Below, piece by piece: positions 1 to 64,000 of a stretch of DNA of 64,000 nucleotides. Positions within the stretch are counted from its first letter, which is position 1. Each line of letters starts with the position of its first letter. The stretch is taken from the NCBI GenBank assembly GCA_963663405.2, contig CAXXSM010000106.1, positions 22,678-86,677 of the forward strand, given 5' to 3'. The stretch is from a bacterium. GTDB taxonomy: Bacteria > Hinthialibacterota > Hinthialibacteria > Hinthialibacterales > Hinthialibacteraceae. The notes beneath the pieces are model-generated. The model had not been told where the DNA came from. It did no database searches and worked only from the letters and a program-made list of their open reading frames with translations. Position numbers and translations under genes: made by a program.

Positions 1-1
1 A

Positions 2-184
2 ATCGACGATGATGACGCGAAACCAAACGATTATGGTGGATTTGAAGTGCAGACATGGTGGCCGGTTACAAAGCGCGTGAGTGGCTGGACGCTGGAACAA
101 GCGTACTTTTACGCCTCCGATGAGATTGAGGAAGGCATACACATCACTGATTTCGGTGGTTTCGTTTCCCGGAACCAATTTTAA
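2..184 (+). CDS. 3' end of an unidentified CDS running in from the left edge
   Basis: Open frame IDDDDAKPNDYGGFEVQTWWPVTKRVSGW...FVSRNQF* from position 2; no family recognised. Confidence 0.4.
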   Translation: MDDDDAKPNDYGGFEVQTWWPVTKRVSGWTLEQAYFYASDEIEEGIHITDFGGFVSRNQF

Positions 185-372
185 ACGGTGGCTCTCTCGG
201 TATACTTCGGCCTGTCGTCTGAGATTACTATCGGTTCCTTCGTGGGAAGTTTATTAATGGGAGCCAGATTATCTAGAACGGCCAAAAAGGAATTTATACA
301 CAAGCAACGTTAACGCTCCAATCTGCCCAATCGACGCGGGCGCCTAACCAATGAAGAAATCCCGGATCGAGT

Positions 373-564
373 TTAAAATCCCCCGATATGGAATCCTTCC
401 AGAAAAATGATGATAACAGTTATAAAGTAAATGAATCCGTAGAAAACGAGAGTAAAAAATAAAAGCCTTTCCGCGCATGACAGATATATGTTTTTTTTTC
501 TTCTAATTCCGCTTTTAAAAAGTTTTTTTGTGAATTTGTCAAGTTTCTCGGATTCTTTCTGCAT
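373..564 (-). CDS. small putative membrane protein
   Basis: 63-aa ORF with a C-terminal hydrophobic segment, downstream of the RHH gene on the same strand. Confidence 0.35.
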   Translation of the reverse strand: MQKESEKLDKFTKKLFKSGIRRKKNIYLSCAERLLFFTLVFYGFIYFITVIIIFLEGFHIGGF

Positions 565-642
565 TATCTTGTTCTCATGAATCTACATTCCACAATTCGT
601 ATTTATTCCGATTGCCTGCCGTTTTCGTAACACAGAGAAGAA

Positions 643-891
643 TCAGGTGGTGGAATTAAGTCTTTTTGGAGTTGGCGTAATGAACGGCATGATGATCTCT
701 TTGTATTTATCCTCTTTTTCATCTACGGAAGCGATTACTTTCCCTTCGCGCTTCTCGTTGATCGCCCATTGAAGAAAAACTCAGGGGCGTTATTGACGAG
801 TTTCTTTTTTCGTGCGAATCCCCGTCAATCTCATCATCTCTTCCAATTCATCGAGATATTCTTCTGATAATTCAAATTGAATTCTTTTCAT
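643..891 (-). CDS. CopG-like ribbon-helix-helix DNA-binding protein (frameshifted)
   Basis: Manual translation: MKRIQFELSEEYLDELEEMMRLTGIRTKKE, then across indels near 780-805 roughly LVNNALSFLQWAINEKREGKVIASVDEKEDKYKEIIMPF. Alternating RIQFEL strand followed by two helices. Confidence 0.65.
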
Positions 892-1494
892 GGTTCTTTC
901 TTTTCCATAGTGCAATCCATCTCGATCAAACGAGCGCACCTATGGTTCTCCATCTTTTTTCATGGTCATCATATTCGGCGATGATAAATTGCTTTATTAT
1001 TAAATCTTCATGTCCCTATTCTCTCGATATCAGAAAGATCTTTTAATGAGTAAGATCCTTCCTCTTTATTCTCATTTTTTCTCTTTGGAATCAAGAAATT
1101 TCTGGGCCATGATCTCGAAACTCCCATTAAAAAAACGTTAACTCATCAGTAGCAACCATTTTCATTTTACTTCTCCTTGTTTTTTCAAAAAACTCCGCGC
1201 TCCTCAAAAAACCATAACTTGAATTCATAACATTGGAATAAAGTCATATTAATTATAATTACCATCATTGTAAGCTCATTAAATGAGTAAATCAAGAGTT
1301 TTTTTTTTTTGATATTTAATAATCATGAAGTGATTCTTTTATGAGTATATTATAGTATCCATTCTTGATTTTATGATATATCCCGGTAGAAAAACAATTC
1401 TGTAGGGAGAAAGTATGGACGTATCAACTGGAAGGATTAAATCGATTGATCTAGAATAGATTCCAATTTTCATAAAAAAGGATAGATTTAAACC

Positions 1495-1993
1495 ATGAAA
1501 AAGTATCTCCCCACTTCCTTACCCTTAATCCTCATCTGCGCTTTGTTCTTTCTTATTTACGAACGAAGCACTCCGGATTCGCAGTCAAAAGCCATTTCGA
1601 AGAATCAACACCAAGTCATCTTATCTAAAGACGCCCCCGCTCCGATTGGACCTTATTCACAGGCGATTCTTGTTGGAAACACTCTTTATCTCGCAGGGCA
1701 GATCGCGATCGATTCTTCAACGGGACAAATGGCCGCGGGGGGGATTCAGGATCAAAACCGTGCAAGTCATGAAAAAACCTTCAAGCCGTTTTAATGACGG
1801 CGGGATTCTCCTTCAAAGACGTAGGTTTTAACACAGGTTTTTCTCAGTGATTTGGATCATTACGGCGCGATGAATGAAATTTATAAAAACATATTTTGAC
1901 GAAGCGCCTCCCGCCCGCGCTGTCGTTGAAGCTGCGCGGATTCCGAAAGACGCGCTGGTGGAAATCATGATGACAGCGGTGAAATGTGAGTGA
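1495..1993 (+). CDS. ridA: RidA/YjgF/UK114 family reactive-intermediate deaminase with N-terminal hydrophobic extension (frameshifted)
   Basis: APAPIGPYSQA...LYLAGQIAID motif; downstream frames give MNEIYKTYF and PPARAVVEAARIPKDALVEIMMTAVKCE*. Confidence 0.85.
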
Positions 1994-2032
1994 TTTCCTT
2001 TTCATCACTATGATCGTAAGATAGTATTTCTA

Positions 2033-3596
2033 TCACGATTCTTTATCGATTGTATTCTCAACCGGCGCACGGCCATAGATTTCCGTCATTTTCTTCAAGC
2101 GTTGGCTGATGGAATCAGTCATACTCGCCTTATCACACTGCCATTGCCAATTTCCATGCTCTCGGCCGGGAAGGTTCATTCTCGCTTCACCTCCTAGACC
2201 CAAAATATCCTGCATGGGAAAGACAACCGTATCGGCCACAGAAGCCATCAAAGCGCGAATGAATTGCCAGTGGATATCTCTATCTTCAATTGAGAGATAA
2301 TCCCGCGCATACGCTTTTTTCTCTCTCTACCTCTTCTTTTGTTCGTGTGCTGTCCTTATCACCCGCGCTTCGCCACCAACCGAGCAGTGTATCGTTGTCA
2401 TGAGTTTCCGGTATACGCCGCTGTGTCGCGGGTATAATTATGCGGCAGATCACCACATTCCGCGTCCGCCCCGAATCCGAATTGAAGAATCACCATACCA
2501 GGAAGATTGTAGCGTTCCCGCAAGGCTTCTACCTTCGGCGTGATGACTCCTAAATTCTCGGCGATAACCGGTAGTTTACCAAGCGCGTTTTCTAATGCGT
2601 CAAATAATGCTCCGCCGGGTCCCTTTACCCACTGACCATTTACGGCGGTCGATTCGGATGCTGGAACTTCCCAATACGCCTCAAATCCCCGGAAATGATC
2701 GAGCCGGACGATATCCACTTGCGTAAGAATCTGCCGGAATCTATCGATCCACCATTGATAACCGCTCTTCGCGAACCGATCCCATCGGTAGATGGGATTT
2801 CCCCACAGCTGCCCGGTTTCGCTGAAATAATCCGGCGGCACACCTGCAACTACAGTAGGATCGCCTTTTTCATCCAAATAAAACATGCCGGGATTGGCCC
2901 ACACATCGCAACTGTCATGCGCAACGTAGATGGGAATATCGCCGATGATCTTGATTCCCCGTTCCTGACAATATTCCTTCACAGCGCGCCATTGTGTGAA
3001 AAAGAGATACTGCCAGAATTTGCGCGCTTCAATTTCATGACTTAACTTTTTCCTCCAACCGGAGACCGCGTCAGGAGAACGCAGGGCGATCTCTGGATCC
3101 CACTTTGTCCAGACCGCTCCCCCATGCGCCTCTTTCAATGATACGAACAGAGCGAAATCATCTAACCACCATGCGTTCTCTTTACAAAACGCCTCCACGT
3201 TCTCATGTAATGTGGATGGGATATTTTTCTTGAAAGTGTCAAACGCTTTTTGAAGCAACGGAAAATTTATATTCAATTACACGCCCATAATCTATCTTTG
3301 TTTCGGGCAATGAAGAAACATCTGGCAGGTCCGACGGCGCCAGCAATCCCTCTTCTACTAATTTCTGCAAATCGATTAAGAGGGGATTCCCGGCGAAGGC
3401 GGAGAAACTCTGATAGGGGGAATCCCCATATCCTGTGGGCCCCAATGGTAAAACCTGCCATAACCGCTGCCTTGAATCGAAAAGGAAATCGATGAATCGG
3501 AACGCCGCTTGTCCCAATTCGCCGATTCCATATTGCCCCTGGCAACGATGTTGGATGTAAAAGAATCCCACTCGATCGAGGAAATTTCATAGCCAT
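2033..3596 (-). CDS. malQ: 4-alpha-glucanotransferase (amylomaltase, GH77), split by frameshifts
   Basis: RSSGILLHPTSLPG, WQVLPLGPTGYGDSPYQSFSAFAGNP, GDIPIYVA, GVPPDYFSETGQLWGNP, RLDHFRGF, QDILGLGGEARMNLPG across consecutive ORFs. Confidence 0.95.
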
Positions 3597-3679
3597 TGGC
3601 TCCTGTTTTCAATCTCAAAAGAATATTTGAACATAATATCATACTGGTTTAAACTTTTCGTTGGAGTAGAAAATGTTTT

Positions 3680-5865
3680 TTATTTTTCCTGCGTCATGAA
3701 ACGCCACTCCATATCGGTATACCCGCTTTTATAGGAACCATCAATATTTGATATGACGCCTGTTAATTGACCATTATCGTCACGGTACGCGGAGAGTTTT
3801 ATCCAACAATATTCGCCCCGTTCATAGTTAAACGTTTTCACCGTCATCGTCGTACAATACCGTCTGCGATGGTAAGGCGCCGTAATGCCGAATTTCCAAC
3901 GCAATGGGACATCTCATCAATGCAATCGGCTCCACTTCTTTTAACAATGGAATAATGGCGCCTTCACGGACATATAGCGGGATACGATCCAATGAAGGTT
4001 GTACAGTAATCACTTCACCATTTCCTACATAATCGCCAGTGTAAAAATCATACCATTTTCCATGAGGTAGAATCACTGTTCTTGCTGTTTCTCCGACGAA
4101 TAGTGGCGCGACTAAAAGACTTTTGCCAAACATGTATTGATCGGTTACATCTTCCCGGATGGCTTCGGCGTAAGGATTATCCACGTCATCCAATTTCTGG
4201 TTTTCGGAGCGTTCACTATCGGTATAATCCGGTTCCAATACCATTGAACGGATTGGAGGTATACCTTCAAAATGGTAGTGAGCGAAGGCTGTGTAGATAT
4301 AGGGCAGCAAACGTATGCGCAGATTGATTGTATCCCGAACACGATCTTCGACTTCCGGAAACGACCAAGGTTTTGTATTGGAAAACCAGCCGTTCAATTG
4401 TACTAAATGTGAGAAACAAACGGATTGCATCCGGCGCACCCATTCCTCGCCTGACTGCGCCGAACGAATTTCTGGCGTATACAACAATCCACAAAATCCG
4501 CTATTCACTACCGCCGTGATAAAACCTCGATGATCGTAATGGTCTGTATAAATAGCGAAGGGATACGCGGAAGACGCCGCGTTGTTCGCTCGAATCAGTG
4601 AATAGGTTCGCTGGTTACGGCTGCGAAATACATCCATCATCATCTTTTGAATTTGTAATGCGTATGTCTGACGCATCTGTTCGCCGCTTGTCCCTGAAGG
4701 GAAAACAGCGTGATCAGGCCAAAGCCAGCGATCGTATCCGTCAACTTCATCGAACTTGTAACCGCTGACACCCATATTTAGGTGACATTCTTTGTGTTGT
4801 TTGGTAAAGATATCCCGCGCTTGGCTCATCATGAAATCGGGAACAAGACCCAACCAGACCATATGAGATCCGGTGTAGGGTTTTATCGCTTTGTAGAAAC
4901 TCGCATTGGGTGAGATATATGGATTCTCCCACAGATTGATTTGAATCCCTCGCTCTTTCATTTTGTTAAGAAAATCCTGAGGATTAGGAAAACGGGAAGG
5001 ACTCCATTCAAAAGAGCATGGATAGGATTTGCTATGCCAGCCTGGTTCCAGACCGATTACATCGAGAGGAAATCCACGGCGTTTGAATTCGTCCGCTTCC
5101 GCGATAACCTCTTTGTCACTTGCCAAGGAACGCATCCGATGCCAGAAACCCAAACCCCATTTTGGGGGGAGCACTCCACCACCACAATACAGATTGAATC
5201 GCCTAACAACATCTAACATACTAGGCGCGGCGAAAACAATGATCTCCATACCGTTCCCATAAACACTCGCTTCCACGCTATCGGAAAGAGGCTGCGCCTG
5301 CCAATTCCGGTCTGTATTCCGGTCACGGATCTTTGGCAGATTGGGAGAATCTTTTCGATTGCCGATACCGGCGTAAATATCGATATACCGGGGAGAATTG
5401 AACAAGACACCATATCCCGCTGAAGAAATATAAAAGGGAGTTGGAGCATGTAAGCGTTCGTTTCCACGGCTGTAGTGGTCCGTACGCAGGTGATACACTT
5501 TTCCCCGTCTATTCAAACCTTGAAACTGGAGTCCGAGACCATATAGTTTTTCATCCGGTTTAAGGGGAATCCGAACAATGGTTCGTCCTCCATAAACGAG
5601 GCCACAAACTGTGGATGGATCGAATGGGAAATCAGAGGGAGCTATTGCCTTTAATGGGTCCATCTGGGGAGGCGCTCCTGCAAAATCAAGGTATGTCGTT
5701 TTCCTCATGGTCTCCTATAACCGCGGCCCAAACGCCAGGCGCCTGTTTTTCCCATTGGAGTTGTTTCATCCCTTCTAACGTAACATCAAACGCGGAAGCG
5801 AATTGGTTTATCATTAGTATGAGAAGAATTGAACAAATTTGATAAATCTGTAATCGGTGAATCAT
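3680..5865 (-). CDS. GH31 family glycoside hydrolase, probably secreted (frameshifted near both ends)
   Basis: LPPKWGLGFW, RRGFPLDVIGLEPGW, GYKFDEVD, QYMFGKSLLVAP, WYDFYTG, LYDDDGE. Upstream frame MIHRLQIYQICSILLILMINQFASAFD... supplies a signal peptide. Confidence 0.85.
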
Positions 5866-6091
5866 AATAATCCTTCATAAACTAGAATTGTTGTCGAACT
5901 ATTTTAGGTTATCTTGGACATGTTTCGAAGTAATAGCGTATCATCATTCTTTAGATGAAGAGAATATTATTTTTGTTATAACTCTTGGTGGGAGTGTTTT
6001 GTTATATGGCACAGTGACCCAAAGGCTCCTGCTAGACGCGACTCAATATATGTGGAATCATTTGAGAAAACGTGTATGCTATACAAAAAAA

Positions 6092-9000
6092 ATGACAAAA
6101 TCGATCTTAATTGAAAAGCATAATTATAGTTTCTTCTGGCAATCTTTTTTATTGTTTTGCTTGCGCTTGATCTTCTGTTGGAACAATCATTCCTATGCGG
6201 ATCCGAGTCCTTCCCAAATCCCTCTTTTTTCTTCCACTGTATCCACATCATCCAATCAATCGATCACAAATAAGGGAACGATCAATCGTTCCGGAACGGA
6301 TGATTACGAACCAATCCAGGAGAGGCGGCGGCTTCCCGGAAAACTAGGTATTTTTAGCGCAACGGCCGATTGGGGAGCGCCAGAATTCCCACCTTTGCAA
6401 GAAGAGTTCAAAGCGCCAGGCCGAGTGGAGATTTCGGGACCAATTGAGAATCCAGTTTACGACTTGTATGGAAACGGAGACGAACTATGGATGACCAATG
6501 ATGAAGCCTTTTATCTTTATACAGAGAAAACTGGATCGTGGAGCCTTTCCGGTAAACTCCAGTGGTGTTCCCCTGGCGGGGGGGATGTGTGGGCGAAAGT
6601 CGCTCTCATGATCCGCGATGAAGGGGAAGCGCCGGATTCAAAATATTATTCTCTTATGCTTTGTTCTGGTTTAAAAGAACCATACGGTGATTATATGAGT
6701 ATACAAAAGCGGACTGAAAAAAGGCCGTTATACGGACTCTTTCGATAAAGAAAGGATCGTGAGAAATAGCAGTCTTTTCGTTCCATCTCCCAGCGATGGC
6801 GTCTACTTCCGTATCACGAGAATCACGCCAGAAAATCTGTTTTATTCTGAGTTTTCGTTTGATGGAGTGAAATGGATCTTTCTACATTGGACACGGATTG
6901 AAATGAAAAAAACTGTGTCTTATGGAGTCGTATTAAATAATTACGCAGATAATGAGCTTCTCGCCCATGCGCGGGTAACGGATATGGCGTTGGAACCGGC
7001 GCCTCCAATTGCCATGCGGCATTTCTCTGACCATCAATATACATCTGGGAATCCGGTTCAGGTTCAATTGACTTTGACCAATCCGCTGGAACAAATGGAG
7101 AATGTGACGATTACCGAAAGACCGCCCAATGGTTGGACCGTCAGCGCGATCCATCCTGAAGGAGTACAGACTGATGGGACAATCATTTGGAGCCGGAAAA
7201 TTGAACCGGGAACAGCAGTCTTGACATACGACGCCTATCCCCCGCTAGAGAGTTCAAGTGAAGTGGCAATGTTTCGAGGCGCTGTCAACTCCCAACAGAT
7301 CATGGGTGAAATGGAACTCCCACCATTGCTGACAAATAGTGGATTCCCTCCTGCTGGGCAATGGCGCTTTTGGACCGCGTCGGATAATCTATTCAATTCT
7401 TGTTGTTATCGAGTTTCAGTAAGTGAAAATGGCACAGTTTGGAGTACTCACTCAATTCAAGGAATCACAAGGCACTATCCCCTTGATAATGTCAGCCGGT
7501 TGGACGGTTATCATGTAAAAATCTTTGAAGAGGCCGCGCGAAATACTCCGATCTATGAAAACCGGTTTGGGCAAATCTGGTCTCTTACTTTGGGTGGGGG
7601 CAGCTATCTTGGTTTGCAGCGATACGAACCGGTTAGCGGTGAATGGACCAAATGGGAAATCGAGGAAATCAAGGCGACAAGAATACCGACAGGCGTTCCT
7701 GAGCGTGTTAATATTTCGCTTCTTTCACTGACTCCCGATCGTTTACTTTTCCTTCTTCCCGATCGTCTGATGGAATTTAACACGACGATTGAACAGGCAA
7801 GATCGATCAGGGGAGTAAAGGATACAAATTTGGGCAGCTTCAGGGATATGTGTATCGCCAGAGATGGTGGAATTTGGATTACAGGTTTAAACGGTCTTGC
7901 AAAACTACAAAGTGAACTAGGATTGGAAGGTTCTCTCTCCGAATACACTGAATATCTTTTTTGAGAGGGATGATGGATTTCGCAATCTTTTATACCCCTA
8001 TGAAGACGAAAAGGGAACTTTTTGGGGAGTTGTAAACGCGCTCGGAAATCCAAGAGAATGCTTGGTGTGTTTTGATAAAAAATGTTGGAAAATGCTCTAT
8101 TCACTCCAAAATTATCCTATTGATAAAAGATTGTTAAGATTGATAGGATATCCCAGTCAAAACGAGAGTTTTTGGATTGCAGGTATCTCCTCAATTTATC
8201 ATATTGAAGGACTCCATGAGGAATTTGTATCTAAGAATGTTATCATTCCCGATAGTGTTTGGGATGTCGCTATGGAGCCAAGTGGTGTTCTTTGGCTCGC
8301 TACCGCGCAAGGACTCGCGCGGCATTCACCGGTTCCTTGGAGAATCCCCATAGGAATTCCTCGAATCAATCAAGTCTGCCATTCGATCATTGAAGACCAA
8401 AATGGACGTCTCTGGTTTGCTTGTGTGGATACACTCAATTGTTTTGAATCAGGGCAATGGAAAACCTATGTCCTGCCTCGCAGGCTGTTTGAATCCGACA
8501 CCAATTCACTGTGTGTATTGCCGGATGGCCGAATCGCGATCCGGCCCACAACCGATTCATTATTTGTTTTCAATCCAGAGATTGAAAGCGTCGAGTATAT
8601 CCAACGCCCTGCGAGTCATCATATTGAACTAATCGCCCAACGTAAAAATGGAGGGATTTTACTCGATTCGTACGGCTCAGCTATCGCCCGGTTGGAATCC
8701 TACGATGGAGAACGCTTCGAAACGGTTTTGGAGAGAGAAACAAAATGGGCGAGCGGTTATTCCCGGTATATGATTGAAGCGAAGGATGGGACGATTTGGA
8801 TGGCTGGTGAAGATAAACATGGATTGGCCCGAATTCAAAATGGACAATACCAATTACTCGGTCCAGAAGAGAATTATCCAGGTGGTGACGCGTTTTGTAT
8901 TCTTGAAAAGGACGACGGAAAAATCTGGATTGGTGGACGGGATTCAATCCTCGAATATCGTGACAATAAATATACTGTTGTTCGTTCTGGATTTGGGATT

Positions 9001-10320
9001 GTACAGTCGATGATCCAATCACGAAACGGCGATGTTTGGATCGCTTCCGAAACAGGACTTCATCGATTCCGCAACGGATCGTGGGTCACTCATACGGAGG
9101 AAGATGGGCTCCCCACCAGGATGGTGAATGAAGTGTTTGAAGATAGTCAAAGTAGAATTTGGATCGGGACCAGCCAGGGCATCCGACAGTATGACCCAAA
9201 GACAGATATGGATCCACCGATCGCTTTTCTTGATCCGAAGAATCCAGAAGAGATCTCTTCCAAAGGGGATGCGCAATTTTTCTTCTCCGGGATCGATAAA
9301 TGGAAATTTACAGAAAGCCATCGCCTGTTGTATTCCTACCAGATCGATGAAGGTAATTGGACTCCTTATGTGAGTGGTACGGTCGCTTCGATCACAGGAC
9401 TAACACCAGGAAATCATGTTCTTCACTATCGTGTAATGGATCGGAACTGGAATGAATCCGAACCTGTTTCATGTAACTTTCGAGTTGCACAGATTTGGTA
9501 TAAAGAACGGAAGTTCCTGATTATTATTTCTATCTCTACAGTGATAATTCTCGGTTTGCTTGGAATGCATCTCTATAATTATTTCCAATTAGAAAATCTC
9601 GTCAGAGTGCGCACGTCTTCTCTGTCCGCCGCCAACAAAGAACTTGTCACTCATCAAACACAATTACAAAACTTGACGTCCGAGCTCTCATTAATCGAAG
9701 AACGGGAGCGAAGAGGATTGGCTTCGGATTTGCATGATAGTGTGAGTCAATCCATATCACTATCGATTATGGAACTATCGGATATTGGGGAATCGAACTC
9801 GATGGATGATGTTAGAGAAAAAGCGGCGGGTATCAGTGACAGACTTGAACAATCACTTCATGCGACTCAAAATATGACATTCGAACTGTGTCCTCCTGAA
9901 TTGTATCAAATTGGATTGGACGCGGCGATCCGGGAATTGGCCGCGCAACTGCGAAAGCAGAATGGAATCGATTATGTCATAAAGGATGATCGACATCCAA
10001 CAGAACTGTCCGAAGATCTCCGGTATTTTTTATTCCGCGCGACTCGGGAGTTGTTAATCAATATTACGAAACACGCCAGCGCCAAACGAGTGTGGATCCA
10101 ATTAAACTCGATTGATGATACGTTTACCATTCAAGTGCGGGATGATGGGATTGGTTTCAATCCGAAAACAATCCAACATGATTCAATGCGCCAAGGTGGA
10201 TTTGGATTGTTCAGCCTTCGGGAACGTTTGACGCAGCTGGGAGGTTCATTGACGATTGAATCAAAGTCAGGTGAAGGCTCGGAGATTACGATTACCATTC
10301 CATTAACAAGAGTGTCGTAA
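6092..10320 (+). CDS. NarL-associated sensor histidine kinase with periplasmic lectin-like, Ig-like and beta-propeller/Y_Y_Y domains (split into three ORFs)
   Basis: Reg_prop-type repeats (IEDQNGRLWF, EDSQSRIWIGT), Y_Y_Y region (LLYSYQIDEGNW...GLTPGNHVL), TM helix, HisKA_3 EERERRGLASDLHD, HATPase DDGIGF and GFGLFSLRER. Confidence 0.85.
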
Positions 10321-10331
10321 GGAAATACAAC

Positions 10332-10988
10332 ATGAATATCCGGATTTTATTGGCGGATGACCACGAAGTGGTGCGGAAAGGCTTTCGATCCCTGTTGGAG
10401 AAACAAGCCGATTGTGAAGTGATCGGGGAAGCGACAAATGGACTAGAAACGGTAATGATGGCGAAGGAATTGAATCCGGACGTTGTCGTGATGGATATTA
10501 GTATGCCGAAATTGAATGGAATTGAAGCGACACGCCAAATCAAAGCGCATAATTCTTCTATCAAAATCCTTGCTCTGTCCGTGCATTCGCGAGGATCGGT
10601 TGTAGGTCAGATTATACAGGCGGGCGCATCCGGCTATCTTCCGAAGAGCAGTTCTGTGAAAGAATTTTTGAAAGCCATCCATTCGATCATGCGTAATCGT
10701 ACCTACATTAGCCCAAAAATCATGGATTCTATGGTGGAATATCTTCAAGAAGAACCGGTTCCCAAAAAGATGTCATTGGACTTACTCACACCGCGAGAGC
10801 GAGAAGTGCTCGATTTGATCAAAAACGGAAAAACCACGAAAGAAATCAGCTCCATTCTTTACATCAGTGAAAAAACAGTCGAATCTCACCGCTATCAGAT
10901 CATGCAGAAACTGGGAGTTCATAATCTGGCGGAATTGATCAAATTCGCGATTCAGGAGGAGTTTGACATAGAAAACGGCGTTGATTAA
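10332..10988 (+). CDS. NarL/FixJ family response regulator (REC + LuxR HTH)
   Basis: ILLADDHEVVRKG, VVVMDISMP, LTPREREVL...TVESHRYQIMQKL. Confidence 0.95.
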   Translation: MNIRILLADDHEVVRKGFRSLLEKQADCEVIGEATNGLETVMMAKELNPDVVVMDISMPKLNGIEATRQIKAHNSSIKILALSVHSRGSVVGQIIQAGASGYLPKSSSVKEFLKAIHSIMRNRTYISPKIMDSMVEYLQEEPVPKKMSLDLLTPREREVLDLIKNGKTTKEISSILYISEKTVESHRYQIMQKLGVHNLAELIKFAIQEEFDIENGVD

Positions 10989-11067
10989 AGCGCGTGAACT
11001 TTTTTTTGCATATTTCGATACATTTACCAATGTATCTTTTCAATTCCGTGACATAGAACCATCCTTT

Positions 11068-11154
11068 TCAGGGAATGTCCCTAGGGACATTCCCTGATCC
11101 TTCCAACGATTTTCTAAGGCTTTTCCCTTACTTGAAAATCAGTGATTTCCCTAA
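11068..11154. promoter_or_regulatory. array of NarL/RcsB-type operator sites including a perfect 30-bp palindrome
   Basis: tcagggaatgtccctagggacattccctga (11068-11097), taaggcttttccctta (11115-11130), tcagtgatttccctaa (11139-11154). Confidence 0.7.
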
Positions 11155-11214
11155 TATTCAAAAGATTTCTTTTACATTATTGTATATCGATGTTTGATCG
11201 AGAAATGAAGCGCT

Positions 11215-11628
11215 ATGAGAAAAATGAAAATATTATTGGTTGACGATCATGCGCCGTTTCGCGAGGTCTTCCGAAAAATCCTTCAAACGAGCGTTTTGGT
11301 AGAAGAAATCCTCGAAGCCGAGAACGGGGACACCGCTATTGTGATGACGAGAGATCATCAGCCGGATCTGATTTTCATGGATCTCGCGATGCCGAAGGAT
11401 GGATTAAGCGCCACGAAAACGATTCATCAAGGATGGCCTGATATCAAAATCGTGATTCTGACCGTTCACGCCAAGAAAAGTTTTGTAGAAAAAGCTATCG
11501 AATTTGGCGCGAGTGGCTATCTCATTAAGAAAAGTGTAAAACAGGAATTGATTGAAGCGTTTAATTCAATCAAGAAAGGAGAACTGTACATCAGCCGAGA
11601 ACTGAACAATTGGAAAGAAGAAGGGTAA
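11215..11628 (+). CDS. single-domain response regulator (REC only, NarL-like)
   Basis: ILLVDDHAPFR, LIFMDLAMP, GASGYLIK; no HTH. Confidence 0.9.
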   Translation: MRKMKILLVDDHAPFREVFRKILQTSVLVEEILEAENGDTAIVMTRDHQPDLIFMDLAMPKDGLSATKTIHQGWPDIKIVILTVHAKKSFVEKAIEFGASGYLIKKSVKQELIEAFNSIKKGELYISRELNNWKEEG

Positions 11629-11879
11629 GAAGTTTACATGAAAAAGATGATGTATGTTTTCTTAATTCTTAAACATAATAGTTTTTAGGGGGGAATCTAT
11701 TAGGAAGGGAGGTGGTAAATGATCAAGCGAAACAATTCTTCAAGATGAAATGGGAAGCGTAAATAGGGTAATTAAAAAAGGCATAATCAAATTGATCCAA
11801 ACGTTTAAATCTTGTTATCCATCATCAATGATTAGGTAAATCACTGGTGAAAGACAAAAATCTTGTTAAGGAGAGTATC

Positions 11880-12803
11880 ATGAAAACATCAAAAACAATT
11901 CAAGCAATATACGGTCTATTTTTTCTTACACTTATTTTAACGGCGACTCATACGCAAGCGCAAGTCTATCCTACGTCTGATCCACGTCCGGACGCGTTGT
12001 ATGGCGCGCCTCCTTCGCTTTTTGACACGTCAATGACAACCCTTATTCTATTTCGAAGCACGTATGAATCCCTACGGCAGTTGGTTCCTGAACCACTGGA
12101 AATACCAACGGATAATTTGGCTTGGGCTTATATGTTCGATCATCAGCTAACGGATTCATTTCGTTATTATGAGGGGGGAGTTACCATTCCAGTTACATTT
12201 CAAGATAAGAATGGCAATGTAAAAAGTGGATTATACGTTGCTTACATATATCTTGACACCCCGAATGTTATGGCGATTTCATGGGGACGGGAATTGTGGG
12301 GGTATCCGAAAAAAGACGCTTCCATAACATATGATTATTCAACTCCTCTCGTATCCGCCACCATGAATCGTAAAGATGTGAATATCATGGAACTATCCGT
12401 GAATTTGGAGCAGATGATAGACGGGCCTATGTATTCTCTCTCGCCTGATGTTTATAACTTGAAATATATCCCTTCGATCAAAGAAGGCGCGCCGCCGGAA
12501 GTATTGCAACTTACAATATCACCTGTATTTAGTGAGACAGAATTTCCTCTATTCGAAGCCAATTTGACATTTTCTTCTTCCAGTCAGGATCATCTTGGCG
12601 ATTACATTGTGATCGATGAAGTCATTGGTGGAGTATTCTTCGAGTATCCAAATCTAGTGCTTGAAAACGGCGATATCCTTTTTAACTATCTAACAGAGGA
12701 GATACCCAATGAAGGATATCAATTGGGACCTGATTTTAGATTGATGAAAAGTCAACAATCAGGTGTAGCAAACTGGCAAATGAATTACGAAAATAAAAAT
12801 TAG
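11880..12803 (+). CDS. acetoacetate decarboxylase family protein with signal peptide
   Basis: LRQLVPEPLE, YYEGGVTIPV, GRELWGYPKK (Schiff-base lysine motif), NLKYIPS; N-terminal signal peptide ending TQA-Q; tail SGVANWQMNY. Confidence 0.8.
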   Translation: MKTSKTIQAIYGLFFLTLILTATHTQAQVYPTSDPRPDALYGAPPSLFDTSMTTLILFRSTYESLRQLVPEPLEIPTDNLAWAYMFDHQLTDSFRYYEGGVTIPVTFQDKNGNVKSGLYVAYIYLDTPNVMAISWGRELWGYPKKDASITYDYSTPLVSATMNRKDVNIMELSVNLEQMIDGPMYSLSPDVYNLKYIPSIKEGAPPEVLQLTISPVFSETEFPLFEANLTFSSSSQDHLGDYIVIDEVIGGVFFEYPNLVLENGDILFNYLTEEIPNEGYQLGPDFRLMKSQQSGVANWQMNYENKN

Positions 12804-13070
12804 TTGATTCTTTACTATTAAGCATGGTTATAGCGGGGGAATTCTATGCCTTCTGCGTTGACTTAAGAACTTTCTCATTTTAATCATTGACTCTATCCGC
12901 GTCCTTATCCTAATTTAAGCTAATCTCAATATCGTGTAAATAATCTGAGTTCTTCGATAAGTTTTATTTCGGATCAACTTAACCAATGATTCAACGATTT
13001 AAATCTTATGGCCTATTGATTAAACTACTTTTTACTTAAAGGATTCATGTTCATACCATAGTAAAAAATA

Positions 13071-14084
13071 ATGGAGAATCAAATGATGAAGAACGCAACG
13101 CTGAATTGGCTACAAATTTTGTTTTTCACATTTTTCATCAGTTCCAATGCGTTTTCGCAAATCACAGCGGAACGGACAGTACCGGAACGTGGGTATTTCC
13201 CAGGCGTTTCTTTTCCAATAACACTGACTATCAATACTGTTGGATCGTCCAAGGCGACTCTCATTGAAAAACCGCCGGCGGGATGGGGAATTTGCAGACT
13301 TTCCAAACGGGGTGATGTTATTGATGGTGTAATAACGTGGGATCTGTCAACAAGAACTTATACAAATTATTCCATCACATACTTTGTTACGCCGCCGGAG
13401 ACTGCGAACGGTGATGGAACGTTTTCAGGAACAATGAATGAACAAGAAATTTCCGGCATGACCACCGTGAAACAGGGAACGCCGGAACCTCTGGGAATAT
13501 TCCAAAATCATGTGGATATTGGATTTGTGGATTATAGCGAAGCGATTTATGACAGTGAATCAAAAGAGTATAAAATCACAGTCGGCGAATCCCCCAGAAC
13601 ATTCGATAATGGTCATTTCATCTATCGCAAAATAGACGGAGATTTCTTGTTACAAGCGCATCTTCATGTAGAGAATGCTATTGAAGATTATGAAACCGTT
13701 GGACAATTGATGATTTGGGACAGCCTGGTCATAAACAACACTTATGCAGCCATGATTGAAAATAAACCCAATGGTGACTGCTATAGCGCTTGGGGCGAGA
13801 TGACAGATTCAGGGGTTATTAGTCACGGTATTGGAGGCCCACGAGCATTGGCAAATAATTATGATGGAAGGTTGCGGATGGAGCGGAATGGCGATGTTCT
13901 CAGGACATACTACTTTGATACCCAGATCCAAGACTGGGGACTCGCGCTAGACGAACCCTTTTCTTTTAGTGATCCAGTTTATATTGGCTTTTTTGCGATG
14001 TCCTGGAATGGAGAAACGATATGCGCTTTTCAAAATGTGGAATTGACAACCCAATCATCGGTAAGCGAGTGGGAACTGTATTGA
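13071..14084 (+). CDS. secreted protein with Ig-like and ConA-like domains and C-terminal SSVSEWELY tail
   Basis: Signal peptide ending AFS-Q; EKPPAGW Ig-like module; LGIFQNHVDIG...GRLRMERNG...DPVYIGF beta-sandwich. Confidence 0.75.
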   Translation: MENQMMKNATLNWLQILFFTFFISSNAFSQITAERTVPERGYFPGVSFPITLTINTVGSSKATLIEKPPAGWGICRLSKRGDVIDGVITWDLSTRTYTNYSITYFVTPPETANGDGTFSGTMNEQEISGMTTVKQGTPEPLGIFQNHVDIGFVDYSEAIYDSESKEYKITVGESPRTFDNGHFIYRKIDGDFLLQAHLHVENAIEDYETVGQLMIWDSLVINNTYAAMIENKPNGDCYSAWGEMTDSGVISHGIGGPRALANNYDGRLRMERNGDVLRTYYFDTQIQDWGLALDEPFSFSDPVYIGFFAMSWNGETICAFQNVELTTQSSVSEWELY

Positions 14085-14497
14085 ATCTTGAGAAATCAAA
14101 GATTAAATCCCGACTCACTTAATGTACATTATGATCATTATTTAAGGTTGTTTTTTTTTAAAAGTGTATCAGGATAGGCACATGAATTGGTATGATTAAG
14201 ATGATCATTTTGCAAAGCATGATGAGATTTATTCGCCTCCCAAGACAGGCTGGAGTTTGAGGGGATCGAGAACCAATAGGACAATCCCATTCTTACTCTT
14301 TGTAGCCCGGCGTAAGCGCCGATACTTGCTTTTACTACCCACTCGTTTTTTTTATAAAATTATTGATATTTTATTAGTTACATACTCACTTACCTGTTGT
14401 ACATTAAACACACACAGAATGTAAACGGCGATCGAAGCGTTTGATGGAAGACGCATAAACTATTATTACATATTGTGTTTCATATAGTGATATTTTC

Positions 14498-14810
14498 TTC
14501 AAATTCTGTGACATAAAACCATCTTTCTAAGGGAATCTACCTAGGGGTTTTCCCTGATCCTTTCAACGGTATTCTAAGGTCATTCCCTTACTCAAAAATC
14601 AGTGTTTTTCCTAATATTAAAAAGATATTTTTTGGACTATTGTACATCCAGGTCCGATCGAGAATGGAAGCGTCACGAGGAAAAAAAATATTATTGGTTG
14701 ACGATCATGTGCCGGTTAGAGAAGCCTTCCGAAAATACTATAAAGTACTTTTGGGTGTAAGAAATCTTTTACGTTAAGAACAAAGACAATGCTGTTCAAA
14801 TAGAAATTTA
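14498..14810 (+). repeat. degenerate duplicate of the 11039-11340 promoter and response-regulator 5' end
   Basis: Collinear similarity including operator taagggaatctacctaggggttttccctga and aaaatattattggttgacgatcatg; start codon lost (acg). Confidence 0.85.
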
Positions 14811-14833
14811 TAAAATAATAGGAGGAGATTAAT

Positions 14834-17201
14834 ATGTATCGTTCATGTTTTTCTTATCAGCTTTACTGTCTTTTAATCTGTACGCATTTGTTACTTTGCA
14901 TCAATCGATCGATGGGGGAAGAAGTGTCTGCGGAAACATGCACATTCAGAGCACAATCGGTAGATCCTGATAATGTAATATGGTCCTATGATTTTTCCAA
15001 TCCGGATCCCAGCGCGGATGGAATCTTAATTACTTCACCTGGATTTCCATTAGGAATATTTTTTTCAAATCAGAATGTTCCCAGTGATCCCATCAATCTA
15101 TTATCGGACGGCAAAACAGGAGCAATCACCGTCTCGAAGGGAGAAGGAGTATGCTTATTCTTCCCAGCGCAACCTGTTAATGAAGGAGGCGCGATTGTTC
15201 GTGTATCTATCCGGGCGAATGGTCCAGACGCAAATGTTTGCCTGGCGGCCATGGATACAAATCAACAGGATGGGCTTGGTGGAGTAGATGGATCGCTAGC
15301 AGGGCGTTTCCCCGCTAACACGGAAGCCTACCAAGATTGTTGGCGCCGGTTGGCTGTCTATATCGATTCGAACAAGAACGGGATTGTTCCCATTCTTCAA
15401 GTGGTCTCAGCCGGGAATGAATCTACAACCGTTTATATTGATAATTTTGAAGTGATCGCTCCAGGCCAGGATACAATCAATGAGATCAGTGATATTGGCC
15501 AATCGACTCTCGAACCGTCTTCGATTTCTCTTTCTATCCCTTTATCCGATGTTCCCTGGGAATTCCGACGTCGCGCTATGCAGCTCTTGGTCGATATGAA
15601 TTCCAGCGAAATGGCGTTGGGCTGGGATGAAAGCGTACAATTACATGATCAAGTAGTATCTTTTTTACCAACCCGGAATTGATGGAATCGCATATTATGA
15701 ATTTTGTGTAGAACCAATTGGGAGCATTTTATTGTCGACTGGTCCCCACGATTATCCAATACCAGATTGGGATGGAAACAGCAGAATTCCGATGGGTAAT
15801 TTGTTAATCGAGCAAGCGTTTGAAAACGGGGATATTGTAAAACGTTTATATAAATTGGACGCGTTTTGCTATGTGGCTGAAAATGAGAATGGTGAGATCG
15901 TTGGGCAAATTGGGGAACTGCCTCCAAAGATATCAGGCTTGAATTTGGAGTGGCTTGATTATCAAGATGTCGGAGTCGGCGAAACTAACATTTGGCCTGT
16001 GGAAATTACAGAAAACGACGAGACGCTTCCGAGTGAGTATGTCCTGGAAGGAACAGAAACGCAATGGCCTCCCGTTTGGTGGTCCACTTGGGATTCATGG
16101 TACGATTTAAAGTCAAACTATCAAAACAGCTATCAGGTTTTATTAGAAAAACGGCGCCGTAACGCGGTGAAAGAATGGCGGATTGATGATTATGTCAAAG
16201 AAAGTGGAGAAGGATTAGTCGTTGACCAAGCTTTCAAGTTGTCTTTATTGTATCCAGATTCTTTTTACACCGTGGAAGGGGATGGCTCACAATACTGTGA
16301 ATTCTCAATGATCAATAATGGTAAACAGACTTTGGCTTTGGTGATCGTTCCACAAAGTATCCCACCTCAAGAATCCAATTCATTTACTGTGAACATTAAT
16401 CATTCAAATGGTGTGAATGAATCCTTTAAATTCTTCATTGTGGATGAAAATATAGTTGCAAATCAAGAACAGGAAGAAGAACTTCGTGTACAACAAAGCG
16501 CCCAAAAAACTTCTCTTCAATCAGTAAGTCCAAAAGGATATGGAAGTTGGAGTAACTGGACATATTATTGGGCGGGAACTCATGACGACCAACGCCTCTA
16601 TGGGCAATTTAAAGTAAATGGATGTTGGTCAGGATGTGGCGCGACGGCTTGGGCCATGCTTTTTTGCTGGGCGGATCATCAGGCATGGATCGGCAATTCC
16701 TATTGGGCTCCACGATGGGGACTCTATCTCGTGAATGGAGGAAAGTTTCCGAATGCGGATGCAGACGCTCCAAAATATCAGGATACGAGTGTCAATAAGA
16801 TCATACTCGAGATTCGAGACTATATAGACACATTCTGTATTAGTGATAGTGGCGCTACTTGGCCTTGGAACATGAGCGACGCTTACAAATATTTTAATAA
16901 TCGTACAGGGACAAAATTGTCTACACATTTTAGCTACTTCGGTTTTTCTGATGACAGTTATCGAAATTACGCGATAAAGTCGATCCGTGATCGCAATACA
17001 CCGGCTATTATTGGGATCGGCTGGCTGGAACACTATCCTCTCGCGTATGGATATAAATGGAGAAAACGTTATTACTATATCCTTGGTTATCAATTGTGGA
17101 GTTCCTATAACCGTGATTTTTATGTAAATCAAGGGTGGTATGGAAGTGGAAATGGATGGGTCACAGCTGATACATGGTTCGCTGGAGAAATATATCCATA
17201 A
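14834..17201 (+). CDS. secreted papain-fold cysteine peptidase (C10/streptopain-like) with N-terminal jelly-roll domain (frameshifted near 15680)
   Basis: SGCGATAWAML (catalytic Cys), EHYPLAYGY (His), FYVNQGWYGSGNGW; RBS aggagga; signal peptide. Confidence 0.7.
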
Positions 17202-17244
17202 TAGTTGTGATAAAATTGATATACGAATAAGGAGATTAAAAAAA

Positions 17245-20200
17245 ATGAATATTAATCACCGCAATAATAAATTTTCAATACATATTATTATATGGATTTC
17301 ATTAGTATTTCTTGTAACTATTTTCGTGAATTCATACGCCTTCACGATGGAAACCATTTCTGATAAAAATCAGAATGGTTCGTTTTCGTTTAATGATATA
17401 AATTCTACTCCGGAATTTATTATAGGAGGAGGATCGTATAACGTAGAGGCAGGCTCAACATTCAATACGCCTATCCAAGTCACAAATCTTCCCAATACCA
17501 GTGCAATAAATTTTGAAGTTGAATATGATCCCAAACCTGTTAACCTGGGAAAAAATAATTACGACTGATACCCTATTGGCGCCTTTGCAAATTGTCGCAG
17601 ATCCACCGGTAAGTGGCTCTAGCAATAGACATTTGATAACGGCAAGTGGACTACTCACTTCTACGAGTGGAAGTGGAACACTTGTCTATATTACCTTTTC
17701 GATCAACAAAGACGCGCCTGATGGAGCATCCACACAACTCACTTTTCACAATTTAAAGAATGTATTAGCCGATGCGGAACCAACGCCAGTTGTTTTCCAG
17801 ATTGAACGATCCACTCCATTGGAACCAACAATTACACCAACTCCAGAGTCTACCAATACTCCTCCACCAACGGAGATTCACACACCAACTCCATTTCCTA
17901 CTCTACCTTCGCCAACACAATCCGATTTAGGAATTTTTGATGGAAATGTTGATATAAACAATGGATTTTTAGGCGCATCGGGCAGCGCGTCTTTTGATGG
18001 TATGACATACACTGTCAATGGAAGTGGAAATGATGTCTGGGAAACAGCGGACGCCTGCCATTATCTTTATAAAGAAATGAGTGGTGACTTTGTCATAACA
18101 GCTGATGTAACGATAAGTGGAGGCGATCCTTTGCAAGAGTGGATTAAAGCGATGATGATGGCTAGACAGGATCTGACACCGGGATCGATATATATCTCCA
18201 CGCGGGTACGAAGAGACGGTGAATACAGTACGCAATGGAGGCAAGTCGCTGATTCAGAATCCGGATCCACGGATATAAGTTTGCGAGGCGCCGGACAAAA
18301 TCCTGGCCGTTTGCGATTTGTCAAGCAAGGTAATCAATTTTCTACCATATACATCGATTCCAACGGGAAAGAAGTTATAGTGGACACAAACACGTTAGAA
18401 CTCACCGATCCATACTATCTTGGATTCGCCGTGACTTCCCATGAGACTGGAGCGCTCGCTACTGGAACCTTTAGCAATGTAGTACTGAAAGAACCGACTA
18501 CAGAAGACAAAATCACTATTTTACAAGAAAATTTTGAAGATGAAAAACTTGATTCCCGTATGTCAGTGATCACACTTGGTGAATATGAATCCAACAGCAA
18601 TCCAGGTATTAAAAATATACAAAACTTTGGCAGCCAGAAAGCCTTTGGATTTGGATTATCAACATGTGGCGCTGACTGCTGGGGTAAACATATCACAGCA
18701 CTCAAAATAATATTTCCCACACCCGCAACCATTTCTGAGGTACATTTCAAGGAAATGGAATTGTATGGTAATTTCGGATCGAAAGGATTAATCTATATTG
18801 ACGGAACCGAGTTGCCGAATAGCGAATTCGGCCGACTCCCCTATAATGATAATGTTTCTGACACTGAGTATCGTAATCATGAATTCATCATAAATAATAC
18901 TGTGAGCGTAATTGAATTTAAAGTAGATGATATCACATTTGCCAGTGAAATCGTTATTGATGATCTGATGATCTATGGAGAAACGATACTTGATAATCTT
19001 GTTGACGTATCCCGTTCTTTTACACCTGCCGAATACACATCAGGAGATCCATGCAAAGTAAAACTGTCTATTTCAATTGAATCGGGAACGACTCTTGAAG
19101 GATTGACAATCGAAGAGATGATTCCAGCAGGGATCGAGCCAACACAAATTAGTCACGGTGGAAATTATATCTCCTCGGAAAGAATTATTCGTTGGTTTTT
19201 CCTTGATGATATGACGAACGCTACAGTAGAATATACAGTAGTAACCTCTTTTGGATATGAGGGATCTTATACAATTAATGGAAATGCAAAATTTATCATT
19301 GATGGCGCGCATAAAGAAATATCTATTGGAGGTCAAAATGTACTTTTCCACGCTGATTCGACACATCCTATCGATACCAACAACGATTTTGTAATATCTA
19401 CAGAAGAATTGCTTTCTGGCGCGTCAAGTTGGAAACAGGGCAATCCCTCCCCGAGTACAGATGAACTTCTTTCCGCTGCAATGATATGGAAAAACGGAGG
19501 AGAATACACCGTTGACCAGAATGGAAAATACGTTACCAGTGATTCCGTCTCCGGGAAGGTTCTCACTAGAGAGATTGTGCGTCCACTTCAATCCAGTGTC
19601 CAAGCGGTACGATCCTTGCCATCGATCTTTGCTTCAGGGACTGCATCCAAAGTAACGATTTCACTCTCCACTACTGGAGATGTGGACGCTTTGACGGTGG
19701 AGGAGACAGTGCCGCCAGGTTGGTTGGTGAGTGAGATAAGTACAGAAGGTAGTTACATCCCGTCTACTAATACAATTCGTTGGTTCCTTCTTTCTGGATT
19801 TAATACTGATCTATCGTATAGAATCACTCCAAGTACCGCATTACAGACCGATTTCAATGGATCCTTGAAATGGATATCCGGGAGTTCACAAAATGATGCA
19901 ATTATTCAGGGAGACACCACCGCTTCGTTTGACACTGATGGTACAATATATACTCCAACTCCAACACCAACTCAAACACCTACACAAGAATCGTATGTTT
20001 TTATCTATGACAATCCCGATGATATGACATATGATATCACAGGTGAAACAGACTTTGACACATTAGATAATCGCAATCTTACGATTCATTGCACTGGGGA
20101 TCAAACTGGAGCGGTCGACTGGCATTTTTACGTACGGCGTGGCTTTGGAGGTATGAAATACCTAGGTCGATCGGGGAATGGCGGAAATCCAACCTTTAAT

Positions 20201-20785
20201 TGGTATGAAGGTACGAGTTCGGTTTTGGTCTCTGAATTTGCTAATGGACCTGATGTGAATTCGATTTATACGTTCAAGATCGTAAGAATTGATGATTCTC
20301 TGGGGCCAGACGATTTTTATAGGATGATTGCGCCTGTAGGATTCAATGTGGAGGGGGGGAACGCTTTAGTCTTGTCACAACCAGCGATGCCCAATCTTGA
20401 TCCAGGACAAGTCTGGATATGCGACGATATCCTTGGTCTTAAGAACTTAGTTCCAATGGATGGAACTGGGAACGATGTGGATCCATCAAATTGGCGTGCG
20501 ATCCAGATCGCTTGGAATTTCGATGTGGATCCGTCTACGGTAAACGGCTATCAAGTTTACGTCAGCGTAGATGGAGCAAAGGAAGAATTTATGGGACTTA
20601 CAATGAGTGGCGCCATTAATTATTTCTGGTGGACACCGACAACCGAATTCACGACAATGTCAAATTACATTGACGGTCCACAAAGTGGACATAGTTACCA
20701 ATTTACAATCTACTTAATGCCCCTAGAAGATGGTGTAATCCAAAGTATGACCAGTGGAACCTTGTTTTATTCAGTAGAAGATTAA
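17245..20785 (+). CDS. large secreted multidomain protein: cohesin-like, Pro/Thr linker, ConA-like, Ig-like x2, EF-hand/dockerin-like, C-terminal repeats (frameshift near 17535)
   Basis: AINFEVEYDP / GSGTLVYITFSINKDAPDG cohesin-like signature; TPTP linkers; GSGNDVWETAD...LYKEMSGDF; DTNNDFVISTEELL. Confidence 0.75.
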
Positions 20786-20817
20786 TACAGAATCATGTAA
20801 CCGAAAAGGAGATTCCA

Positions 20818-23800
20818 ATGATTAAATTATATATCCCTACCTTCATAGTAATTATTATACTAGTTAGTTTAGTAAACCATGCTTTGACAGAAGAGATGGA
20901 GACATCAATTTGGACATATGAATTTTCAAATAGTGATCCGACATCAGATAATATTATTGTAACGGCGCCTGGAATTGAAATGGGTCAATTTCAATCCGGT
21001 ATTTCAATCCCTAGCGATGGGGAAACATCTTTGACCGATGGAATAGGCGCACAGATTACCGTAACAAAAGATCAAGGCGTAATACTGTTCTTTCCAGCGC
21101 AAAATACAGATCCGTCAGGAGCGATTGTGCGTCTATCCGTCTATGCGTCAGGTCCCGGCGCACAACTCGCATTAGCGGCAATGGATGCGGATCGAACGTT
21201 GGGATTACAGAGCATTGATGGTTCCATGGCCGCCAGAATCATATCAAACAGTGATAATCTTCAGAATAAATGGCATCAGTTATCCATTTTTCTTGATCCA
21301 TATCAAAATGGCATAGTTCCAATTGTTCAATTTTTATCTTCTGCGAATGATGATGTTTTTATATACATTGATAATCTTGAAATTATAAATCCTTCAAATA
21401 ATGTAACAGATGAATTGTATGATAAAGGGAATACGATATATAAAACCACGTCTATTCAAAAGCCTGGTGATATTACTTCTTCAAATTTTGATAGAGGACT
21501 TTCAGAAAATTGGAAATTAAATGAAGGTTCAACATTATATCAAAGTAAATATTCTGGCTTTATAAAAATGAATGGAACGTCTCAAGCAAATTGGGATGTG
21601 ATATGCTCCGGTAATGTCAGACTTGATTTTCAATACGCATTTGATTCGGGCACAGCATCAGTCAAATTTAAAGAATCAATTACTTCGTTAGGAGTCACAT
21701 CATACCTTTTACGTATTGAACCTAAAATGATTCAACTTTTTCATGAGAATGATGACAATTTCAGACTATTGAAATCCGCAGATATTAATTTAAGTACGAA
21801 GAATTGGCATGATATTAGTATTTGGATTGAAAATATACGTATTTTAGTCATCTTAAATGGTAAAATTATAATGGATGTAAAAGATGAAGATAGTGCCATT
21901 CAATCTGGTTCGATTTCATTTGAAACAAAGAACGCCGAGAACATATTAATAGATAATGTAACTCTCTATTCTATACCAGAGGATTATATTTCAAGATATT
22001 TTGATTCATTGCGTGATACAAATATGAACATATACGATAAATTGTATATTGAAGAACCATGGATTGTTGATATTGGTGAATTAATTAAAACATCTATAGT
22101 TCCTTTAAAAATCGTTACCCATATTCGTAATGAAGTTAAATATCCAATTATTGATCCGGGTAACATTCCACCAAATTTTTCACATTCATGGATGGTGGAT
22201 ATAATGAATTTGAATTCATTTAAATTGTATTTTTATCCTGATGAAATACAATTAGATTGGCAATCCGGGGATCGGTTAATCTTATTGGATGAGCGTAAAG
22301 ATAACAGTTTAATTATAAATTCCTTAGAGGAATTAGAAAATTCTATTTTCACTGTAAGTAGTAATGATTTTAATATTCAAAAATCTATTTTAATTGATGA
22401 GAATGATGAGGTTCTTGAAACTGGACCATATGCGCGTTTTTATATGATATTAGAAACATCCGAAAAGAGAGTGGATAGAAGTCTAAAGATACGCGGATTA
22501 TTGAATACGAATACAAATAAGGGATATGAAGAAGCAATATTAGTTGGTGATGATTTGAATTATTTCGTGTCTTCATATCCTAATGATATTGATACAGAAG
22601 AAGACTTAACGAATTTGCAAACATATGAATACTTTTTTGTAACATATGATCCTACAACTAATAAATACAAAAGAATTATACAGCCTTGGGATCCACAAAA
22701 TGAACGACCTGCGCTTCCCGATAATAATAAATTGAATGATACACCTCAATTCCCAAAATGCTTAAGTATTAACCCTCAACATGATGACGGTTGGTATCTA
22801 TTAGGAAAAACCATTTACAATGATCCAGAAGAGGAAGACGCGTCTTCTCTGATTTATAGCATTGCATATTATAACGAACAAACAAGTAAACTCAGAGTCT
22901 ATTTATTCAATAGATCATATTACCAGGATTTAAATCAAAATGGTATTTTAGTATACTTATCATTACTTGGACATACAGACGATGGGGAATCCTCTTCATT
23001 TGATAGTACATCCTCGAGTTCTAATACAATACTTACAAATTTGAAAGGCGCATTTTTTAATTTCGATCCACGGCCAACCAATTGGAATCATGTCAAAATA
23101 TATTTACCTTATTTTCCCTCTGGAAAATGGGTATTTGTAGAAGTCCCGGTTTTCTATCCAATGGCAAAAAATTATCCTATTGATTTGTCCAAATCAGAAA
23201 ACATAAATATATTGAAATCTGATCCTCTGTATGCGTCAAACATAACCGATACGACTTCATTTTATCAACCGATATATGAAAATAAATACATTGATAGCAT
23301 AAAAGAAGCGAAGAGAAATGTTTTATTGCGCGTAATCGTTCAAGGATATAGAAAAACTGATATAAACGCTACATTTGAGGCTTGGGGGCAAGCAATTGAC
23401 ATGGCGGCTGGTGGAACCAGTCTATTCAAAACTGCAACGGAAATCGCTCAAGACACCCTATCCTATTTTAAATCAGGAGCAAACGCCTGGGAGTATGCGC
23501 ATAATTACGAAAAACGAAAAGAGGATTTTGGTGATACGATCGCTGGATTTATGTTTGACTGTACGAAACTGCCGAAAAGCATCTGGGGCGCAGGAATTTC
23601 TATCGTTGGTTTGGGTTTAAATATATACGATAAGATTTTTGGATATTCAAACACTCCATTGGCATTAGAAATATCCCTTAATGGGAACATTCAGGGAAGT
23701 GGTGTAGAAAAACTTGGATATTTGGAACATCGGTATTACCTACCAGGACGTTTTTCAATCATTGACGCAATTTTCGGGGAAGGTTGGAAGTTTAATTCTT

Positions 23801-25180
23801 ATGAACGAGAAAGAAATGAACGATATTTTTCTTTTTATGATCGAACCATAGGTCATTTTGGATATCGTTACGATCCTTCTTCGATCCATATGAATGTATT
23901 GCGATATGATTATAAGGGGGATCCAGGAGTCATATCTATATTTGATTCAGGGATGTGGAAGGAAGAAATAACTGATATTTTAATACCTGCAAATGAAAAT
24001 ATTTCAGATAATATTACTACAGATGAGTTACAAATAAACGCCATGCCGCCGAAAATAGAAAAATTATTACCTGTCATTTACAATCAATATACGGATATTA
24101 TTCCTATGATACCAACAGAATACAAAAAAGTGAATGCAATTCCTGCTGACTTAACAACCGCATACGAATCTTGGAAAAACGAAAAAGAATTAATTAATTA
24201 TAATACAATCTATGACACAAAAGTATATGATAGTTTTTTAGAAATGTTACATATATATGGATTGTTTAAAAGCAAATGAAAGAAATCAAGATTTTTATGT
24301 TTTGGAAAAATTATGGATGGATTGGAAAACCGAGATACATAAAATGTGGCAAGAACAATATGGAGGAAATATGGTACAGACTTTACCAACATTAGATACA
24401 ATTCATGAATATATTTCAATTATACATTATTTAGACAATAATCAATATTTATTCATACCTACTGTGGATTTGCCGGATAAAACATATAATAAAATGTGGT
24501 ATCAATATAAATATATGAATGGTATATCACGTCACTTAATTGAATACCCACCTTTTCGATCTTATCAATGGAAACATGAATGTTCATTTGAAAAACATAT
24601 TGTTTCAAAAGAGATTGGAACTGTATTTAATGATTATCCTTTTTGGGATAATGCAACGAGTATCTACTTGAAAGTATTTGTGGATATAGCTGACGATAAT
24701 CAAAAAAAATCACAATTAAAAGAAGTAATGGAATCGTTATATCCTCAAGATTATGATTCGATGTTTGAAAGAGAAGGAATATGGTTTGATGTGGAGCCAA
24801 AATATGTTCCACAAACGCTGGAAAATTGGGAAGAAGTAGATAATATCGATCTACATACATGGCAGCATTATAGATTTACGCAAGGGGCGGAATTTTGGGG
24901 ACATTCATTCACATTAGATGATCTTCCAGATAATCCATTTCCAATCACAGATATCATATACTGCTGGGATGTCCCATATTACTATTATGGATTAACACGT
25001 CCTAAAATTAAAGGTAAGACTCCTGTATATTTTTATGTTACTACAATGAAATCTCCAATTACAATCAATGTCTCAAGAATCGTAATTGATGGCAAAAATA
25101 TGAATTTAAGATTTACAGACAGAGCAATGAAAAGTAAAATATTGTGGGAACAAGAAGATGAATTAATATGGAAAAATTAA
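20818..25180 (+). CDS. very large secreted protein: jelly-roll N-domain, DUF1080-like domain, AT-rich uncharacterised C-terminal region (frameshift near 24270)
   Basis: Signal peptide; N-domain paralogous to the 14834 protein; WHDISIWIENIRILVILNGK...SGSISF; ORFs 20818-24279 and 24257-25180 overlap in adjacent frames. Confidence 0.7.
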
Positions 25181-25529
25181 TATTATATAAAGTAAATCAG
25201 AAGAAGACTTTGTATTTCTACCAGGATATACAAAAATACGCAATACTGAATAAAAATTGATCGAGATATATTTGAAATTAATACCTTAAGTTCATATTCT
25301 ATAAGAATTTGATCGCAATTCGAGTTTATTAACCTTGTATGATAACACAAAAGCACTTAAGGTACTGAATCCATAATTCCACCACTATCTCCTTCTTTAT
25401 CGAAGCGCCTATAGTTTTTCACCACAGGAAACGTTTAACCTAATAGTCTTTTGTATCTCGATGTTTTAATGTTGAACACTGGGATTTGAGGAATTTTTGA
25501 GGATTACGTAAATATCGGAAAATCAAGTA

Positions 25530-25602
25530 TGGAGCTGAGGAGGATCGAACTCCTGACCTTTTGACTGCCAGTCAAACGCTCTCCCAGCTGAGCTACAGCC
25601 CC
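25530..25602 (-). tRNA. tRNA-Ala(GGC)
   Basis: Reverse complement GGGGCTGTAGCTCAGCTGGGAGAGCGTTTGACTGGCAGTCAAAAGGTCAGGAGTTCGATCCTCCTCAGCTCCA; G3:U70 pair; anticodon GGC; CCA not encoded. Confidence 0.97.
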
Positions 25603-25983
25603 ATTTGGTCAATAAAACGATACCTCTCTTTCCTTTAAAATCAACCCTTTCTCAATGAAAATTTTCATCCTTGTTTGAAAAAACTTTGTGGAAGGAATCG
25701 TTATGATATTTTGAGGATTTTTTTTCTCTCCAGTCTAATAGACTTATTTTGAAGGCATGGGCGGTTCCTTCCGTTCATACTTTCTCTTATTTCCCTTGAT
25801 ATCGATAGCGCGGGTTGTATAAATACGGTAAACCTGGGATAATAACGGCGTGCGCTCACGGCCAGTGTGAATCCGTAAACTTGAGGATCCGCGCAGGTGT
25901 TTTCATCATGTTGAAAACACGTTCATTATCGTGATTGTCACATCCTTTTCTCACAGCCATACTATTCTTTAAGGAGCAAACGG

Positions 25984-26799
25984 ATGCATATTGTCGTTTG
26001 TGTTAAAATGGTGCCGGATACGACCTTGGTTCAGATCGATCCGGAGACCAATACGCTCATCCGGGAAGGGGTTCCTTTCATCACCAATCCCTTTGACATT
26101 CATGCGGTTGAAGAGGCGCTCCGGTTAAAAGACGAACATGGCGCGTACGTGACCGTGATTTCTATGGGGCCTCCCACGGCGGAAAAAGTACTGCGCCGCG
26201 CCCTCTCGGTCGGCGCTGACGCTGCATTGCTTTTAAGTGACCGCGCTTTCGGGGGCGCAGACACCTTGGCGACGAGTAAGGTTCTCGCTGAGGCGATTAA
26301 ACGTTTGGATCAAGACAATCCTGTTTCATTAGTGTTCTGTGGTATGCAGACCATCGATGGGGATACGGCGCAGGTTGGCCCTGGTATCGCTTGCCGGTTG
26401 AATTTATCTCAGTTAACGCTTGTCGACCGGATCTTAGATATCAATGAATCGAAAAAAACGTTGAAGGTCCGCCGGAAACTGGAAAAATACCGTGAAATTG
26501 TGGAAGTTTCTCTTCCTGCCCTGATTACAGTCGTCCGGGAAATTAACACACCCCGCTATCCAACAGTGCCAGGACGGTTGATCTCCGAGGCGGCCCAACT
26601 TCCCACTTGGTCCAATGCGAACTTAAAACTGCCTCCCAAGTCGATCGGCTTGCAGGGATCTCCGACCGCTGTCCGCCGTATTTTTGCGCCGGAACGTGAG
26701 AAAGGCGAGATCTTCGAGGGATTTGGCGAGGCGAAGCAGGAAGCCATCGATCTGATCGAAAAGAAGTTATATGAATGGGATGTGATAACGAAGGAATAA
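25984..26799 (+). CDS. etfB: electron transfer flavoprotein beta subunit
   Basis: MHIVVCVKMVPDT, NPFDIHAVEEAL, DRAFGGADTLAT, GMQTIDGDTAQVGP. Confidence 0.95.
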   Translation: MHIVVCVKMVPDTTLVQIDPETNTLIREGVPFITNPFDIHAVEEALRLKDEHGAYVTVISMGPPTAEKVLRRALSVGADAALLLSDRAFGGADTLATSKVLAEAIKRLDQDNPVSLVFCGMQTIDGDTAQVGPGIACRLNLSQLTLVDRILDINESKKTLKVRRKLEKYREIVEVSLPALITVVREINTPRYPTVPGRLISEAAQLPTWSNANLKLPPKSIGLQGSPTAVRRIFAPEREKGEIFEGFGEAKQEAIDLIEKKLYEWDVITKE

Positions 26800-26826
26800 T
26801 TCACGGATCCTTCATGAGAGACTATT

Positions 26827-28161
26827 ATGGCCGATAACAAACCAGATACACCAAAAAAACCAAAACGCCCATTAGGGAAAGTCCGGTATCTTGAAGGCAA
26901 ATGTATCGCCTGTGGTGACGCCTGTCAGGCCGCTTGTCCGTTCGATGCGATTGAAATGAACGATCTTGGTGAGCCGATCATTGTCCTGGAAAAATGCACG
27001 GGATGCCGGAAATGTATAAAAGTCTGTCCCAGCCAAGCGATTGAGGTATTCTACACGCCGGATGAACAAAAAATACTCGACGAGTATTACCGGCCTGTGG
27101 ATAAGAAAAAGATCGCGGCGACAAAGGGAATCTCGGAGTGGAAAGGCGTCTGGGTTTTTGTCGAACAGGTTGACGGCAAGGCGCATACTGTTTCGTGGGA
27201 ACTTCTCGGTGTGGGCCGGAAATTGGCGGCGGATCTCGGTGTAGAGTTAGCCGCGTTTATCCTTGGCTCGAAGGTGCAGCATTTAATCGAAGAAGCCTTT
27301 GGCTACGGCGCGGATAAAGTCTATATCATCGATGATGCGATCTTGAAAGACTACCGCACACCCCCATACCTTCATGCCAGCGTTCAGCTCATTAAAAAAT
27401 ATAAACCCGAAATTGTCTTAATGGGAGCGACTGGATTAGGACGCGATTTGGCGGGCGCGGTCGCCACGAAATTGAGAACCGGTTTGACCGCCGATTGCAC
27501 CGGTCTGACCATCAGCATGGATGACCGTCTTCTCGAACAGACCCGGCCCGCGTTCGGAGGCAACATCATGGCCACGATTCTGAGCGAAACCGCCCGGCCT
27601 CAGATGGCGTCCGTCCGGCCCCACGTTATGCCGAAACCCGAATTTCAGACCGGCAAAAAAGGGGAAATCGTTACCGATACGATTGAAATGCTCGAAGAAA
27701 CAATCCTGACAAAGATCCTCGAGATCATTCCTATCGAAATGGATCAAACCGTCGATCTTCCTTCGGCGCGGATCATTGTCAGTGGTGGCCGTGGGATGAT
27801 GGCTCCGGAGAATTTCTATTTGGTGAAGGACTTGGCAAAAGTTTTAGGCGGAGCGGTTGGCTGCTCGCGTGGCGCGGTTGACGCCGGTTGGATGCCCCAA
27901 GTTCATCAAGTAGGGCAGACGGGTAAGACCGTGAAACCGAAACTCTATTTCGCCTGCGGTATTTCCGGGGCGATTCAACACCTTGTCGGGATGCAGACGT
28001 CGGATTATATCATCGCGGTGAACAAAGATAAAAACGCCCCGATCTTCGATGTCGCTCATTTAGGTATTGTCGGTGATGTGTTCGAGATTCTGCCTCCCCT
28101 AATCGAACAACTGCGCGCGAACAATCCCCAGTTAGGACAGGAATCGGCGAAAGCCGTCTAG
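26827..28161 (+). CDS. etfA: electron transfer flavoprotein alpha subunit with N-terminal 2x[4Fe-4S] ferredoxin domain
   Basis: CIACGDACQAACP and CTGCRKCIKVCP; GLTADCT, RPAFGGN, QVGQTGKTVKP, GISGAIQH. Confidence 0.95.
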   Translation: MADNKPDTPKKPKRPLGKVRYLEGKCIACGDACQAACPFDAIEMNDLGEPIIVLEKCTGCRKCIKVCPSQAIEVFYTPDEQKILDEYYRPVDKKKIAATKGISEWKGVWVFVEQVDGKAHTVSWELLGVGRKLAADLGVELAAFILGSKVQHLIEEAFGYGADKVYIIDDAILKDYRTPPYLHASVQLIKKYKPEIVLMGATGLGRDLAGAVATKLRTGLTADCTGLTISMDDRLLEQTRPAFGGNIMATILSETARPQMASVRPHVMPKPEFQTGKKGEIVTDTIEMLEETILTKILEIIPIEMDQTVDLPSARIIVSGGRGMMAPENFYLVKDLAKVLGGAVGCSRGAVDAGWMPQVHQVGQTGKTVKPKLYFACGISGAIQHLVGMQTSDYIIAVNKDKNAPIFDVAHLGIVGDVFEILPPLIEQLRANNPQLGQESAKAV

Positions 28162-28196
28162 CCGTATCCCATTACTAATTTTTATGGAGTCATAAA

Positions 28197-30200
28197 ATGA
28201 CCTTGGGTAGAATCGTCTTTTTCATTCTTTTCGCTATCTCAATCGCTCTATTTTTAGGCAATTTATACCGCCTTTTCGCGTTACTCTGTTTGGGCCGGTG
28301 GGAAAACCGTTTTGACCGCTTGGCGATCCGGTTGAAAAATATGCTGGTCTATGCGTTTGGGCAGTTGCGAGTGATCCGCACCAAATATGGCTTCAACCAT
28401 TTCATCATTTTCTGGGGATTTATCAGTATGTTGGCCCTCAATTCAGAATTCCTGATTGCGGGCTTGTTTCCAGATTTTTCGTTTGAGTTTCTTGGGTCGA
28501 TCCCCTATGGGCTTTTGCTGTTCGTGACGGATATCATGTCTTTAATCGTGATCGTAGCCGTGGCTGTCGCCGTGATCCGGCGTTGCTTTTTCCGTCCCGC
28601 CCATATTGAATTCAACTTGGACGCGTTTGCGATTCTCTCGATGATCGCCATTCTGATGATCGCTTACTTCGGCTATCACGCGGGTGAAATACATCTGGAA
28701 GAGACAGACTACGCCGCCTGGATGCCGATCTCGAGTCTCTTCGCAGGTGGCTTTGCTTCCTACACGGAAGAAGGGGCCAGTGCCCTGACCGCTTTCTATT
28801 GGTGGATTCACGCGGGTGTTCTTCTGGCCTTCTTAAATTATCTGCCCTATAGCAAACATCTTCATGTTATTACCGCGATCCCCAATTGCTTCTTCCGCCG
28901 TTTCGATTTCCCCCAAACCGTCCCTCCGGTCGAGTTTAAAATGGGGAACAACTTCGGAAATTCAAAGGTGACGCAGTTTACTTGGAAAGATTTACTGGAC
29001 TTTATGTCCTGTACCGAATGTGGACGCTGCGAAGCCGCATGCCCTGCTCATAACACCGGGAAACCGCTCAATCCAAAAGAGATCGTTCACATCGGAAAAC
29101 TGAATTTGTTCTCAAATGGACGGCAGATTCTCTCCAAACGTCCCTGTGATACGTTAGCCGGTCCTCCAGAGGATATCGAATTGGATACACCTCTCATCGG
29201 TGAAGGTGAAAAGAGTGTGACCGTACAAGCCCTTTGGGATTGCACTACCTGCGGAGCCTGTATGCAGGAATGCCCCGTTTTCATCGAGCATGTGCCCAAA
29301 ATCGTTGAAATGCGGCGCCATCTCGTCATGGAGAAATCTGAATTTCCCGAAGAACTATTAAGTTTCTTTGAAAACTCTGAACAGCGGTTCAATCCTTGGG
29401 GCATTGCGCCTACCGATCGCTCCAAATGGACGGCCGATCTTGATGTTAATATCATCGAAGAAGGCAAACCGGTGGAATACCTCTATTTTGTCGGTTGTTC
29501 AGGCGCGTTTGATTCCCGTACTCGCGAAGTGGTGACCGCGATCACGAAAATCTTCAATGCCGCTGGATTATCCTGGGGGATTTTAGGTACGGAAGAACGA
29601 TGCTGTGGCGATTCTCTCCGGAGACTGGGGAACGAATACGTCTTTGAGAATATCGCCCGTGATAATATCGAACGCTTCCGCCGGTTCGGCGTTACGAAAA
29701 TTATCACGCACTGTCCGCATGGATTCAGCACCCTGAAGAATGACTATTCCCAATTTGGAGCGGATTTCGAAGTAATCCATCACTCGCAGATGATCGACCG
29801 CCTAATTCAAGAAGGGAAAATAAAACTAACGAAGACGATTCAAGATTCAACGGTCATCCACGATTCCTGTTATTTGGGCCGATATAACGATATTTATGAA
29901 GAACCCCGGAACGTCGTCACCGCGGCTTTGGGTGGAGAAGCGCCAATTGAAATGAAACGATCCAGACAGAGCAGTTTCTGTTGTGGCGCTGGCGGGGGCG
30001 GTATGTGGGTGGAAGAATCCGGCGACAAGCGGATCTACGCGGAACGCACGAAAGAAGCGATCGCGACTAACGCCTCGACAATCGCCGTCGCCTGTCCTTT
30101 CTGCATGACCATGTTTGAAGATGGCGTCAAAGAAGAAAACAAAGAACAGGATGTGCGAGTCAAAGATATCGCCGAACTCGTCGCGGAAGCGATGGAGTAA
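28197..30200 (+). CDS. membrane-bound Fe-S oxidoreductase (HdrD/FadF-like, ETF:quinone oxidoreductase type)
   Basis: Several TM helices with His residues (SKHLH), CTECGRCEAACP, CTTCGACMQECP, two CCG domains. Confidence 0.9.
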   Translation: MTLGRIVFFILFAISIALFLGNLYRLFALLCLGRWENRFDRLAIRLKNMLVYAFGQLRVIRTKYGFNHFIIFWGFISMLALNSEFLIAGLFPDFSFEFLGSIPYGLLLFVTDIMSLIVIVAVAVAVIRRCFFRPAHIEFNLDAFAILSMIAILMIAYFGYHAGEIHLEETDYAAWMPISSLFAGGFASYTEEGASALTAFYWWIHAGVLLAFLNYLPYSKHLHVITAIPNCFFRRFDFPQTVPPVEFKMGNNFGNSKVTQFTWKDLLDFMSCTECGRCEAACPAHNTGKPLNPKEIVHIGKLNLFSNGRQILSKRPCDTLAGPPEDIELDTPLIGEGEKSVTVQALWDCTTCGACMQECPVFIEHVPKIVEMRRHLVMEKSEFPEELLSFFENSEQRFNPWGIAPTDRSKWTADLDVNIIEEGKPVEYLYFVGCSGAFDSRTREVVTAITKIFNAAGLSWGILGTEERCCGDSLRRLGNEYVFENIARDNIERFRRFGVTKIITHCPHGFSTLKNDYSQFGADFEVIHHSQMIDRLIQEGKIKLTKTIQDSTVIHDSCYLGRYNDIYEEPRNVVTAALGGEAPIEMKRSRQSSFCCGAGGGGMWVEESGDKRIYAERTKEAIATNASTIAVACPFCMTMFEDGVKEENKEQDVRVKDIAELVAEAME

Positions 30201-30312
30201 TAATGGAGCGCGGGCGACCCGCTCGTAAAAAACAACGGATCAAATCAAAGATATTTGATACCGAAAACTTGATCTTTCTAAAAAACAAATTATAATTTTT
30301 CTTCTCTGCAAA

Positions 30313-30398
30313 GCCGGAGTGGCGGAATGGCAGACGCGCTAGGTTCAGGACCTAGTGTCCTCCGGGACGTGGGGGTTCAAGTCCCCCCTCCGGCACCA
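30313..30398 (+). tRNA. tRNA-Leu(CAG)
   Basis: GCCGGAGTGGCGGAATGGCAGACGCGCTAGGTTCAGGACCTAGTGTCCTCCGGGACGTGGGGGTTCAAGTCCCCCCTCCGGCACCA; long variable arm; CCA encoded. Confidence 0.97.
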
Positions 30399-30616
30399 CT
30401 TGATTTTACTTCACTTACGATTCAATCTCCAATATCTAAATCAACTCTGTTTTACCCCCTTGGTTACATATTTGGTTACATTACTTTTTTCAATCTATCC
30501 ATTGACGATAGTTCAAATAGTTTACTATCGTTCACACAATTATCAATAAATTTTAAGCGATACGAAGATATGAACCGGTAATAATTTCCCGAAAAAAAGA
30601 CCCTAGCACTATGTCG

Positions 30617-30718
30617 CGCCCTCTCCTGGGCTTCTGTTTTCCGGGGGTACCCCCCTCGCATCGAGGGACCCAGGCTTCATTAGTAATCCCACGAAATAAA
30701 CCAGCCCAGGAGAGGGCG
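30617..30718. repeat. 102-bp GC-rich element bounded by a perfect 16-bp inverted repeat
   Basis: cgccctctcctgggct (30617-30632) / agcccaggagagggcg (30703-30718); inner hairpin ccctcg-cat-cgaggg. Confidence 0.8.
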
Positions 30719-30915
30719 TCAGGCTCTACGTTCTTTCAGTTCTTTTAGGGCTTGAGGTTAGTATCTCAAAAGGGCATAGTCGTCAGTTATTTTTCCTCTC
30801 TCAATTTTTCCTATTTCTGATTGTTTTCCACTATTTGCTAAAAAACTCTTTTCATTACTTGCGAATGACGTTAAAATTATTGTAATAGTAATCTTTTCAA
30901 CAATAGGAGGGTTTT

Positions 30916-32082
30916 ATGTACCAACGAAGTCATAAACAATTTTCCCGTCAGGCGTTCTTCCGTAAAACCGATCCTCACCTTCTTTGCCGGTTTTTTCATG
31001 AAAAATATAATGTCGATCCGGATTTGAACGAGATTCCAGAAGAAAATCGTGAAGACCATTTCAACAAAATATTAGATACTCTGGACGAGAATCCCCGTAC
31101 GGAAGCGATTGAGGATTTAAGCACTATTAATGATATGACGCATGACCGGGCGCGCGCTCTATTGCAACAGGAGGCGATCTTGGATCAAATTGACGGTATC
31201 GAAGGACTCCCATCGCACGATACCGCGATGACGATGTTTCTTGATTATCCAGAACTTTTTGACAAAGCCCTAGCAATATTTACAATCGAAGAATTGACTA
31301 ATTGGCGTCAATACCAATCCAGGGAGAAAGCGCCTGTCCCAAGAATCGATCATTCTAAAATACATTTGATCGAGAAAGGCCTATCCGATTATTTCAAAAA
31401 TTATGGAATGGGAGATCATTGTTACGTTCAACATTACGGAGATTCGGAACGGCATGTATTTGAGTTTTCTTTTGAGAATTTCCCAAGAGCGGAAGACGAA
31501 TTCGATAAAGGGATACTCATCCGCAAGGTACGGCGTCCTGTTGTCCATTCAGTAGCGATTCTTTATCCGGAGTATCGGACGATCCGGATTAAAGCAACCC
31601 GGATAAATTGGATTGAGGAAATCCGGAATCAAGTTGGATATTCCCTGTATCAAGACGCCGATTTCTTTGATGTTGAAGATGATAAAATCATTGATTTATC
31701 CTCCTTCAGAAAGAGACCTCAGTTTATCACCGATCCATTTGATGAAATCCAATTTGTCCACCTTGTCAGTTTGAAAATCCGATCACATTTTAATGGGGGG
31801 ATAATTACTACGATTGACGCGCAGGATACGGATTCAATCTACGAAACCGTAATTGGTGAATTCGGTATTGATCTGAATAACTGTGAAATCATTGGAATTA
31901 AAATCCGATTCAAGTTTCCAGGGAAGGGAAACGCCGGTCAACGCACGATTGAAATGAATGTTCCGAATCGATGTAATCTGTGTGATACGCAGAATGATCG
32001 AATCATTGATAGATACCTTCGGAAATGGAAGATAATGGGCGGCAATGAATCTCTGGAAACTCCTGTTTCAATCGCTGGGTAA
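30916..32082 (+). CDS. hypothetical protein, island-borne
   Basis: 388-aa ORF with RBS aggagg; overlaps the start of the next gene. Confidence 0.8.
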   Translation: MYQRSHKQFSRQAFFRKTDPHLLCRFFHEKYNVDPDLNEIPEENREDHFNKILDTLDENPRTEAIEDLSTINDMTHDRARALLQQEAILDQIDGIEGLPSHDTAMTMFLDYPELFDKALAIFTIEELTNWRQYQSREKAPVPRIDHSKIHLIEKGLSDYFKNYGMGDHCYVQHYGDSERHVFEFSFENFPRAEDEFDKGILIRKVRRPVVHSVAILYPEYRTIRIKATRINWIEEIRNQVGYSLYQDADFFDVEDDKIIDLSSFRKRPQFITDPFDEIQFVHLVSLKIRSHFNGGIITTIDAQDTDSIYETVIGEFGIDLNNCEIIGIKIRFKFPGKGNAGQRTIEMNVPNRCNLCDTQNDRIIDRYLRKWKIMGGNESLETPVSIAG

Positions 32083-33077
32083 ACGAACGAACATACGGAT
32101 CGATTACTCTTCTATTCACACAATTCCCTCCTCTCAAATGAGCGTAGCGGCTGAATTCGGTCTCTACACGAAAGAGAACGCTGACACAGTAATTATGCCC
32201 AAGTATTCGATGGAACCGATTCCGGTTATGTATGTGAATAGGAAGTACTATCTCGATTTAAGAACGGATGACGCGCCGCCCTTGGTTGAAATCCAAGAAG
32301 AGGAAACACATGAATACGTTTTCGACGTTCACAAGTTTATCCAAACTTTCCAAAGCGTAAACGGATTTCTTCCTTTCGATACAGAAAACGGATTTGAAAA
32401 TCTCTTACCCGGAATTAATTTGATCGGCTACAAGATGACGAGTAACAATTATCGTTTCGCTGTCTTGCTTGTAAATACTGACCGTTGTTTTCCCTCTCGC
32501 TCTTTCTCTTCAAGAAGCCTGTGGGAGTGTGGGGGATTCGGATGCTATTCTCGCTTTGACAACGACCGAAGCCAAACTCAATCGAGCGGAACGAAAAGAA
32601 TTGCATGCAAGGGGTATAACGGTTTACACTTTATTCTCATATTTGAAAGATGATTTGACGCTTTCAGAGACGATTTTCCAAACCAAACATAAACAGAGAA
32701 AGTCAAAGCAGTTACAGATTCCTCCCGGTACGAAATGGAAGGATGTCTACATTACCTTTATTGATGAAGTCAGAGTTAGAATTGAAATTAAAAATATTCG
32801 TCAAGTGTTAAGTTATTCGGAAATGGACTTTCAGAATAAGAATAACAGTAGACCATCAACTCTATGGGATGCATTTTCAGTACTTGCGGAGTATCAAGGT
32901 CATTTGGATTAAGGAAATCGAATAGAAGGGGATGAACGAGAAAAGTATAAAAAACACATTCAGAGAATTAATAATAAACTCATTACTCTATTTCATATTC
33001 CTGAAAAACCAATTATTTATAATCATTTCAAGAAGGCTTATGTATGTAAGTTTGGTCTGAGTAGCAATTCTGAATAA
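32045..33077 (+). pseudogene. hypothetical protein with C-terminal winged-helix-like domain, broken by a frameshift (~32510) and an in-frame TAA (32910-32912)
   Basis: IPPGTKWKDVYITF...LSYSEMDF...LWDAFSVLAEYQGHLD*GNRIEGDEREKYKKHIQRINNKLITLFHIPEKPI...YVCKF continues in frame after the stop. Confidence 0.6.
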
Positions 33078-33168
33078 TTTCAATTTGTTAGCTGCAACAT
33101 GAAAGCAGTGTATTTTATTAATGTATTTTATTAAGATATAAAAAATGAATAACAAGTATGTTGTTTAT

Positions 33169-34559
33169 GCCTCGTCAAAAAAATCTATGGGTAAATTCCG
33201 GTTGAGGAAGTTTACCAAGGGTATGATACAAGGCGATTTCCAGCGTTCGAAATGTTCGAAAGCCGTACGCCATTTTGGTAGTCACTTTCGCTTTGTTATT
33301 TAATCCTTCCACGACACCAGAAGAAAACTCTTTTTTCGCCCGAAACCAGTTCAAAATCAGTTCCCGATGACGCCGAAGCATCTTCGCAACCTTTTTCATT
33401 GGCTCGATCCGGGATCGCATGGTCTTGGTACACCATTGATCCAAAAAACGGCCCGCCCACGATGCCGACTTATAGTCCCAGAAAAAGTGGAACTCTTCTT
33501 TTAAAAGATAACTACGCACGGTCCGAAGGTTATACCGAACCACATTGGCAAGTTTTTCCACCTGCTTCTCGGTTAGATTCACCGAACGTTTGAGAAACCA
33601 CCAACGGCTTCCTTTCAAGACCGGCTCCAATCCCTTGGCTTTCAATTCACGGGCTTCCCCGGCGCGGCGCCTCATCGATGGCTTTATTCATATGGGCCAC
33701 GATGTGAAAACGATCCAAAATATGGATGGCCCCTTTCGCTTTCTTCGCCACGACTTTGAGATACGCTTTCCCCATATCGCTGCAAATGAATTCCAACTTC
33801 GCGCTCCGCTCCTCACCCAACCAGCGGAAAAATCTCAAAAACGTCTTGGCCGTTCTCTTTTCCCCAATCCAAAGTAACCGCCTACATCCCTCATTGATTT
33901 GATACACCGCAGTCACGTAATTGTGCCCGCTTCCCCATTGCATTTCGTCCACTCCGATGGCGGTGATTCCTTCCAGGTTCCTATGCTCCCGTCCCCAATT
34001 GACGGCCCTCTCCACCGAGCAAAATACTTTGTGCCAACTCGTTTGAAACGCCTCCGCCACTTGCGTCCAATTTAACCGCTTCGCCCAACCCGCCAGAAAC
34101 CACTGATACGCGCTCGTTAATTCGTGCTTTCCTTCGGCCCAGGGAACTTGCTCAATTTTTACCCCGCAGTCTGGACACTCGACACGCCGCATTGTGTAGA
34201 TTAAAAAAAACGCGATTCCCCACAGCGGGACCATTTCAAAACGACGCTTGTCACGCGTGTCGTATCCGGGTCTTTTCTTTCCACAGCCGGAACAGATTGG
34301 ACGATTTCCCTTCCGGGGGCGGATTTCAACCTCCAACACGGTTTTCTTGTTCCATTCGCTAAAATAGACCGAATCGTACACAAATCCCTTGATTTTATGA
34401 ACGCGATTGAGGATAGTCTTTACTTGCATCCGGTGGCCTCCTGATTGATGGTTTGTCTTCGTCGACTCCATCTTCTTAGGATACGTTACCGGATGTCCTT
34501 TTCTATCTCTCCTTCTTCAGCATTCCCTCTTGTTTACCCACTGATTTCTCTGAGGAACC
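33169..34559 (-). mobile_element. ISL3 family insertion sequence
   Basis: Imperfect IRs gcctcgtcaaaaaaatctatgggtaaa and (reverse complement) ggttcctcagagaaatcagtgggtaaa; flanks differ, so no target duplication. Confidence 0.9.
33175..34471 (-). CDS. ISL3 family transposase (frameshifted near 33660)
   Basis: CSGCG/CPDCG zinc finger, IGVDE, ICSDM, LDRFH, SSGVVEGLNNKAK, AYGFRTF. Confidence 0.92.
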
Positions 34560-35502
34560 ATAGTTTGAAGAAGATTTCTATTTGCCAGCGTTCCTTGTAG
34601 ATGGCCGCGATAGTACGGGCGGCGAATTCGTGGTGATTGGTCAACAAGTCGATCATCCGTTTATTTTCTTCATCCCAAACCCGTACCAATCGGAACGTCA
34701 TGCCGGAGCAGACTTCTTGCGCACGATTCGAGGTGAAACGGATCGTATAATCGCCCCGTAGATTCGAATCCCCTGGGACCACTCGGCGGCTGATCAACTG
34801 ATACTTCAAATTCTCTTTGAGCCAGGTGACAAAATACACGCCCCGGTCGGTCCATTGCCGAAACAATTCGAAATCGACATAGGCGCGATCCATGGCCACG
34901 ATCGAGCCCGCGGCCAGATGAAGCAATCGGGCGATTGTGATATCGTGTTGTTTTCCCTCACCAATGTAGGCGTAGGCGGGCAGATACCCGTCGTGATCCA
35001 GGAGCAGGTGAAGTTTGACCGCCCCCTTGGTGCGCCGAAACTTCGCCCAATCGAACAGAGACGCGCACAAGTCAATGACGGACAAATCCAGGCTGTCGAG
35101 TTTGTTCTTGAAGCGGAATTTACGTTTCCCCTGAAATTCCAACTGCGCTTGGCGCAAAAGCGTGTAAAAGAGAGCCTGGAACATTTCCCAGGAACGATGT
35201 TGATTCGCATAGGCGAGAGTTGAGCGCTTGGGGGCGTTTTTGATACCGAGATGGGTTAATTTCCCTACACATGTGGCCAATCCCCCGCAGATTTCTCGCA
35301 AGGATTTCGCTTGGCCAAGTTGGCAAAACAACATGGCTACCAATTGCTCCCTGCATGAAAAATTCTTCGCATAGCAATTCCCGGAATACGTGTCCACGAT
35401 GCGGGCGAATTCAAAACGAGGTATAAAGGCTAGGATTTGCGAAAAAAGACTGGCACAATAAGTCATATCGGACACCTCCAGCATGGATTGGATATTTCGC
35501 AA
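34560..35502 (-). pseudogene. truncated IS4 transposase
   Basis: QLVAMLFCQL...SLREI, RSTLAYAN, KGAVKLH, MDRAYVDF, YKERWQIEIFFK then reads into the ISL3 end. Confidence 0.9.
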
Positions 35503-35573
35503 CTATACAATACCATGCGGGTGTCCGATTCTCATAGATGGACAATCCCTCATTTTTTTATTGGACAAGAGTG
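34560..35573 (-). mobile_element. IS4 family element (DUF4372-type), 3' part removed at the ISL3 junction
   Basis: Terminal cactcttgtccaa on the minus strand from 35573; hairpin atcggacacc/ggtgtccgat covers the transposase RBS. Confidence 0.85.
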
Positions 35574-35693
35574 AATAGAACAAGTTTCCTGGATGGTTAA
35601 ATTAACAGGGACATCCACGGAATCATTATCAGCACCAATTACCGGAATTGCGAATAAAACAGCAAATGCGAATAAAGCGATAAATTTCTTCAT
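35574..35693 (-). pseudogene. 5' fragment of a secreted pilin/fimbrial-subunit-like protein, interrupted by IS4
   Basis: GGAG RBS 7 nt before ATG; MKKFIALFAFAVLFAIPVIGA-DNDSVDVPVNLTIQETCSI ends at the IS4 terminus. Confidence 0.7.
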
Positions 35694-35730
35694 GATCATT
35701 CTCCAAAAGTAAGTTTTAAGCTTAAAAACA

Positions 35731-35808
35731 AGTGGACGGTTTCACAACTTGCTCCCAATCGCCCTATTCGTGACCAGATTAAAGGGCGAAAGATCTTCGC
35801 ATCTCACT
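35731..35808 (-). ncRNA. c-di-GMP-II-like riboswitch aptamer, gene-proximal copy
   Basis: AGUGAGAUGCGAAGAUCUUUCGCCCUUUAAUCUGGUCACGAAUAGGGCGAUUGGGAGCAAGUUGUGAAACCGUCCACU: P1, kink-turn, P3, pseudoknot, canonical AACCG. Confidence 0.8.
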
Positions 35809-35813
35809 TTTGG

Positions 35814-35892
35814 AGTGGACGGGTTCACGACTTGTGCTCCCCTTTGCCCCATTCGTGACCAGTTAAAGGACAAAGGATCGACGCATCTCACT
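35814..35892 (-). ncRNA. c-di-GMP-II-like riboswitch aptamer, middle copy
   Basis: AGUGAGAUGCGUCGAUCCUUUGUCCUUUAACUGGUCACGAAUGGGGCAAAGGGGAGCACAAGUCGUGAACCCGUCCACU. Confidence 0.75.
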
Positions 35893-35899
35893 CATGCCG

Positions 35900-35977
35900 A
35901 GTGGGCGGATTCACGATTTGCTCTCCCCCTGCCCCATTCTTGACCAATTAAAGAACAGGGGATCGACGCATCTCACT
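35900..35977 (-). ncRNA. c-di-GMP-II-like riboswitch aptamer, 5'-most copy
   Basis: AGUGAGAUGCGUCGAUCCCCUGUUCUUUAAUUGGUCAAGAAUGGGGCAGGGGGAGAGCAAAUCGUGAAUCCGCCCACU. Confidence 0.7.
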
Positions 35978-36188
35978 CAAATTTCTTCTTGGCGGACATG
36001 AGTTTTGCGGCTATAATAGAATCAGCCTATGTGGTTCCTTGTGGCTGTCCGCCATAACGCCCACCAGGACCACGCCCGCAGTACCCTCGCCTGGAGAGAG
36101 GACCAGTCTCTCCGGGCGAACTTAATTTAAACCAGTCATTTCATACCTCCTTTCTTTTAGGATACAATCCAACACAATAGGCTGGAAT

Positions 36189-37177
36189 TTAATTGACTTG
36201 CGTCGTTATATTGATCTTTCCACTATATTTTCCTGATCCCATACCTGTCGTAATCTTAGCGCTCCCCGCTAGATAAAAGGTATGAAATCCACAACCGAAA
36301 TTCAAGAATAAATCCGGCGCGCCAGGAGACACATTCTCACTCGGCTTCGCGTCCGCAACTGTCTTCCCGCTTCTCAATCCCAAATTCGACCGTGGAATCG
36401 TCCCCCCCCCGAACCGGATAATTCCGTAATACTGCACGTCACAGTGATCCGGCCCGCATTGGTCAAGACAAACACCCGCGGATACGTCTTCGAAACATTG
36501 TATCCAATATCACAATTCCCAAAATCCATCAAATCGGGACACACAAAAATCCACGCAAACTCCGGACAACAGAAGGAACATTCGATCGATCGCGCAAAAA
36601 CAGGCTTCGTACTTTTCCCCGCAAGGGCGAAGAACGTAATCCGCCCGCTATACACTCCCGCCGGGTCGGTGATGCCCAACCGCGCGCCGATGCGGAACCG
36701 GTTCGCCTCGAACATCTTCCCATCCGAGCAGGCTCCTTCCGCGATCAAGGTATCACCGGAGATCTCCAACGTCCCGCCGAACGATTTCGTCAAGTTCACC
36801 GGATCCCGCTGCGGTTTGATGAACAACCGCCCCGAATTGGCCCCCCCCGACCCATGAAAATCCTCCACCGTACAAAAGAGCTGCCACGTAGGCGCATACG
36901 CCCCAACATCGATGATGATTTCCCTCTCGGAGATGAATTCGATCGAAGAAGGATAGTCAACCCCATCACCCGAACCGGTGTTAAATCCTCTACCCCCCCC
37001 CGATTCTTTCAATTCCACCGAATCCGTGTTTAGCGAAAAGGTCAGATCAGCGGGAATAGGCTTCAGCGCCCCTCCATCCGGGAGAATTTCCTGCGCGGCC
37101 AGGCCGGTTGAGAAAAGAACCGCCGCGGCGAGGAAGAGCCCGGTGTATACAGCGTCCCGCATGATTGGGTACATCAT
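36189..37177 (-). CDS. secreted two-domain fimbrial/adhesin-like protein (frameshift in G run near 36405)
   Basis: Signal peptide ending LAA-Q; each domain ends in a pilin-like final strand (PAGVYSGRITF; GSGKYSGKINIT); GC-rich relative to flanks. Confidence 0.6.
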
Positions 37178-38586
37178 ATCCCCTTTTCGAGTAAGAGCCG
37201 CGTATTATATTGTTTCGGCTAAGCTGCGCTGTTAGTTCGCTAATTTTTTAACAAGAAAAAATTATCCTATAAACGGCTAAAGACCAAAAAACAAAATTTT
37301 TTTCACTAGGAGGAACCAGCCGGGATTAGAGGAAAAAGGAGGAATATCGAGTACGAATTCCTAAGTTCATAATCCACAGACGCTTTCATTTCGGCCAACA
37401 CTGCAATAAAAAATTACACCAACTATAATATTAAAGCTTCAATTCAATAAATTAAATTCGATGTATACACTCTAACACTATTCTTTCAGATTTGTCAATA
37501 CCAATTCACAAAAAAAATCAGAAAATTTTATCAATCTAACAAAATCTAAATATAGAAAATAAAAATCTTAAAGTTTACAAAAATAATAAAGTATATAGAA
37601 TTTTAAAATAAACTATTATAGTAATGACGCTGAACTACTATTTTTATCCAACTAAATAATACTCAAAAAATTCATTCTATAGTGGATAGAAACCAAAACG
37701 AACGACATTTATCAGTTAAACCTTAAATATAAAGAAAATATAAAAATTATAAAAAATCTTCTTTATTTATTACGTCGCGCTTACAGGTTGATTTGGTCAA
37801 ATAATTTCAGGTTTTAGTGTTCTTCGGAGATGAGGCGCAGAGGTGAAACCTGTGTAACGTTTCTTAGCATGAAATGGTTTTAAAATCATAACTCGATTTA
37901 TACTGTGTCAATCACTCTTATCACATAATCTAAAATGAGTTGTACTACTATAGCACATTTTTAAATCGCTTAAAGGAGGTAAAGTAATTTTTTTTAATTT
38001 TTTTTCTGTCGAAAATTATAGTGCGTTACATTTTTTTAATGTGAATTGATCATGTTTTTCTGTCTTCATAGATATTTTTTGCGTAACGTAACGTTACACG
38101 TAAAGGGGGGGATATGATTTAAAAATTAACATAAAATCCTTGTTTGACTTGATTTATATTCACGCTTTGTATGCGCTTGTGTTCCTGGCGTCAATGCTGG
38201 AGTGATTACACAAATTCCACAGGAGGATGCAATCTCCATTTCTCGCATTTCTGGAGAATTCCAATCAGCGCAGTTGTTTTTTTATTGACGGTCACCTTGA
38301 AAACGGTTTTAAGGCGATAAAACCGATCTTGCAGCGGATGTAATACGTCTCATCCCATTTGCGGTGATAGTGATCTGGGATTGATAGAACAGAGAAATAT
38401 TAAGCAAATAAAATATGGTAAATTAGGTGATTGATAATTTATGAGAATGAATTATGGAGAGTGTGTGACAGTTGTTGAATATGAGATAGAAATGCGCTAG
38501 ATTGAATGAATCTGTTGACATTGGCTTTATTTTATTCTATCTTAAACAATACTATTTTTAAACAATTGAAATTTAGGAGCGCTGGC

Positions 38587-40623
38587 ATGTATCAAAAAAA
38601 ATCTTTGTGTCTAGTCTTTTTCCTCTTCACTCCAGTCTATTTATGTTTGGCTGCTGAAAGAAACCATGATATTGATCTCAATGATTATTTCTCAATCTCA
38701 TTTTTGACAGATTGTGATTCTTCTCCCGATGGAGAATATGCCGTATACCGAGAAGGGCGTTGGGACAAGGATAAGAATGAACGGAATTATGATTTATGGT
38801 GTATTGAAATTTCCTCACATAGGAAGCAACGTTTGACTTTTGATCCTGCCAATGACGATCATCCTGCTTGGAGTCCTAATAGCGAATATATTTATTTTAC
38901 AAGCAGAAGAAAAATCGGAAGTGAAGATAAACCGCCGTATGATGGCAGCAATCAGATCTGGCGAATCAACCGGGATGGAAAAAATCTGGTTCCAATAACA
39001 AGAATTAAAGATGGCGTCGATTCCTTTCAAATCTCCGCCAATGGGAACTATCTCTATTATCAAGTATCAGCAGAAAAAGTCTCTGGAGAATGGGTGGAGT
39101 TACGCAATTCATACAAGGATCTTGAGTATGGTCATGGTGTGAATCCTTACTCACAAATATGGTGTTTGAATTTAGATGATTGGCGGGTGGAGAAAATTGT
39201 TGACGAGGATTTTGTAATAAAGGAATTTTCTCTCTCCCCCGATTGTAAGCATATCGCCATGATCACAACCCCAGACGATAACCTTATCACCTATGAGGGG
39301 AAATCAAGAATTGATCTTATTGATATAGAAACTCGTAAAATTACAACTGTCACTCCTGCGGATTGGCGGAAGAACCATCCATCTCCATGTGGTTGGCTGT
39401 CATCGCTTTGCTGGTCAAATGACAGTCAAGCGCTTGGATTTTCCATTTCTTTCGATGGGTATCCCGCAGAGATTTATGTAGCGGAATGGTTGAAAGAACT
39501 CCCCAATCTCTATCCATTAAAACGGCCATCCTTTTTGACTGTGGATGGTGAGACATTGCGTTTTCGGGGGAAAAGCAGAGATCTATGTTTTATAGGCCAG
39601 GAAAAAGCCAGACAAAGAGTCTATTGTTTTCCAAATGTTCGAAAAGGAAATCATGAAGAACTTTTGACAGTTACACCCGGTGATGTAGTCGTCGATAGTT
39701 ACAGTTATTCTGAATCCTCAGATCAGCTAGTGATGATCATGTGCGGCTTATCCTATCCACAAGATATTTTCATCAAAAATAACGCCAATGATGGGATCGA
39801 GAGACTCACTACGATAAATCCTCAAATCGAACGTTGGAAGATCCCACAAATATCCATTGTACAATGGACAGGGGCGAATGGATCGCCTGTTGAAGGGATT
39901 TTAGAATTACCTCAAGAGTATGATGAACCGCTCCCCATGATTGTTGATCTACACGGGGGGCCCTGGTCCGCTTCATTGTATAGATTTCAATTTTGGATTT
40001 ATGGACGTACCCTTTTGCCTTCAAAGGGTTATGCGGTTTTTTGTCCGAATTACCGGGGATCGATTGGGTATGGCGATCAATTTTTAGTCGATCTGATCGG
40101 TCATGAAAATGAGATTGAAGTAGAAGATATTCTAAAAGGTGTGGATGCGATGGTCGAACGTGGGATTGCCGATCCAACGCGGTTAGGAGTCACGGGTTGG
40201 AGTAATGGTGGTTTTCTCACAAATTGTATTATCAGTAAAACCGATCGATTCAAAGCGGCGAGTTCCGGGGCGGGAGTCGTGGATCAAGTCATGCAATGGG
40301 GAGTGGAAGATACTCCTGGGCATGTGTTAAATTATATGACCGGTTTCCCTTGGGATATTCCTGAAAAGTACCGTCGTGGATCTCCCTTGTATAATCTAAA
40401 TAATGTAATTACACCCACACTTATCCATGTAGGTGAAAATGACGCCCGCGTCCCTGCGATTCATGCAAAAACACTATACCGCGCCTTGCGTCATTATCTT
40501 GATATTGATACGGAGTTGATCATCTATCCGGGAGAAGGACATGGTTTGGAGAAAATGGAAAATCGCAGAGCAAAAATGGAGTGGGATTTACAGTGGTTTG
40601 ATAAGTATGTCATGAAAAACTGA
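38587..40623 (+). CDS. S9 family peptidase (dipeptidyl aminopeptidase/acylaminoacyl peptidase)
   Basis: PD40-type repeats (PAWSPNS), LHGGP, NYRGSIGYG, GWSNGG nucleophile, DARVP, YPGEGHG. Confidence 0.93.
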   Translation: MYQKKSLCLVFFLFTPVYLCLAAERNHDIDLNDYFSISFLTDCDSSPDGEYAVYREGRWDKDKNERNYDLWCIEISSHRKQRLTFDPANDDHPAWSPNSEYIYFTSRRKIGSEDKPPYDGSNQIWRINRDGKNLVPITRIKDGVDSFQISANGNYLYYQVSAEKVSGEWVELRNSYKDLEYGHGVNPYSQIWCLNLDDWRVEKIVDEDFVIKEFSLSPDCKHIAMITTPDDNLITYEGKSRIDLIDIETRKITTVTPADWRKNHPSPCGWLSSLCWSNDSQALGFSISFDGYPAEIYVAEWLKELPNLYPLKRPSFLTVDGETLRFRGKSRDLCFIGQEKARQRVYCFPNVRKGNHEELLTVTPGDVVVDSYSYSESSDQLVMIMCGLSYPQDIFIKNNANDGIERLTTINPQIERWKIPQISIVQWTGANGSPVEGILELPQEYDEPLPMIVDLHGGPWSASLYRFQFWIYGRTLLPSKGYAVFCPNYRGSIGYGDQFLVDLIGHENEIEVEDILKGVDAMVERGIADPTRLGVTGWSNGGFLTNCIISKTDRFKAASSGAGVVDQVMQWGVEDTPGHVLNYMTGFPWDIPEKYRRGSPLYNLNNVITPTLIHVGENDARVPAIHAKTLYRALRHYLDIDTELIIYPGEGHGLEKMENRRAKMEWDLQWFDKYVMKN

Positions 40624-41232
40624 TGATCTTTGTATTTATATCAAGTGTCATGAGCGTCTTTCTATTATGGTATTTCACTTGTATTTCGACCATTTTTTAT
40701 CATTTTCCTTTCTTTTAAACGAAGTTAGAATAAGTTCGAAATTTATGATGATTCAAGCAAGCTGTTTTTGAAATCCCAATGAATCGATACAGTAAAACAA
40801 TATAATATTGTGATTCCACTTTTTTCTGTTTTGTTATTGTCTCGATTCATAAAAGGATTGAATTAAAACGTAAACCGCCGTAAAATCTCTGAAAAAATCA
40901 GTTATGATTTAAACGGACCGTGGTTTTATCCAAGGATGAGTACATATTTTTATTCTAAAACAATAAAATGACGTAAACTTTTTTTTCATTGTTCCGTTAT
41001 ACATGTAATAAGAGTAAAATCCATTTCGAAATTATTAGGGAAAAGAATGATAACTTTCGCAAGATTCCGCTTGTTGCGCTTCTGCAAAAAATACGAATCC
41101 TATTCCCACCCTCCCTCTATTTAATTCTTATGGGTCAGGGGGGCCCATTCCAATCCAAAATGTAATCCATTAAATCATTGATCCTCATATTCATTTGCAG
41201 AGTTTGATCTTAATTATGGTGTTTTAAATGAA

Positions 41233-41310
41233 AATGAGTTTCCGAGACTTACTCATTCGTGATTAATCCCGCGACTCATTTTCATTTGCAGGATGTGAGT
41301 TTGATCATGA
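41233..41310 (+). promoter_or_regulatory. conserved upstream element with Fur-box-like sites, copy 1
   Basis: 49 of the first 57 nt identical to 58413-58469; ATGAG/CTCAT inverted repeats. Confidence 0.6.
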
Positions 41311-41331
41311 TCGTTTAAATGATTCGTTTCT

Positions 41332-42528
41332 ATGGCGGATCTATATCTCTATTTCTGGAGTGAAATGATGAAGAACATAATCTATCGTTATGCGGTGTTA
41401 TGCGTGTGTTTCGCTGTAGTTTCATGTGGAGGAGAAAAAGCCTCACAAGAAGAGAATTCCGATTCAACCTCTAAAGAACCGGGCGCAATATCAGAGTTGA
41501 AAATCGGTCATGTGGGCCACGATCATCAACTGGCGTTATATGTGGCGGCGCATGAGGGAAACCGGCTCGAATCCCGCTGTGGTTCGTATCTCAAAGAGGT
41601 GAAGGCGCCCGAAATCTACGATCTGGTAACCGATGGAAAAACAATCGCCCGCCTTCGCTTGATTAAAGTGGGGGGAGGATCGCGGATGCCCGCATCGATG
41701 GAGCGGGACGAGATCGATGTAGGATTGGGCGGAGTCGCGCCTGTGATTTTCTTCATCGATAAGGGAAACGATTTCAAAATTATATTTCCTCTGCAAACGG
41801 ATGGAGACATGCTGGTTATGGGGAATGATTTTCCCGCCCAGGATTGGGAATCCTTCGTCCAAGCGGTTAAGAGTGGAGACAAAACACTCAAGATTGGCTA
41901 TAAAGCGCCTGTCGCCGTCGCCCGCTTAATTTTTGAACGGGCGCTGCAAGTCGAGAACATCCCCATCGCCAAACAAACAGGGGAGCCGGGCGCGAAAATC
42001 GAACTGGTGAATCTCCAAGGCGCGGGAAACATGGTTCCCACGTTGTTGAATGGAGCGGTGGACGGTTTTGTCGTCAATCAACCCTACGCCAGTCTAGCGG
42101 TCAATAAGGGCGCAGGAAAAATCATCTGCGATCTGTCTTCGTTACCGCCGGAAGGGAAGTGGGAACAACACCCCTGCTGTTGTGTAGCGGCGAAAGAATC
42201 CATCATTCAATCGCATCGGGACGAATTAAAAGCCTTGCTTTCTATCCTTCATTCGTCCACCGAGCTGATTCATGAGGATGATAAGCTCGCCATTCAAGTC
42301 GCGGCGCTATGGACCAAATCACCAGAAGCCGTGGAAAAAGACAGCGTTCCAACAGTTAATTATTTGAATACCCCATCCAAAGCCTGGATCAGCGGCATGG
42401 AGACTTGGGCGCAGATGATGAAGGAGATTGGCGAATTCACCGGCCGGTTGAAAGAGAAAAGCCCTAGCGAAGTAGTTCAATTATCCTGCGATCTTTCATT
42501 GATCGAAGAAATCCTTTCCGGGAATTGA
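41332..42528 (+). CDS. NitT/TauT family ABC transporter substrate-binding lipoprotein
   Basis: Lipobox VVSC; GHVGHDHQ; VNQPY; HPCCCV. True start is probably MMKNII. Confidence 0.85.
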   Translation: MADLYLYFWSEMMKNIIYRYAVLCVCFAVVSCGGEKASQEENSDSTSKEPGAISELKIGHVGHDHQLALYVAAHEGNRLESRCGSYLKEVKAPEIYDLVTDGKTIARLRLIKVGGGSRMPASMERDEIDVGLGGVAPVIFFIDKGNDFKIIFPLQTDGDMLVMGNDFPAQDWESFVQAVKSGDKTLKIGYKAPVAVARLIFERALQVENIPIAKQTGEPGAKIELVNLQGAGNMVPTLLNGAVDGFVVNQPYASLAVNKGAGKIICDLSSLPPEGKWEQHPCCCVAAKESIIQSHRDELKALLSILHSSTELIHEDDKLAIQVAALWTKSPEAVEKDSVPTVNYLNTPSKAWISGMETWAQMMKEIGEFTGRLKEKSPSEVVQLSCDLSLIEEILSGN

Positions 42529-42535
42529 TCGATCC

Positions 42536-43393
42536 ATGAAAGAGAATGGGAAACGGCTGCAACGGCTTATCTATGACATCCTGCTCGGAAGCGTATTACC
42601 GGTTCTTACGCTGATCGTCTGGCAATGGTGGGCGAGTTATCATTCGCGGGTGGTTCCCCGTCCGCTGGATGTGTTGTACGTGTTGATCCACCCGTTCGAA
42701 ACTCCTGCTAATTTGGATTCACTTCCATTGGCGCACAGCTGCGGCATTAGTGTATTGCGTGTGTTTCTCGGTTTCACGGCGGCGGCGTTGACTGGCGTTC
42801 CTCTCGGTTTGCTGGCTGGCAGGATCCAGTTAATCCGGCGGCTCATCATGCCGATCTGTGAATTGAGCCGCCCGATTTGCCCCATCGCTTGGCTGCCGGT
42901 CACCATTTTGGTATTCGGATTCGCTTCCATTGGAAGCGCCGTTTGGGGGGATCGGTCATGGGAGCATCCCATTACGGATCAATTGCAGTTTGCCATGATC
43001 GCAGTGATATGGTGGGGCGGCTTTTTCCCTATTTTTATCAACACTGCGCATGGCGTGGAAACCGTCAAGAAAATCTACCTGGAAGTGGCCAGCGTATTGG
43101 GCGCTGGGCCCCGCCGGATTTTTTTGGAAATCGTCTTGCCGGGGGCGCTTCCCTCGATTTTGACTGGATTGCGTGTGGGATTGGGGATTTCATGGATGGT
43201 GATTATCGCCGCCGAGATTTTCCCGGGTACCCGCGCGGGATTGGGATATATGATCGCCACCAGTCATCAAGTGGCGGAATACCAATATACCTTCGCGTCA
43301 ATCGTGGTCATCGGCGCGATCGGCTTGATTTCCAGCAAAGGATTTGAATGGATTACCAAACGGGTAAGCCGATGGCAGATCATGGAACGATGA
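42536..43393 (+). CDS. NitT/TauT ABC transporter permease
   Basis: SVLRVFLGF, RPICPIAWLP, LPGALPSILTGLRVGLGISW. Confidence 0.92.
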   Translation: MKENGKRLQRLIYDILLGSVLPVLTLIVWQWWASYHSRVVPRPLDVLYVLIHPFETPANLDSLPLAHSCGISVLRVFLGFTAAALTGVPLGLLAGRIQLIRRLIMPICELSRPICPIAWLPVTILVFGFASIGSAVWGDRSWEHPITDQLQFAMIAVIWWGGFFPIFINTAHGVETVKKIYLEVASVLGAGPRRIFLEIVLPGALPSILTGLRVGLGISWMVIIAAEIFPGTRAGLGYMIATSHQVAEYQYTFASIVVIGAIGLISSKGFEWITKRVSRWQIMER

Positions 43394-44130
43394 TCCGGGT
43401 AAACCGGATCTCAATGGCGTATGGCAATCATAAAACCAGCGTAAAGGCGTTGGAAGAAATCGATTTTTCCATTAAAGAAGGAGAATTTCTATCCATCCTG
43501 GGAACAACCGGATGTGGAAAAACAACGCTGCTTCGCTTGATCGCCGGTCTCGAACAGCCCAGTGAGGGATCGATTGTTTTCGAAAACCGGAAGGATGGAC
43601 GGCGCCCGGTTCTAGGTTTCATGTTTCAACAGCATGCGCTGTTTCCTTGGATGACAGTGGAAAAAAATGTGGCGTTCGGTTTGAGATCAGTTGGATTGAA
43701 ACCGGACCAGATAAAAGAACGCTGCATGGAATGTCTTCGTTTTGTGGGATTGATCGATTCAGCCCAATCCTATCCCTATGAATTATCCGGAGGGATGCAG
43801 AGAAGAGCCGCTTTAGCCAGAACCATTGCGCCGGAACCGGATGTGGTCTTGATGGATGAGCCGTTTTCGGCGCTCGATATTGGAACGGCTCGCGCGCTGT
43901 ACGATGAAATCCTTGAGATTTATGAACGTACGCGCATGACCGTAATCTTGGTCACACACAACATTGAAGAAGCGGTGTTTTTAGCCAACCGGGTTGTGGT
44001 GATGGCGGCTTCGCCGGGACGAATCGCCGCGGACGTTTCGAATAATCTTCCTAGGCCGCGTAACCGCTTGGGAAATGATTTTATAGCCAAAATGCTTGAA
44101 ATTCGAGAGTTTTTCGAGAAAGAAAATTAA
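43390..44130 (+). CDS. NitT/TauT ABC transporter ATP-binding protein
   Basis: GTTGCGKTT, LSGGMQRR, LMDEPFSALD, VTHNIEEA. Confidence 0.95.
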   Translation: MIRVNRISMAYGNHKTSVKALEEIDFSIKEGEFLSILGTTGCGKTTLLRLIAGLEQPSEGSIVFENRKDGRRPVLGFMFQQHALFPWMTVEKNVAFGLRSVGLKPDQIKERCMECLRFVGLIDSAQSYPYELSGGMQRRAALARTIAPEPDVVLMDEPFSALDIGTARALYDEILEIYERTRMTVILVTHNIEEAVFLANRVVVMAASPGRIAADVSNNLPRPRNRLGNDFIAKMLEIREFFEKEN

Positions 44131-44148
44131 ATAGATAAGGGGGAAATA

Positions 44149-45519
44149 ATGGTACAAAGCAGGAGATTGGTGTGTATGGCGATCCTCGCAGGAATCACAT
44201 GTCTTAGCGCCGCAATCGGTTGGGCGCAGACAGCGGAGGAGGAATCGAAGGTATGGAACGATTTCATGAAGGGAATCGAAATCGGCCCGGGGAAATTGGA
44301 CATCGGAGGCAGTCTCCGGATGCGGTTCGAAAATCTGGATGGATTTACGATCAAACGGTATGGGGATTACAAAGACATCGATTCGGATCATTTCCTATTG
44401 GAGCGGCTCCGGCTCGATTTCGATTACAAAGTGGATGAAGATTTTAACATCTTCGTTCAATTCCAAGACGCGCATTTCTGGGATTCCAATCTTGATATTG
44501 ATGATGATTTTGGCCCCGTTTGCGCGTATGAGAATCCCTTCGATTTGAAAAAAGCGTATGTGGATTGGAAACACATCGGTGATTCGCCCTTCGGTTTCCG
44601 ATTTGGCCGCCAAGCCATCTTCTACCGTGATAAACGCGCCTGGGGGCCTGGTGATTGGGGAAATACTGGCCGGTATACGTGGGACGCTTTGAAACTCTAC
44701 ATCGATACCGAATGGGCGCTGACGGATCTCATCGCCGCCAAGCGGGTTATCAGCGACAAACACAGTTTCGACAATGATTATTGGTATAACGCGTATGGCG
44801 TGTATTCGCAAATCAAGCAATTGCCTTTCGATTTAGATTTGCTTTACATCTTCAAAGATGACAAGCGGGATAAATACAGATCTGAGAACGGCGCTGTAGG
44901 GGATTTGGAAACTCATTCCTTAGGGATGTATCTGAATGGCAAATTTCTCGAACGCTTTGATTGGGGTGGTTTTTTCGCCTATCAATTCGGTGATTACAAT
45001 GATGACGATATCCAAGCGTTTGGAGCGAACGCCAAGTTAGGGTATACCTTCGATGCGCCTTGGCAGCCGCGTTTCGGTGTGGAATTTTCCTACGGTTCAG
45101 GCGATGATGATCCAACCGATGGAAATCATGAAACGTTTGACGGCTTGTTCGGCGCCGTGGATACGTTTTATGGCCGGATGAATATGTTTGGCTGGATGAA
45201 CCTGGAAGACTATCAAGCGGCGATCAGCGCAAAGCCCTATAAGGGGGTCAATGTATCCTTGGACTATCATTATTTCCGGCTGGCGGAAGATGTGGATGGC
45301 TGGTATTACTGCCACGGTGGAGCGATCGAGCGAGATGCGACTGGCCAATCTGGTTCAGGTTTAGGGCATGAATTGGATTTCTTGGCCAAATGGAGAGTCA
45401 ATCCTTCTCTCGAACTCTTCACGGGATACTCGCATTTCTTCCCAGATACATTCACCGAACGGACAGGAAATCTGGACGACGCCGATTGGGTATTTCTCCA
45501 AGCGACGTTTTTCTTCTAA
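44149..45519 (+). CDS. alginate export (AlgE-like) family outer-membrane beta-barrel
   Basis: GGSLRMRFE, FVQFQDA, FGRQ, SGDDDPTDG..TFDGLF, LGHELD, C-terminal Phe. Confidence 0.8.
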   Translation: MVQSRRLVCMAILAGITCLSAAIGWAQTAEEESKVWNDFMKGIEIGPGKLDIGGSLRMRFENLDGFTIKRYGDYKDIDSDHFLLERLRLDFDYKVDEDFNIFVQFQDAHFWDSNLDIDDDFGPVCAYENPFDLKKAYVDWKHIGDSPFGFRFGRQAIFYRDKRAWGPGDWGNTGRYTWDALKLYIDTEWALTDLIAAKRVISDKHSFDNDYWYNAYGVYSQIKQLPFDLDLLYIFKDDKRDKYRSENGAVGDLETHSLGMYLNGKFLERFDWGGFFAYQFGDYNDDDIQAFGANAKLGYTFDAPWQPRFGVEFSYGSGDDDPTDGNHETFDGLFGAVDTFYGRMNMFGWMNLEDYQAAISAKPYKGVNVSLDYHYFRLAEDVDGWYYCHGGAIERDATGQSGSGLGHELDFLAKWRVNPSLELFTGYSHFFPDTFTERTGNLDDADWVFLQATFFF

Positions 45520-45704
45520 AACAGAACTCAATTCTTTCATAGACCATCAACAGATTCATCTCACCAATCGCTATCTCCAGTTCCTCATACTATACAAATC
45601 GAGCGCTCACCTTTTGATTCATAATCTCAAAAAAAATGTAGTTGAAATTGAATTTTATGATATTCTGTTATTGAAAGTATGTCAAATCAAACTGGGGGTG
45701 GAAT

Positions 45705-48039
45705 ATGAAATCGTTTAAACCAATTCATTCTTATCGTGTTATCGTTCTTTATCCACACGGTCAGTGAAGCGCAGGTGGATGAATCCGATGAAGACCGGAC
45801 GTTGGCGCCTTATTTTATCGTCTTAACCGACGATCCAACAATCGACCAATTGCCTTTAAAGAGCACGAAGGGGGATGTCCACATCTCAGGAGTTATCGCC
45901 AATGTTCAAGTTACGCAAGTATATAAAAACAATGGACTTAGGCCGATCGAAGCGATTTATGTTTTCCCTCTATCCACTAACGCCGCAGTCTACGCTATGC
46001 GAATGTTTATCGGCGATGTGATGATCGAGGCGGAAATCAAAGAAAAAGAGGAAGCGAGACAGGAATACGAAGAGGCGAAAGAGGAGGGGAAAAGCGCCAG
46101 TCTGCTCGAACAGAACCGGCCGAATGTATTTCAAATGAATGTCGCCAATATCATGCCCGGCGATGAGATCACAGTTGAACTGAATTACGTCGAAACACTC
46201 GTCCCTGAAAATGGAGTCTATGAGTTTAATTATCCTGCTGTTGTCGGGCCTCGATATTCAGAGAAAAAAGTCAGCGAGACCGATGGCACGGAATCTTGGA
46301 TCGAAACGCCCTATCAGCATGAAGGCGAAGAAGCGCTGTATGAATTTGACGTAAATACGCATATCAACTCCGGCGTGCCCCTGCAATCGATCGAATCGCC
46401 TTCGCATAATATCAATATCGTCCATGAAAACGAAACCTCAGCGGATATCACTCTCACCACAACCGAAGGCGCCGGACTGAAAGACTACCGGTTGCGCTTC
46501 AGTTTACGGGGGAATGAGATTCAAACCGGTGTTCTGCTATATGAAGGGGAGGAAGAGAATTTCTTCCTGGCAATCGTAGAACCACCAGAAACGATCACTG
46601 AAGCCCAGATTCCCCCACGGGAATATCTCTTTGTGCTTGATATATCAGGTTCAATGTACGGTTTTCCTCTCGACACCGCCAAAACGTTCCTGCTTCAATT
46701 GCTTCAAGAACTCCGTCCAACCGATGTCTTTAATGTGATGTCGTTTGCTGGAAGCAGCTGGGTGATGTTTGAAAATTCCATGCCCGCCGTATCGGAGAAT
46801 ATAGAATACGCGCTGGAACAAATTTATAGATTACAAGGAGGAGGCAGCACACAGATCTTGCAGGCGTTGCAGCGGATATTCGATCTCCCCCTCTATTCCA
46901 AGAATTTGGCGCGCTCGACGGTTGTGATTACAGATGGATACGTCGTTGTCGAATATGAAGTGTTTGATGAAATCAGAGAACATTTGGATGAGACAAATGT
47001 CTTTGCGGCCGGGATCGGCAGCAGTCCTAATCGGTACATCATCGAAGGCATGGCCCATGTTGGATTGGGGGAACCGTTTTTTATCTCCAAGCCGGAAGAG
47101 GTGGATGAAACAATTGAGCGGTACAAGAATTATATCAAAGAACCGTTGTTAACTCATATCAACGTAGAATTTGACGGTTTCAACGCTTACGACGTTGAAC
47201 CAGTGGCGATTCCGGATGTATTCGCCCAACGGCCGGTTGTAATCTATGGAAAATATGAGGGGGAACCGAATGGTTCAATCATCCTAACCGGACATACCGC
47301 CGATGGAGAATATCGTAACGAGATTTCCATCACACCGGATCTTGTGGATGAAACGAATTCCGCCTTGCGCTATTTATGGGCGCGGAAGCGGATTCAACTC
47401 TTAGGAGATTATGTCAATTTAACTGAGTATGCTCTTACCTATTACTTACAAGCCGCTGAATTAAAAGAATCCCTCACTCAACTCGGATTGAAATACAATC
47501 TGTTAACGGAATATACCTCATTTATTGCAGTCTACCATGAAGTGCGGTATGAAGATGGAGAACCGGTTGTGGTCGAGCAACCCCTTCCACTGCCGGAAGG
47601 AGTCGAAGACAGCGCGCTTCCATCTCCCGCTCCCAGTCCCACACCCGCTCCCGGACATCAAAGTGTTCCCGTCAATGACTGGTTCTTACACGATGACGAT
47701 GGGGATGGGATGATTGATGAAGCAGCGAATCCCGCCACGATCCAAGGTAACGTGTTAGAGATCATCGATTTAACGCATTTCAGAATTGTAATCGATGGAA
47801 TTGAACAAATCGTCCAGCTGAAGGGAATTGAAATCGCTGATGTAAATTCTCTTGCCATTCAATCCGCATTAAACTATCTAAAACGTCTGCTTGTTGGCCA
47901 GACAATTCTTTTACGTAATGCAGAAAAAACAGCAAAACAATTTGATGGCCAGCCACTAATCCGCGCGGATATATTGATTGATGGCATCAATATCGTGTCA
48001 CACTTACAACCGTACAAAGTATTCGTAAAGACTCCGTGA
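45705..48039 (+). CDS. secreted VIT + von Willebrand factor A domain protein with C-terminal SNase-like OB fold (frameshift in signal peptide)
   Basis: IEAIYVFPL (VIT), FVLDISGSM MIDAS, ITDG, TSFIAV, QPLPLPEGV; tail GNVLEIIDLTHFRI...VQLKGIE. Confidence 0.88.
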
Positions 48040-48069
48040 CAAGAAATTAATCCAGTACAATGTAATAAT

Positions 48070-48106
48070 AGACCGGTCTCGGAGAGAAATCACCGAGACC
48101 GGTTTT
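48070..48106 (+). terminator. hairpin / probable intrinsic terminator
   Basis: accggtctcgg ... ccgagaccggt followed by ttt. Confidence 0.65.
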
Positions 48107-48155
48107 CTGCTTACTATTATGGAGTTCTCACAGGATCATAGAGAGGAACATTGAT

Positions 48156-50291
48156 ATGAATCCACAAATAAAACTTACAATCATTATATTTATATTCTGC
48201 TTTATTTCAGAAATATGTGTATATGCAGTGGAATTGAATTATGAGCCGGTTGTCAGCGGATATCCTTCAGCCAATAATCTCCAGTTTGGAGATGTCGATT
48301 TAGATGGCGTTATGGACGCGTGGTATACGTGGTATTCATATGCTCTTCGAGGTGGATCACAAACAGGATTTGATCTCTTTAAAGGGAGCGGTGATGGACA
48401 TTTTGAAGCATGGGATAATTGGTATTGGAGCGCTCCACCCAAAAAATGTCCTGTTTTAGGTGATTGGTTGACAGGAGGTAGTAATGAGTTTCTGTTTTTT
48501 GGTTATAACGTGAGTCCAAGGATCATACTCCTGAATAGAGGTGAATTTGGAGAAAAAAAGGGCACTCTACATCTTTCAGATACAAGTGATCCAATTCCTT
48601 ATGATCCTTACTCGTATCGATTACTTGGAAAAGGGGATTTTGATGGGGATGGATTTGATGATGCTCTATTCACCTACTACAGTAGTGAGGAAGCGTGTTT
48701 GTATGGTGATGGCGCTGCGAATTTTGAATTGATGGTCTATAAGAATTCTTTTGACTATGATTCTAACAATGGCGCGGTTATGGCTATACTTGATATTAAC
48801 AAAGATAACTATGATGATTGGATCGCACGTAAAAGCAGCGCGATAATTTCTTTTTATGGAAATGCGAATCGAGAAACTGTTTTTTCTGCATCTAAGACAA
48901 TTGATCTGGATTTTCTAGCGTCAAAAATAATACCGGTAGAATTATATCCAAATAATCCAGTGGATTTATACATACCTTCCGCAACCCAATATCAATACTT
49001 GAGAAATGATGGAGAAGGAAATCTTAGGAAAACCGACATTTCTTTTCCTCCTTCATGGAATCCCCCAAATGCGCATTTCGCGGATTTGGATATGGATTCT
49101 AAGGTAGAATGTCTAACATGGCGTGATGGGATTTTGTATATCTACCAGCAGAATGAAATGCAGTCATTCTCATTATTAAAAGAGATCGCGCTTCCTTACG
49201 TCAAAAGAATTGATACTGTCTACGTGACAGATATGAACCAAGATGGAATCAACGATATTCTATTATTCTCTTCCATCCATGCGGCCATTACTCTACTCAA
49301 TCAACCAAATAAACCGTCTCCTACGCCAACAATAATAAGCAATTCTCCAACCCCAACCCCTCCAATTCAATTCTCCACTCCAACACCGAGCCCCTATCCG
49401 ATCGACTCAAATGCAATCGTTTTATCACCGGATGATAACGCAGTTGAAATTATCAATAATGCGCCAAGTGGATCGAAAATAATTTTTGAGCCAGGATCGT
49501 ATAGTTTTGAACCAAGTTCCCAATCGGGAATTGCATGGGATTATTGTATTGAAAATAAGGAAATAACTCTGATCGGCAGGGAACCGTCGCGCAGTACGAA
49601 AATCAGTGGGATATTTACAATAAAAAATGCATCATTCACAATGCAGAATATTGTGTTTCTACCCTTTATAGAATGTTATACAGGAATCAACGCAGAGAAT
49701 TCGAATCTTCTATTTATCAACAATTATATTGAAGCTGCATATAGATACATTAAGGTATCTGCTGGACAACAATTTCCCGGTGGCCCAGCAATCCATTATT
49801 CAAATGCGGATGGAAAAACGATAACTCTAATACAGAACACAATCGAATATGGAAGCACAGGAAACAGTATACTTCTATCCAATTGCAATGATTGCCTAAT
49901 TGATATGCAGGATAATTCCAGTCTTGGAAAAAATAATGGAAAATCGGCGATCGATATAGAAAATTGCACAAATATCCAGTTATTTCTCTCTCCCACAGAC
50001 ACATACGATCGCTTTTCCCTCACCCATCTCAAAGCGAAATATTCTATACTTGATATCTACAACGGTGTCATTCACGGGATACATGGCCAAGACGAGGTGC
50101 TAGGGTTTGATGGCGCCGAAGCGATCTACGCTATCAATAATTCTCACGTGACACTCCACAACACACAACTCTATGGAGGACTGGGGGGAAACGGTATACA
50201 ACCCGGAAAAGACGCGCCACCTTACGTCACAGATGAATCCTCCATTGTATACTGGACAACAGCGGTTCAGTCTTGGTTGTTGATGCAGTAA
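48156..50291 (+). CDS. secreted FG-GAP/VCBS repeat protein with Pro/Thr linker and beta-helix domain
   Basis: GDVDLDGVMD, GDFDGDGFDD, DINKDNYDD, DMNQDGIND repeats; IFEPGSY; tail TAVQSWLLMQ. Confidence 0.8.
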   Translation: MNPQIKLTIIIFIFCFISEICVYAVELNYEPVVSGYPSANNLQFGDVDLDGVMDAWYTWYSYALRGGSQTGFDLFKGSGDGHFEAWDNWYWSAPPKKCPVLGDWLTGGSNEFLFFGYNVSPRIILLNRGEFGEKKGTLHLSDTSDPIPYDPYSYRLLGKGDFDGDGFDDALFTYYSSEEACLYGDGAANFELMVYKNSFDYDSNNGAVMAILDINKDNYDDWIARKSSAIISFYGNANRETVFSASKTIDLDFLASKIIPVELYPNNPVDLYIPSATQYQYLRNDGEGNLRKTDISFPPSWNPPNAHFADLDMDSKVECLTWRDGILYIYQQNEMQSFSLLKEIALPYVKRIDTVYVTDMNQDGINDILLFSSIHAAITLLNQPNKPSPTPTIISNSPTPTPPIQFSTPTPSPYPIDSNAIVLSPDDNAVEIINNAPSGSKIIFEPGSYSFEPSSQSGIAWDYCIENKEITLIGREPSRSTKISGIFTIKNASFTMQNIVFLPFIECYTGINAENSNLLFINNYIEAAYRYIKVSAGQQFPGGPAIHYSNADGKTITLIQNTIEYGSTGNSILLSNCNDCLIDMQDNSSLGKNNGKSAIDIENCTNIQLFLSPTDTYDRFSLTHLKAKYSILDIYNGVIHGIHGQDEVLGFDGAEAIYAINNSHVTLHNTQLYGGLGGNGIQPGKDAPPYVTDESSIVYWTTAVQSWLLMQ

Positions 50292-50308
50292 AAAATCCGC
50301 AATACCGA

Positions 50309-51325
50309 TCATAATCCACGCGCTTGCTTCTGTGTTTTATCCGCGCGAGCTATATGTTCGCGATGTAGAGGGATATTGAATTCTTTCAGCGCATCCATGA
50401 TTGAAACATCCGCCGAACGGCTTTCGATGATTGTCCAACCTTCATCATGCTTTCGGGTGACTCGCACCGTTTGCCCATATTTATCCCGCAGCGCGTCAAT
50501 CTCCTTTGTATACGGCCATGTGTGAATCATTGCTTTATCCAGATTCACCGGCGCGCAAACCCAATGTTCATACCGGCCCGTTGCGGCGATTTCATCTCCT
50601 GTGATATCGATAATGCGGGAAGGGTCACTCCACGTGCTGGTGACGATATGCGCCTGCGCAGACCAAGCCCATCCGTTCAGAATCCGCCCGCCGGGAAAAG
50701 CGCTGGGCCAGAAGATAATCTCTGCTCCCTGTTGTTTCAATGAGTACCATCCATCGGCCCAATTAGCGTCAAAACAGATCTGAAAACCGATAACGCCGAA
50801 ATCCGTTTTATACACGGGCTGTTCAATCGCGCCGGGACAGGTCCCTCCTTCGACTTCACTATGGGTAGGGTGAATTTTGTTGTACACATGCGCCACATCC
50901 CCTTTTCGATCGATCAACACGGCGGAATTGAAAATCTTGCCTTGTTGCTTTGTATGGAGGGGACAGATCACATAACACTTGTTGTCTTTGGCGAACGCGG
51001 CGAAACGCTTGATTATTGGTCCAGGAATCTCTTCCGCGATTTCTTTGACAGGAAGACTGTGGGAGACGCCAGGAAAAACAAACGATTCCGGGATGCAAAT
51101 GATATCCGGCTGACAGGGAAGAGTTTCTTCCATTCGGCCGATAATACGGTCGATTAACTTGTCAATGGTTGAATCTTTCAATTGCTCCATGGTTAATGTG
51201 GCGATCCACACTTCACGAGGCAAACGGTCTGCGCTCCTCAATTCCATATTCTGACCTACGTTCGTGGAAGCGATTAATCCCGCGCCGGCGCCACCCGCCG
51301 TTTTCAAAAATGCTCTTCGTTCCAT
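50309..51325 (-). CDS. carbon-nitrogen hydrolase (nitrilase superfamily) with Tat signal
   Basis: MERRAFLK twin-arginine motif; Glu-Lys-Cys triad in IPE, YNKIH, ICFD. Confidence 0.88.
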   Translation of the reverse strand: MERRAFLKTAGGAGAGLIASTNVGQNMELRSADRLPREVWIATLTMEQLKDSTIDKLIDRIIGRMEETLPCQPDIICIPESFVFPGVSHSLPVKEIAEEIPGPIIKRFAAFAKDNKCYVICPLHTKQQGKIFNSAVLIDRKGDVAHVYNKIHPTHSEVEGGTCPGAIEQPVYKTDFGVIGFQICFDANWADGWYSLKQQGAEIIFWPSAFPGGRILNGWAWSAQAHIVTSTWSDPSRIIDITGDEIAATGRYEHWVCAPVNLDKAMIHTWPYTKEIDALRDKYGQTVRVTRKHDEGWTIIESRSADVSIMDALKEFNIPLHREHIARADKTQKQARGL

Positions 51326-51644
51326 GATTTAATCCTCGTTTCATGAGAGTGTGATTATTATCTGAATTCTCTGTTGACACGTATGGCTGAAACTACATTC
51401 AAAGCCTAAAACATATTCGACTCATACGAAAGGCGTTCCTTACGTATAATGAATGGATATATACAGTTATTCCTTTCATTTCTTTGTAAAGATGTCATTT
51501 GATTTAAATAAGGATGGTGTGTCAAAGAGATAAAATGATAGATATAGTTACAAATCATTAAAAAAAAGTTGATTCTATATTTTTAGTTTTTTTAGTAACA
51601 GAGTGTTATTTGAAACTTTTGTTGCTGAAATGATAACTTTCCTG

Positions 51645-51674
51645 TTGACATACCTTCTTGCAGGTATGTATAAT
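51645..51674 (+). promoter_or_regulatory. sigma70 promoter overlapped by a TetR-type palindromic operator
   Basis: TTGACA-18 nt-TATAAT with inverted repeat acatacct-N6-aggtatgt. Confidence 0.75.
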
Positions 51675-51787
51675 TCCTAAATTGAAGCAACTGATCTTCA
51701 GTTGTTTTCTTTATTGCGCCTTGATGAGATTTCGTTTCATAAGACATTGTATAAAGACTTCCAAGCCGTTCATGCAGGAGTTTTTCA

Positions 51788-53122
51788 ATGAATCAGAGTG
51801 AAAATCAGAATTCGGTTCTAAACGAGAATAAACAACGCAAGTGGTCTGTTTGGCAATCACTTTTACAGGCGGTTGTTTTGTTATTTTTTATCGCCGCAGG
51901 ATGGTTCCTTCGGGGGGCGATGCCTGGAGGAAATGCAGCGGGAGGCCCTCCAGCTGGAAGACCGGCCACGCTCCCAACTGTTAATGTGGAAACCGTCCAG
52001 GAAGGATTGGTCGAAGCGCCTAAAGAGTATATCGGTCATGTCGAAGCGATTCAGGAAGTGGATCTATTCGCTCAAGTCACTGGCACGATTGAGACGGTAC
52101 ACTTCGCGGAAGGGAGTTACGTAAACGAAGGGGATTTGTTATTCACCATTCAACAGGATGAATACAAAGCGCGTGTCGCGCTTGCGGAGGCGTCCTATCA
52201 ACAAGCGCAGGCCAATCTGAATGGAGCGACGGCGGATCTAGAAGCGGAAAGGGCGAATTTAGACGCGGCTGCAGCCAACCAAGAGCGGGCGGAGAAGTAT
52301 CTAAAACGGCTCCAAAGCGCGGATGAACGCAGTGTTGTTCAAGCCAATCTTGACACGGCTGTGAGCGATGAAAAACAGGCGAAATCCATGGTTCGTCAAG
52401 CGAGAGCGAGGATCGATCAAGCAAAAACGGCCGTTCAGCAGATGGAGGCGTTAGTGCACAAAGCGAAGGCCGATCTTGACTTGGCTCTCATTGATTTGGG
52501 ATATACAGAAATCCGTTCTCCCTTGACCGGCCGGATTGGAGAAGCGGTCGTCACGAAAGGGAACTATGTGGGACCCTCGACGGGCGCTTTAGCTCGCATT
52601 GTCCAAATGGATCCGATTCGTGTTGTTTGGTCTTTGACTGATCGTGAATATTTATCACTTCTCGAAAAAACAGAAACCGGACAAGAGCCTTCAGTGAAAA
52701 TCCGTTTGCGCCTGCCGAATGGACATATGTTCGATGGCGCCGGAAGCCGGGATTTCGAGGACAATGTGATGGATCCTCAAACGGGAACGATCGCCGTCTA
52801 TACACGGTATGACAATGATAATGGACTGCTGATTCCGCATAGTTTCGTCACCGTAATCATGGAGCCGGTAGATGGTAAAAAAGCGCCTCTGATCCCCCAG
52901 GAAGCCATTCTCTTTGATTCGGAAGGTCATTTTGTATACGTCGTGGATGAAAACAGCATAGTGGAGCAACGGCGTGTCGAACCGGGAGAAATTATCAAGG
53001 ACGACCAGATCATTCTTTCTGGTCTCAAAGCAGGAGAGAGAATTGTAGTCCAGGGGATTCAGAAAGCGCAAAACGGTCAAAAAGTTATGATTTCCTCTAA
53101 TGCCAGCGAAGGAGGCGAATAA
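51788..53122 (+). CDS. RND efflux periplasmic adaptor (MFP)
   Basis: AQVTGTIETVHFAEGSYVNEGDLLF, coiled coil, EIRSPLTGRIG, DPQTGT, SGLKAGERIVVQG. Confidence 0.93.
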   Translation: MNQSENQNSVLNENKQRKWSVWQSLLQAVVLLFFIAAGWFLRGAMPGGNAAGGPPAGRPATLPTVNVETVQEGLVEAPKEYIGHVEAIQEVDLFAQVTGTIETVHFAEGSYVNEGDLLFTIQQDEYKARVALAEASYQQAQANLNGATADLEAERANLDAAAANQERAEKYLKRLQSADERSVVQANLDTAVSDEKQAKSMVRQARARIDQAKTAVQQMEALVHKAKADLDLALIDLGYTEIRSPLTGRIGEAVVTKGNYVGPSTGALARIVQMDPIRVVWSLTDREYLSLLEKTETGQEPSVKIRLRLPNGHMFDGAGSRDFEDNVMDPQTGTIAVYTRYDNDNGLLIPHSFVTVIMEPVDGKKAPLIPQEAILFDSEGHFVYVVDENSIVEQRRVEPGEIIKDDQIILSGLKAGERIVVQGIQKAQNGQKVMISSNASEGGE

Positions 53123-53125
53123 CGT

Positions 53126-56100
53126 ATGTTTGCGAAATTCTTCGTCGCGCGTCCCCGTTTCGCTATTGTTATTTCCGTCGTGCTGACGCTTGCAGGAGCG
53201 TTAGCTTTAGGATCGTTGCCTGTCACTCAATACCCAGAAATTACACCTCCGGAAATCCGGGTTTCCACCCGATATCCCGGCGCTGGTTCAGATGTTATTG
53301 CTGATACGGTCGCCGCGCCGCTCGAAGAAGAAATGAACGGCGTAAATGATATGATTTATATGTCTTCCCAAAGTGATGACTCGGGGAATTATGAATTGAC
53401 CGTGACATTCGCTGTGGGGACTGATCTAGACATAGCGCAAGTGCGGGTACAAAACCGGGTACAACAAGCGCAATCAAAACTGCCCCAGGAAGTGACCCGG
53501 CAAGGGATAGAAATCAGCACCCGGTCATCCGGTCAACTCGGGATTTTCTTTTTCCAATCCCCGGGGGGAACGCATGACCGCTTTTATATAAGCAACTATG
53601 TGCACAATCATATCAAGAATGTGTTAAACCGTATTCCTGGAGTCGGCTCCATCATTGTTTTTGGGCCCGAATCCAGTATGCGCGTCTGGCTCGATTCCGA
53701 TCGCATGGCTGCCTTGGGACTGAGTCCGAATGATATTGTCACCGCCATTGAAAACCAGAATCTTCAAGCCTCTCTAGGATCGGTCGGCGCTTCGCCTGGA
53801 AACGAAAATTTGCCGCTCGCTCTTTCGATTCAAGCCAAAGGCCGCTTGAACGAACTTGAAGATTTCCAAGAGATTGTTGTCGCAGCAAACTCAAAAGGCG
53901 CTTTAGTTCGTTTAAAAGATATCGGCCGGGTTGAAATGGGGGGGAATCAATACATTGATGAAGCCTATGGGAATGACGCTCCCGGCGCGGGGATCATGTT
54001 GAATCAGACTCCTGGGACAAACGCCCTGGACGCCATGGACGCCGTCTATAAAGAATTGGAGCGTCTTGAAAAACAGTTCCCGGAAGACTTTGAATATATT
54101 GTTTTGTATGACGCCACGGAATTTGTCCGTATCAGCATTCAAGAAATCATTACGACGCTCTTCATTACCTTTATCCTTGTGGTTTTGGTCTGTTATATCT
54201 TTCTTCAGGATTGGCGCGCGACATTAATTCCGACGTTGGCGATTCCTGTCTCTCTCTTATCGACTTTCGCTGTCTTCATGGTTTTCGGGTACAGCATCAA
54301 TCTCCTTACGCTTTTTGGCTTGATTTTGGCTATCGGCGTGGTTGTTGATAATGCTATTATCGTGGTCGAACGGGTTATCCATTTGATGCAGGAAGAGGAT
54401 CTCGATCCAGCAACCGCCACGATACAAACCATGCAGCAAGTTACCGGCGCCATTGTGGCGTCCACATTGGTTTTAATGGCTATTTTCGTTCCTATTGGTT
54501 TTGTCGCTGGAATTACAGGGAGCATTTACCGCCAATTCGCTGTCGCTATTTCCTCGGCGGTCCTGTTTTCGATGATTACGGCGTTGACTCTAAGTCCAGC
54601 GTTAAGCGCGACCCTGCTGCGGATTCCAAAACCGAAGAGACATGGACCATTGGCTTGGTTTAACAGCGTTCTGAATCAAAGCAAAAAGGGATACATTTCT
54701 CTCTCTTCCTGGTTGTCTATGCGCTTGTTGATTGCGGGGCTTTGTCTTCTTCTTGTGATCGCGGGTACGGCTTTGCTTTTGACCAGTATGTCAACCTCAT
54801 TTATTCCCGATGAGGATCAAGGTGTGATCTATTTCGCATTACAACTTCCTGAAGGATCCAACCTCGCTCGGACTCGGCGGGTTGTAAAAAAAATTACTCC
54901 TTGGGTATTAAACACGCCAGGAATCCACAATGTTGTGGGGGTAAGCGGATTCAGTTTAATTGGTGGCCGGGGTGAAAATATGGGATTTATGGTCGCCACA
55001 TTAGACCACTGGGATGAACGAACGGATACAAATCTGAGCATTTCCTCTATTTTACAAAAACTTCGTCAACAATTGGGAGAGGTTCCGGAAGCGAAAATCA
55101 ATTTGTTTACTCCACCCCCCATCAGAGGACTCGGTACAACCGGCGGTTTGGAAATTCGCCTTCAATCAATCGAGGAAAACGATCCGCAGAAATTAGAGTC
55201 CAATTTGCGGGGATTTTTAGCGAAGATCAACCAAGCGCCGGAAATTATGTTCGCCTTCTCCTCCTATGAGGCCAATACGCCTCACTTGTTTCTCGATCTC
55301 GACCGGGAAAAAGCGGAGTCTATGAATGTGCCTGTCGCAAGTGTCTTCGGAACAATCCAATCGTATCTCGGTTCGAGGTATATCAATGATATCAACTTGG
55401 GGAGTCAAGTGTATCAGGTCAATGTCCAGTCAGATTGGGAGTACCGGAAGAATATAGAGGATATTAAACGGATTTATGTGAAGAGTTCGACTGGCGCGAT
55501 GGTTCCAATCAATAGTCTCGCCACAATCCGAACCATCGCGTCACCCCGTCAGGTTGAACGGTTCAATCTGTTTCCCTGCGCTTCCATTACCGCTTCGGCT
55601 CCACCATTCATCAGTTCAGGACAAGCGATGGCGGCGATCGAGAACTTGGCGAATCAATTCTTACCATCGAATTACACAATCGCATGGTCGGGCATGAGTT
55701 ACCAAGAGAAAAAGACAGCGAGTCAAGGCATGGCTCTTATGGTGATGGCTCTTGTGTTCGGCTATCTCTTCCTGGTTGCGCAGTATGAAAGTTGGACCAT
55801 TCCCATTTCCGTAATTCTGTCCCTGCCGGTGGCTATCCTTGGCGCTCTAATTGGATTACAGCAGACCGGATTGTCTTTGAGTGTATACGCGCAGTTGGGA
55901 TTGATCATGTTAGTCGGTATCGCCAGTAAAAACGCCATTCTGATTGTGGAATTTGCGAAAGAACAACGGGAGAGCGGCCGATCCATTGTAGATGCGGCGG
56001 CCATAGGAGCCAGCGAACGGTTTCGGGCCGTCTTAATGACCGCTTTTACCTTCGTCCTGGGCACGTTGCCTATGGTTTTCGCATCCGGCGCCGGCGCGGC

Positions 56101-56227
56101 CAGCCGGCAAGCCATTGGAGTCACTGTCTGCGCGGGAATGACCGTCGCGACTGTCTTCGGGATTTTTCTCATTCCCGCTTTGTATGTCATGTTCCAAACG
56201 ATTCGTGAAACGATCAAAAAATCCTAA
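53126..56227 (+). CDS. RND efflux inner-membrane transporter (AcrB/HAE1 family)
   Basis: [48 protein letters not shown]. Confidence 0.96.
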
Positions 56228-56262
56228 ACGATCCACTCTCATCTATAGGAGGAGATGTCCCG

Positions 56263-57765
56263 GTGAGAATCAATGTACTTGTTATCTTACTTATATCTAT
56301 ACTCATAGCCGGTTGCGCGGCGACCGGTACCCGCTATTCGCCGCCTGACGTTGTGGAGCCGGGCTTCTCGGATGTTTTACAAAACGGAACCGATGCGGCT
56401 TCTGGTGAACAAGGCGCCATCACTCCGGAAATGTTGGCCGATTGGTGGCACTCATTGAACGATCCCATCTTGACCGAGTTGATTCATAACGCTTTGGAAG
56501 GGAATCTCGATCTGAAAGAGGCCAAAGCCAGTGTGCAAGAAGCGCGCAGTCTTCTGGGGATCAGCCGGGCGGGATGGTTTCCGTTCCTGGATGTTGGCGC
56601 CGCTTATGAAAAAAGTAGTTCAAGTGACAATATGATTTTCAGCACCGGTGAGAATGATACGTATCAAGCCGGATTTGACGCTGCGTGGGAAATTGATATC
56701 TTCGGTGGAGTGCGCCGAGGTGTGGAAGCCGCGCAAGCCGATCTTCAAGCGCGGCGGGAAAACCTTAAGTCGGTATGGGTTTCTCTCACAGGTGAGGTGG
56801 CTCAAAGTTATATCGCATTGAGAACCTATCAGAAGCGGCTGCTGGTCGCGGAAACAAATTTGGAAAATCAGATTGAAACGTATGAGATCTTGCAGTCAAG
56901 TTTTAAGGCCGGTTTGATCGATGAACTAGATGTGCAGCAAGCCCGGTACAACTTGGAGAGAACCCGGTCAACGATTCCTGCAATTCGCAGTGGATTGGAA
57001 TTGAACAAAAACGCGTTGGCGGTGCTGACGGGAACCATGCCGGGAAATCTTCATTCACTCTTGCAGGACCGGAAGCCCATCCCCGTCTCTTCATTAAGAA
57101 TCATTACCGGGATTCCGGCGAACACGCTGCGTCAAAGGCCTGATATTCGCGCGGCGGAACGGCGCCTGGCTGCGCAAACCGCTCGCACTGGCCAAGCGAA
57201 AGCGGATTTGTACCCGAAATTCACTCTCATTGGTTCCATCGGTCTGGAATCCATCGATTCCTCTTCGTTCTTTTCATCGGCCAGCGCCGCATGGAATATA
57301 GGCCCTAAAATTACTTGGCCAATTTTCCATGCCGGATCTATTCGCAACAATATTCAAGCCCAGACCGCCATCCAAGATCAATTGCTGGCGGTTTATGAAA
57401 AAACCATTCTTGACGCGATAAAAGAAGTCCGTAACGCCCTTGTGGATTACGCGGAAGAACAAAACCGTCGCCATTCCTTATCGGCGGCGGTTCAAGCGGC
57501 CCAAACCGCTGTGGGACTTGCGCAGGATAAATATAAAAATGGACTGGTCGATTTCAACAATGTATTGGACGCGCAACGATCTTTACTCTCTCTCGAAGAT
57601 CAACTCGCCCTTAGCGAAGGCGCGATTTCGACAAACCTTGTTCGATTGTATAAAGCGCTCGGTGGCGGTTGGGGTGTGATGGATGACGATGAATCCCCTG
57701 AACCTGCTGAGGCGCCGGATTCAACTATCATTCAAGCTTCGGACTCACAAGTAATGACGAAATAA
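56263..57765 (+). CDS. RND efflux outer-membrane lipoprotein (NodT/OprM family)
   Basis: Lipobox IAGC, WWHSLNDP, WEIDIFGG, RPDIRAAE, LYKALGGGW. Confidence 0.95.
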   Translation: MRINVLVILLISILIAGCAATGTRYSPPDVVEPGFSDVLQNGTDAASGEQGAITPEMLADWWHSLNDPILTELIHNALEGNLDLKEAKASVQEARSLLGISRAGWFPFLDVGAAYEKSSSSDNMIFSTGENDTYQAGFDAAWEIDIFGGVRRGVEAAQADLQARRENLKSVWVSLTGEVAQSYIALRTYQKRLLVAETNLENQIETYEILQSSFKAGLIDELDVQQARYNLERTRSTIPAIRSGLELNKNALAVLTGTMPGNLHSLLQDRKPIPVSSLRIITGIPANTLRQRPDIRAAERRLAAQTARTGQAKADLYPKFTLIGSIGLESIDSSSFFSSASAAWNIGPKITWPIFHAGSIRNNIQAQTAIQDQLLAVYEKTILDAIKEVRNALVDYAEEQNRRHSLSAAVQAAQTAVGLAQDKYKNGLVDFNNVLDAQRSLLSLEDQLALSEGAISTNLVRLYKALGGGWGVMDDDESPEPAEAPDSTIIQASDSQVMTK

Positions 57766-58412
57766 ACTCATTGAGTAGATTTTTGGATTGTATCCGCATA
57801 GACATTTGTTGTATTCCAACTTATATTTTTTCCTTATTTAGTTTTCCATCCTGTTTATTCTTGTCCTCCCTGTTGAATAAAACTTAAAAACATCTTAAAT
57901 CGAAAAATACGGGCTTTGCTCCGGTATAAATGCGAGATCTTTTTGTCCTTTTTTCATGGCTTTGGATAATTTCATTTCACGGAGGATTTATCAAATAATG
58001 ATTATATGATATAACATTAAATGTTATTAAAAATAATATGAAATACGATGTCTTTAGGTATTACGCTTTTTTCCATATTTTTTTCTCTTGTTACTACATT
58101 TTTCGTATACAATAGAGAAAAATGGCTACAATTGATTGCCGTTTTTTCGTAAAAATATCATCATTTTGAGTGCAAATAAAAATAAATAAGACTCGTTAGT
58201 AATAAATAATTTGTGTTTATCGCAAAAATAAAATATGATGATTTTAAAATGCTTAATATTTGTAGTGTCTTCTTGTTTTATGATAAAATAATCTGCAAGG
58301 CTCTGGATTTGTATTAGAAGACCATTCTCATGATAGGTTCTTAAATTATTGGATCGTTCGCATGTTCTTATGGGGTAAATGTCCACCGTTATTAATAGTG
58401 ATCATATATGTG

Positions 58413-58490
58413 AATGAGTTTTTGAAATTTACTCATCCGTGATTTCTCCCGCAACTCATTTTCATTTGCGCATAATGATCTCAATCATGA
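58413..58490 (+). promoter_or_regulatory. conserved upstream element with Fur-box-like sites, copy 2
   Basis: Ungapped match to 41233-41310, immediately upstream of the TonB-dependent receptor. Confidence 0.6.
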
Positions 58491-58498
58491 GGTTTTAG

Positions 58499-60745
58499 AT
58501 GAAAATATATTTATTTTTGTTCATTGCCGTAGCGCTATATTCTGTAAATGCGCGAGTAGCGCAGACGCAAGAGTCAACGGACGAACTCTTCGATTTAAGT
58601 CTGGAAGAGTTTCTTGACGTCGAAATTGTGTCTATTTCTAAAATCAAGGAAAAAGCGTCGATTGCGCCGGGAACGGTGTACGTCATCACGGGTGAAGAAA
58701 TCAAACTGTATGGAATTCGCAACCTGCAAGAAGCGCTGGCGTATGTGCCTAGTGTGTATCTGTACGATCCTCATAGTTGGGTATGGGGAGGCCAGCGAGG
58801 ATTTGTTTCGAATTTTTCCCAAACTCTTTTATTGGTGAATGGGCGGGAATTTAATAATATCATCGCGGGGGAGGGATTCATCAGCCGACAATTTTCGACA
58901 TATAACATTGAGCGAATTGAAGTAGTCCCTTCTCCTATGTCCGCGTTGTATGGCGCCAACGCGTTGGCCGGTGTAATCAATATTATCACAAAAGATGGAA
59001 ATCCTGATTTTAATGGTGTCGAAGTCTCGATGGAAGTAGGCAGCTATAGTACGCTATCAGAAGATATACTTTTCGGCGCGCCAATCGGTGATCTAAGTTT
59101 GAAGGGGAGTGTCCGACGCTACAACAGTAACGAGGAGGATTATCTAGATTTCGTACGGGATACGGAGCGCTATTCAAAAGGTTGGGTGAACGCGCAGGAC
59201 GCGAATCCCTTTATCACGCAATATGAGAATCCCTCCACCTCAACGGCGTTGAATCTACAATTGGATTATAAGTCATTTTATCTTGGAGGGAATTATTATC
59301 GGAACGAACAGTCGCATGGACTGGAAAAACTGCGCTGGAATTATACCGATGGTCAGGATGAAAGAGATTTCTCACTCCTGTATGGTGGTTACGATGGCAG
59401 GATTAACGACTCGATGCGTCTGAAATTAGAATACCAGCATTACCGATCGTATCTGTGGGGCGTCTATCACGCGGGTTTATGGCCAGGTTCAAAGTTGCAA
59501 ACGCCAGATGGGGCCGAAATTTATCAATTCCCTGATGAAGTCATTACATCCTCCGGCGATGTTCTTCACGGTTTGGATGAGATTACCGCCTATTACCCCA
59601 GTTTTTACGATTATTTGACCGATCAGAATGTTCTTGATCCAGCTACGATAACGGCCGCGGATATCGAAACGTATTTCAATCATATCTACACCAACAAAGA
59701 AAGTCGGGGCAACACACGAGACCGGTTTGATCTGCAATGGACTTGGGACCTAAGTGATCGAATATCGTTAAACACAGGTTATATGTTCGATCATATTGAC
59801 TGCGCCGGGCTTGCGGTGATGGATGGTTGGATTGGAACGGGCGCTCTTTTTAGTACGTCAATTGATTACTCCAAACGGGATTCAGTGTACCGGAGTGATA
59901 AACATGGAGTATTTTCCCAAATTAATCTCGAACTGCTTGAAGAGCAATTATACCTCAGTGGCGGCGCCCGTTACGACGAGCAAAATCACTACGGCAGCAC
60001 AGTGAATCCACGCGCCGGCCTGGTTTGGCGGCCGGTGAAAAGCGATGTCTTTAAATTTATATATGGTGAAGCGTTTCGGGAACCGAACGTGTTTGAATTG
60101 GCCAGTAATCCTCAACTGGAACCATCGAAACTTCGCTCATATGAACTGAGTTATTCTCATAGTTTTGGTGACATTGCACAGACGCATCTTACTGTCTACC
60201 ATAACGCCGTTGATGATTATCTGGATACAGTAGGATCAATTATTGGGAGCGGTGTAGAGACGATTGATGAGCAAACCGTACAAGGTTTGGAAGGACGTTT
60301 GGATTTACGGTACGGTCCGATATTAACATTTATCAATGGAGCCTATATCTTCAACGCCGAACAGAAAATCGAAGTTCCCAGCACAGGGGAATTGGAAACC
60401 TTTGACCTATTGAATCTTCCGGAAGCGAAAGCCAATTGGGGAATTAGTTATTTGTTCAATCCACATTATTCACTCAGTCTTTTATCCAGTTATATTTGGC
60501 CATACGACGCGTTGAGCGGTAATCCATCGATCTCGGAACCGTTTGAAATCCCCGCCTATTTTACGATGAAGATGACATTCAACGCGTCCGGTTTCAAAAT
60601 GAATTATGTGACCTGGGATTGGTTTATTACTGTCAATAATTTGTTGGATCGAAAGAATTATCACCCAAACATCCGCCGATCCGGGCCTCATATGTTTTTA
60701 CAGGATGGACGCGGTATCTACGCGGGGATTACTGCGAGATTTTAA
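58499..60745 (+). CDS. TonB-dependent receptor
   Basis: LFDLSLEEFLDVEIVSISK, IERIEVV, ALYGANALAGVINIIT, NPQLEP, VNNLLDRK, C-terminal ARF. Confidence 0.92.
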   Translation: MKIYLFLFIAVALYSVNARVAQTQESTDELFDLSLEEFLDVEIVSISKIKEKASIAPGTVYVITGEEIKLYGIRNLQEALAYVPSVYLYDPHSWVWGGQRGFVSNFSQTLLLVNGREFNNIIAGEGFISRQFSTYNIERIEVVPSPMSALYGANALAGVINIITKDGNPDFNGVEVSMEVGSYSTLSEDILFGAPIGDLSLKGSVRRYNSNEEDYLDFVRDTERYSKGWVNAQDANPFITQYENPSTSTALNLQLDYKSFYLGGNYYRNEQSHGLEKLRWNYTDGQDERDFSLLYGGYDGRINDSMRLKLEYQHYRSYLWGVYHAGLWPGSKLQTPDGAEIYQFPDEVITSSGDVLHGLDEITAYYPSFYDYLTDQNVLDPATITAADIETYFNHIYTNKESRGNTRDRFDLQWTWDLSDRISLNTGYMFDHIDCAGLAVMDGWIGTGALFSTSIDYSKRDSVYRSDKHGVFSQINLELLEEQLYLSGGARYDEQNHYGSTVNPRAGLVWRPVKSDVFKFIYGEAFREPNVFELASNPQLEPSKLRSYELSYSHSFGDIAQTHLTVYHNAVDDYLDTVGSIIGSGVETIDEQTVQGLEGRLDLRYGPILTFINGAYIFNAEQKIEVPSTGELETFDLLNLPEAKANWGISYLFNPHYSLSLLSSYIWPYDALSGNPSISEPFEIPAYFTMKMTFNASGFKMNYVTWDWFITVNNLLDRKNYHPNIRRSGPHMFLQDGRGIYAGITARF

Positions 60746-60773
60746 TCATGCGAATTATGAAGGCAATAGCTTG

Positions 60774-61328
60774 ATGAAACCAGTTGTGATTCTTTGTTTT
60801 ATTCTGTTGGCTGTAATGACTTTTGGAAACCTGGAAGTCAATTCTCAAGTCGACGAGTCTACCATGAAGGCTGTCGCCGTTGAAAAGATCGTCCGTTTTT
60901 TGGAATGGCCGAAAGGCCATCCTATTACTAAAAGGGAAAGCCCATTCATCATTGGCACAATTGGGGAATGTCCATTTGGGGAGAAAGCCGCGGCGATTTA
61001 TGAAAATCGAAAGATCAAAGGTTTGTCCGTCCAAGTCCGTACGGTTTCGAAACTGGAGGAAATTAACCAATGCCATCTCTTGTATATCACACCGGTCAAA
61101 CCAAGTGAGTTGAAACAAATTTTAGCGGAAACAAGAAACCAGCCGATTCTCACGTTCAGCAATACACAGGGGTACGCGGAGCAAGGTGTGTTAGTCAATT
61201 TTTATATTGAAAATAAGAAACTACGGTTTGAAATCAACGAAGGTGAATTCCACAAGGCGGGAATCACCATCGATTCGCTCTTATTGAAAGTCGCCAAGAA
61301 TGTCAATCCGGTTCGAAAGATGGAATAA
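60774..61328 (+). CDS. yfiR: YfiR family (DUF4154) periplasmic protein
   Basis: [42 protein letters not shown]. Confidence 0.85.
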
Positions 61329-61330
61329 TC

Positions 61331-63517
61331 ATGTTGCGCGTTCTTTCAATTAAATACAAACTGGTTTGTATTATATTCGGTATTAGCGCGATTACGTCTC
61401 TGATCGGTTTCGCGTTTATTTTTTATATCAATTTGGCCGGTTTTAAAGAGGATTTAAAGAATAAGGCCGATCTCGGCGCCCGGTTGGCCGGTCAATACTG
61501 TGTCGTTCCGTTGACATTTCAATACCAAGAGGAGGCGTCGCAGGCGCTGGAAAAACTGTCCGCCATCCCCGATGTTCTCAATGCCTGCATTTTTGATGAA
61601 GAGGGGAAATTATTCGCTGCCTATAACCAATCCGAAGAAACTGCAATGGAATTCCCTCCTATCCATTCTGAGTCAAGTGAATACAAAGACGGATTTCTTC
61701 ACTTATACCATCCAATTGTGTATCAGGGCATTGAGTACGGCACGATTTACTTGCGTGTTTCGACGGTGAAGTTGGATCAAAAGGTTTGGAATCATATCTC
61801 ATTACTTGCGCCCCTGCTCTTATTACTCCTGATTCTTTCCTATCTTCTGGCGACTCAAGTGCAGCGGTTGATTTCCGGCCCTATCATTGAACTATCAAAA
61901 GTCACAAAAGAGATCGGGCAGAAGATGGATTATTCGATTCGAATTGAACATCAAGGAACGGATGAAGTCGCCACGCTGTATAAGAATTTCAATTCGATGT
62001 TCGATCACATTCAAGCGTTAAACAACGAATTAGAAGACCGTGTTAAAGAGCGGACGATAGAACTTGAAAAGACTAATCAAGAGTTGATCCGCGCAAAAGA
62101 AGCGGCGGAAGCGGCGAACCGGGCCAAGAGCGTGTTTTTGGCGAACATGTCGCATGAAATCCGTACGCCCATGAATGCGATCCTTGGATTTTCACAATTG
62201 TTACAGCGTCAATCCAATCTGGATTCTGAACAGCGGGACTACCTGAATACGATTAACCGGAGTGGTGAGCATTTACTGGCTTTAATCAATGATATTCTGG
62301 AGATGTCGAAGATTGAAGCCGGCCGGATTACATTCAATCCATGCGCGTTCGATCTTCACGGATTGCTGGAAGACTTGGAAGTGATGTTCCGGGTCCGGAC
62401 GAATGCGAAAAGACTGCATTTAGATGTTGAGCGATCCAGCAAACTGCCTCGCTGTATTGTCACTGATGAAGGGAAACTGCGCCAAGTGCTAGTCAACCTG
62501 CTTGGTAACGCGGTCAAGTTTACTGAGAAAGGGGGCATCGCATTACGGATCGGGATTAAGCAAGACGATCCGGAAGATTTACGCTTGATCGTTGAGGTGG
62601 AAGACACCGGCGTGGGGATTGCCCAAGGCGAAATTGATACGCTCTTCGAAGCGTTCCAACAAACGGAAAGTGGGGTGAAGTCGGAAGGCGGCACCGGTTT
62701 GGGATTGGCGATCAGCAATGAATTTGTTCATCTCATGGGAGGAGAGATCACCGTTACCAGCCAAGTGGGGAAGGGAAGCGTTTTCCGGTTCGAAATTCAG
62801 ATCGAGGAGGGGGAAATTCAGGATGAAGGAGAAGCGGCTTCCCATCCTCGCGTGGTTGGATTGCGGACCGGCGCTGGAGAATATAGAGTTCTTGTCGTCG
62901 ATGATAAAGAACTCAACCGGACACTCCTGTCCAAGATGTTGACGTTGGTCGGCTTCCAAATTCGGGAAGCGGGAAACGGTCAAGAGGCCATCGATCTTTT
63001 TTTGACTTGGAATCCCCATATTATTCTTATGGATATCGTTATGCCGGTTATGGATGGTTATGAAGCCACGAAAAAAATTAAAGCCACTTCAAAGGGAAAG
63101 GAAACTCCTATTATCGCTGTCAGCGCCAGCGCGTTTGAAGAGGACCGGGAAAAAGTGACTCAAATGGGCGCGGATGATTTTCTCCGAAAACCATTCAAAG
63201 AACATGAACTCTTCGATCTGTTGAAAGCGTATCTCGATGTTGAATACATTTACTTCGACGATGCGGCGCCGGGTTTCGAGTCTTCTGAAAACATGGAAAC
63301 GATCGCGCCGGATTCTCTTTCAAAGGTTCCCCTTGATCTTATACAACAGCTGAAAACAGCCATTACAAATGGGTATATCAACCAAGTTAATGAATGCATC
63401 GAACGTATCCGGGAATACAATGGCATAGCCGCAGATACTTTGCAAAGTCTCGCCGAACACTATGAATATGAAAAAATGACAGCCTTGTTTGAATGCGTAG
63501 AGAATCAAGATGTTTGA
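61331..63517 (+). CDS. hybrid sensor histidine kinase (periplasmic domain, HAMP, HisKA, HATPase, REC)
   Basis: [50 protein letters not shown]. Confidence 0.95.
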
Positions 63518-63611
63518 ACGTCAAGACGCAAAAGGCGCTTCTCAATTCAAGAGGGATTTATGGCGCCGGCTGTTCAACCGTTGATTACGACGTTCTGTTA
63601 AAGGTAAGACT

Positions 63612-64000
63612 ATGGCTTATTCAACAGCAAGTGGGAATCGCTACATATTATACATCTTCAAATGGGCGCGCATACTATCCTTATGGATAGGATTCTTTTT
63701 TGTTTTTCCCACAGACGCTTGGGTGGATGATTACTTAGTGCGGCGGCATTGGAACTCTACGGACGGATTAGGAGAATCGTACATTCGGCATGTCAGTATA
63801 GGGCCTTCGGGAAACGTTTACGCCGTTCATGGTACGATAAACACATTCAGTTTTTTGGATGGCTTTTCCGTCCGTACTCTATCATGCTCCACGGATATTG
63901 GCGCTGTGTATGAAGATCCGGAAGGAAATCTCTGGTCGACTAACTCGAATGGATTACAAGTATATCACAATGACGACTGGATTCATTTTGCGATCCCAGA
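63612..64000 (+). CDS. 5' part of a beta-propeller sensor-type protein running off the window
   Basis: Open frame MAYSTASG...RHWNSTDGLGESYIRHVSIGPSGNV...LDGF...YEDPEGNLW, resembling the propeller start of the 6092-10320 kinase. Confidence 0.7.
   Translation, partial: MAYSTASGNRYILYIFKWARILSLWIGFFFVFPTDAWVDDYLVRRHWNSTDGLGESYIRHVSIGPSGNVYAVHGTINTFSFLDGFSVRTLSCSTDIGAVYEDPEGNLWSTNSNGLQVYHNDDWIHFAIP

What the first reader, a model, noticed from the sequence alone, without database searches (positions are those of the whole stretch)
35691..35815. Expression platform: one anti-Shine-Dalgarno strand competes with P1 of two aptamers
Seen: on the minus-strand RNA the junction between the middle and proximal aptamers reads CUCCAAAAGUGAG (35815-35803). 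It is complementary over 13 bp (one G-U) to CUUACUUUUGGAG (35713-35701), which contains the GGAG RBS of the downstream gene. This strand includes the 3' end of the middle aptamer's P1 and the 5' strand of the proximal aptamer's P1. No intrinsic terminator is visible between the aptamers. Inference: a translational ON switch in which ligand binding to two aptamers jointly frees the RBS, so several aptamers share one platform.
Basis: partly seen in the sequence, partly recalled or inferred. Interest (0 to 1): 0.8.

Follow-up and report, generated by a model that had tools for sequence, protein, structure and literature searches.

The report
Shared ribosome-site mask of triple riboswitch
Three back-to-back c-di-GMP-sensing RNA domains end in one stem that hides the ribosome binding site, a likely "on" switch of an unusual shared design, but here the controlled gene has been destroyed by insertion sequences.

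Summary
On the minus strand, CUCCAAAAGUGAG (35815-35803) pairs over 13 bp (one G-U) with CUUACUUUUGGAG (35713-35701), which holds the GGAG Shine-Dalgarno 7 nt before ATG 35693. The helix is in the minimum-energy fold. Its energy was reached by 0 of 2000 shuffled leaders.

It closes an array of three directly abutting c-di-GMP-II-like aptamers. All three are significant matches but score below Rfam's gathering score, and no terminator lies between them. GGAG itself pairs with CUCC. Three of those four bases are the outer pairs of the middle aptamer's P1; the rest of the strand is the proximal aptamer's P1 5' strand.

Constrained folding gives a coupling of about -5 kcal/mol between the middle and proximal aptamers and none for the distal one. 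A single-aptamer relative in another genus uses the same layout with compensating sequence.

The best reading is a translational ON platform shared by two adjacent aptamers. The sharing is inferred, not shown.

The ORF is cut after about 38 codons by nested IS elements, and two aptamers carry lesions. An intact twin lies on another contig. I rate it a new variant of a known kind, of moderate interest.

The parts
35895..35982 (-). Distal c-di-GMP-II-like aptamer
   Evidence: RF01786 31.7 bits, E 9.8e-5. Own model R1 82.1 bits. The pseudoknot 5' strand reads UCAAG, where the paralogue and other run contigs have UCACG at 35940.
35809..35897 (-). Middle c-di-GMP-II-like aptamer; its P1 3' strand is CCACUC, 35818-35813
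   Evidence: RF01786 29.5 bits. R1 80.7 bits. It has an extra CA at about 35834-35833 relative to the C38 paralogue.
35725..35810 (-). Proximal c-di-GMP-II-like aptamer; P1 5' strand AAGUGAG 35809-35803, P1 3' strand C-CACUU 35735-35730
   Evidence: RF01786 39.9 bits, E 4.6e-7. R1 79.2 bits. It is the only one of the three with the AACCG pocket string.
35803..35815 (-). Anti-SD strand CUCCAAAAGUGAG, spanning the junction between the middle and proximal aptamers
35701..35713 (-). SD strand CUUACUUUUGGAG; the Shine-Dalgarno GGAG is 35704-35701
   Evidence: Identical in the C38 paralogue.
35714..35723 (-). Spacer holding an 8-nt insertion relative to the paralogue
   Evidence: alignment gap; 8 letters left out at 35714 in one contig of run X2.
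35691..35693 (-). Likely start codon ATG, 7 nt after GGAG
   Evidence: The paralogue has the same 7-nt spacing.
35579..35693 (-). Stub of the regulated gene: signal-peptide protein, about 38 native codons
   Evidence: ORF; the multi-copy IS homology ends at 35578.
34560..35578 (-). IS4-like element (DUF4372 + DDE_Tnp_1 transposase), truncated
   Evidence: Pfam 1.6e-24 and 1.1e-16. (99.6% identical copy on C166).
33167..34562 (-). ISL3-family element inserted into the IS4-like element; its transposase is split into two ORFs
   Evidence: DDE_Tnp_ISL3. (four other full-length copies at 96-99.5% identity).
35889..35903 (-). Junction hairpin CACUC-GGCAU-GAGUG: distal P1 3' strand paired with middle P1 5' strand
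   Evidence: Present in the unconstrained MFE.

Best explanation
The 13-bp helix is the OFF-state stem of a translational ON expression platform. The platform ends an array of three directly abutting aptamers that are homologous to c-di-GMP-II riboswitches.

Without ligand, CUCCAAAAGUGAG pairs with CUUACUUUUGGAG and buries the GGAG ribosome binding site. The proximal aptamer's ligand-bound fold needs AAGUGAG for its P1. The middle aptamer's ligand-bound fold needs CUC for the outer pairs of its P1. GGAG itself is masked by CUCC. Occupancy of the proximal aptamer therefore removes most of the helix, and occupancy of the middle aptamer removes the pairs that actually cover the SD. The two are thermodynamically coupled through this one strand. 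The distal aptamer has no platform of its own and no robust coupling.

The presumed signal is high c-di-GMP. The output is translation of a small secreted protein operon. In this window the switch is a decaying copy, because the ORF is cut by insertion sequences. The intact twin sits at C38:19821-20076 of the same genome.

Shown: the helix, its non-random stability, its mutual exclusivity with both P1 helices, the aptamer fold with covariation, and the IS disruption. Inferred: the ligand, the ON direction in vivo, and the cooperativity.
For: 1. The helix is exact, lies in the MFE and centroid, and its energy was reached by 0 of 2000 shuffled leaders.

2. Among 17 aptamer-proximal leaders of the same genome, only the two triple arrays have an outstanding SD duplex: -19.4 against -8.5 +/- 1.8, 0 of 300 shuffles. 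The next best are 11, 12 and 19 of 300.

3. The aptamer fold is supported on 23 sequences. 89.5% of cells are paired against 72.5 +/- 1.2 in shuffles (0 of 500 reach it). The pseudoknot, which was not part of the model, is 94.8% paired, and 2 of its 5 pairs change on both sides.

4. Constrained folding, mean P(unpaired) of GGAG:
- no aptamer formed: 0.004 (window) / 0.009 (C38)
- proximal formed: 0.23 / 0.08; a 6-bp CUCCAA:UUGGAG helix remains
- middle formed: 0.55 / 0.35
- middle and proximal formed: 0.38 / 0.32
- distal formed: 0.002 / 0.009
Coupling energies are -4.9 / -5.5 kcal/mol for middle-proximal, -1.6 / 0.0 for distal-middle and about 0 for distal-proximal.

5. G007 is a genome of another genus in the same family. 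Its single aptamer passes Rfam's cut-off (63.9 bits). Its SD region CACGAACAAGGA pairs with AUCCUUUUCGUGG, which is the anti-SD followed by the P1 5' strand. The energy is -13.1 against -7.1 +/- 1.8, reached by 4 of 500 shuffles. The layout is the same, and the central UUUU/AA-AA is replaced by AAAA/UUUU in the window, matched by the P1 3' strands. G018 shows the layout weakly (40 of 500).

6. Both arms and the 7-nt SD-ATG spacing are identical in the paralogue, although the spacer between P1 and the SD strand differs by 8 nt. Homology between the two loci stops 3 nt after GGAG.

7. No terminator-like site lies at either junction.
Against: - There is no experimental or expression evidence.
- No orthologous triple array was found outside this genome. 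Searches found none, and one search found no relative of the regulated protein. The only direct comparator is therefore a 95%-identical paralogue, in which unchanged helix arms are uninformative. With 8 substitutions in 281 leader columns, about 0.7 are expected in 26 nt.
- Three of five other canonical-pocket single aptamers (G006, C22a, C22b) show no such duplex, and C23 is ambiguous (57 of 500). The layout is not universal.
- The overlap with the middle aptamer is only 3 nt. It could be a by-product of abutting duplication.
- In all modelled bound states GGAG is still only 0.3-0.55 unpaired.
- None of the three aptamers reaches Rfam's gathering score.
- The middle and distal aptamers have C/U at the position of the intercalating A70.
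- The proximal P2 has two U-U mismatches.
- The window copy controls only a gene stub.
Confidence: 0.6

Rival explanations
1. This is an ordinary single-aptamer translational ON switch. Only the proximal aptamer controls the SD. The 3-nt overlap with the middle aptamer's P1 is an accident of tandem duplication. The middle and distal aptamers are redundant, weakened, or serve another role such as ligand buffering or RNA stability.
For: - Nine of the 13 helix positions belong to the proximal P1 5' strand.
- G007 achieves the same layout with one aptamer.
- The middle and distal aptamers carry C/U at the A70 position.
- The distal aptamer shows no coupling.
Against: - The four SD bases pair with CUCC, not with the proximal P1 strand. 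With only the proximal aptamer formed, the model keeps a 6-bp CUCCAA:UUGGAG helix, and GGAG stays 77-92% paired.
- All three aptamers are kept in both paralogues. In C38 they have intact helices and pseudoknots.
Confidence: 0.25
2. The complementarity has no regulatory role. It is a chance inverted repeat or a leftover of the duplication that made the array.
For: - By length alone, 13-bp helices with G-U allowed occur in 2.5% of shuffled leaders.
- Conservation in a 95%-identical paralogue proves little.
- The window's gene is dead.
Against: - The energy was reached by 0 of 2000 shuffles.
- The helix covers exactly the SD and exactly the P1 strands.
- A relative has the same layout with compensating sequence.
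- The spacer indel leaves both arms untouched.
Confidence: 0.07
3. Control acts mainly on transcription or RNA decay. One route would be the weak hairpin GGGAGCAAGU/ACUUGUUUUU, which forms in the unliganded fold and contains a U run. Another would be Rho or RNase access to an unfolded leader. In that case the SD helix would be secondary.
For: The unliganded MFE pairs the proximal P1 3' strand and the U5 run with GGGAGCAAGU.
Against: - The terminator scan reports nothing there. The U run lies inside the stem, not after it.
- The SD helix is far more stable and directly covers the RBS.
Confidence: 0.08

Closest known systems
c-di-GMP-II riboswitch (Rfam RF01786; crystal structure 3Q3Z as described in PMC13715770)
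   Same: - The same helices (P1, short P2, hairpin) and the same pseudoknot.
- The same conserved strings: GA.GC, UGG.CAC, GGAGC.AGU, GUG.AACCG.
- Relatives in the same family pass the gathering score with the same U/A pseudoknot covariation.
   Different: - The window aptamers score 29.5-39.9 bits against a cut-off of 53.5.
- P1 has a bulged A.
- The proximal P2 has two U-U mismatches.
- The middle and distal aptamers have C/U at the position of A70.
Tandem c-di-GMP-II riboswitches: 59 doublets and 9 triplets in Sherlock et al. 2022, PMC9481103 (passages read)
   Same: Three aptamers of the same class lie in one leader upstream of a putative surface or secreted protein gene.
   Different: That paper's Table 1 files those arrays under 'multiple expression platforms, pseudo-cooperative'. 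Here the aptamers abut (junctions of about 5 nt), have no terminators, and are followed by a single SD-masking platform. I could not see that paper's supplements, so some of its triplets may be alike.
Cooperative tandem aptamers with one expression platform (glycine riboswitch type; also NAD+-I and guanidine-II in PMC9481103)
   Same: [quoted passage not shown] The predicted dose-response is steeper (model Hill n about 2).
   Different: - The aptamer class is different.
- There are three aptamers rather than two.
- The proposed coupling runs through one shared alternative helix, not through tertiary contacts between aptamers.
- Nothing has been measured.
Triple-tandem c-di-GMP-I riboswitch Bc3-5 of Bacillus thuringiensis (PMC4759541; abstract only, from the search listing)
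   Same: Three c-di-GMP aptamers lie in one 5' UTR.
   Different: It is class I and is described as three complete riboswitches.

Membership tests
c-di-GMP-II riboswitch aptamer (RF01786) | Covariance-model score at or above Rfam's gathering score (53.5 bits) | tested here: not met
   Proximal 39.9 bits, distal 31.7, middle 29.5. No riboswitch hit at gathering level in the whole window. E-values are significant: 4.6e-7 and 9.8e-5 for the 801-nt search. Against RF03169 the proximal aptamer scores 32.1 (cut-off 40). No window aptamer is listed for RF03170.
c-di-GMP-II riboswitch aptamer (RF01786) | Secondary structure: P1, 3-bp helix, long hairpin and loop-to-3'-strand pseudoknot, supported by covariation | tested here: met
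   on 23 sequences and 22 pairs. 89.5% of cells are paired (shuffles 72.5 +/- 1.2; 0 of 500 reach it). 17 pairs change on both sides. The pseudoknot is 94.8% paired. The window's distal copy has one pseudoknot mismatch.
c-di-GMP-II riboswitch aptamer (RF01786) | Pocket nucleotides: A69, intercalating A70 and G73 (the AACCG string), the ceiling A of AGU, and the unpaired A after P1 | tested here: inconclusive
   Mapped by alignment to the Rfam consensus, using the numbering given in PMC13715770. The proximal aptamer has AACCG, so the feature is met. The middle has ACCCG. The distal has AUCCG (ACCCG in C38). A69 and G73 are kept, but A70 is a pyrimidine. The mapping is my inference.
c-di-GMP-II riboswitch aptamer (RF01786) | Binds c-di-GMP selectively | not testable with these tools
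   Needs in-line probing or ITC.
Cooperative adjacent aptamers with a single expression platform | Homologous aptamers immediately adjacent, with no expression platform between them | tested here: met
   The junctions are GGCAU and CAAA(A). Model matches overlap or abut. No terminator-like site lies at the junctions.
Cooperative adjacent aptamers with a single expression platform | One platform after the last aptamer that depends on more than one aptamer | tested here: inconclusive
   The SD helix overlaps P1 of the proximal aptamer (9 nt) and of the middle aptamer (3 nt). The dependence is modelled only: coupling of -4.9 / -5.5 kcal/mol.
Cooperative adjacent aptamers with a single expression platform | Measured Hill coefficient above 1 | not testable with these tools
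   The toy partition model gives n of 1.9-2.0 under equal assumed affinities. This is not a measurement.
Pseudo-cooperative tandem riboswitches (complete units in series) | Each aptamer has its own expression platform | tested here: not met
   There is no room (junctions of about 5 nt) and no terminator between the aptamers.

The most novel reading that the evidence does not exclude
A c-di-GMP-II aptamer array works as a true cooperative device rather than as stacked independent switches. Two abutting aptamers are coupled, without tertiary contacts, simply because one anti-Shine-Dalgarno strand is at once the end of one P1 and the start of the next. The ribosome site opens only when both are occupied, giving a digital response with Hill n of about 2. 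A third, platform-less aptamer with an altered pocket position sits upstream as a buffer or a folding aid. This would add a second-messenger class, and a new coupling principle, to the short list of riboswitches with adjacent aptamers and a single platform.
Probability: 0.35. Interest if true: 0.7.

Novelty: new variant of a known kind. Interest (0 to 1): 0.5.

Why it matters
Tandem c-di-GMP riboswitches are thought to sharpen the switch between lifestyles by stacking independent units. If this array routes two or three aptamers through one ribosome-site mask, it shows a simpler way to obtain cooperativity from plain duplication: a shared alternative helix. It would also extend the adjacent-aptamer, single-platform architecture beyond glycine, NAD+-I and guanidine-II.

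The design is compact, about 300 nt, and easy to test or reuse as a steep c-di-GMP sensor.

The host belongs to a small phylum (35 species genomes held). It carries at least 22 such aptamers upstream of secreted-protein genes, so c-di-GMP control at the RNA level seems unusually expanded there.

Tried and rejected
- Exact-pattern scans for window-type aptamers in genome contigs and metagenome contigs found 0 stretches each.
Of the 80 loci fetched, 0 hold an aptamer by model R1. It gives no information on how common abutting arrays are.
- The search for related loci with the regulated 134-aa protein of the C38 twin found no relative in genome contigs.
- Pfam gave only sub-threshold hits for the regulated proteins. 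The best were DUF4402 at 20.4 bits (cut-off 25.2) for the upstream protein and WxLIP_PGBD at 18.4 bits (cut-off 27.3) for the 569-aa protein.
- The protein atlas gave unnamed clusters and one SCPU cluster at rank 26, score 0.91. This is a lead only.
- AlphaFold on the single sequence gave pLDDT 43.3, too poor for a fold search, so none was run.
- Sequencing runs: no RNA holder is listed.
- The laid contigs are short. They mostly show the C38-type variant, plus one further variant of the distal-middle part. Apart from one C38-type contig, none covers both helix arms, so they give no test of covariation. One 251-nt contig of run X2 bridges the junction between the IS and the leader, but X2 is from the same sample as the best holder.
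- RF03169 and RF03170 do not fit the window aptamers better than RF01786.
- I considered that the 13-nt inverted repeat might be the terminal repeats of a small mobile unit. I rejected this because none of the other 16 aptamer leaders examined shows a comparable duplex at the aptamer flank.
- I did not determine whether the rest of the regulated gene survives beyond the IS nest.
- Supplements of PMC9481103 and PMC12452182 were closed. Their tables may list abutting c-di-GMP-II arrays.
- No print search found a c-di-GMP-II array with a single shared platform. This is not proof of absence.

Full report
**What is there**

On the minus strand, from about 35982 to 35725, lie three head-to-tail copies of an 85-89-nt structured unit (alignment, 79% mean column identity). 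At Rfam's gathering thresholds the window has only two tRNAs.

With E-value reporting, the proximal unit (35810-35725) matches c-di-GMP-II (RF01786) at 39.9 bits, E 4.6e-7. The distal unit (35982-35895) matches at 31.7 bits, E 9.8e-5. The middle unit scores 29.5 bits in the genome-wide search. All are below the 53.5-bit cut-off.

They are nevertheless homologues.
- Two genomes of the same family carry single copies above the cut-off (63.9 and 60.3 bits) with the same lineage-specific UGGUCAC/GUGAAACCG pseudoknot pairing.
- On 23 family members the fold is well supported. 89.5% of cells are paired against 72.5 +/- 1.2 in shuffles, with 0 of 500 shuffles as high, and 17 of 22 pairs change on both sides.
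- The pseudoknot was not part of the model used for the alignment. It is 94.8% paired.

**The observation**

The ATG at 35699 is too close to GGAG.

The helix appears in the MFE and the centroid of the whole leader and of the proximal unit. Its duplex energy (-24.5 kcal/mol for leader against SD region) was reached by 0 of 2000 dinucleotide-shuffled leaders and by 1 of 2000 shuffled SD strands. Length alone is less striking: a helix of 13 bp or more, with G-U allowed, occurs in 50 of 2000 and 26 of 2000 shuffles.

No terminator-like site lies at either aptamer junction. The junctions are about 5 nt long.

**Anatomy of the platform**

Each P1 is G/A-AGUG(A)G paired with C-CACU-C/U (one search prints the pairs). 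The anti-SD strand is made of three parts:
- CUC (35815-35813), the three outer pairs of the middle aptamer's P1 3' strand;
- one linker C;
- AAAAGUGAG, the extended 5' strand of the proximal P1.

The four SD bases pair with CUCC. The upstream flank CUUACUUUU is a decoy that mimics the real proximal P1 3' strand CCACUUGUUUU. The helix is therefore mutually exclusive with both P1 helices. Because the ligand pocket of this class sits on P1, ligand binding should favour P1 and release the SD. That makes it an ON switch at the level of translation initiation.

**Constrained folding**

I forced P1 and the 3-bp helix of chosen aptamers and kept their pseudoknot strands unpaired.

| Aptamers formed | Mean P(unpaired) of GGAG, window | C38 twin |
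|---|---|---|
| none | 0.004 | 0.009 |
| proximal | 0.23 | 0.08 |
| middle | 0.55 | 0.35 |
| middle + proximal | 0.38 | 0.32 |
| distal | 0.002 | 0.009 |

With only the proximal aptamer formed, a 6-bp CUCCAA:UUGGAG helix persists.

The ensemble costs give these couplings:

| Pair of aptamers | Window (kcal/mol) | C38 twin (kcal/mol) |
|---|---|---|
| middle-proximal | -4.9 | -5.5 |
| distal-middle | -1.6 | 0.0 |
| distal-proximal | about 0 | about 0 |

A toy partition model with equal assumed intrinsic affinities gives an apparent Hill n of 2.03 and 1.87. These are model results, not measurements. Even in the bound states the SD is only partly open.

**Comparative evidence**

The genome is 8.4 Mb in 170 contigs and 82% complete.
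- It holds 20 matches to RF01786 at E of 0.01 or less, none above the cut-off (150 of 651 candidates scored).
- It holds 22 matches to my own model R1 (150 of 3061 candidates scored).
- The tandem sets are the window triple, a near-identical triple at C38:19821-20076, and a doublet on C18.

In the 35 genomes held for the phylum, 6 including this one have a match at E of 1e-4 or less. The other five have one aptamer each and no tandem (one search gave the same five among 41 relatives).

The C38 leader is 95% identical to the window leader. Within the 281 leader columns I count 8 substitutions and 2 indels, none in the helix arms. Only about 0.7 substitutions would be expected in those 26 nt, so this says little. 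Three other points are more telling:
- the 8-nt indel lies in the spacer, between the P1 3' strand and the SD strand;
- the SD-ATG spacing is 7 nt in both copies;
- homology stops 3 nt after GGAG, and the coding regions differ.

Among the 17 aptamer-proximal leaders of this genome, only the two triples have an outstanding SD duplex (0 of 300 shuffles). The next best are C130c at 11, C23 at 12 and C130a at 19 of 300. The other 12 leaders are at 57 or more of 300.

The best independent support comes from G007, another genus, with a single aptamer at 63.9 bits. Its SD region CACGAACAAGGA pairs with AUCCUUUUCGUGG, which is an anti-SD directly 5' of, and continuous with, the P1 5' strand. The energy is -13.1 against -7.1 +/- 1.8, reached by 4 of 500 shuffles. 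The layout is the same as in the window. The central run is UUUU in G007 and AAAA in the window, and both the decoy strand and the P1 3' strand follow suit.

G018 shows the layout weakly (40 of 500). G006, C22a and C22b do not (492, 258 and 462 of 500). C23 is ambiguous (57 of 500).

In the pocket-variant copies described below, the SD instead tends to pair with a CCUCC inside the P1 3' strand. That reaches the same ON logic by another route.

**State of the window copy**

The regulated ORF has a signal peptide, MKKFIALFAFAVLFAIPVIGA... It runs only about 38 native codons. At about 35578 begins an IS4-like element (DUF4372 + DDE_Tnp_1) with a 99.6% identical copy on C166. That element is itself interrupted at about 34560 by an ISL3 element. 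The ISL3 element has four other full-length copies in the genome.

The upstream gene is one 328-aa ORF in C38 but is split in the window (267 + 82 aa).

Relative to C38 and to contigs from other runs, the window's middle aptamer has an extra CA in GGAG-CA-CAAG. The distal aptamer has UCAAG instead of UCACG in the pseudoknot strand.

The window array is therefore best seen as a decaying duplicate. The functional reference is the C38 locus. There the array precedes two small secreted proteins (134 and 182 aa) and a 569-aa protein. None has a Pfam family above threshold.

**Ligand**

Reading the Rfam alignment against the 3Q3Z numbering given in PMC13715770, the pocket string A69-A70-C-C-G73 is AACCG in the proximal aptamer. 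It is ACCCG in the middle aptamer. In the distal aptamer it is AUCCG in the window and ACCCG in C38. For that paper I read part 1 of the text and some passages.

A69 and G73, which read the two guanines, are kept in all three. The intercalating adenine A70 is kept only in the proximal one. c-di-GMP is thus the likely ligand, at least of the proximal aptamer. The affinities of the other two may differ. This mapping is my inference.

**Comparison with the literature**

- Sherlock et al. 2022 (PMC9481103; passages read) report 59 doublets and 9 triplets of c-di-GMP-II. Their Table 1 files them under multiple expression platforms, pseudo-cooperative. It reserves 'one expression platform' for glycine and guanidine-II, and the text describes NAD+-I the same way.
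- A 2025 survey (PMC12452182; passages read) likewise finds that c-di-GMP riboswitches tend to occur as complete units in series.
- The triple-tandem Bc3-5 is class I and is described as three complete riboswitches (PMC4759541; abstract only, from the search listing).

An abutting c-di-GMP-II array with a single SD-masking platform overlapping two P1 helices is therefore a new variant of known kinds. I could not see the supplements of these surveys. My own wider scans were either empty or uninformative.

**Verdict**

A translational ON platform is likely (about 0.6-0.7). Joint control by the middle and proximal aptamers is plausible but only modelled (about 0.35-0.4). There is no evidence that the distal aptamer takes part.
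- The window copy is a relic.
- Interest is moderate.

Noticed in passing
Own genome: C130 (x4), C149, C6, C55 (x3), C18 (x2), C85, C27; also L023 (G031) and L024 (G028): About 14 of the 22 aptamers in the own genome have the 3' core GGCGAAYCCCCUCCAC instead of GUGMAACCG.CC, and so do the single copies in G031 and G028. By alignment this is A70 to U/C and G73 to C, a change in the base that reads one guanine of c-di-GMP. Most of them score below the cut-offs of RF01786, RF03169 and RF03170. This may be an un-curated pocket variant with another ligand. In these copies the CCUCC inside the P1 3' strand often pairs with the SD.
   Followed up: partly
window 36118-36150 (-) and 36087-36119: A five-codon mini-ORF (MTGLN) with a strong AAAGGAGG site lies between the upstream gene and the array. 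It is conserved in the C38 twin with one synonymous change (GGT to GGC). A 13-bp hairpin follows it. No function is assigned.
   Followed up: no
window 35990-35998 and 36046-36054: A perfect 9-nt inverted repeat (UGGCGGACA / UGUCCGCCA on the RNA) lies immediately 5' of the distal aptamer. It may be a leader hairpin.
   Followed up: no
window 33167-35578: Nested insertion sequences. An ISL3 copy (four other full-length copies in the genome) sits inside a truncated IS4-like element (one other copy, on C166), and together they cut the riboswitch-controlled gene. The sequence below 33167 is unique and carries plus-strand genes, so the rest of the operon seems to be lost or moved.
   Followed up: partly
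window 36189-37177 (-): The gene upstream of the array is one 328-aa ORF in the C38 twin, with a weak sub-threshold DUF4402 hit. In the window it is split into 267-aa and 82-aa ORFs. One contig of run X2 lacks a base at 36188.
   Followed up: partly
window about 35693 / C38 about 20100: The 95% identity between the two loci ends 3 nt after the SD. The two downstream secreted-protein genes share only a similar signal peptide and the first residues after it. The leader, with its SD strand, behaves as a module placed in front of different paralogues.
   Followed up: no
window 35786-35800 (-): The proximal aptamer can form an alternative hairpin, GCGAAG-AUC-UUUCGC, followed by CCUUUAAUCU. This is the only terminator-like hit on this strand. 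It competes with the aptamer's own P2, which has two U-U mismatches in both paralogues.
   Followed up: no

What the first reader, a model, noticed from the sequence alone, without database searches (positions are those of the whole stretch)
35731..35977. Triple tandem c-di-GMP-II-like aptamers with divergent ligand-pocket nucleotides
Seen: three ~78-nt repeats separated by only 5-7 nt. On the minus strand each folds as P1 (AGUG/CACU), a kink-turn (GC-NNN-GAU ... G/AGA-GC), a P3 stem that covaries between copies (CUUUCGCCCU/AGGGCGAUUG, CCUUUGUCCU/GGGGCAAAGG, CCCCUGUUCU/GGGGCAGGGG) and a loop GGUCACGA pairing with UYGUGA-NN-CC as a pseudoknot (one mismatch in the 5'-most copy, GGUCAAGA). Established: this order of elements is the class II c-di-GMP riboswitch architecture (canonical UGGGCAC ... 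GUGCAACCG), best known in Clostridia. All three copies carry a compensatory change (GCAC/GUGC to UCA-/GUGA). The pocket segment reads AACCG, ACCCG and AUCCG in the three copies. Inference: a three-aptamer cooperative or graded sensor, possibly with altered affinity or ligand in two copies, in an unexpected lineage. I know a triple tandem only for class I.
Basis: partly seen in the sequence, partly recalled or inferred. Interest (0 to 1): 0.92.

Follow-up and report, generated by a model that had tools for sequence, protein, structure and literature searches.

The report
Three abutting c-di-GMP-II-like riboswitch aptamers
Three back-to-back copies of a known bacterial RNA sensor for the signal molecule c-di-GMP share one predicted on/off element, but this copy now sits before a gene cut by a mobile element.

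Summary
Window 35731-35978 (minus strand) holds three 78-81-nt units joined by 4-5-nt linkers. Each has the P1 / kink-turn P2 / P3 / pseudoknot order of class II c-di-GMP riboswitches. All three score below Rfam's gathering cut-off (39.9, about 29.5 and 31.7 bits against 53.5). They belong to a 22-copy family in this genome whose helices covary strongly and which always precedes genes for secreted proteins.

Pocket positions 69/70/73 read AUG, ACG and AAG (5' to 3'). Only A70, the adenine that intercalates between the ligand's two bases, varies.

C70 is not exotic: it was in 16 of 84 related aptamers sampled from other phyla, some of which pass Rfam's threshold. Class II triplets are also already in print (9, Sherlock 2022).

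What looks new is the architecture. The aptamers leave no room for separate expression platforms. A 13-bp helix joins the copy-2/copy-3 junction to the ribosome-binding site, which predicts a single translational ON switch.

The window copy looks like a decaying paralogue: its downstream gene is cut by an IS, its upstream gene is frameshifted, and copies 1 and 2 carry defects. An intact twin lies on contig C38. The ligand was not tested.

The parts
35899..35978 (-). Aptamer copy 1 (5'-most), P1 to P1. Pocket 69/70/73 = A35910, U35909, G35906. Pseudoknot mismatch at 35940 (A where the C38 paralogue has C).
   Evidence: (31.7 bits to RF01786, E 6.2e-5)
35894..35898 (-). Linker 1 (GGCAU). With the flanking P1 strands it can form the hairpin CACUC-GGCAU-GAGUG in the unbound fold.
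   Evidence: MFE structure
35813..35893 (-). Aptamer copy 2. Pocket = A35824, C35823, G35820. Has a 2-nt insertion CA at 35835-35836 that is absent from the C38 paralogue.
   Evidence: partial, 18.8 bits to RF03169; 29.5 bits to RF01786
35803..35815 (-). Predicted anti-Shine-Dalgarno segment CUCCAAAAGUGAG. It comprises the last 3 nt of the 3' strand of copy 2's P1, linker 2 (CAAA, 35809-35812), and the 5' strand of copy 3's P1.
   Evidence: (-19.6 kcal/mol, 0 of 500 shuffles)
35731..35808 (-). Aptamer copy 3 (3'-most). Canonical pocket A35741, A35740, G35737. Two U.U mismatches in P3. G.U in the pseudoknot at 35746.
   Evidence: (39.9 bits to RF01786, E 2.9e-7)
35701..35713 (-). CUUACUUUUGGAG: the Shine-Dalgarno sequence (GGAG, 35701-35704) plus upstream bases complementary to the anti-SD segment. 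The likely start codon is AUG at 35691-35693.
35579..35693 (-). Native stub (about 38 codons: signal peptide plus acidic start) of the regulated gene. The called ORF 35550-35699 runs on into IS sequence.
   Evidence: (no Pfam family)
34560..35578 (-). IS4-like element fragment (DUF4372 + DDE_Tnp_1 transposase) inserted into the regulated gene. 99.6% identical to a copy on contig C166.
33167..34562 (-). ISL3-family element with a frameshifted transposase, cutting the IS4-like element. Four other full-length copies in the genome at 96-99.5% identity, plus one 155-bp fragment on C92.
36189..37177 (-). Upstream gene for a secreted protein, duplicated together with the leader. In the window it is frameshifted by a GG insertion at 36409-36410 (267 aa plus 82 aa, against 328 aa on C38).

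Best explanation
The region is a 5' leader made of three directly abutting aptamers of the c-di-GMP-II clan (Rfam CL00127). They belong to the subgroup whose pseudoknot has a U-A pair next to the ligand pocket. Shown here: the architecture; strong covariation across 20 copies in this genome; invariance of the kink-turn and of pocket residues A13, A61 and A69; and G73 in all three window copies. Inferred: the ligand is c-di-GMP, with most certainty for the 3' copy, whose pocket is canonical (AAG). The two upstream copies have a pyrimidine in place of the intercalating A70. I expect them to bind the same ligand with changed, probably weaker, affinity. Inferred mechanism: a single translational ON switch. 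Without ligand, a 13-bp helix forms between CUCCAAAAGUGAG and CUUACUUUUGGAG and buries the ribosome-binding site. The first strand is the end of copy 2's P1, the linker, and the start of copy 3's P1. When copies 2 and 3 fold around ligand, their P1 stems take back those strands and the site is exposed. Copy 1 alone does not free the site in the model. Its 3' P1 strand can pair with copy 2's 5' P1 strand, so it may act through a relay that sharpens the response. The output would be genes for small secreted, possibly surface or pilus-like, proteins. The window instance itself is probably a decaying duplicate of the intact locus on contig C38. Its target gene is cut by an IS, its upstream gene is frameshifted, and copies 1 and 2 carry changes at structural positions.
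For: - Model matches: E = 2.9e-7, 6.2e-5 and 0.001 to RF01786.
- Covariation on 20 copies: 95.5% of 400 cells paired against 80.2% in shuffles; 14 of 20 pairs changed on both sides; 0 of 500 shuffles reach the observed value; slid controls give 43-54%. This includes pseudoknot pairs A-U/G-C (8 and 12 sequences) and C-G/G-C (11 and 8).
- Between the three window copies, P3 keeps pairing through CG-to-UA double changes.
- Pocket map from PMC13715770 (whole text read). A13, A61 and A69 equivalents are A in 20 of 20 copies.
- All 15 leaders (single, double or triple) in the genome end 20-45 nt before an SD and the start codon of a signal-peptide protein. The same protein type follows single copies in 2 same-family and 2 same-class genomes.
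- The genome has 9 GGDEF matches.
- Platform: the SD is paired with the copy 2/3 junction at P = 1.00 and 0.98 in the two triple leaders. Duplex energies are -19.6 and -19.4 kcal/mol, with 0 of 500 shuffles as good.
- Eight-state model (C106/C38): SD unpaired 0.00/0.01 with none bound, 0.00/0.02 with copy 1 only, 0.68/0.49 with copy 2 only, 0.02/0.50 with copy 3 only, 0.51/0.47 with all bound.
- Decay.
Against: - No copy reaches any Rfam gathering score. RF01786: 39.9, 29.5 and 31.7 against 53.5. RF03169: 32.1 at best against 40. RF03170: no window copy listed.
- Single-copy folding energies are unremarkable: z = -1.23, -1.41 and +0.11.
- The two triple loci are 96% identical, so the anti-SD helix has essentially one independent observation.
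- For the other 18 leaders tested (13 from this genome, 5 from relatives), SD-to-aptamer complementarity is no better than shuffles; the best is 26 of 500.
- The constrained folds cost 31-39 kcal/mol in a model that lacks pseudoknot and ligand energies, so the numbers are only qualitative.
- A70 intercalates between the ligand bases. Its replacement, the pseudoknot mismatch in copy 1 and the CA insertion beside A61 in copy 2 could abolish binding.
- No ligand was tested and no RNA evidence was obtained.
- The region has only about 2x depth in the runs that hold it, so single-base differences and the frameshift could be assembly errors.
Confidence: 0.6

Rival explanations
1. Mixed-specificity or mixed-affinity sensor. 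The two upstream aptamers (pyrimidine at position 70) recognise a different cyclic or linear dinucleotide, or bind c-di-GMP with a very different affinity. The array would then work as a two-input gate or a wide-range graded sensor rather than three equivalent sensors.
For: A70 contacts the ligand directly by intercalation (PMC13715770). The arrangement of Y70 in the upstream copies and A70 in the last copy is kept in both paralogous loci: AUG/ACG/AAG and ACG/ACG/AAG. Of the 4 single copies of the GGUCACG/CGUGA pseudoknot type (2 in this genome, 2 in relatives), 4 of 4 keep A70, so Y70 in this type is confined to the upstream positions of the arrays here. Small changes in this scaffold are known to shift specificity between cyclic dinucleotides (PMC13715770, abstract and text).
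Against: The residues that read the ligand's bases, A69 and G73, are unchanged. C70 with A69 and G73 is common elsewhere (16 of 84) and scores as ordinary c-di-GMP-II (L061 62.3, L070 57.3 and L071 56.3 bits). No SMODS-type cyclase was found (0 matches, genome 82% complete). The two loci are not independent. The Acidimicrobiia doublet L125 has Y70 in both copies, so 'A70 last' is not general.
Confidence: 0.2
2. Redundant array. The triple arose by tandem duplication, and only the 3' copy (canonical pocket, next to the ribosome-binding site) regulates. The upstream copies are neutral passengers that are degenerating. In the window the whole leader is a relic.
For: The window locus shows decay on both sides and inside copies 1 and 2. 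Identity between the paralogues inside the triple (96.1%) is only slightly higher than in the flanking ORF (94.5%) and intergenic region (92.8%). Copy 1 has no effect on SD exposure in the model. Triples were found in no other genome searched.
Against: The three copies have diverged from each other while keeping P3 paired through compensatory double changes, and they keep all kink-turn and pocket residues except position 70. That implies selection on each copy after duplication. The SD pairs with CUCC, which lies in copy 2's P1 strand rather than in copy 3, so copy 2 is built into the platform. In the C38 locus all three copies lack the window-specific defects.
Confidence: 0.17
3. Not a riboswitch: a repeated intergenic element or a short coding region that only resembles the class II consensus.
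For: All scores are below Rfam's gathering scores. Mechanical ORFs overlap the array: 35742-35891 on the minus strand (49 aa) and 35749-35943 on the plus strand (64 aa). Folding z-scores are weak.
Against: There is covariation in three helices including the pseudoknot. The position is fixed, 20-45 nt before the start codons of secreted proteins, in all 15 leaders. The same RNA-gene pairing is found in other genera. The same subgroup passes Rfam thresholds in other phyla (20 matches in 18 loci).
Confidence: 0.02

Closest known systems
c-di-GMP-II riboswitch (GEMM-II; Rfam RF01786; crystal structure 3Q3Z)
   Same: Same order of P1, kink-turn P2, P3 and loop-to-3'-tail pseudoknot. Same pocket residues A13, A61, A69 and G73. 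The 3' copy also has A70. Placed before genes for secreted or surface proteins.
   Different: Scores 29.5-39.9 bits against a cut-off of 53.5. The pseudoknot pair next to the pocket is U-A instead of G-C. P1 has an A.C mismatch or bulge. Position 70 is U or C in two of the three copies.
c-di-GMP-II-GAG and c-di-GMP-II-GCG variants (Rfam RF03169, RF03170)
   Same: They share the GGUC.../...GA pseudoknot form. The GCG variant also has C at position 70 (consensus seen).
   Different: Both variants have G at position 69; every copy here has A. Scores are below both cut-offs. From recall, not from any call: their ligands had not been established when they were described (Weinberg et al. 2017 PNAS, not held here).
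Tandem c-di-GMP-II riboswitches: 59 doublets and 9 triplets, mostly Paraclostridium (Sherlock et al. 2022, PMC9481103)
   Same: Three class II aptamers in one 5' leader, ahead of a surface-protein gene.
   Different: That review lists them under 'multiple expression platforms / pseudo-cooperative'. Here the linkers are 4-5 nt with one predicted platform. The lineage and aptamer subgroup differ. I could not see their sequences or supplements, so some of their triplets may also abut.
Tandem glycine riboswitch: adjacent homologous aptamers with a single expression platform
   Same: Homologous aptamers immediately adjacent, followed by one expression platform. This is the architecture the review calls 'cooperative riboswitch aptamers'.
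   Different: Three aptamers rather than two, and a different fold and ligand. No evidence here for inter-aptamer tertiary contacts. The coupling proposed here is through shared or competing P1 strands.
Triple c-di-GMP-I riboswitch of Bacillus thuringiensis (cited in PMC9481103)
   Same: Three c-di-GMP aptamers in series that give a more digital response, regulating a surface protein.
   Different: Class I fold. The review describes it as a triplet c-di-GMP-I system with more digital expression characteristics; I did not see its spacing.
Abutting doublet in an Acidimicrobiia genome
   Same: Same GGUCACG/CGUGA pseudoknot type. 7-nt linker. Pyrimidine at position 70 (C, then U). Upstream of a secreted protein.
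   Different: Two copies rather than three. The second copy has A at position 73. No A70 copy. Different phylum.

Membership tests
c-di-GMP-II riboswitch (RF01786) | Score at or above Rfam's gathering threshold (53.5 bits) | tested here: not met
   39.9 (3' copy), 31.7 (5' copy) and 29.5 (middle copy) bits. No hit at gathering in the window.
c-di-GMP-II riboswitch (RF01786) | Secondary structure P1, P2 with kink-turn, P3 and loop-to-3'-tail pseudoknot, supported by covariation | tested here: met
   20 copies from this genome: 95.5% paired; 14 of 20 pairs changed on both sides; 0 of 500 shuffles; slid controls 43-54%. Kink-turn GA and AG invariant. P1 was checked per sequence only.
c-di-GMP-II riboswitch (RF01786) | Ligand-contact residues A13, A61, A69, A70, G73 (3Q3Z numbering, from PMC13715770) | tested here: inconclusive
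   A13, A61, A69 and G73 are present in 3 of 3 window copies. A70 is present in 1 of 3 (U and C in the other two).
c-di-GMP-II riboswitch (RF01786) | Selective binding of c-di-GMP | not testable with these tools
   Needs in-line probing or ITC. Indirect support only: 9 GGDEF matches in the genome.
c-di-GMP-II-GAG variant (RF03169) | G at position 69 with A70 and G73; gathering score 40 bits | tested here: not met
   Position 69 is A in all three copies. The best window score is 32.1 bits, for the 3' copy. Consensus GGCGA-GA-CCG seen.
c-di-GMP-II-GCG variant (RF03170) | G69, C70, G73; gathering score 47.9 bits | tested here: not met
   Position 69 is A. No window copy is among the 12 matches at E <= 1. 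Consensus GGCGA-GC-CCG seen.
Pseudo-cooperative tandem riboswitches (each aptamer with its own expression platform) | An expression platform (terminator or SD-sequestering element) after each aptamer | tested here: not met
   Linkers are 5 and 4 nt. No terminator-like site lies between the copies; the one minus-strand terminator-like site (35786-35800) lies inside copy 3 at its P3 5' strand.
Tandem aptamers with a single expression platform (glycine-type 'cooperative' architecture) | Adjacent homologous aptamers followed by one expression platform | tested here: met
   Three abutting aptamers. One predicted SD-sequestering helix, -19.6 kcal/mol, 0 of 500 shuffles.
Tandem aptamers with a single expression platform (glycine-type 'cooperative' architecture) | Cooperative ligand binding (Hill coefficient above 1) | not testable with these tools
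   Only a secondary-structure state model. Needs binding or reporter titrations.

The most novel reading that the evidence does not exclude
The three aptamers form one integrated device of a kind not described for class II. Neighbouring aptamers are coupled because they compete for each other's identical P1 strands. The ribosome-binding site is held by a helix spanning the junction of aptamers 2 and 3. The upstream aptamers, with a pyrimidine in place of the intercalating A70, are tuned to a different affinity or a different dinucleotide. The leader would then compute a steep or two-input response rather than simply repeating one sensor. Alongside it, the genome's second subtype (pocket A-Y-C, with G73 replaced by C plus one extra base) could be an unrecognised variant class with its own ligand.
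Probability: 0.15. Interest if true: 0.8.

Novelty: new variant of a known kind. Interest (0 to 1): 0.5.

Why it matters
Class II c-di-GMP riboswitches are well understood as single aptamers, and tandem copies have been catalogued as independent switches in series. A natural leader with three class II aptamers and only one expression platform would be new. Its sequestering helix is built from P1 strands of two neighbouring aptamers. That would be a compact, testable model for how RNA alone can sharpen or combine second-messenger signals. The natural A70-to-pyrimidine series in otherwise near-identical aptamers is a ready-made experiment on what the intercalating adenine contributes to affinity and specificity. 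This is topical because small changes in this scaffold switch it between cyclic dinucleotides (PMC13715770). The 22-copy expansion, against one copy at most in the other 34 genomes held for the phylum, points to an unusually RNA-centred c-di-GMP regulon of unknown secreted proteins. Against this, the window's own copy is probably a relic. Experiments should use the intact C38 leader.

Tried and rejected
- **Rfam at gathering thresholds.** Only two tRNAs matched in the window.
- **Thermodynamic stability of single copies.** Not distinctive: z = -1.23, -1.41 and +0.11.
- **SD sequestration as a general mechanism.** Rejected for the single-copy leaders. The partition function puts the SD on aptamer bases at P >= 0.5 in 9 of 15 leaders. 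But only the 2 triples among the 20 leaders tested beat 500 shuffles; the next best is 26 of 500.
- **Intrinsic terminator after copy 3.** The scan found none there. The U-run after P1 is absorbed into a weak G.U-rich hairpin in the MFE fold. I dropped transcription termination as the main platform.
- **Function of the regulated proteins.**
  - Pfam: nothing for the stub, the upstream protein, or the 134- and 182-aa proteins of C38. Only sub-threshold WxLIP_PGBD hits for the 546- and 569-aa proteins. LRR_4 and PD40 for two other targets.
  - NCBIfam: one sub-threshold hit in 10 proteins.
  - The search for homologous proteins found only the query itself.
  - The profile search found 8 proteins in 1.84 billion.
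  - The AlphaFold model had pLDDT 38.8 and was not used for a fold search.
- **Lineage.** An RpoB look-alike search gave Verrucomicrobiota and Planctomycetota clusters.
- **Independent abutting tandems in metagenomes.** The pattern scan gave 16 stretches. None matched model R1, and all looked like coding sequence or unrelated repeats on inspection. The pattern was narrow (exact pseudoknot words), so this is weak evidence of rarity.
- **Expression.** No RNA holder was listed. Run X6 is labelled metatranscriptomic but flagged 'probably DNA'. It holds a 198-nt contig of the C38-type copies 1-2, which says nothing about transcription.
- **Literature on A70 mutants or Y70 variants.** Searches, and passages, gave no data. 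Smith et al. 2011 PNAS and Weinberg et al. 2017 PNAS are not held. Weinberg et al. 2017 NAR does not discuss the variants in its main text. Supplements were closed and could hold variant tables and the sequences of the published triplets.
- **Claim 'not in print'.** That abutting class II triplets with one platform are not in print rests only.
Full report
**What is there**

On the minus strand of window 35731-35978 lie three units of 80, 81 and 78 nt. They are joined by the linkers GGCAU and CAAA. Tandem Repeats Finder reports them as one array: period 85, 3.0 copies, 81% matches.

Each unit reads P1 (G)AGUGAG...CCACU(C), then P2 UGC/GCA with a GA...GGAG kink-turn signature. A 9-10-bp P3 follows, then a loop GGUCACG that can pair with CGUGA..CC in the 3' tail.

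Rfam at gathering thresholds finds only two tRNAs in the window. A permissive scan of 501 nt matches the outer copies to c-di-GMP-II (RF01786) at 39.9 bits (E 2.9e-7) and 31.7 bits (E 6.2e-5). The middle copy gets only a partial match there. In the whole-genome search it scores 29.5 bits, E 0.001. The gathering score is 53.5, so none qualifies formally.

**A family, not an isolated oddity**

The window lies in an 8.44-Mb draft genome: 170 contigs, 82% complete. RF01786 finds 21 sub-threshold matches there. A covariance model built from 20 of them (R1) finds 22.

They fall into two sequence subtypes:
- one with a pseudoknot of the GGUCRCG/CGYGA form and tail A-N-CC-G. It has 9 copies: this triple, a second triple on contig C38, two singles on C22, and one on C23 with G-C in place of A-U at one pseudoknot pair;
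- one with GGUCGCC/GGCGA and tail A-Y-CC-CC, with 11 aligned copies.

On the 20-sequence alignment, P2, P3 and the pseudoknot are paired in 95.5% of 400 cells, against 80.2% after shuffling. Fourteen of 20 pairs change on both sides. None of 500 shuffles reaches the observed values, and sliding the partners by 1-3 columns drops pairing to 43-54%. Two pseudoknot pairs switch between A-U and G-C (8 and 12 sequences) and between C-G and G-C (11 and 8).

Among the three window copies alone, P3 differs by compensatory CG-to-UA changes. Each copy has therefore been kept foldable since the duplication. Folding energies of the single copies are not distinctive (z = -1.23, -1.41, +0.11). The case rests on covariation and model matches.

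**Context**

All 15 leaders in the genome end 20-45 nt before a Shine-Dalgarno sequence and the start of a protein with a signal peptide. Two targets carry LRR_4 or PD40 repeats. Most have no Pfam or NCBIfam family.

In the 35 genomes held for this phylum, 6 including this one carry the motif. Only this one has more than a single copy. Single copies in relatives precede the same kinds of small secreted proteins. That family is tiny: 8 proteins in 1.84 billion representatives.

The genome has 9 GGDEF matches. No EAL or SMODS match was found, in an incomplete genome.

**The pocket**

PMC13715770 (whole text read) restates the contacts of structure 3Q3Z:
- A61 forms the ceiling.
- The sugar edge of A69 reads G-alpha.
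- A70 intercalates between the two ligand bases.
- O6 of G73 reads G-beta.
- A13 forms the floor.

The cmscan alignments show that Rfam model positions are these numbers minus one.

The copies read A-U-G, A-C-G and A-A-G at positions 69/70/73, going 5' to 3'. A13, A61 and A69 equivalents are A in all 20 aligned copies.

Alignments to Rfam's two variant families show that their names encode the same three positions. GAG is GGCGA-GA-CCG and GCG is GGCGA-GC-CCG. Both have G69, which no copy here has.

I examined the 80 that were listed. They come mainly from Acidimicrobiia and other Actinomycetota, Chloroflexota and Gemmatimonadota. In 84 matches, position 70 was A 64, C 16, U 2 and G 2, and position 73 was G in 75.

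Of 18 of these loci given to Rfam, 20 matches passed a gathering score: 3 for RF01786, 11 for GAG and 6 for GCG. Aptamers with A69-C70-G73 passed RF01786 itself (L061 62.3, L070 57.3, L071 56.3 bits). So C70 is a recurrent natural state inside the known clan. U70 is rarer. I found no binding data for either (two key papers are not held).

**Tandem arrangement against the literature**

Sherlock et al. 2022 (PMC9481103; passages read) report 59 doublets and 9 triplets of c-di-GMP-II. Most are upstream of a surface-anchor gene in Paraclostridium. The paper lists them among pseudo-cooperative systems with multiple expression platforms. It accepted gaps of up to 300 nt and states that platforms were not evaluated comprehensively.

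A class II triple is therefore known. Here the linkers are 4-5 nt, so separate platforms cannot exist. This fits the review's other category, adjacent homologous aptamers with a single platform, for which class II is not listed.

Among 86 loci from other genomes searched with R1, I found one abutting pair. It is L125, from an Acidimicrobiia genome, with a 7-nt linker and C70 then U70, before a secreted protein. A narrow metagenome pattern scan found no further example.

**Predicted mechanism (inference)**

In unconstrained folds of both triple leaders, the SD GGAG pairs with CUCC at the copy 2/3 junction, at P = 1.00 and 0.98. This is part of a 13-bp helix between CUCCAAAAGUGAG (window 35803-35815) and CUUACUUUUGGAG (35701-35713). 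Its duplex energy is -19.6 kcal/mol in the window and -19.4 on C38. None of 500 shuffled SD windows does as well.

The first strand consists of the last bases of copy 2's P1, the linker, and the 5' strand of copy 3's P1. Ligand-stabilised P1 formation in those two aptamers should therefore release the ribosome-binding site. That makes it an ON switch, in line with c-di-GMP turning on surface structures.

Forcing the helices of chosen aptamers gives these SD exposures for C106 / C38:

| Aptamers bound | P(SD unpaired) |
|---|---|
| none | 0.00 / 0.01 |
| copy 1 only | 0.00 / 0.02 |
| copy 2 only | 0.68 / 0.49 |
| copy 3 only | 0.02 / 0.50 |
| all three | 0.51 / 0.47 |

Because all three P1 stems share one sequence, the 3' strand of copy 1 pairs with the 5' strand of copy 2 in the unbound fold. 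This offers a relay by which copy 1 could matter.

The limits of this model:
- The two loci are 96% identical, so this is in effect one observation.
- The model lacks pseudoknot and ligand energies.
- The other 18 leaders tested (13 from this genome, 5 from relatives) show no significant SD complementarity.

**State of the window's copy**

A 2.5-kb stretch comprising the upstream gene and the triple is duplicated on contig C38 at 90.8% identity. The similarity ends about 8 nt after the last aptamer. On C38 an intact operon follows: secreted proteins of 134 and 182 aa, then a 569-aa protein.

In the window the downstream ORF keeps about 38 native codons. It then runs into an IS4-like element whose end is at 35578, 99.6% identical to a copy on C166. 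That element is itself cut by an ISL3 element at 33167-34562, which has four other full-length copies.

Independent contigs from two runs of one sample start 33 nt inside the IS end and continue into the leader. This supports the junction, at about 2x depth.

The upstream gene is frameshifted by a GG insertion at 36409-36410.

Within the triple (248 of 258 identical), the window differs from C38 at these structural positions:
- a pseudoknot C-to-A change in copy 1 (35940);
- a CA insertion beside the A61 equivalent in copy 2 (35835-35836);
- a G-C to G.U change in copy 3's pseudoknot (35746);
- U instead of C at position 70 of copy 1 (35909).

I read the window locus as a decaying paralogue. 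The caveat is that low coverage could have produced some of these differences.

**Verdict**

The claims of a unique compensatory change and of a first class II triple do not hold. The pocket variation is real, but it concerns one residue (A70), and its C state is common elsewhere.

What remains of interest:
- the abutting three-aptamer, single-platform design, with a junction-spanning anti-SD;
- the natural A/C/U series at the intercalating position;
- the 22-copy expansion in this genome;
- a second subtype with G73 replaced by C.

I rate it a new variant of a known kind, with interest 0.5.

Noticed in passing
G000 contigs C130 (77644-87968, four copies), C149:52440-52527, C6:40661-40749, C55 (4057-4145, 5876-5964, weak 7675-7763), C18:33777-33950 (abutting doublet), C85:5094-5178, C27:4911-5002; loci L004-L008, L011, L013, L014, L016, L017, L020, L050, L051: A second aptamer subtype with pseudoknot GGUCGCC/GGCGA and pocket 69/70/73 = A-Y-C: G73 is replaced by C, with one extra base before P1. 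It has 11 aligned copies, plus 2 weaker ones, in this genome and one each in two same-class genomes (G028, G031). Its targets are LRR, PD40 and unnamed secreted proteins. It scores 31-44 bits to RF01786. Since G73 reads one ligand base, this is the more radical pocket change and a candidate variant class.
   Followed up: partly
G000:C38:19821-20076 (loci L010, L012, L015) and downstream to about 22826: An intact paralogue of the window's triple leader (pockets ACG, ACG, AAG; no pseudoknot mismatch, no CA insertion). It is followed by genes for secreted proteins of 134 and 182 aa and a 569-aa protein with a sub-threshold WxLIP_PGBD match. This is the better object for experiments.
   Followed up: yes
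window 33167-35578: Nested insertion sequences: an ISL3-family element with a frameshifted transposase (274 + 166 aa) sits inside an IS4-like element (DUF4372 + DDE_Tnp_1). The rest of the IS4-like element and of the interrupted gene was not found beyond 33167.
   Followed up: partly
window 36409-36410: A GG insertion in a G-run frameshifts the upstream secreted-protein gene relative to its 328-aa paralogue on C38. Depth here is about 2x, so an assembly error is possible.
   Followed up: partly
L125:1193-1368 (Acidimicrobiia MAG record): An abutting doublet of the same pseudoknot type with a 7-nt linker. Pockets are A-C-G and then A-U-A. It lies upstream of a secreted protein. Only the first copy passes an Rfam threshold (RF03170, 50.8 bits).
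   Followed up: partly
whole genome G000 against 34 other genomes of the phylum: The motif has expanded to 22 copies in this genome. The five other genomes that carry it have one copy each, and 29 have none at E <= 0.001. Completeness of the genomes searched ranges from 68 to 99%.
   Followed up: yes
G000:C130:82835-82922 and downstream (L016): One of the four C130 copies precedes a start codon whose reading frame stops after about 30 codons, while its neighbours precede intact 305-323-aa paralogues. This is possibly another broken target gene.
   Followed up: no
window 25530-25602 (-) and 30313-30395 (+): Two tRNA genes (66.2 and 57.3 bits). The second is 83 nt with a long variable arm. The mechanical ORF 30327-30581 that overlaps it is probably not a gene.
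   Followed up: no
window 35820-36017, run X6: A run from a different study (a sediment metagenome) holds a 198-nt contig that matches the C38-type version of copies 1-2: it shares six of the C38-specific letters, lacks the CA insertion, and has one further difference at 35953. A close relative of the leader therefore occurs in at least one other sample.
   Followed up: no
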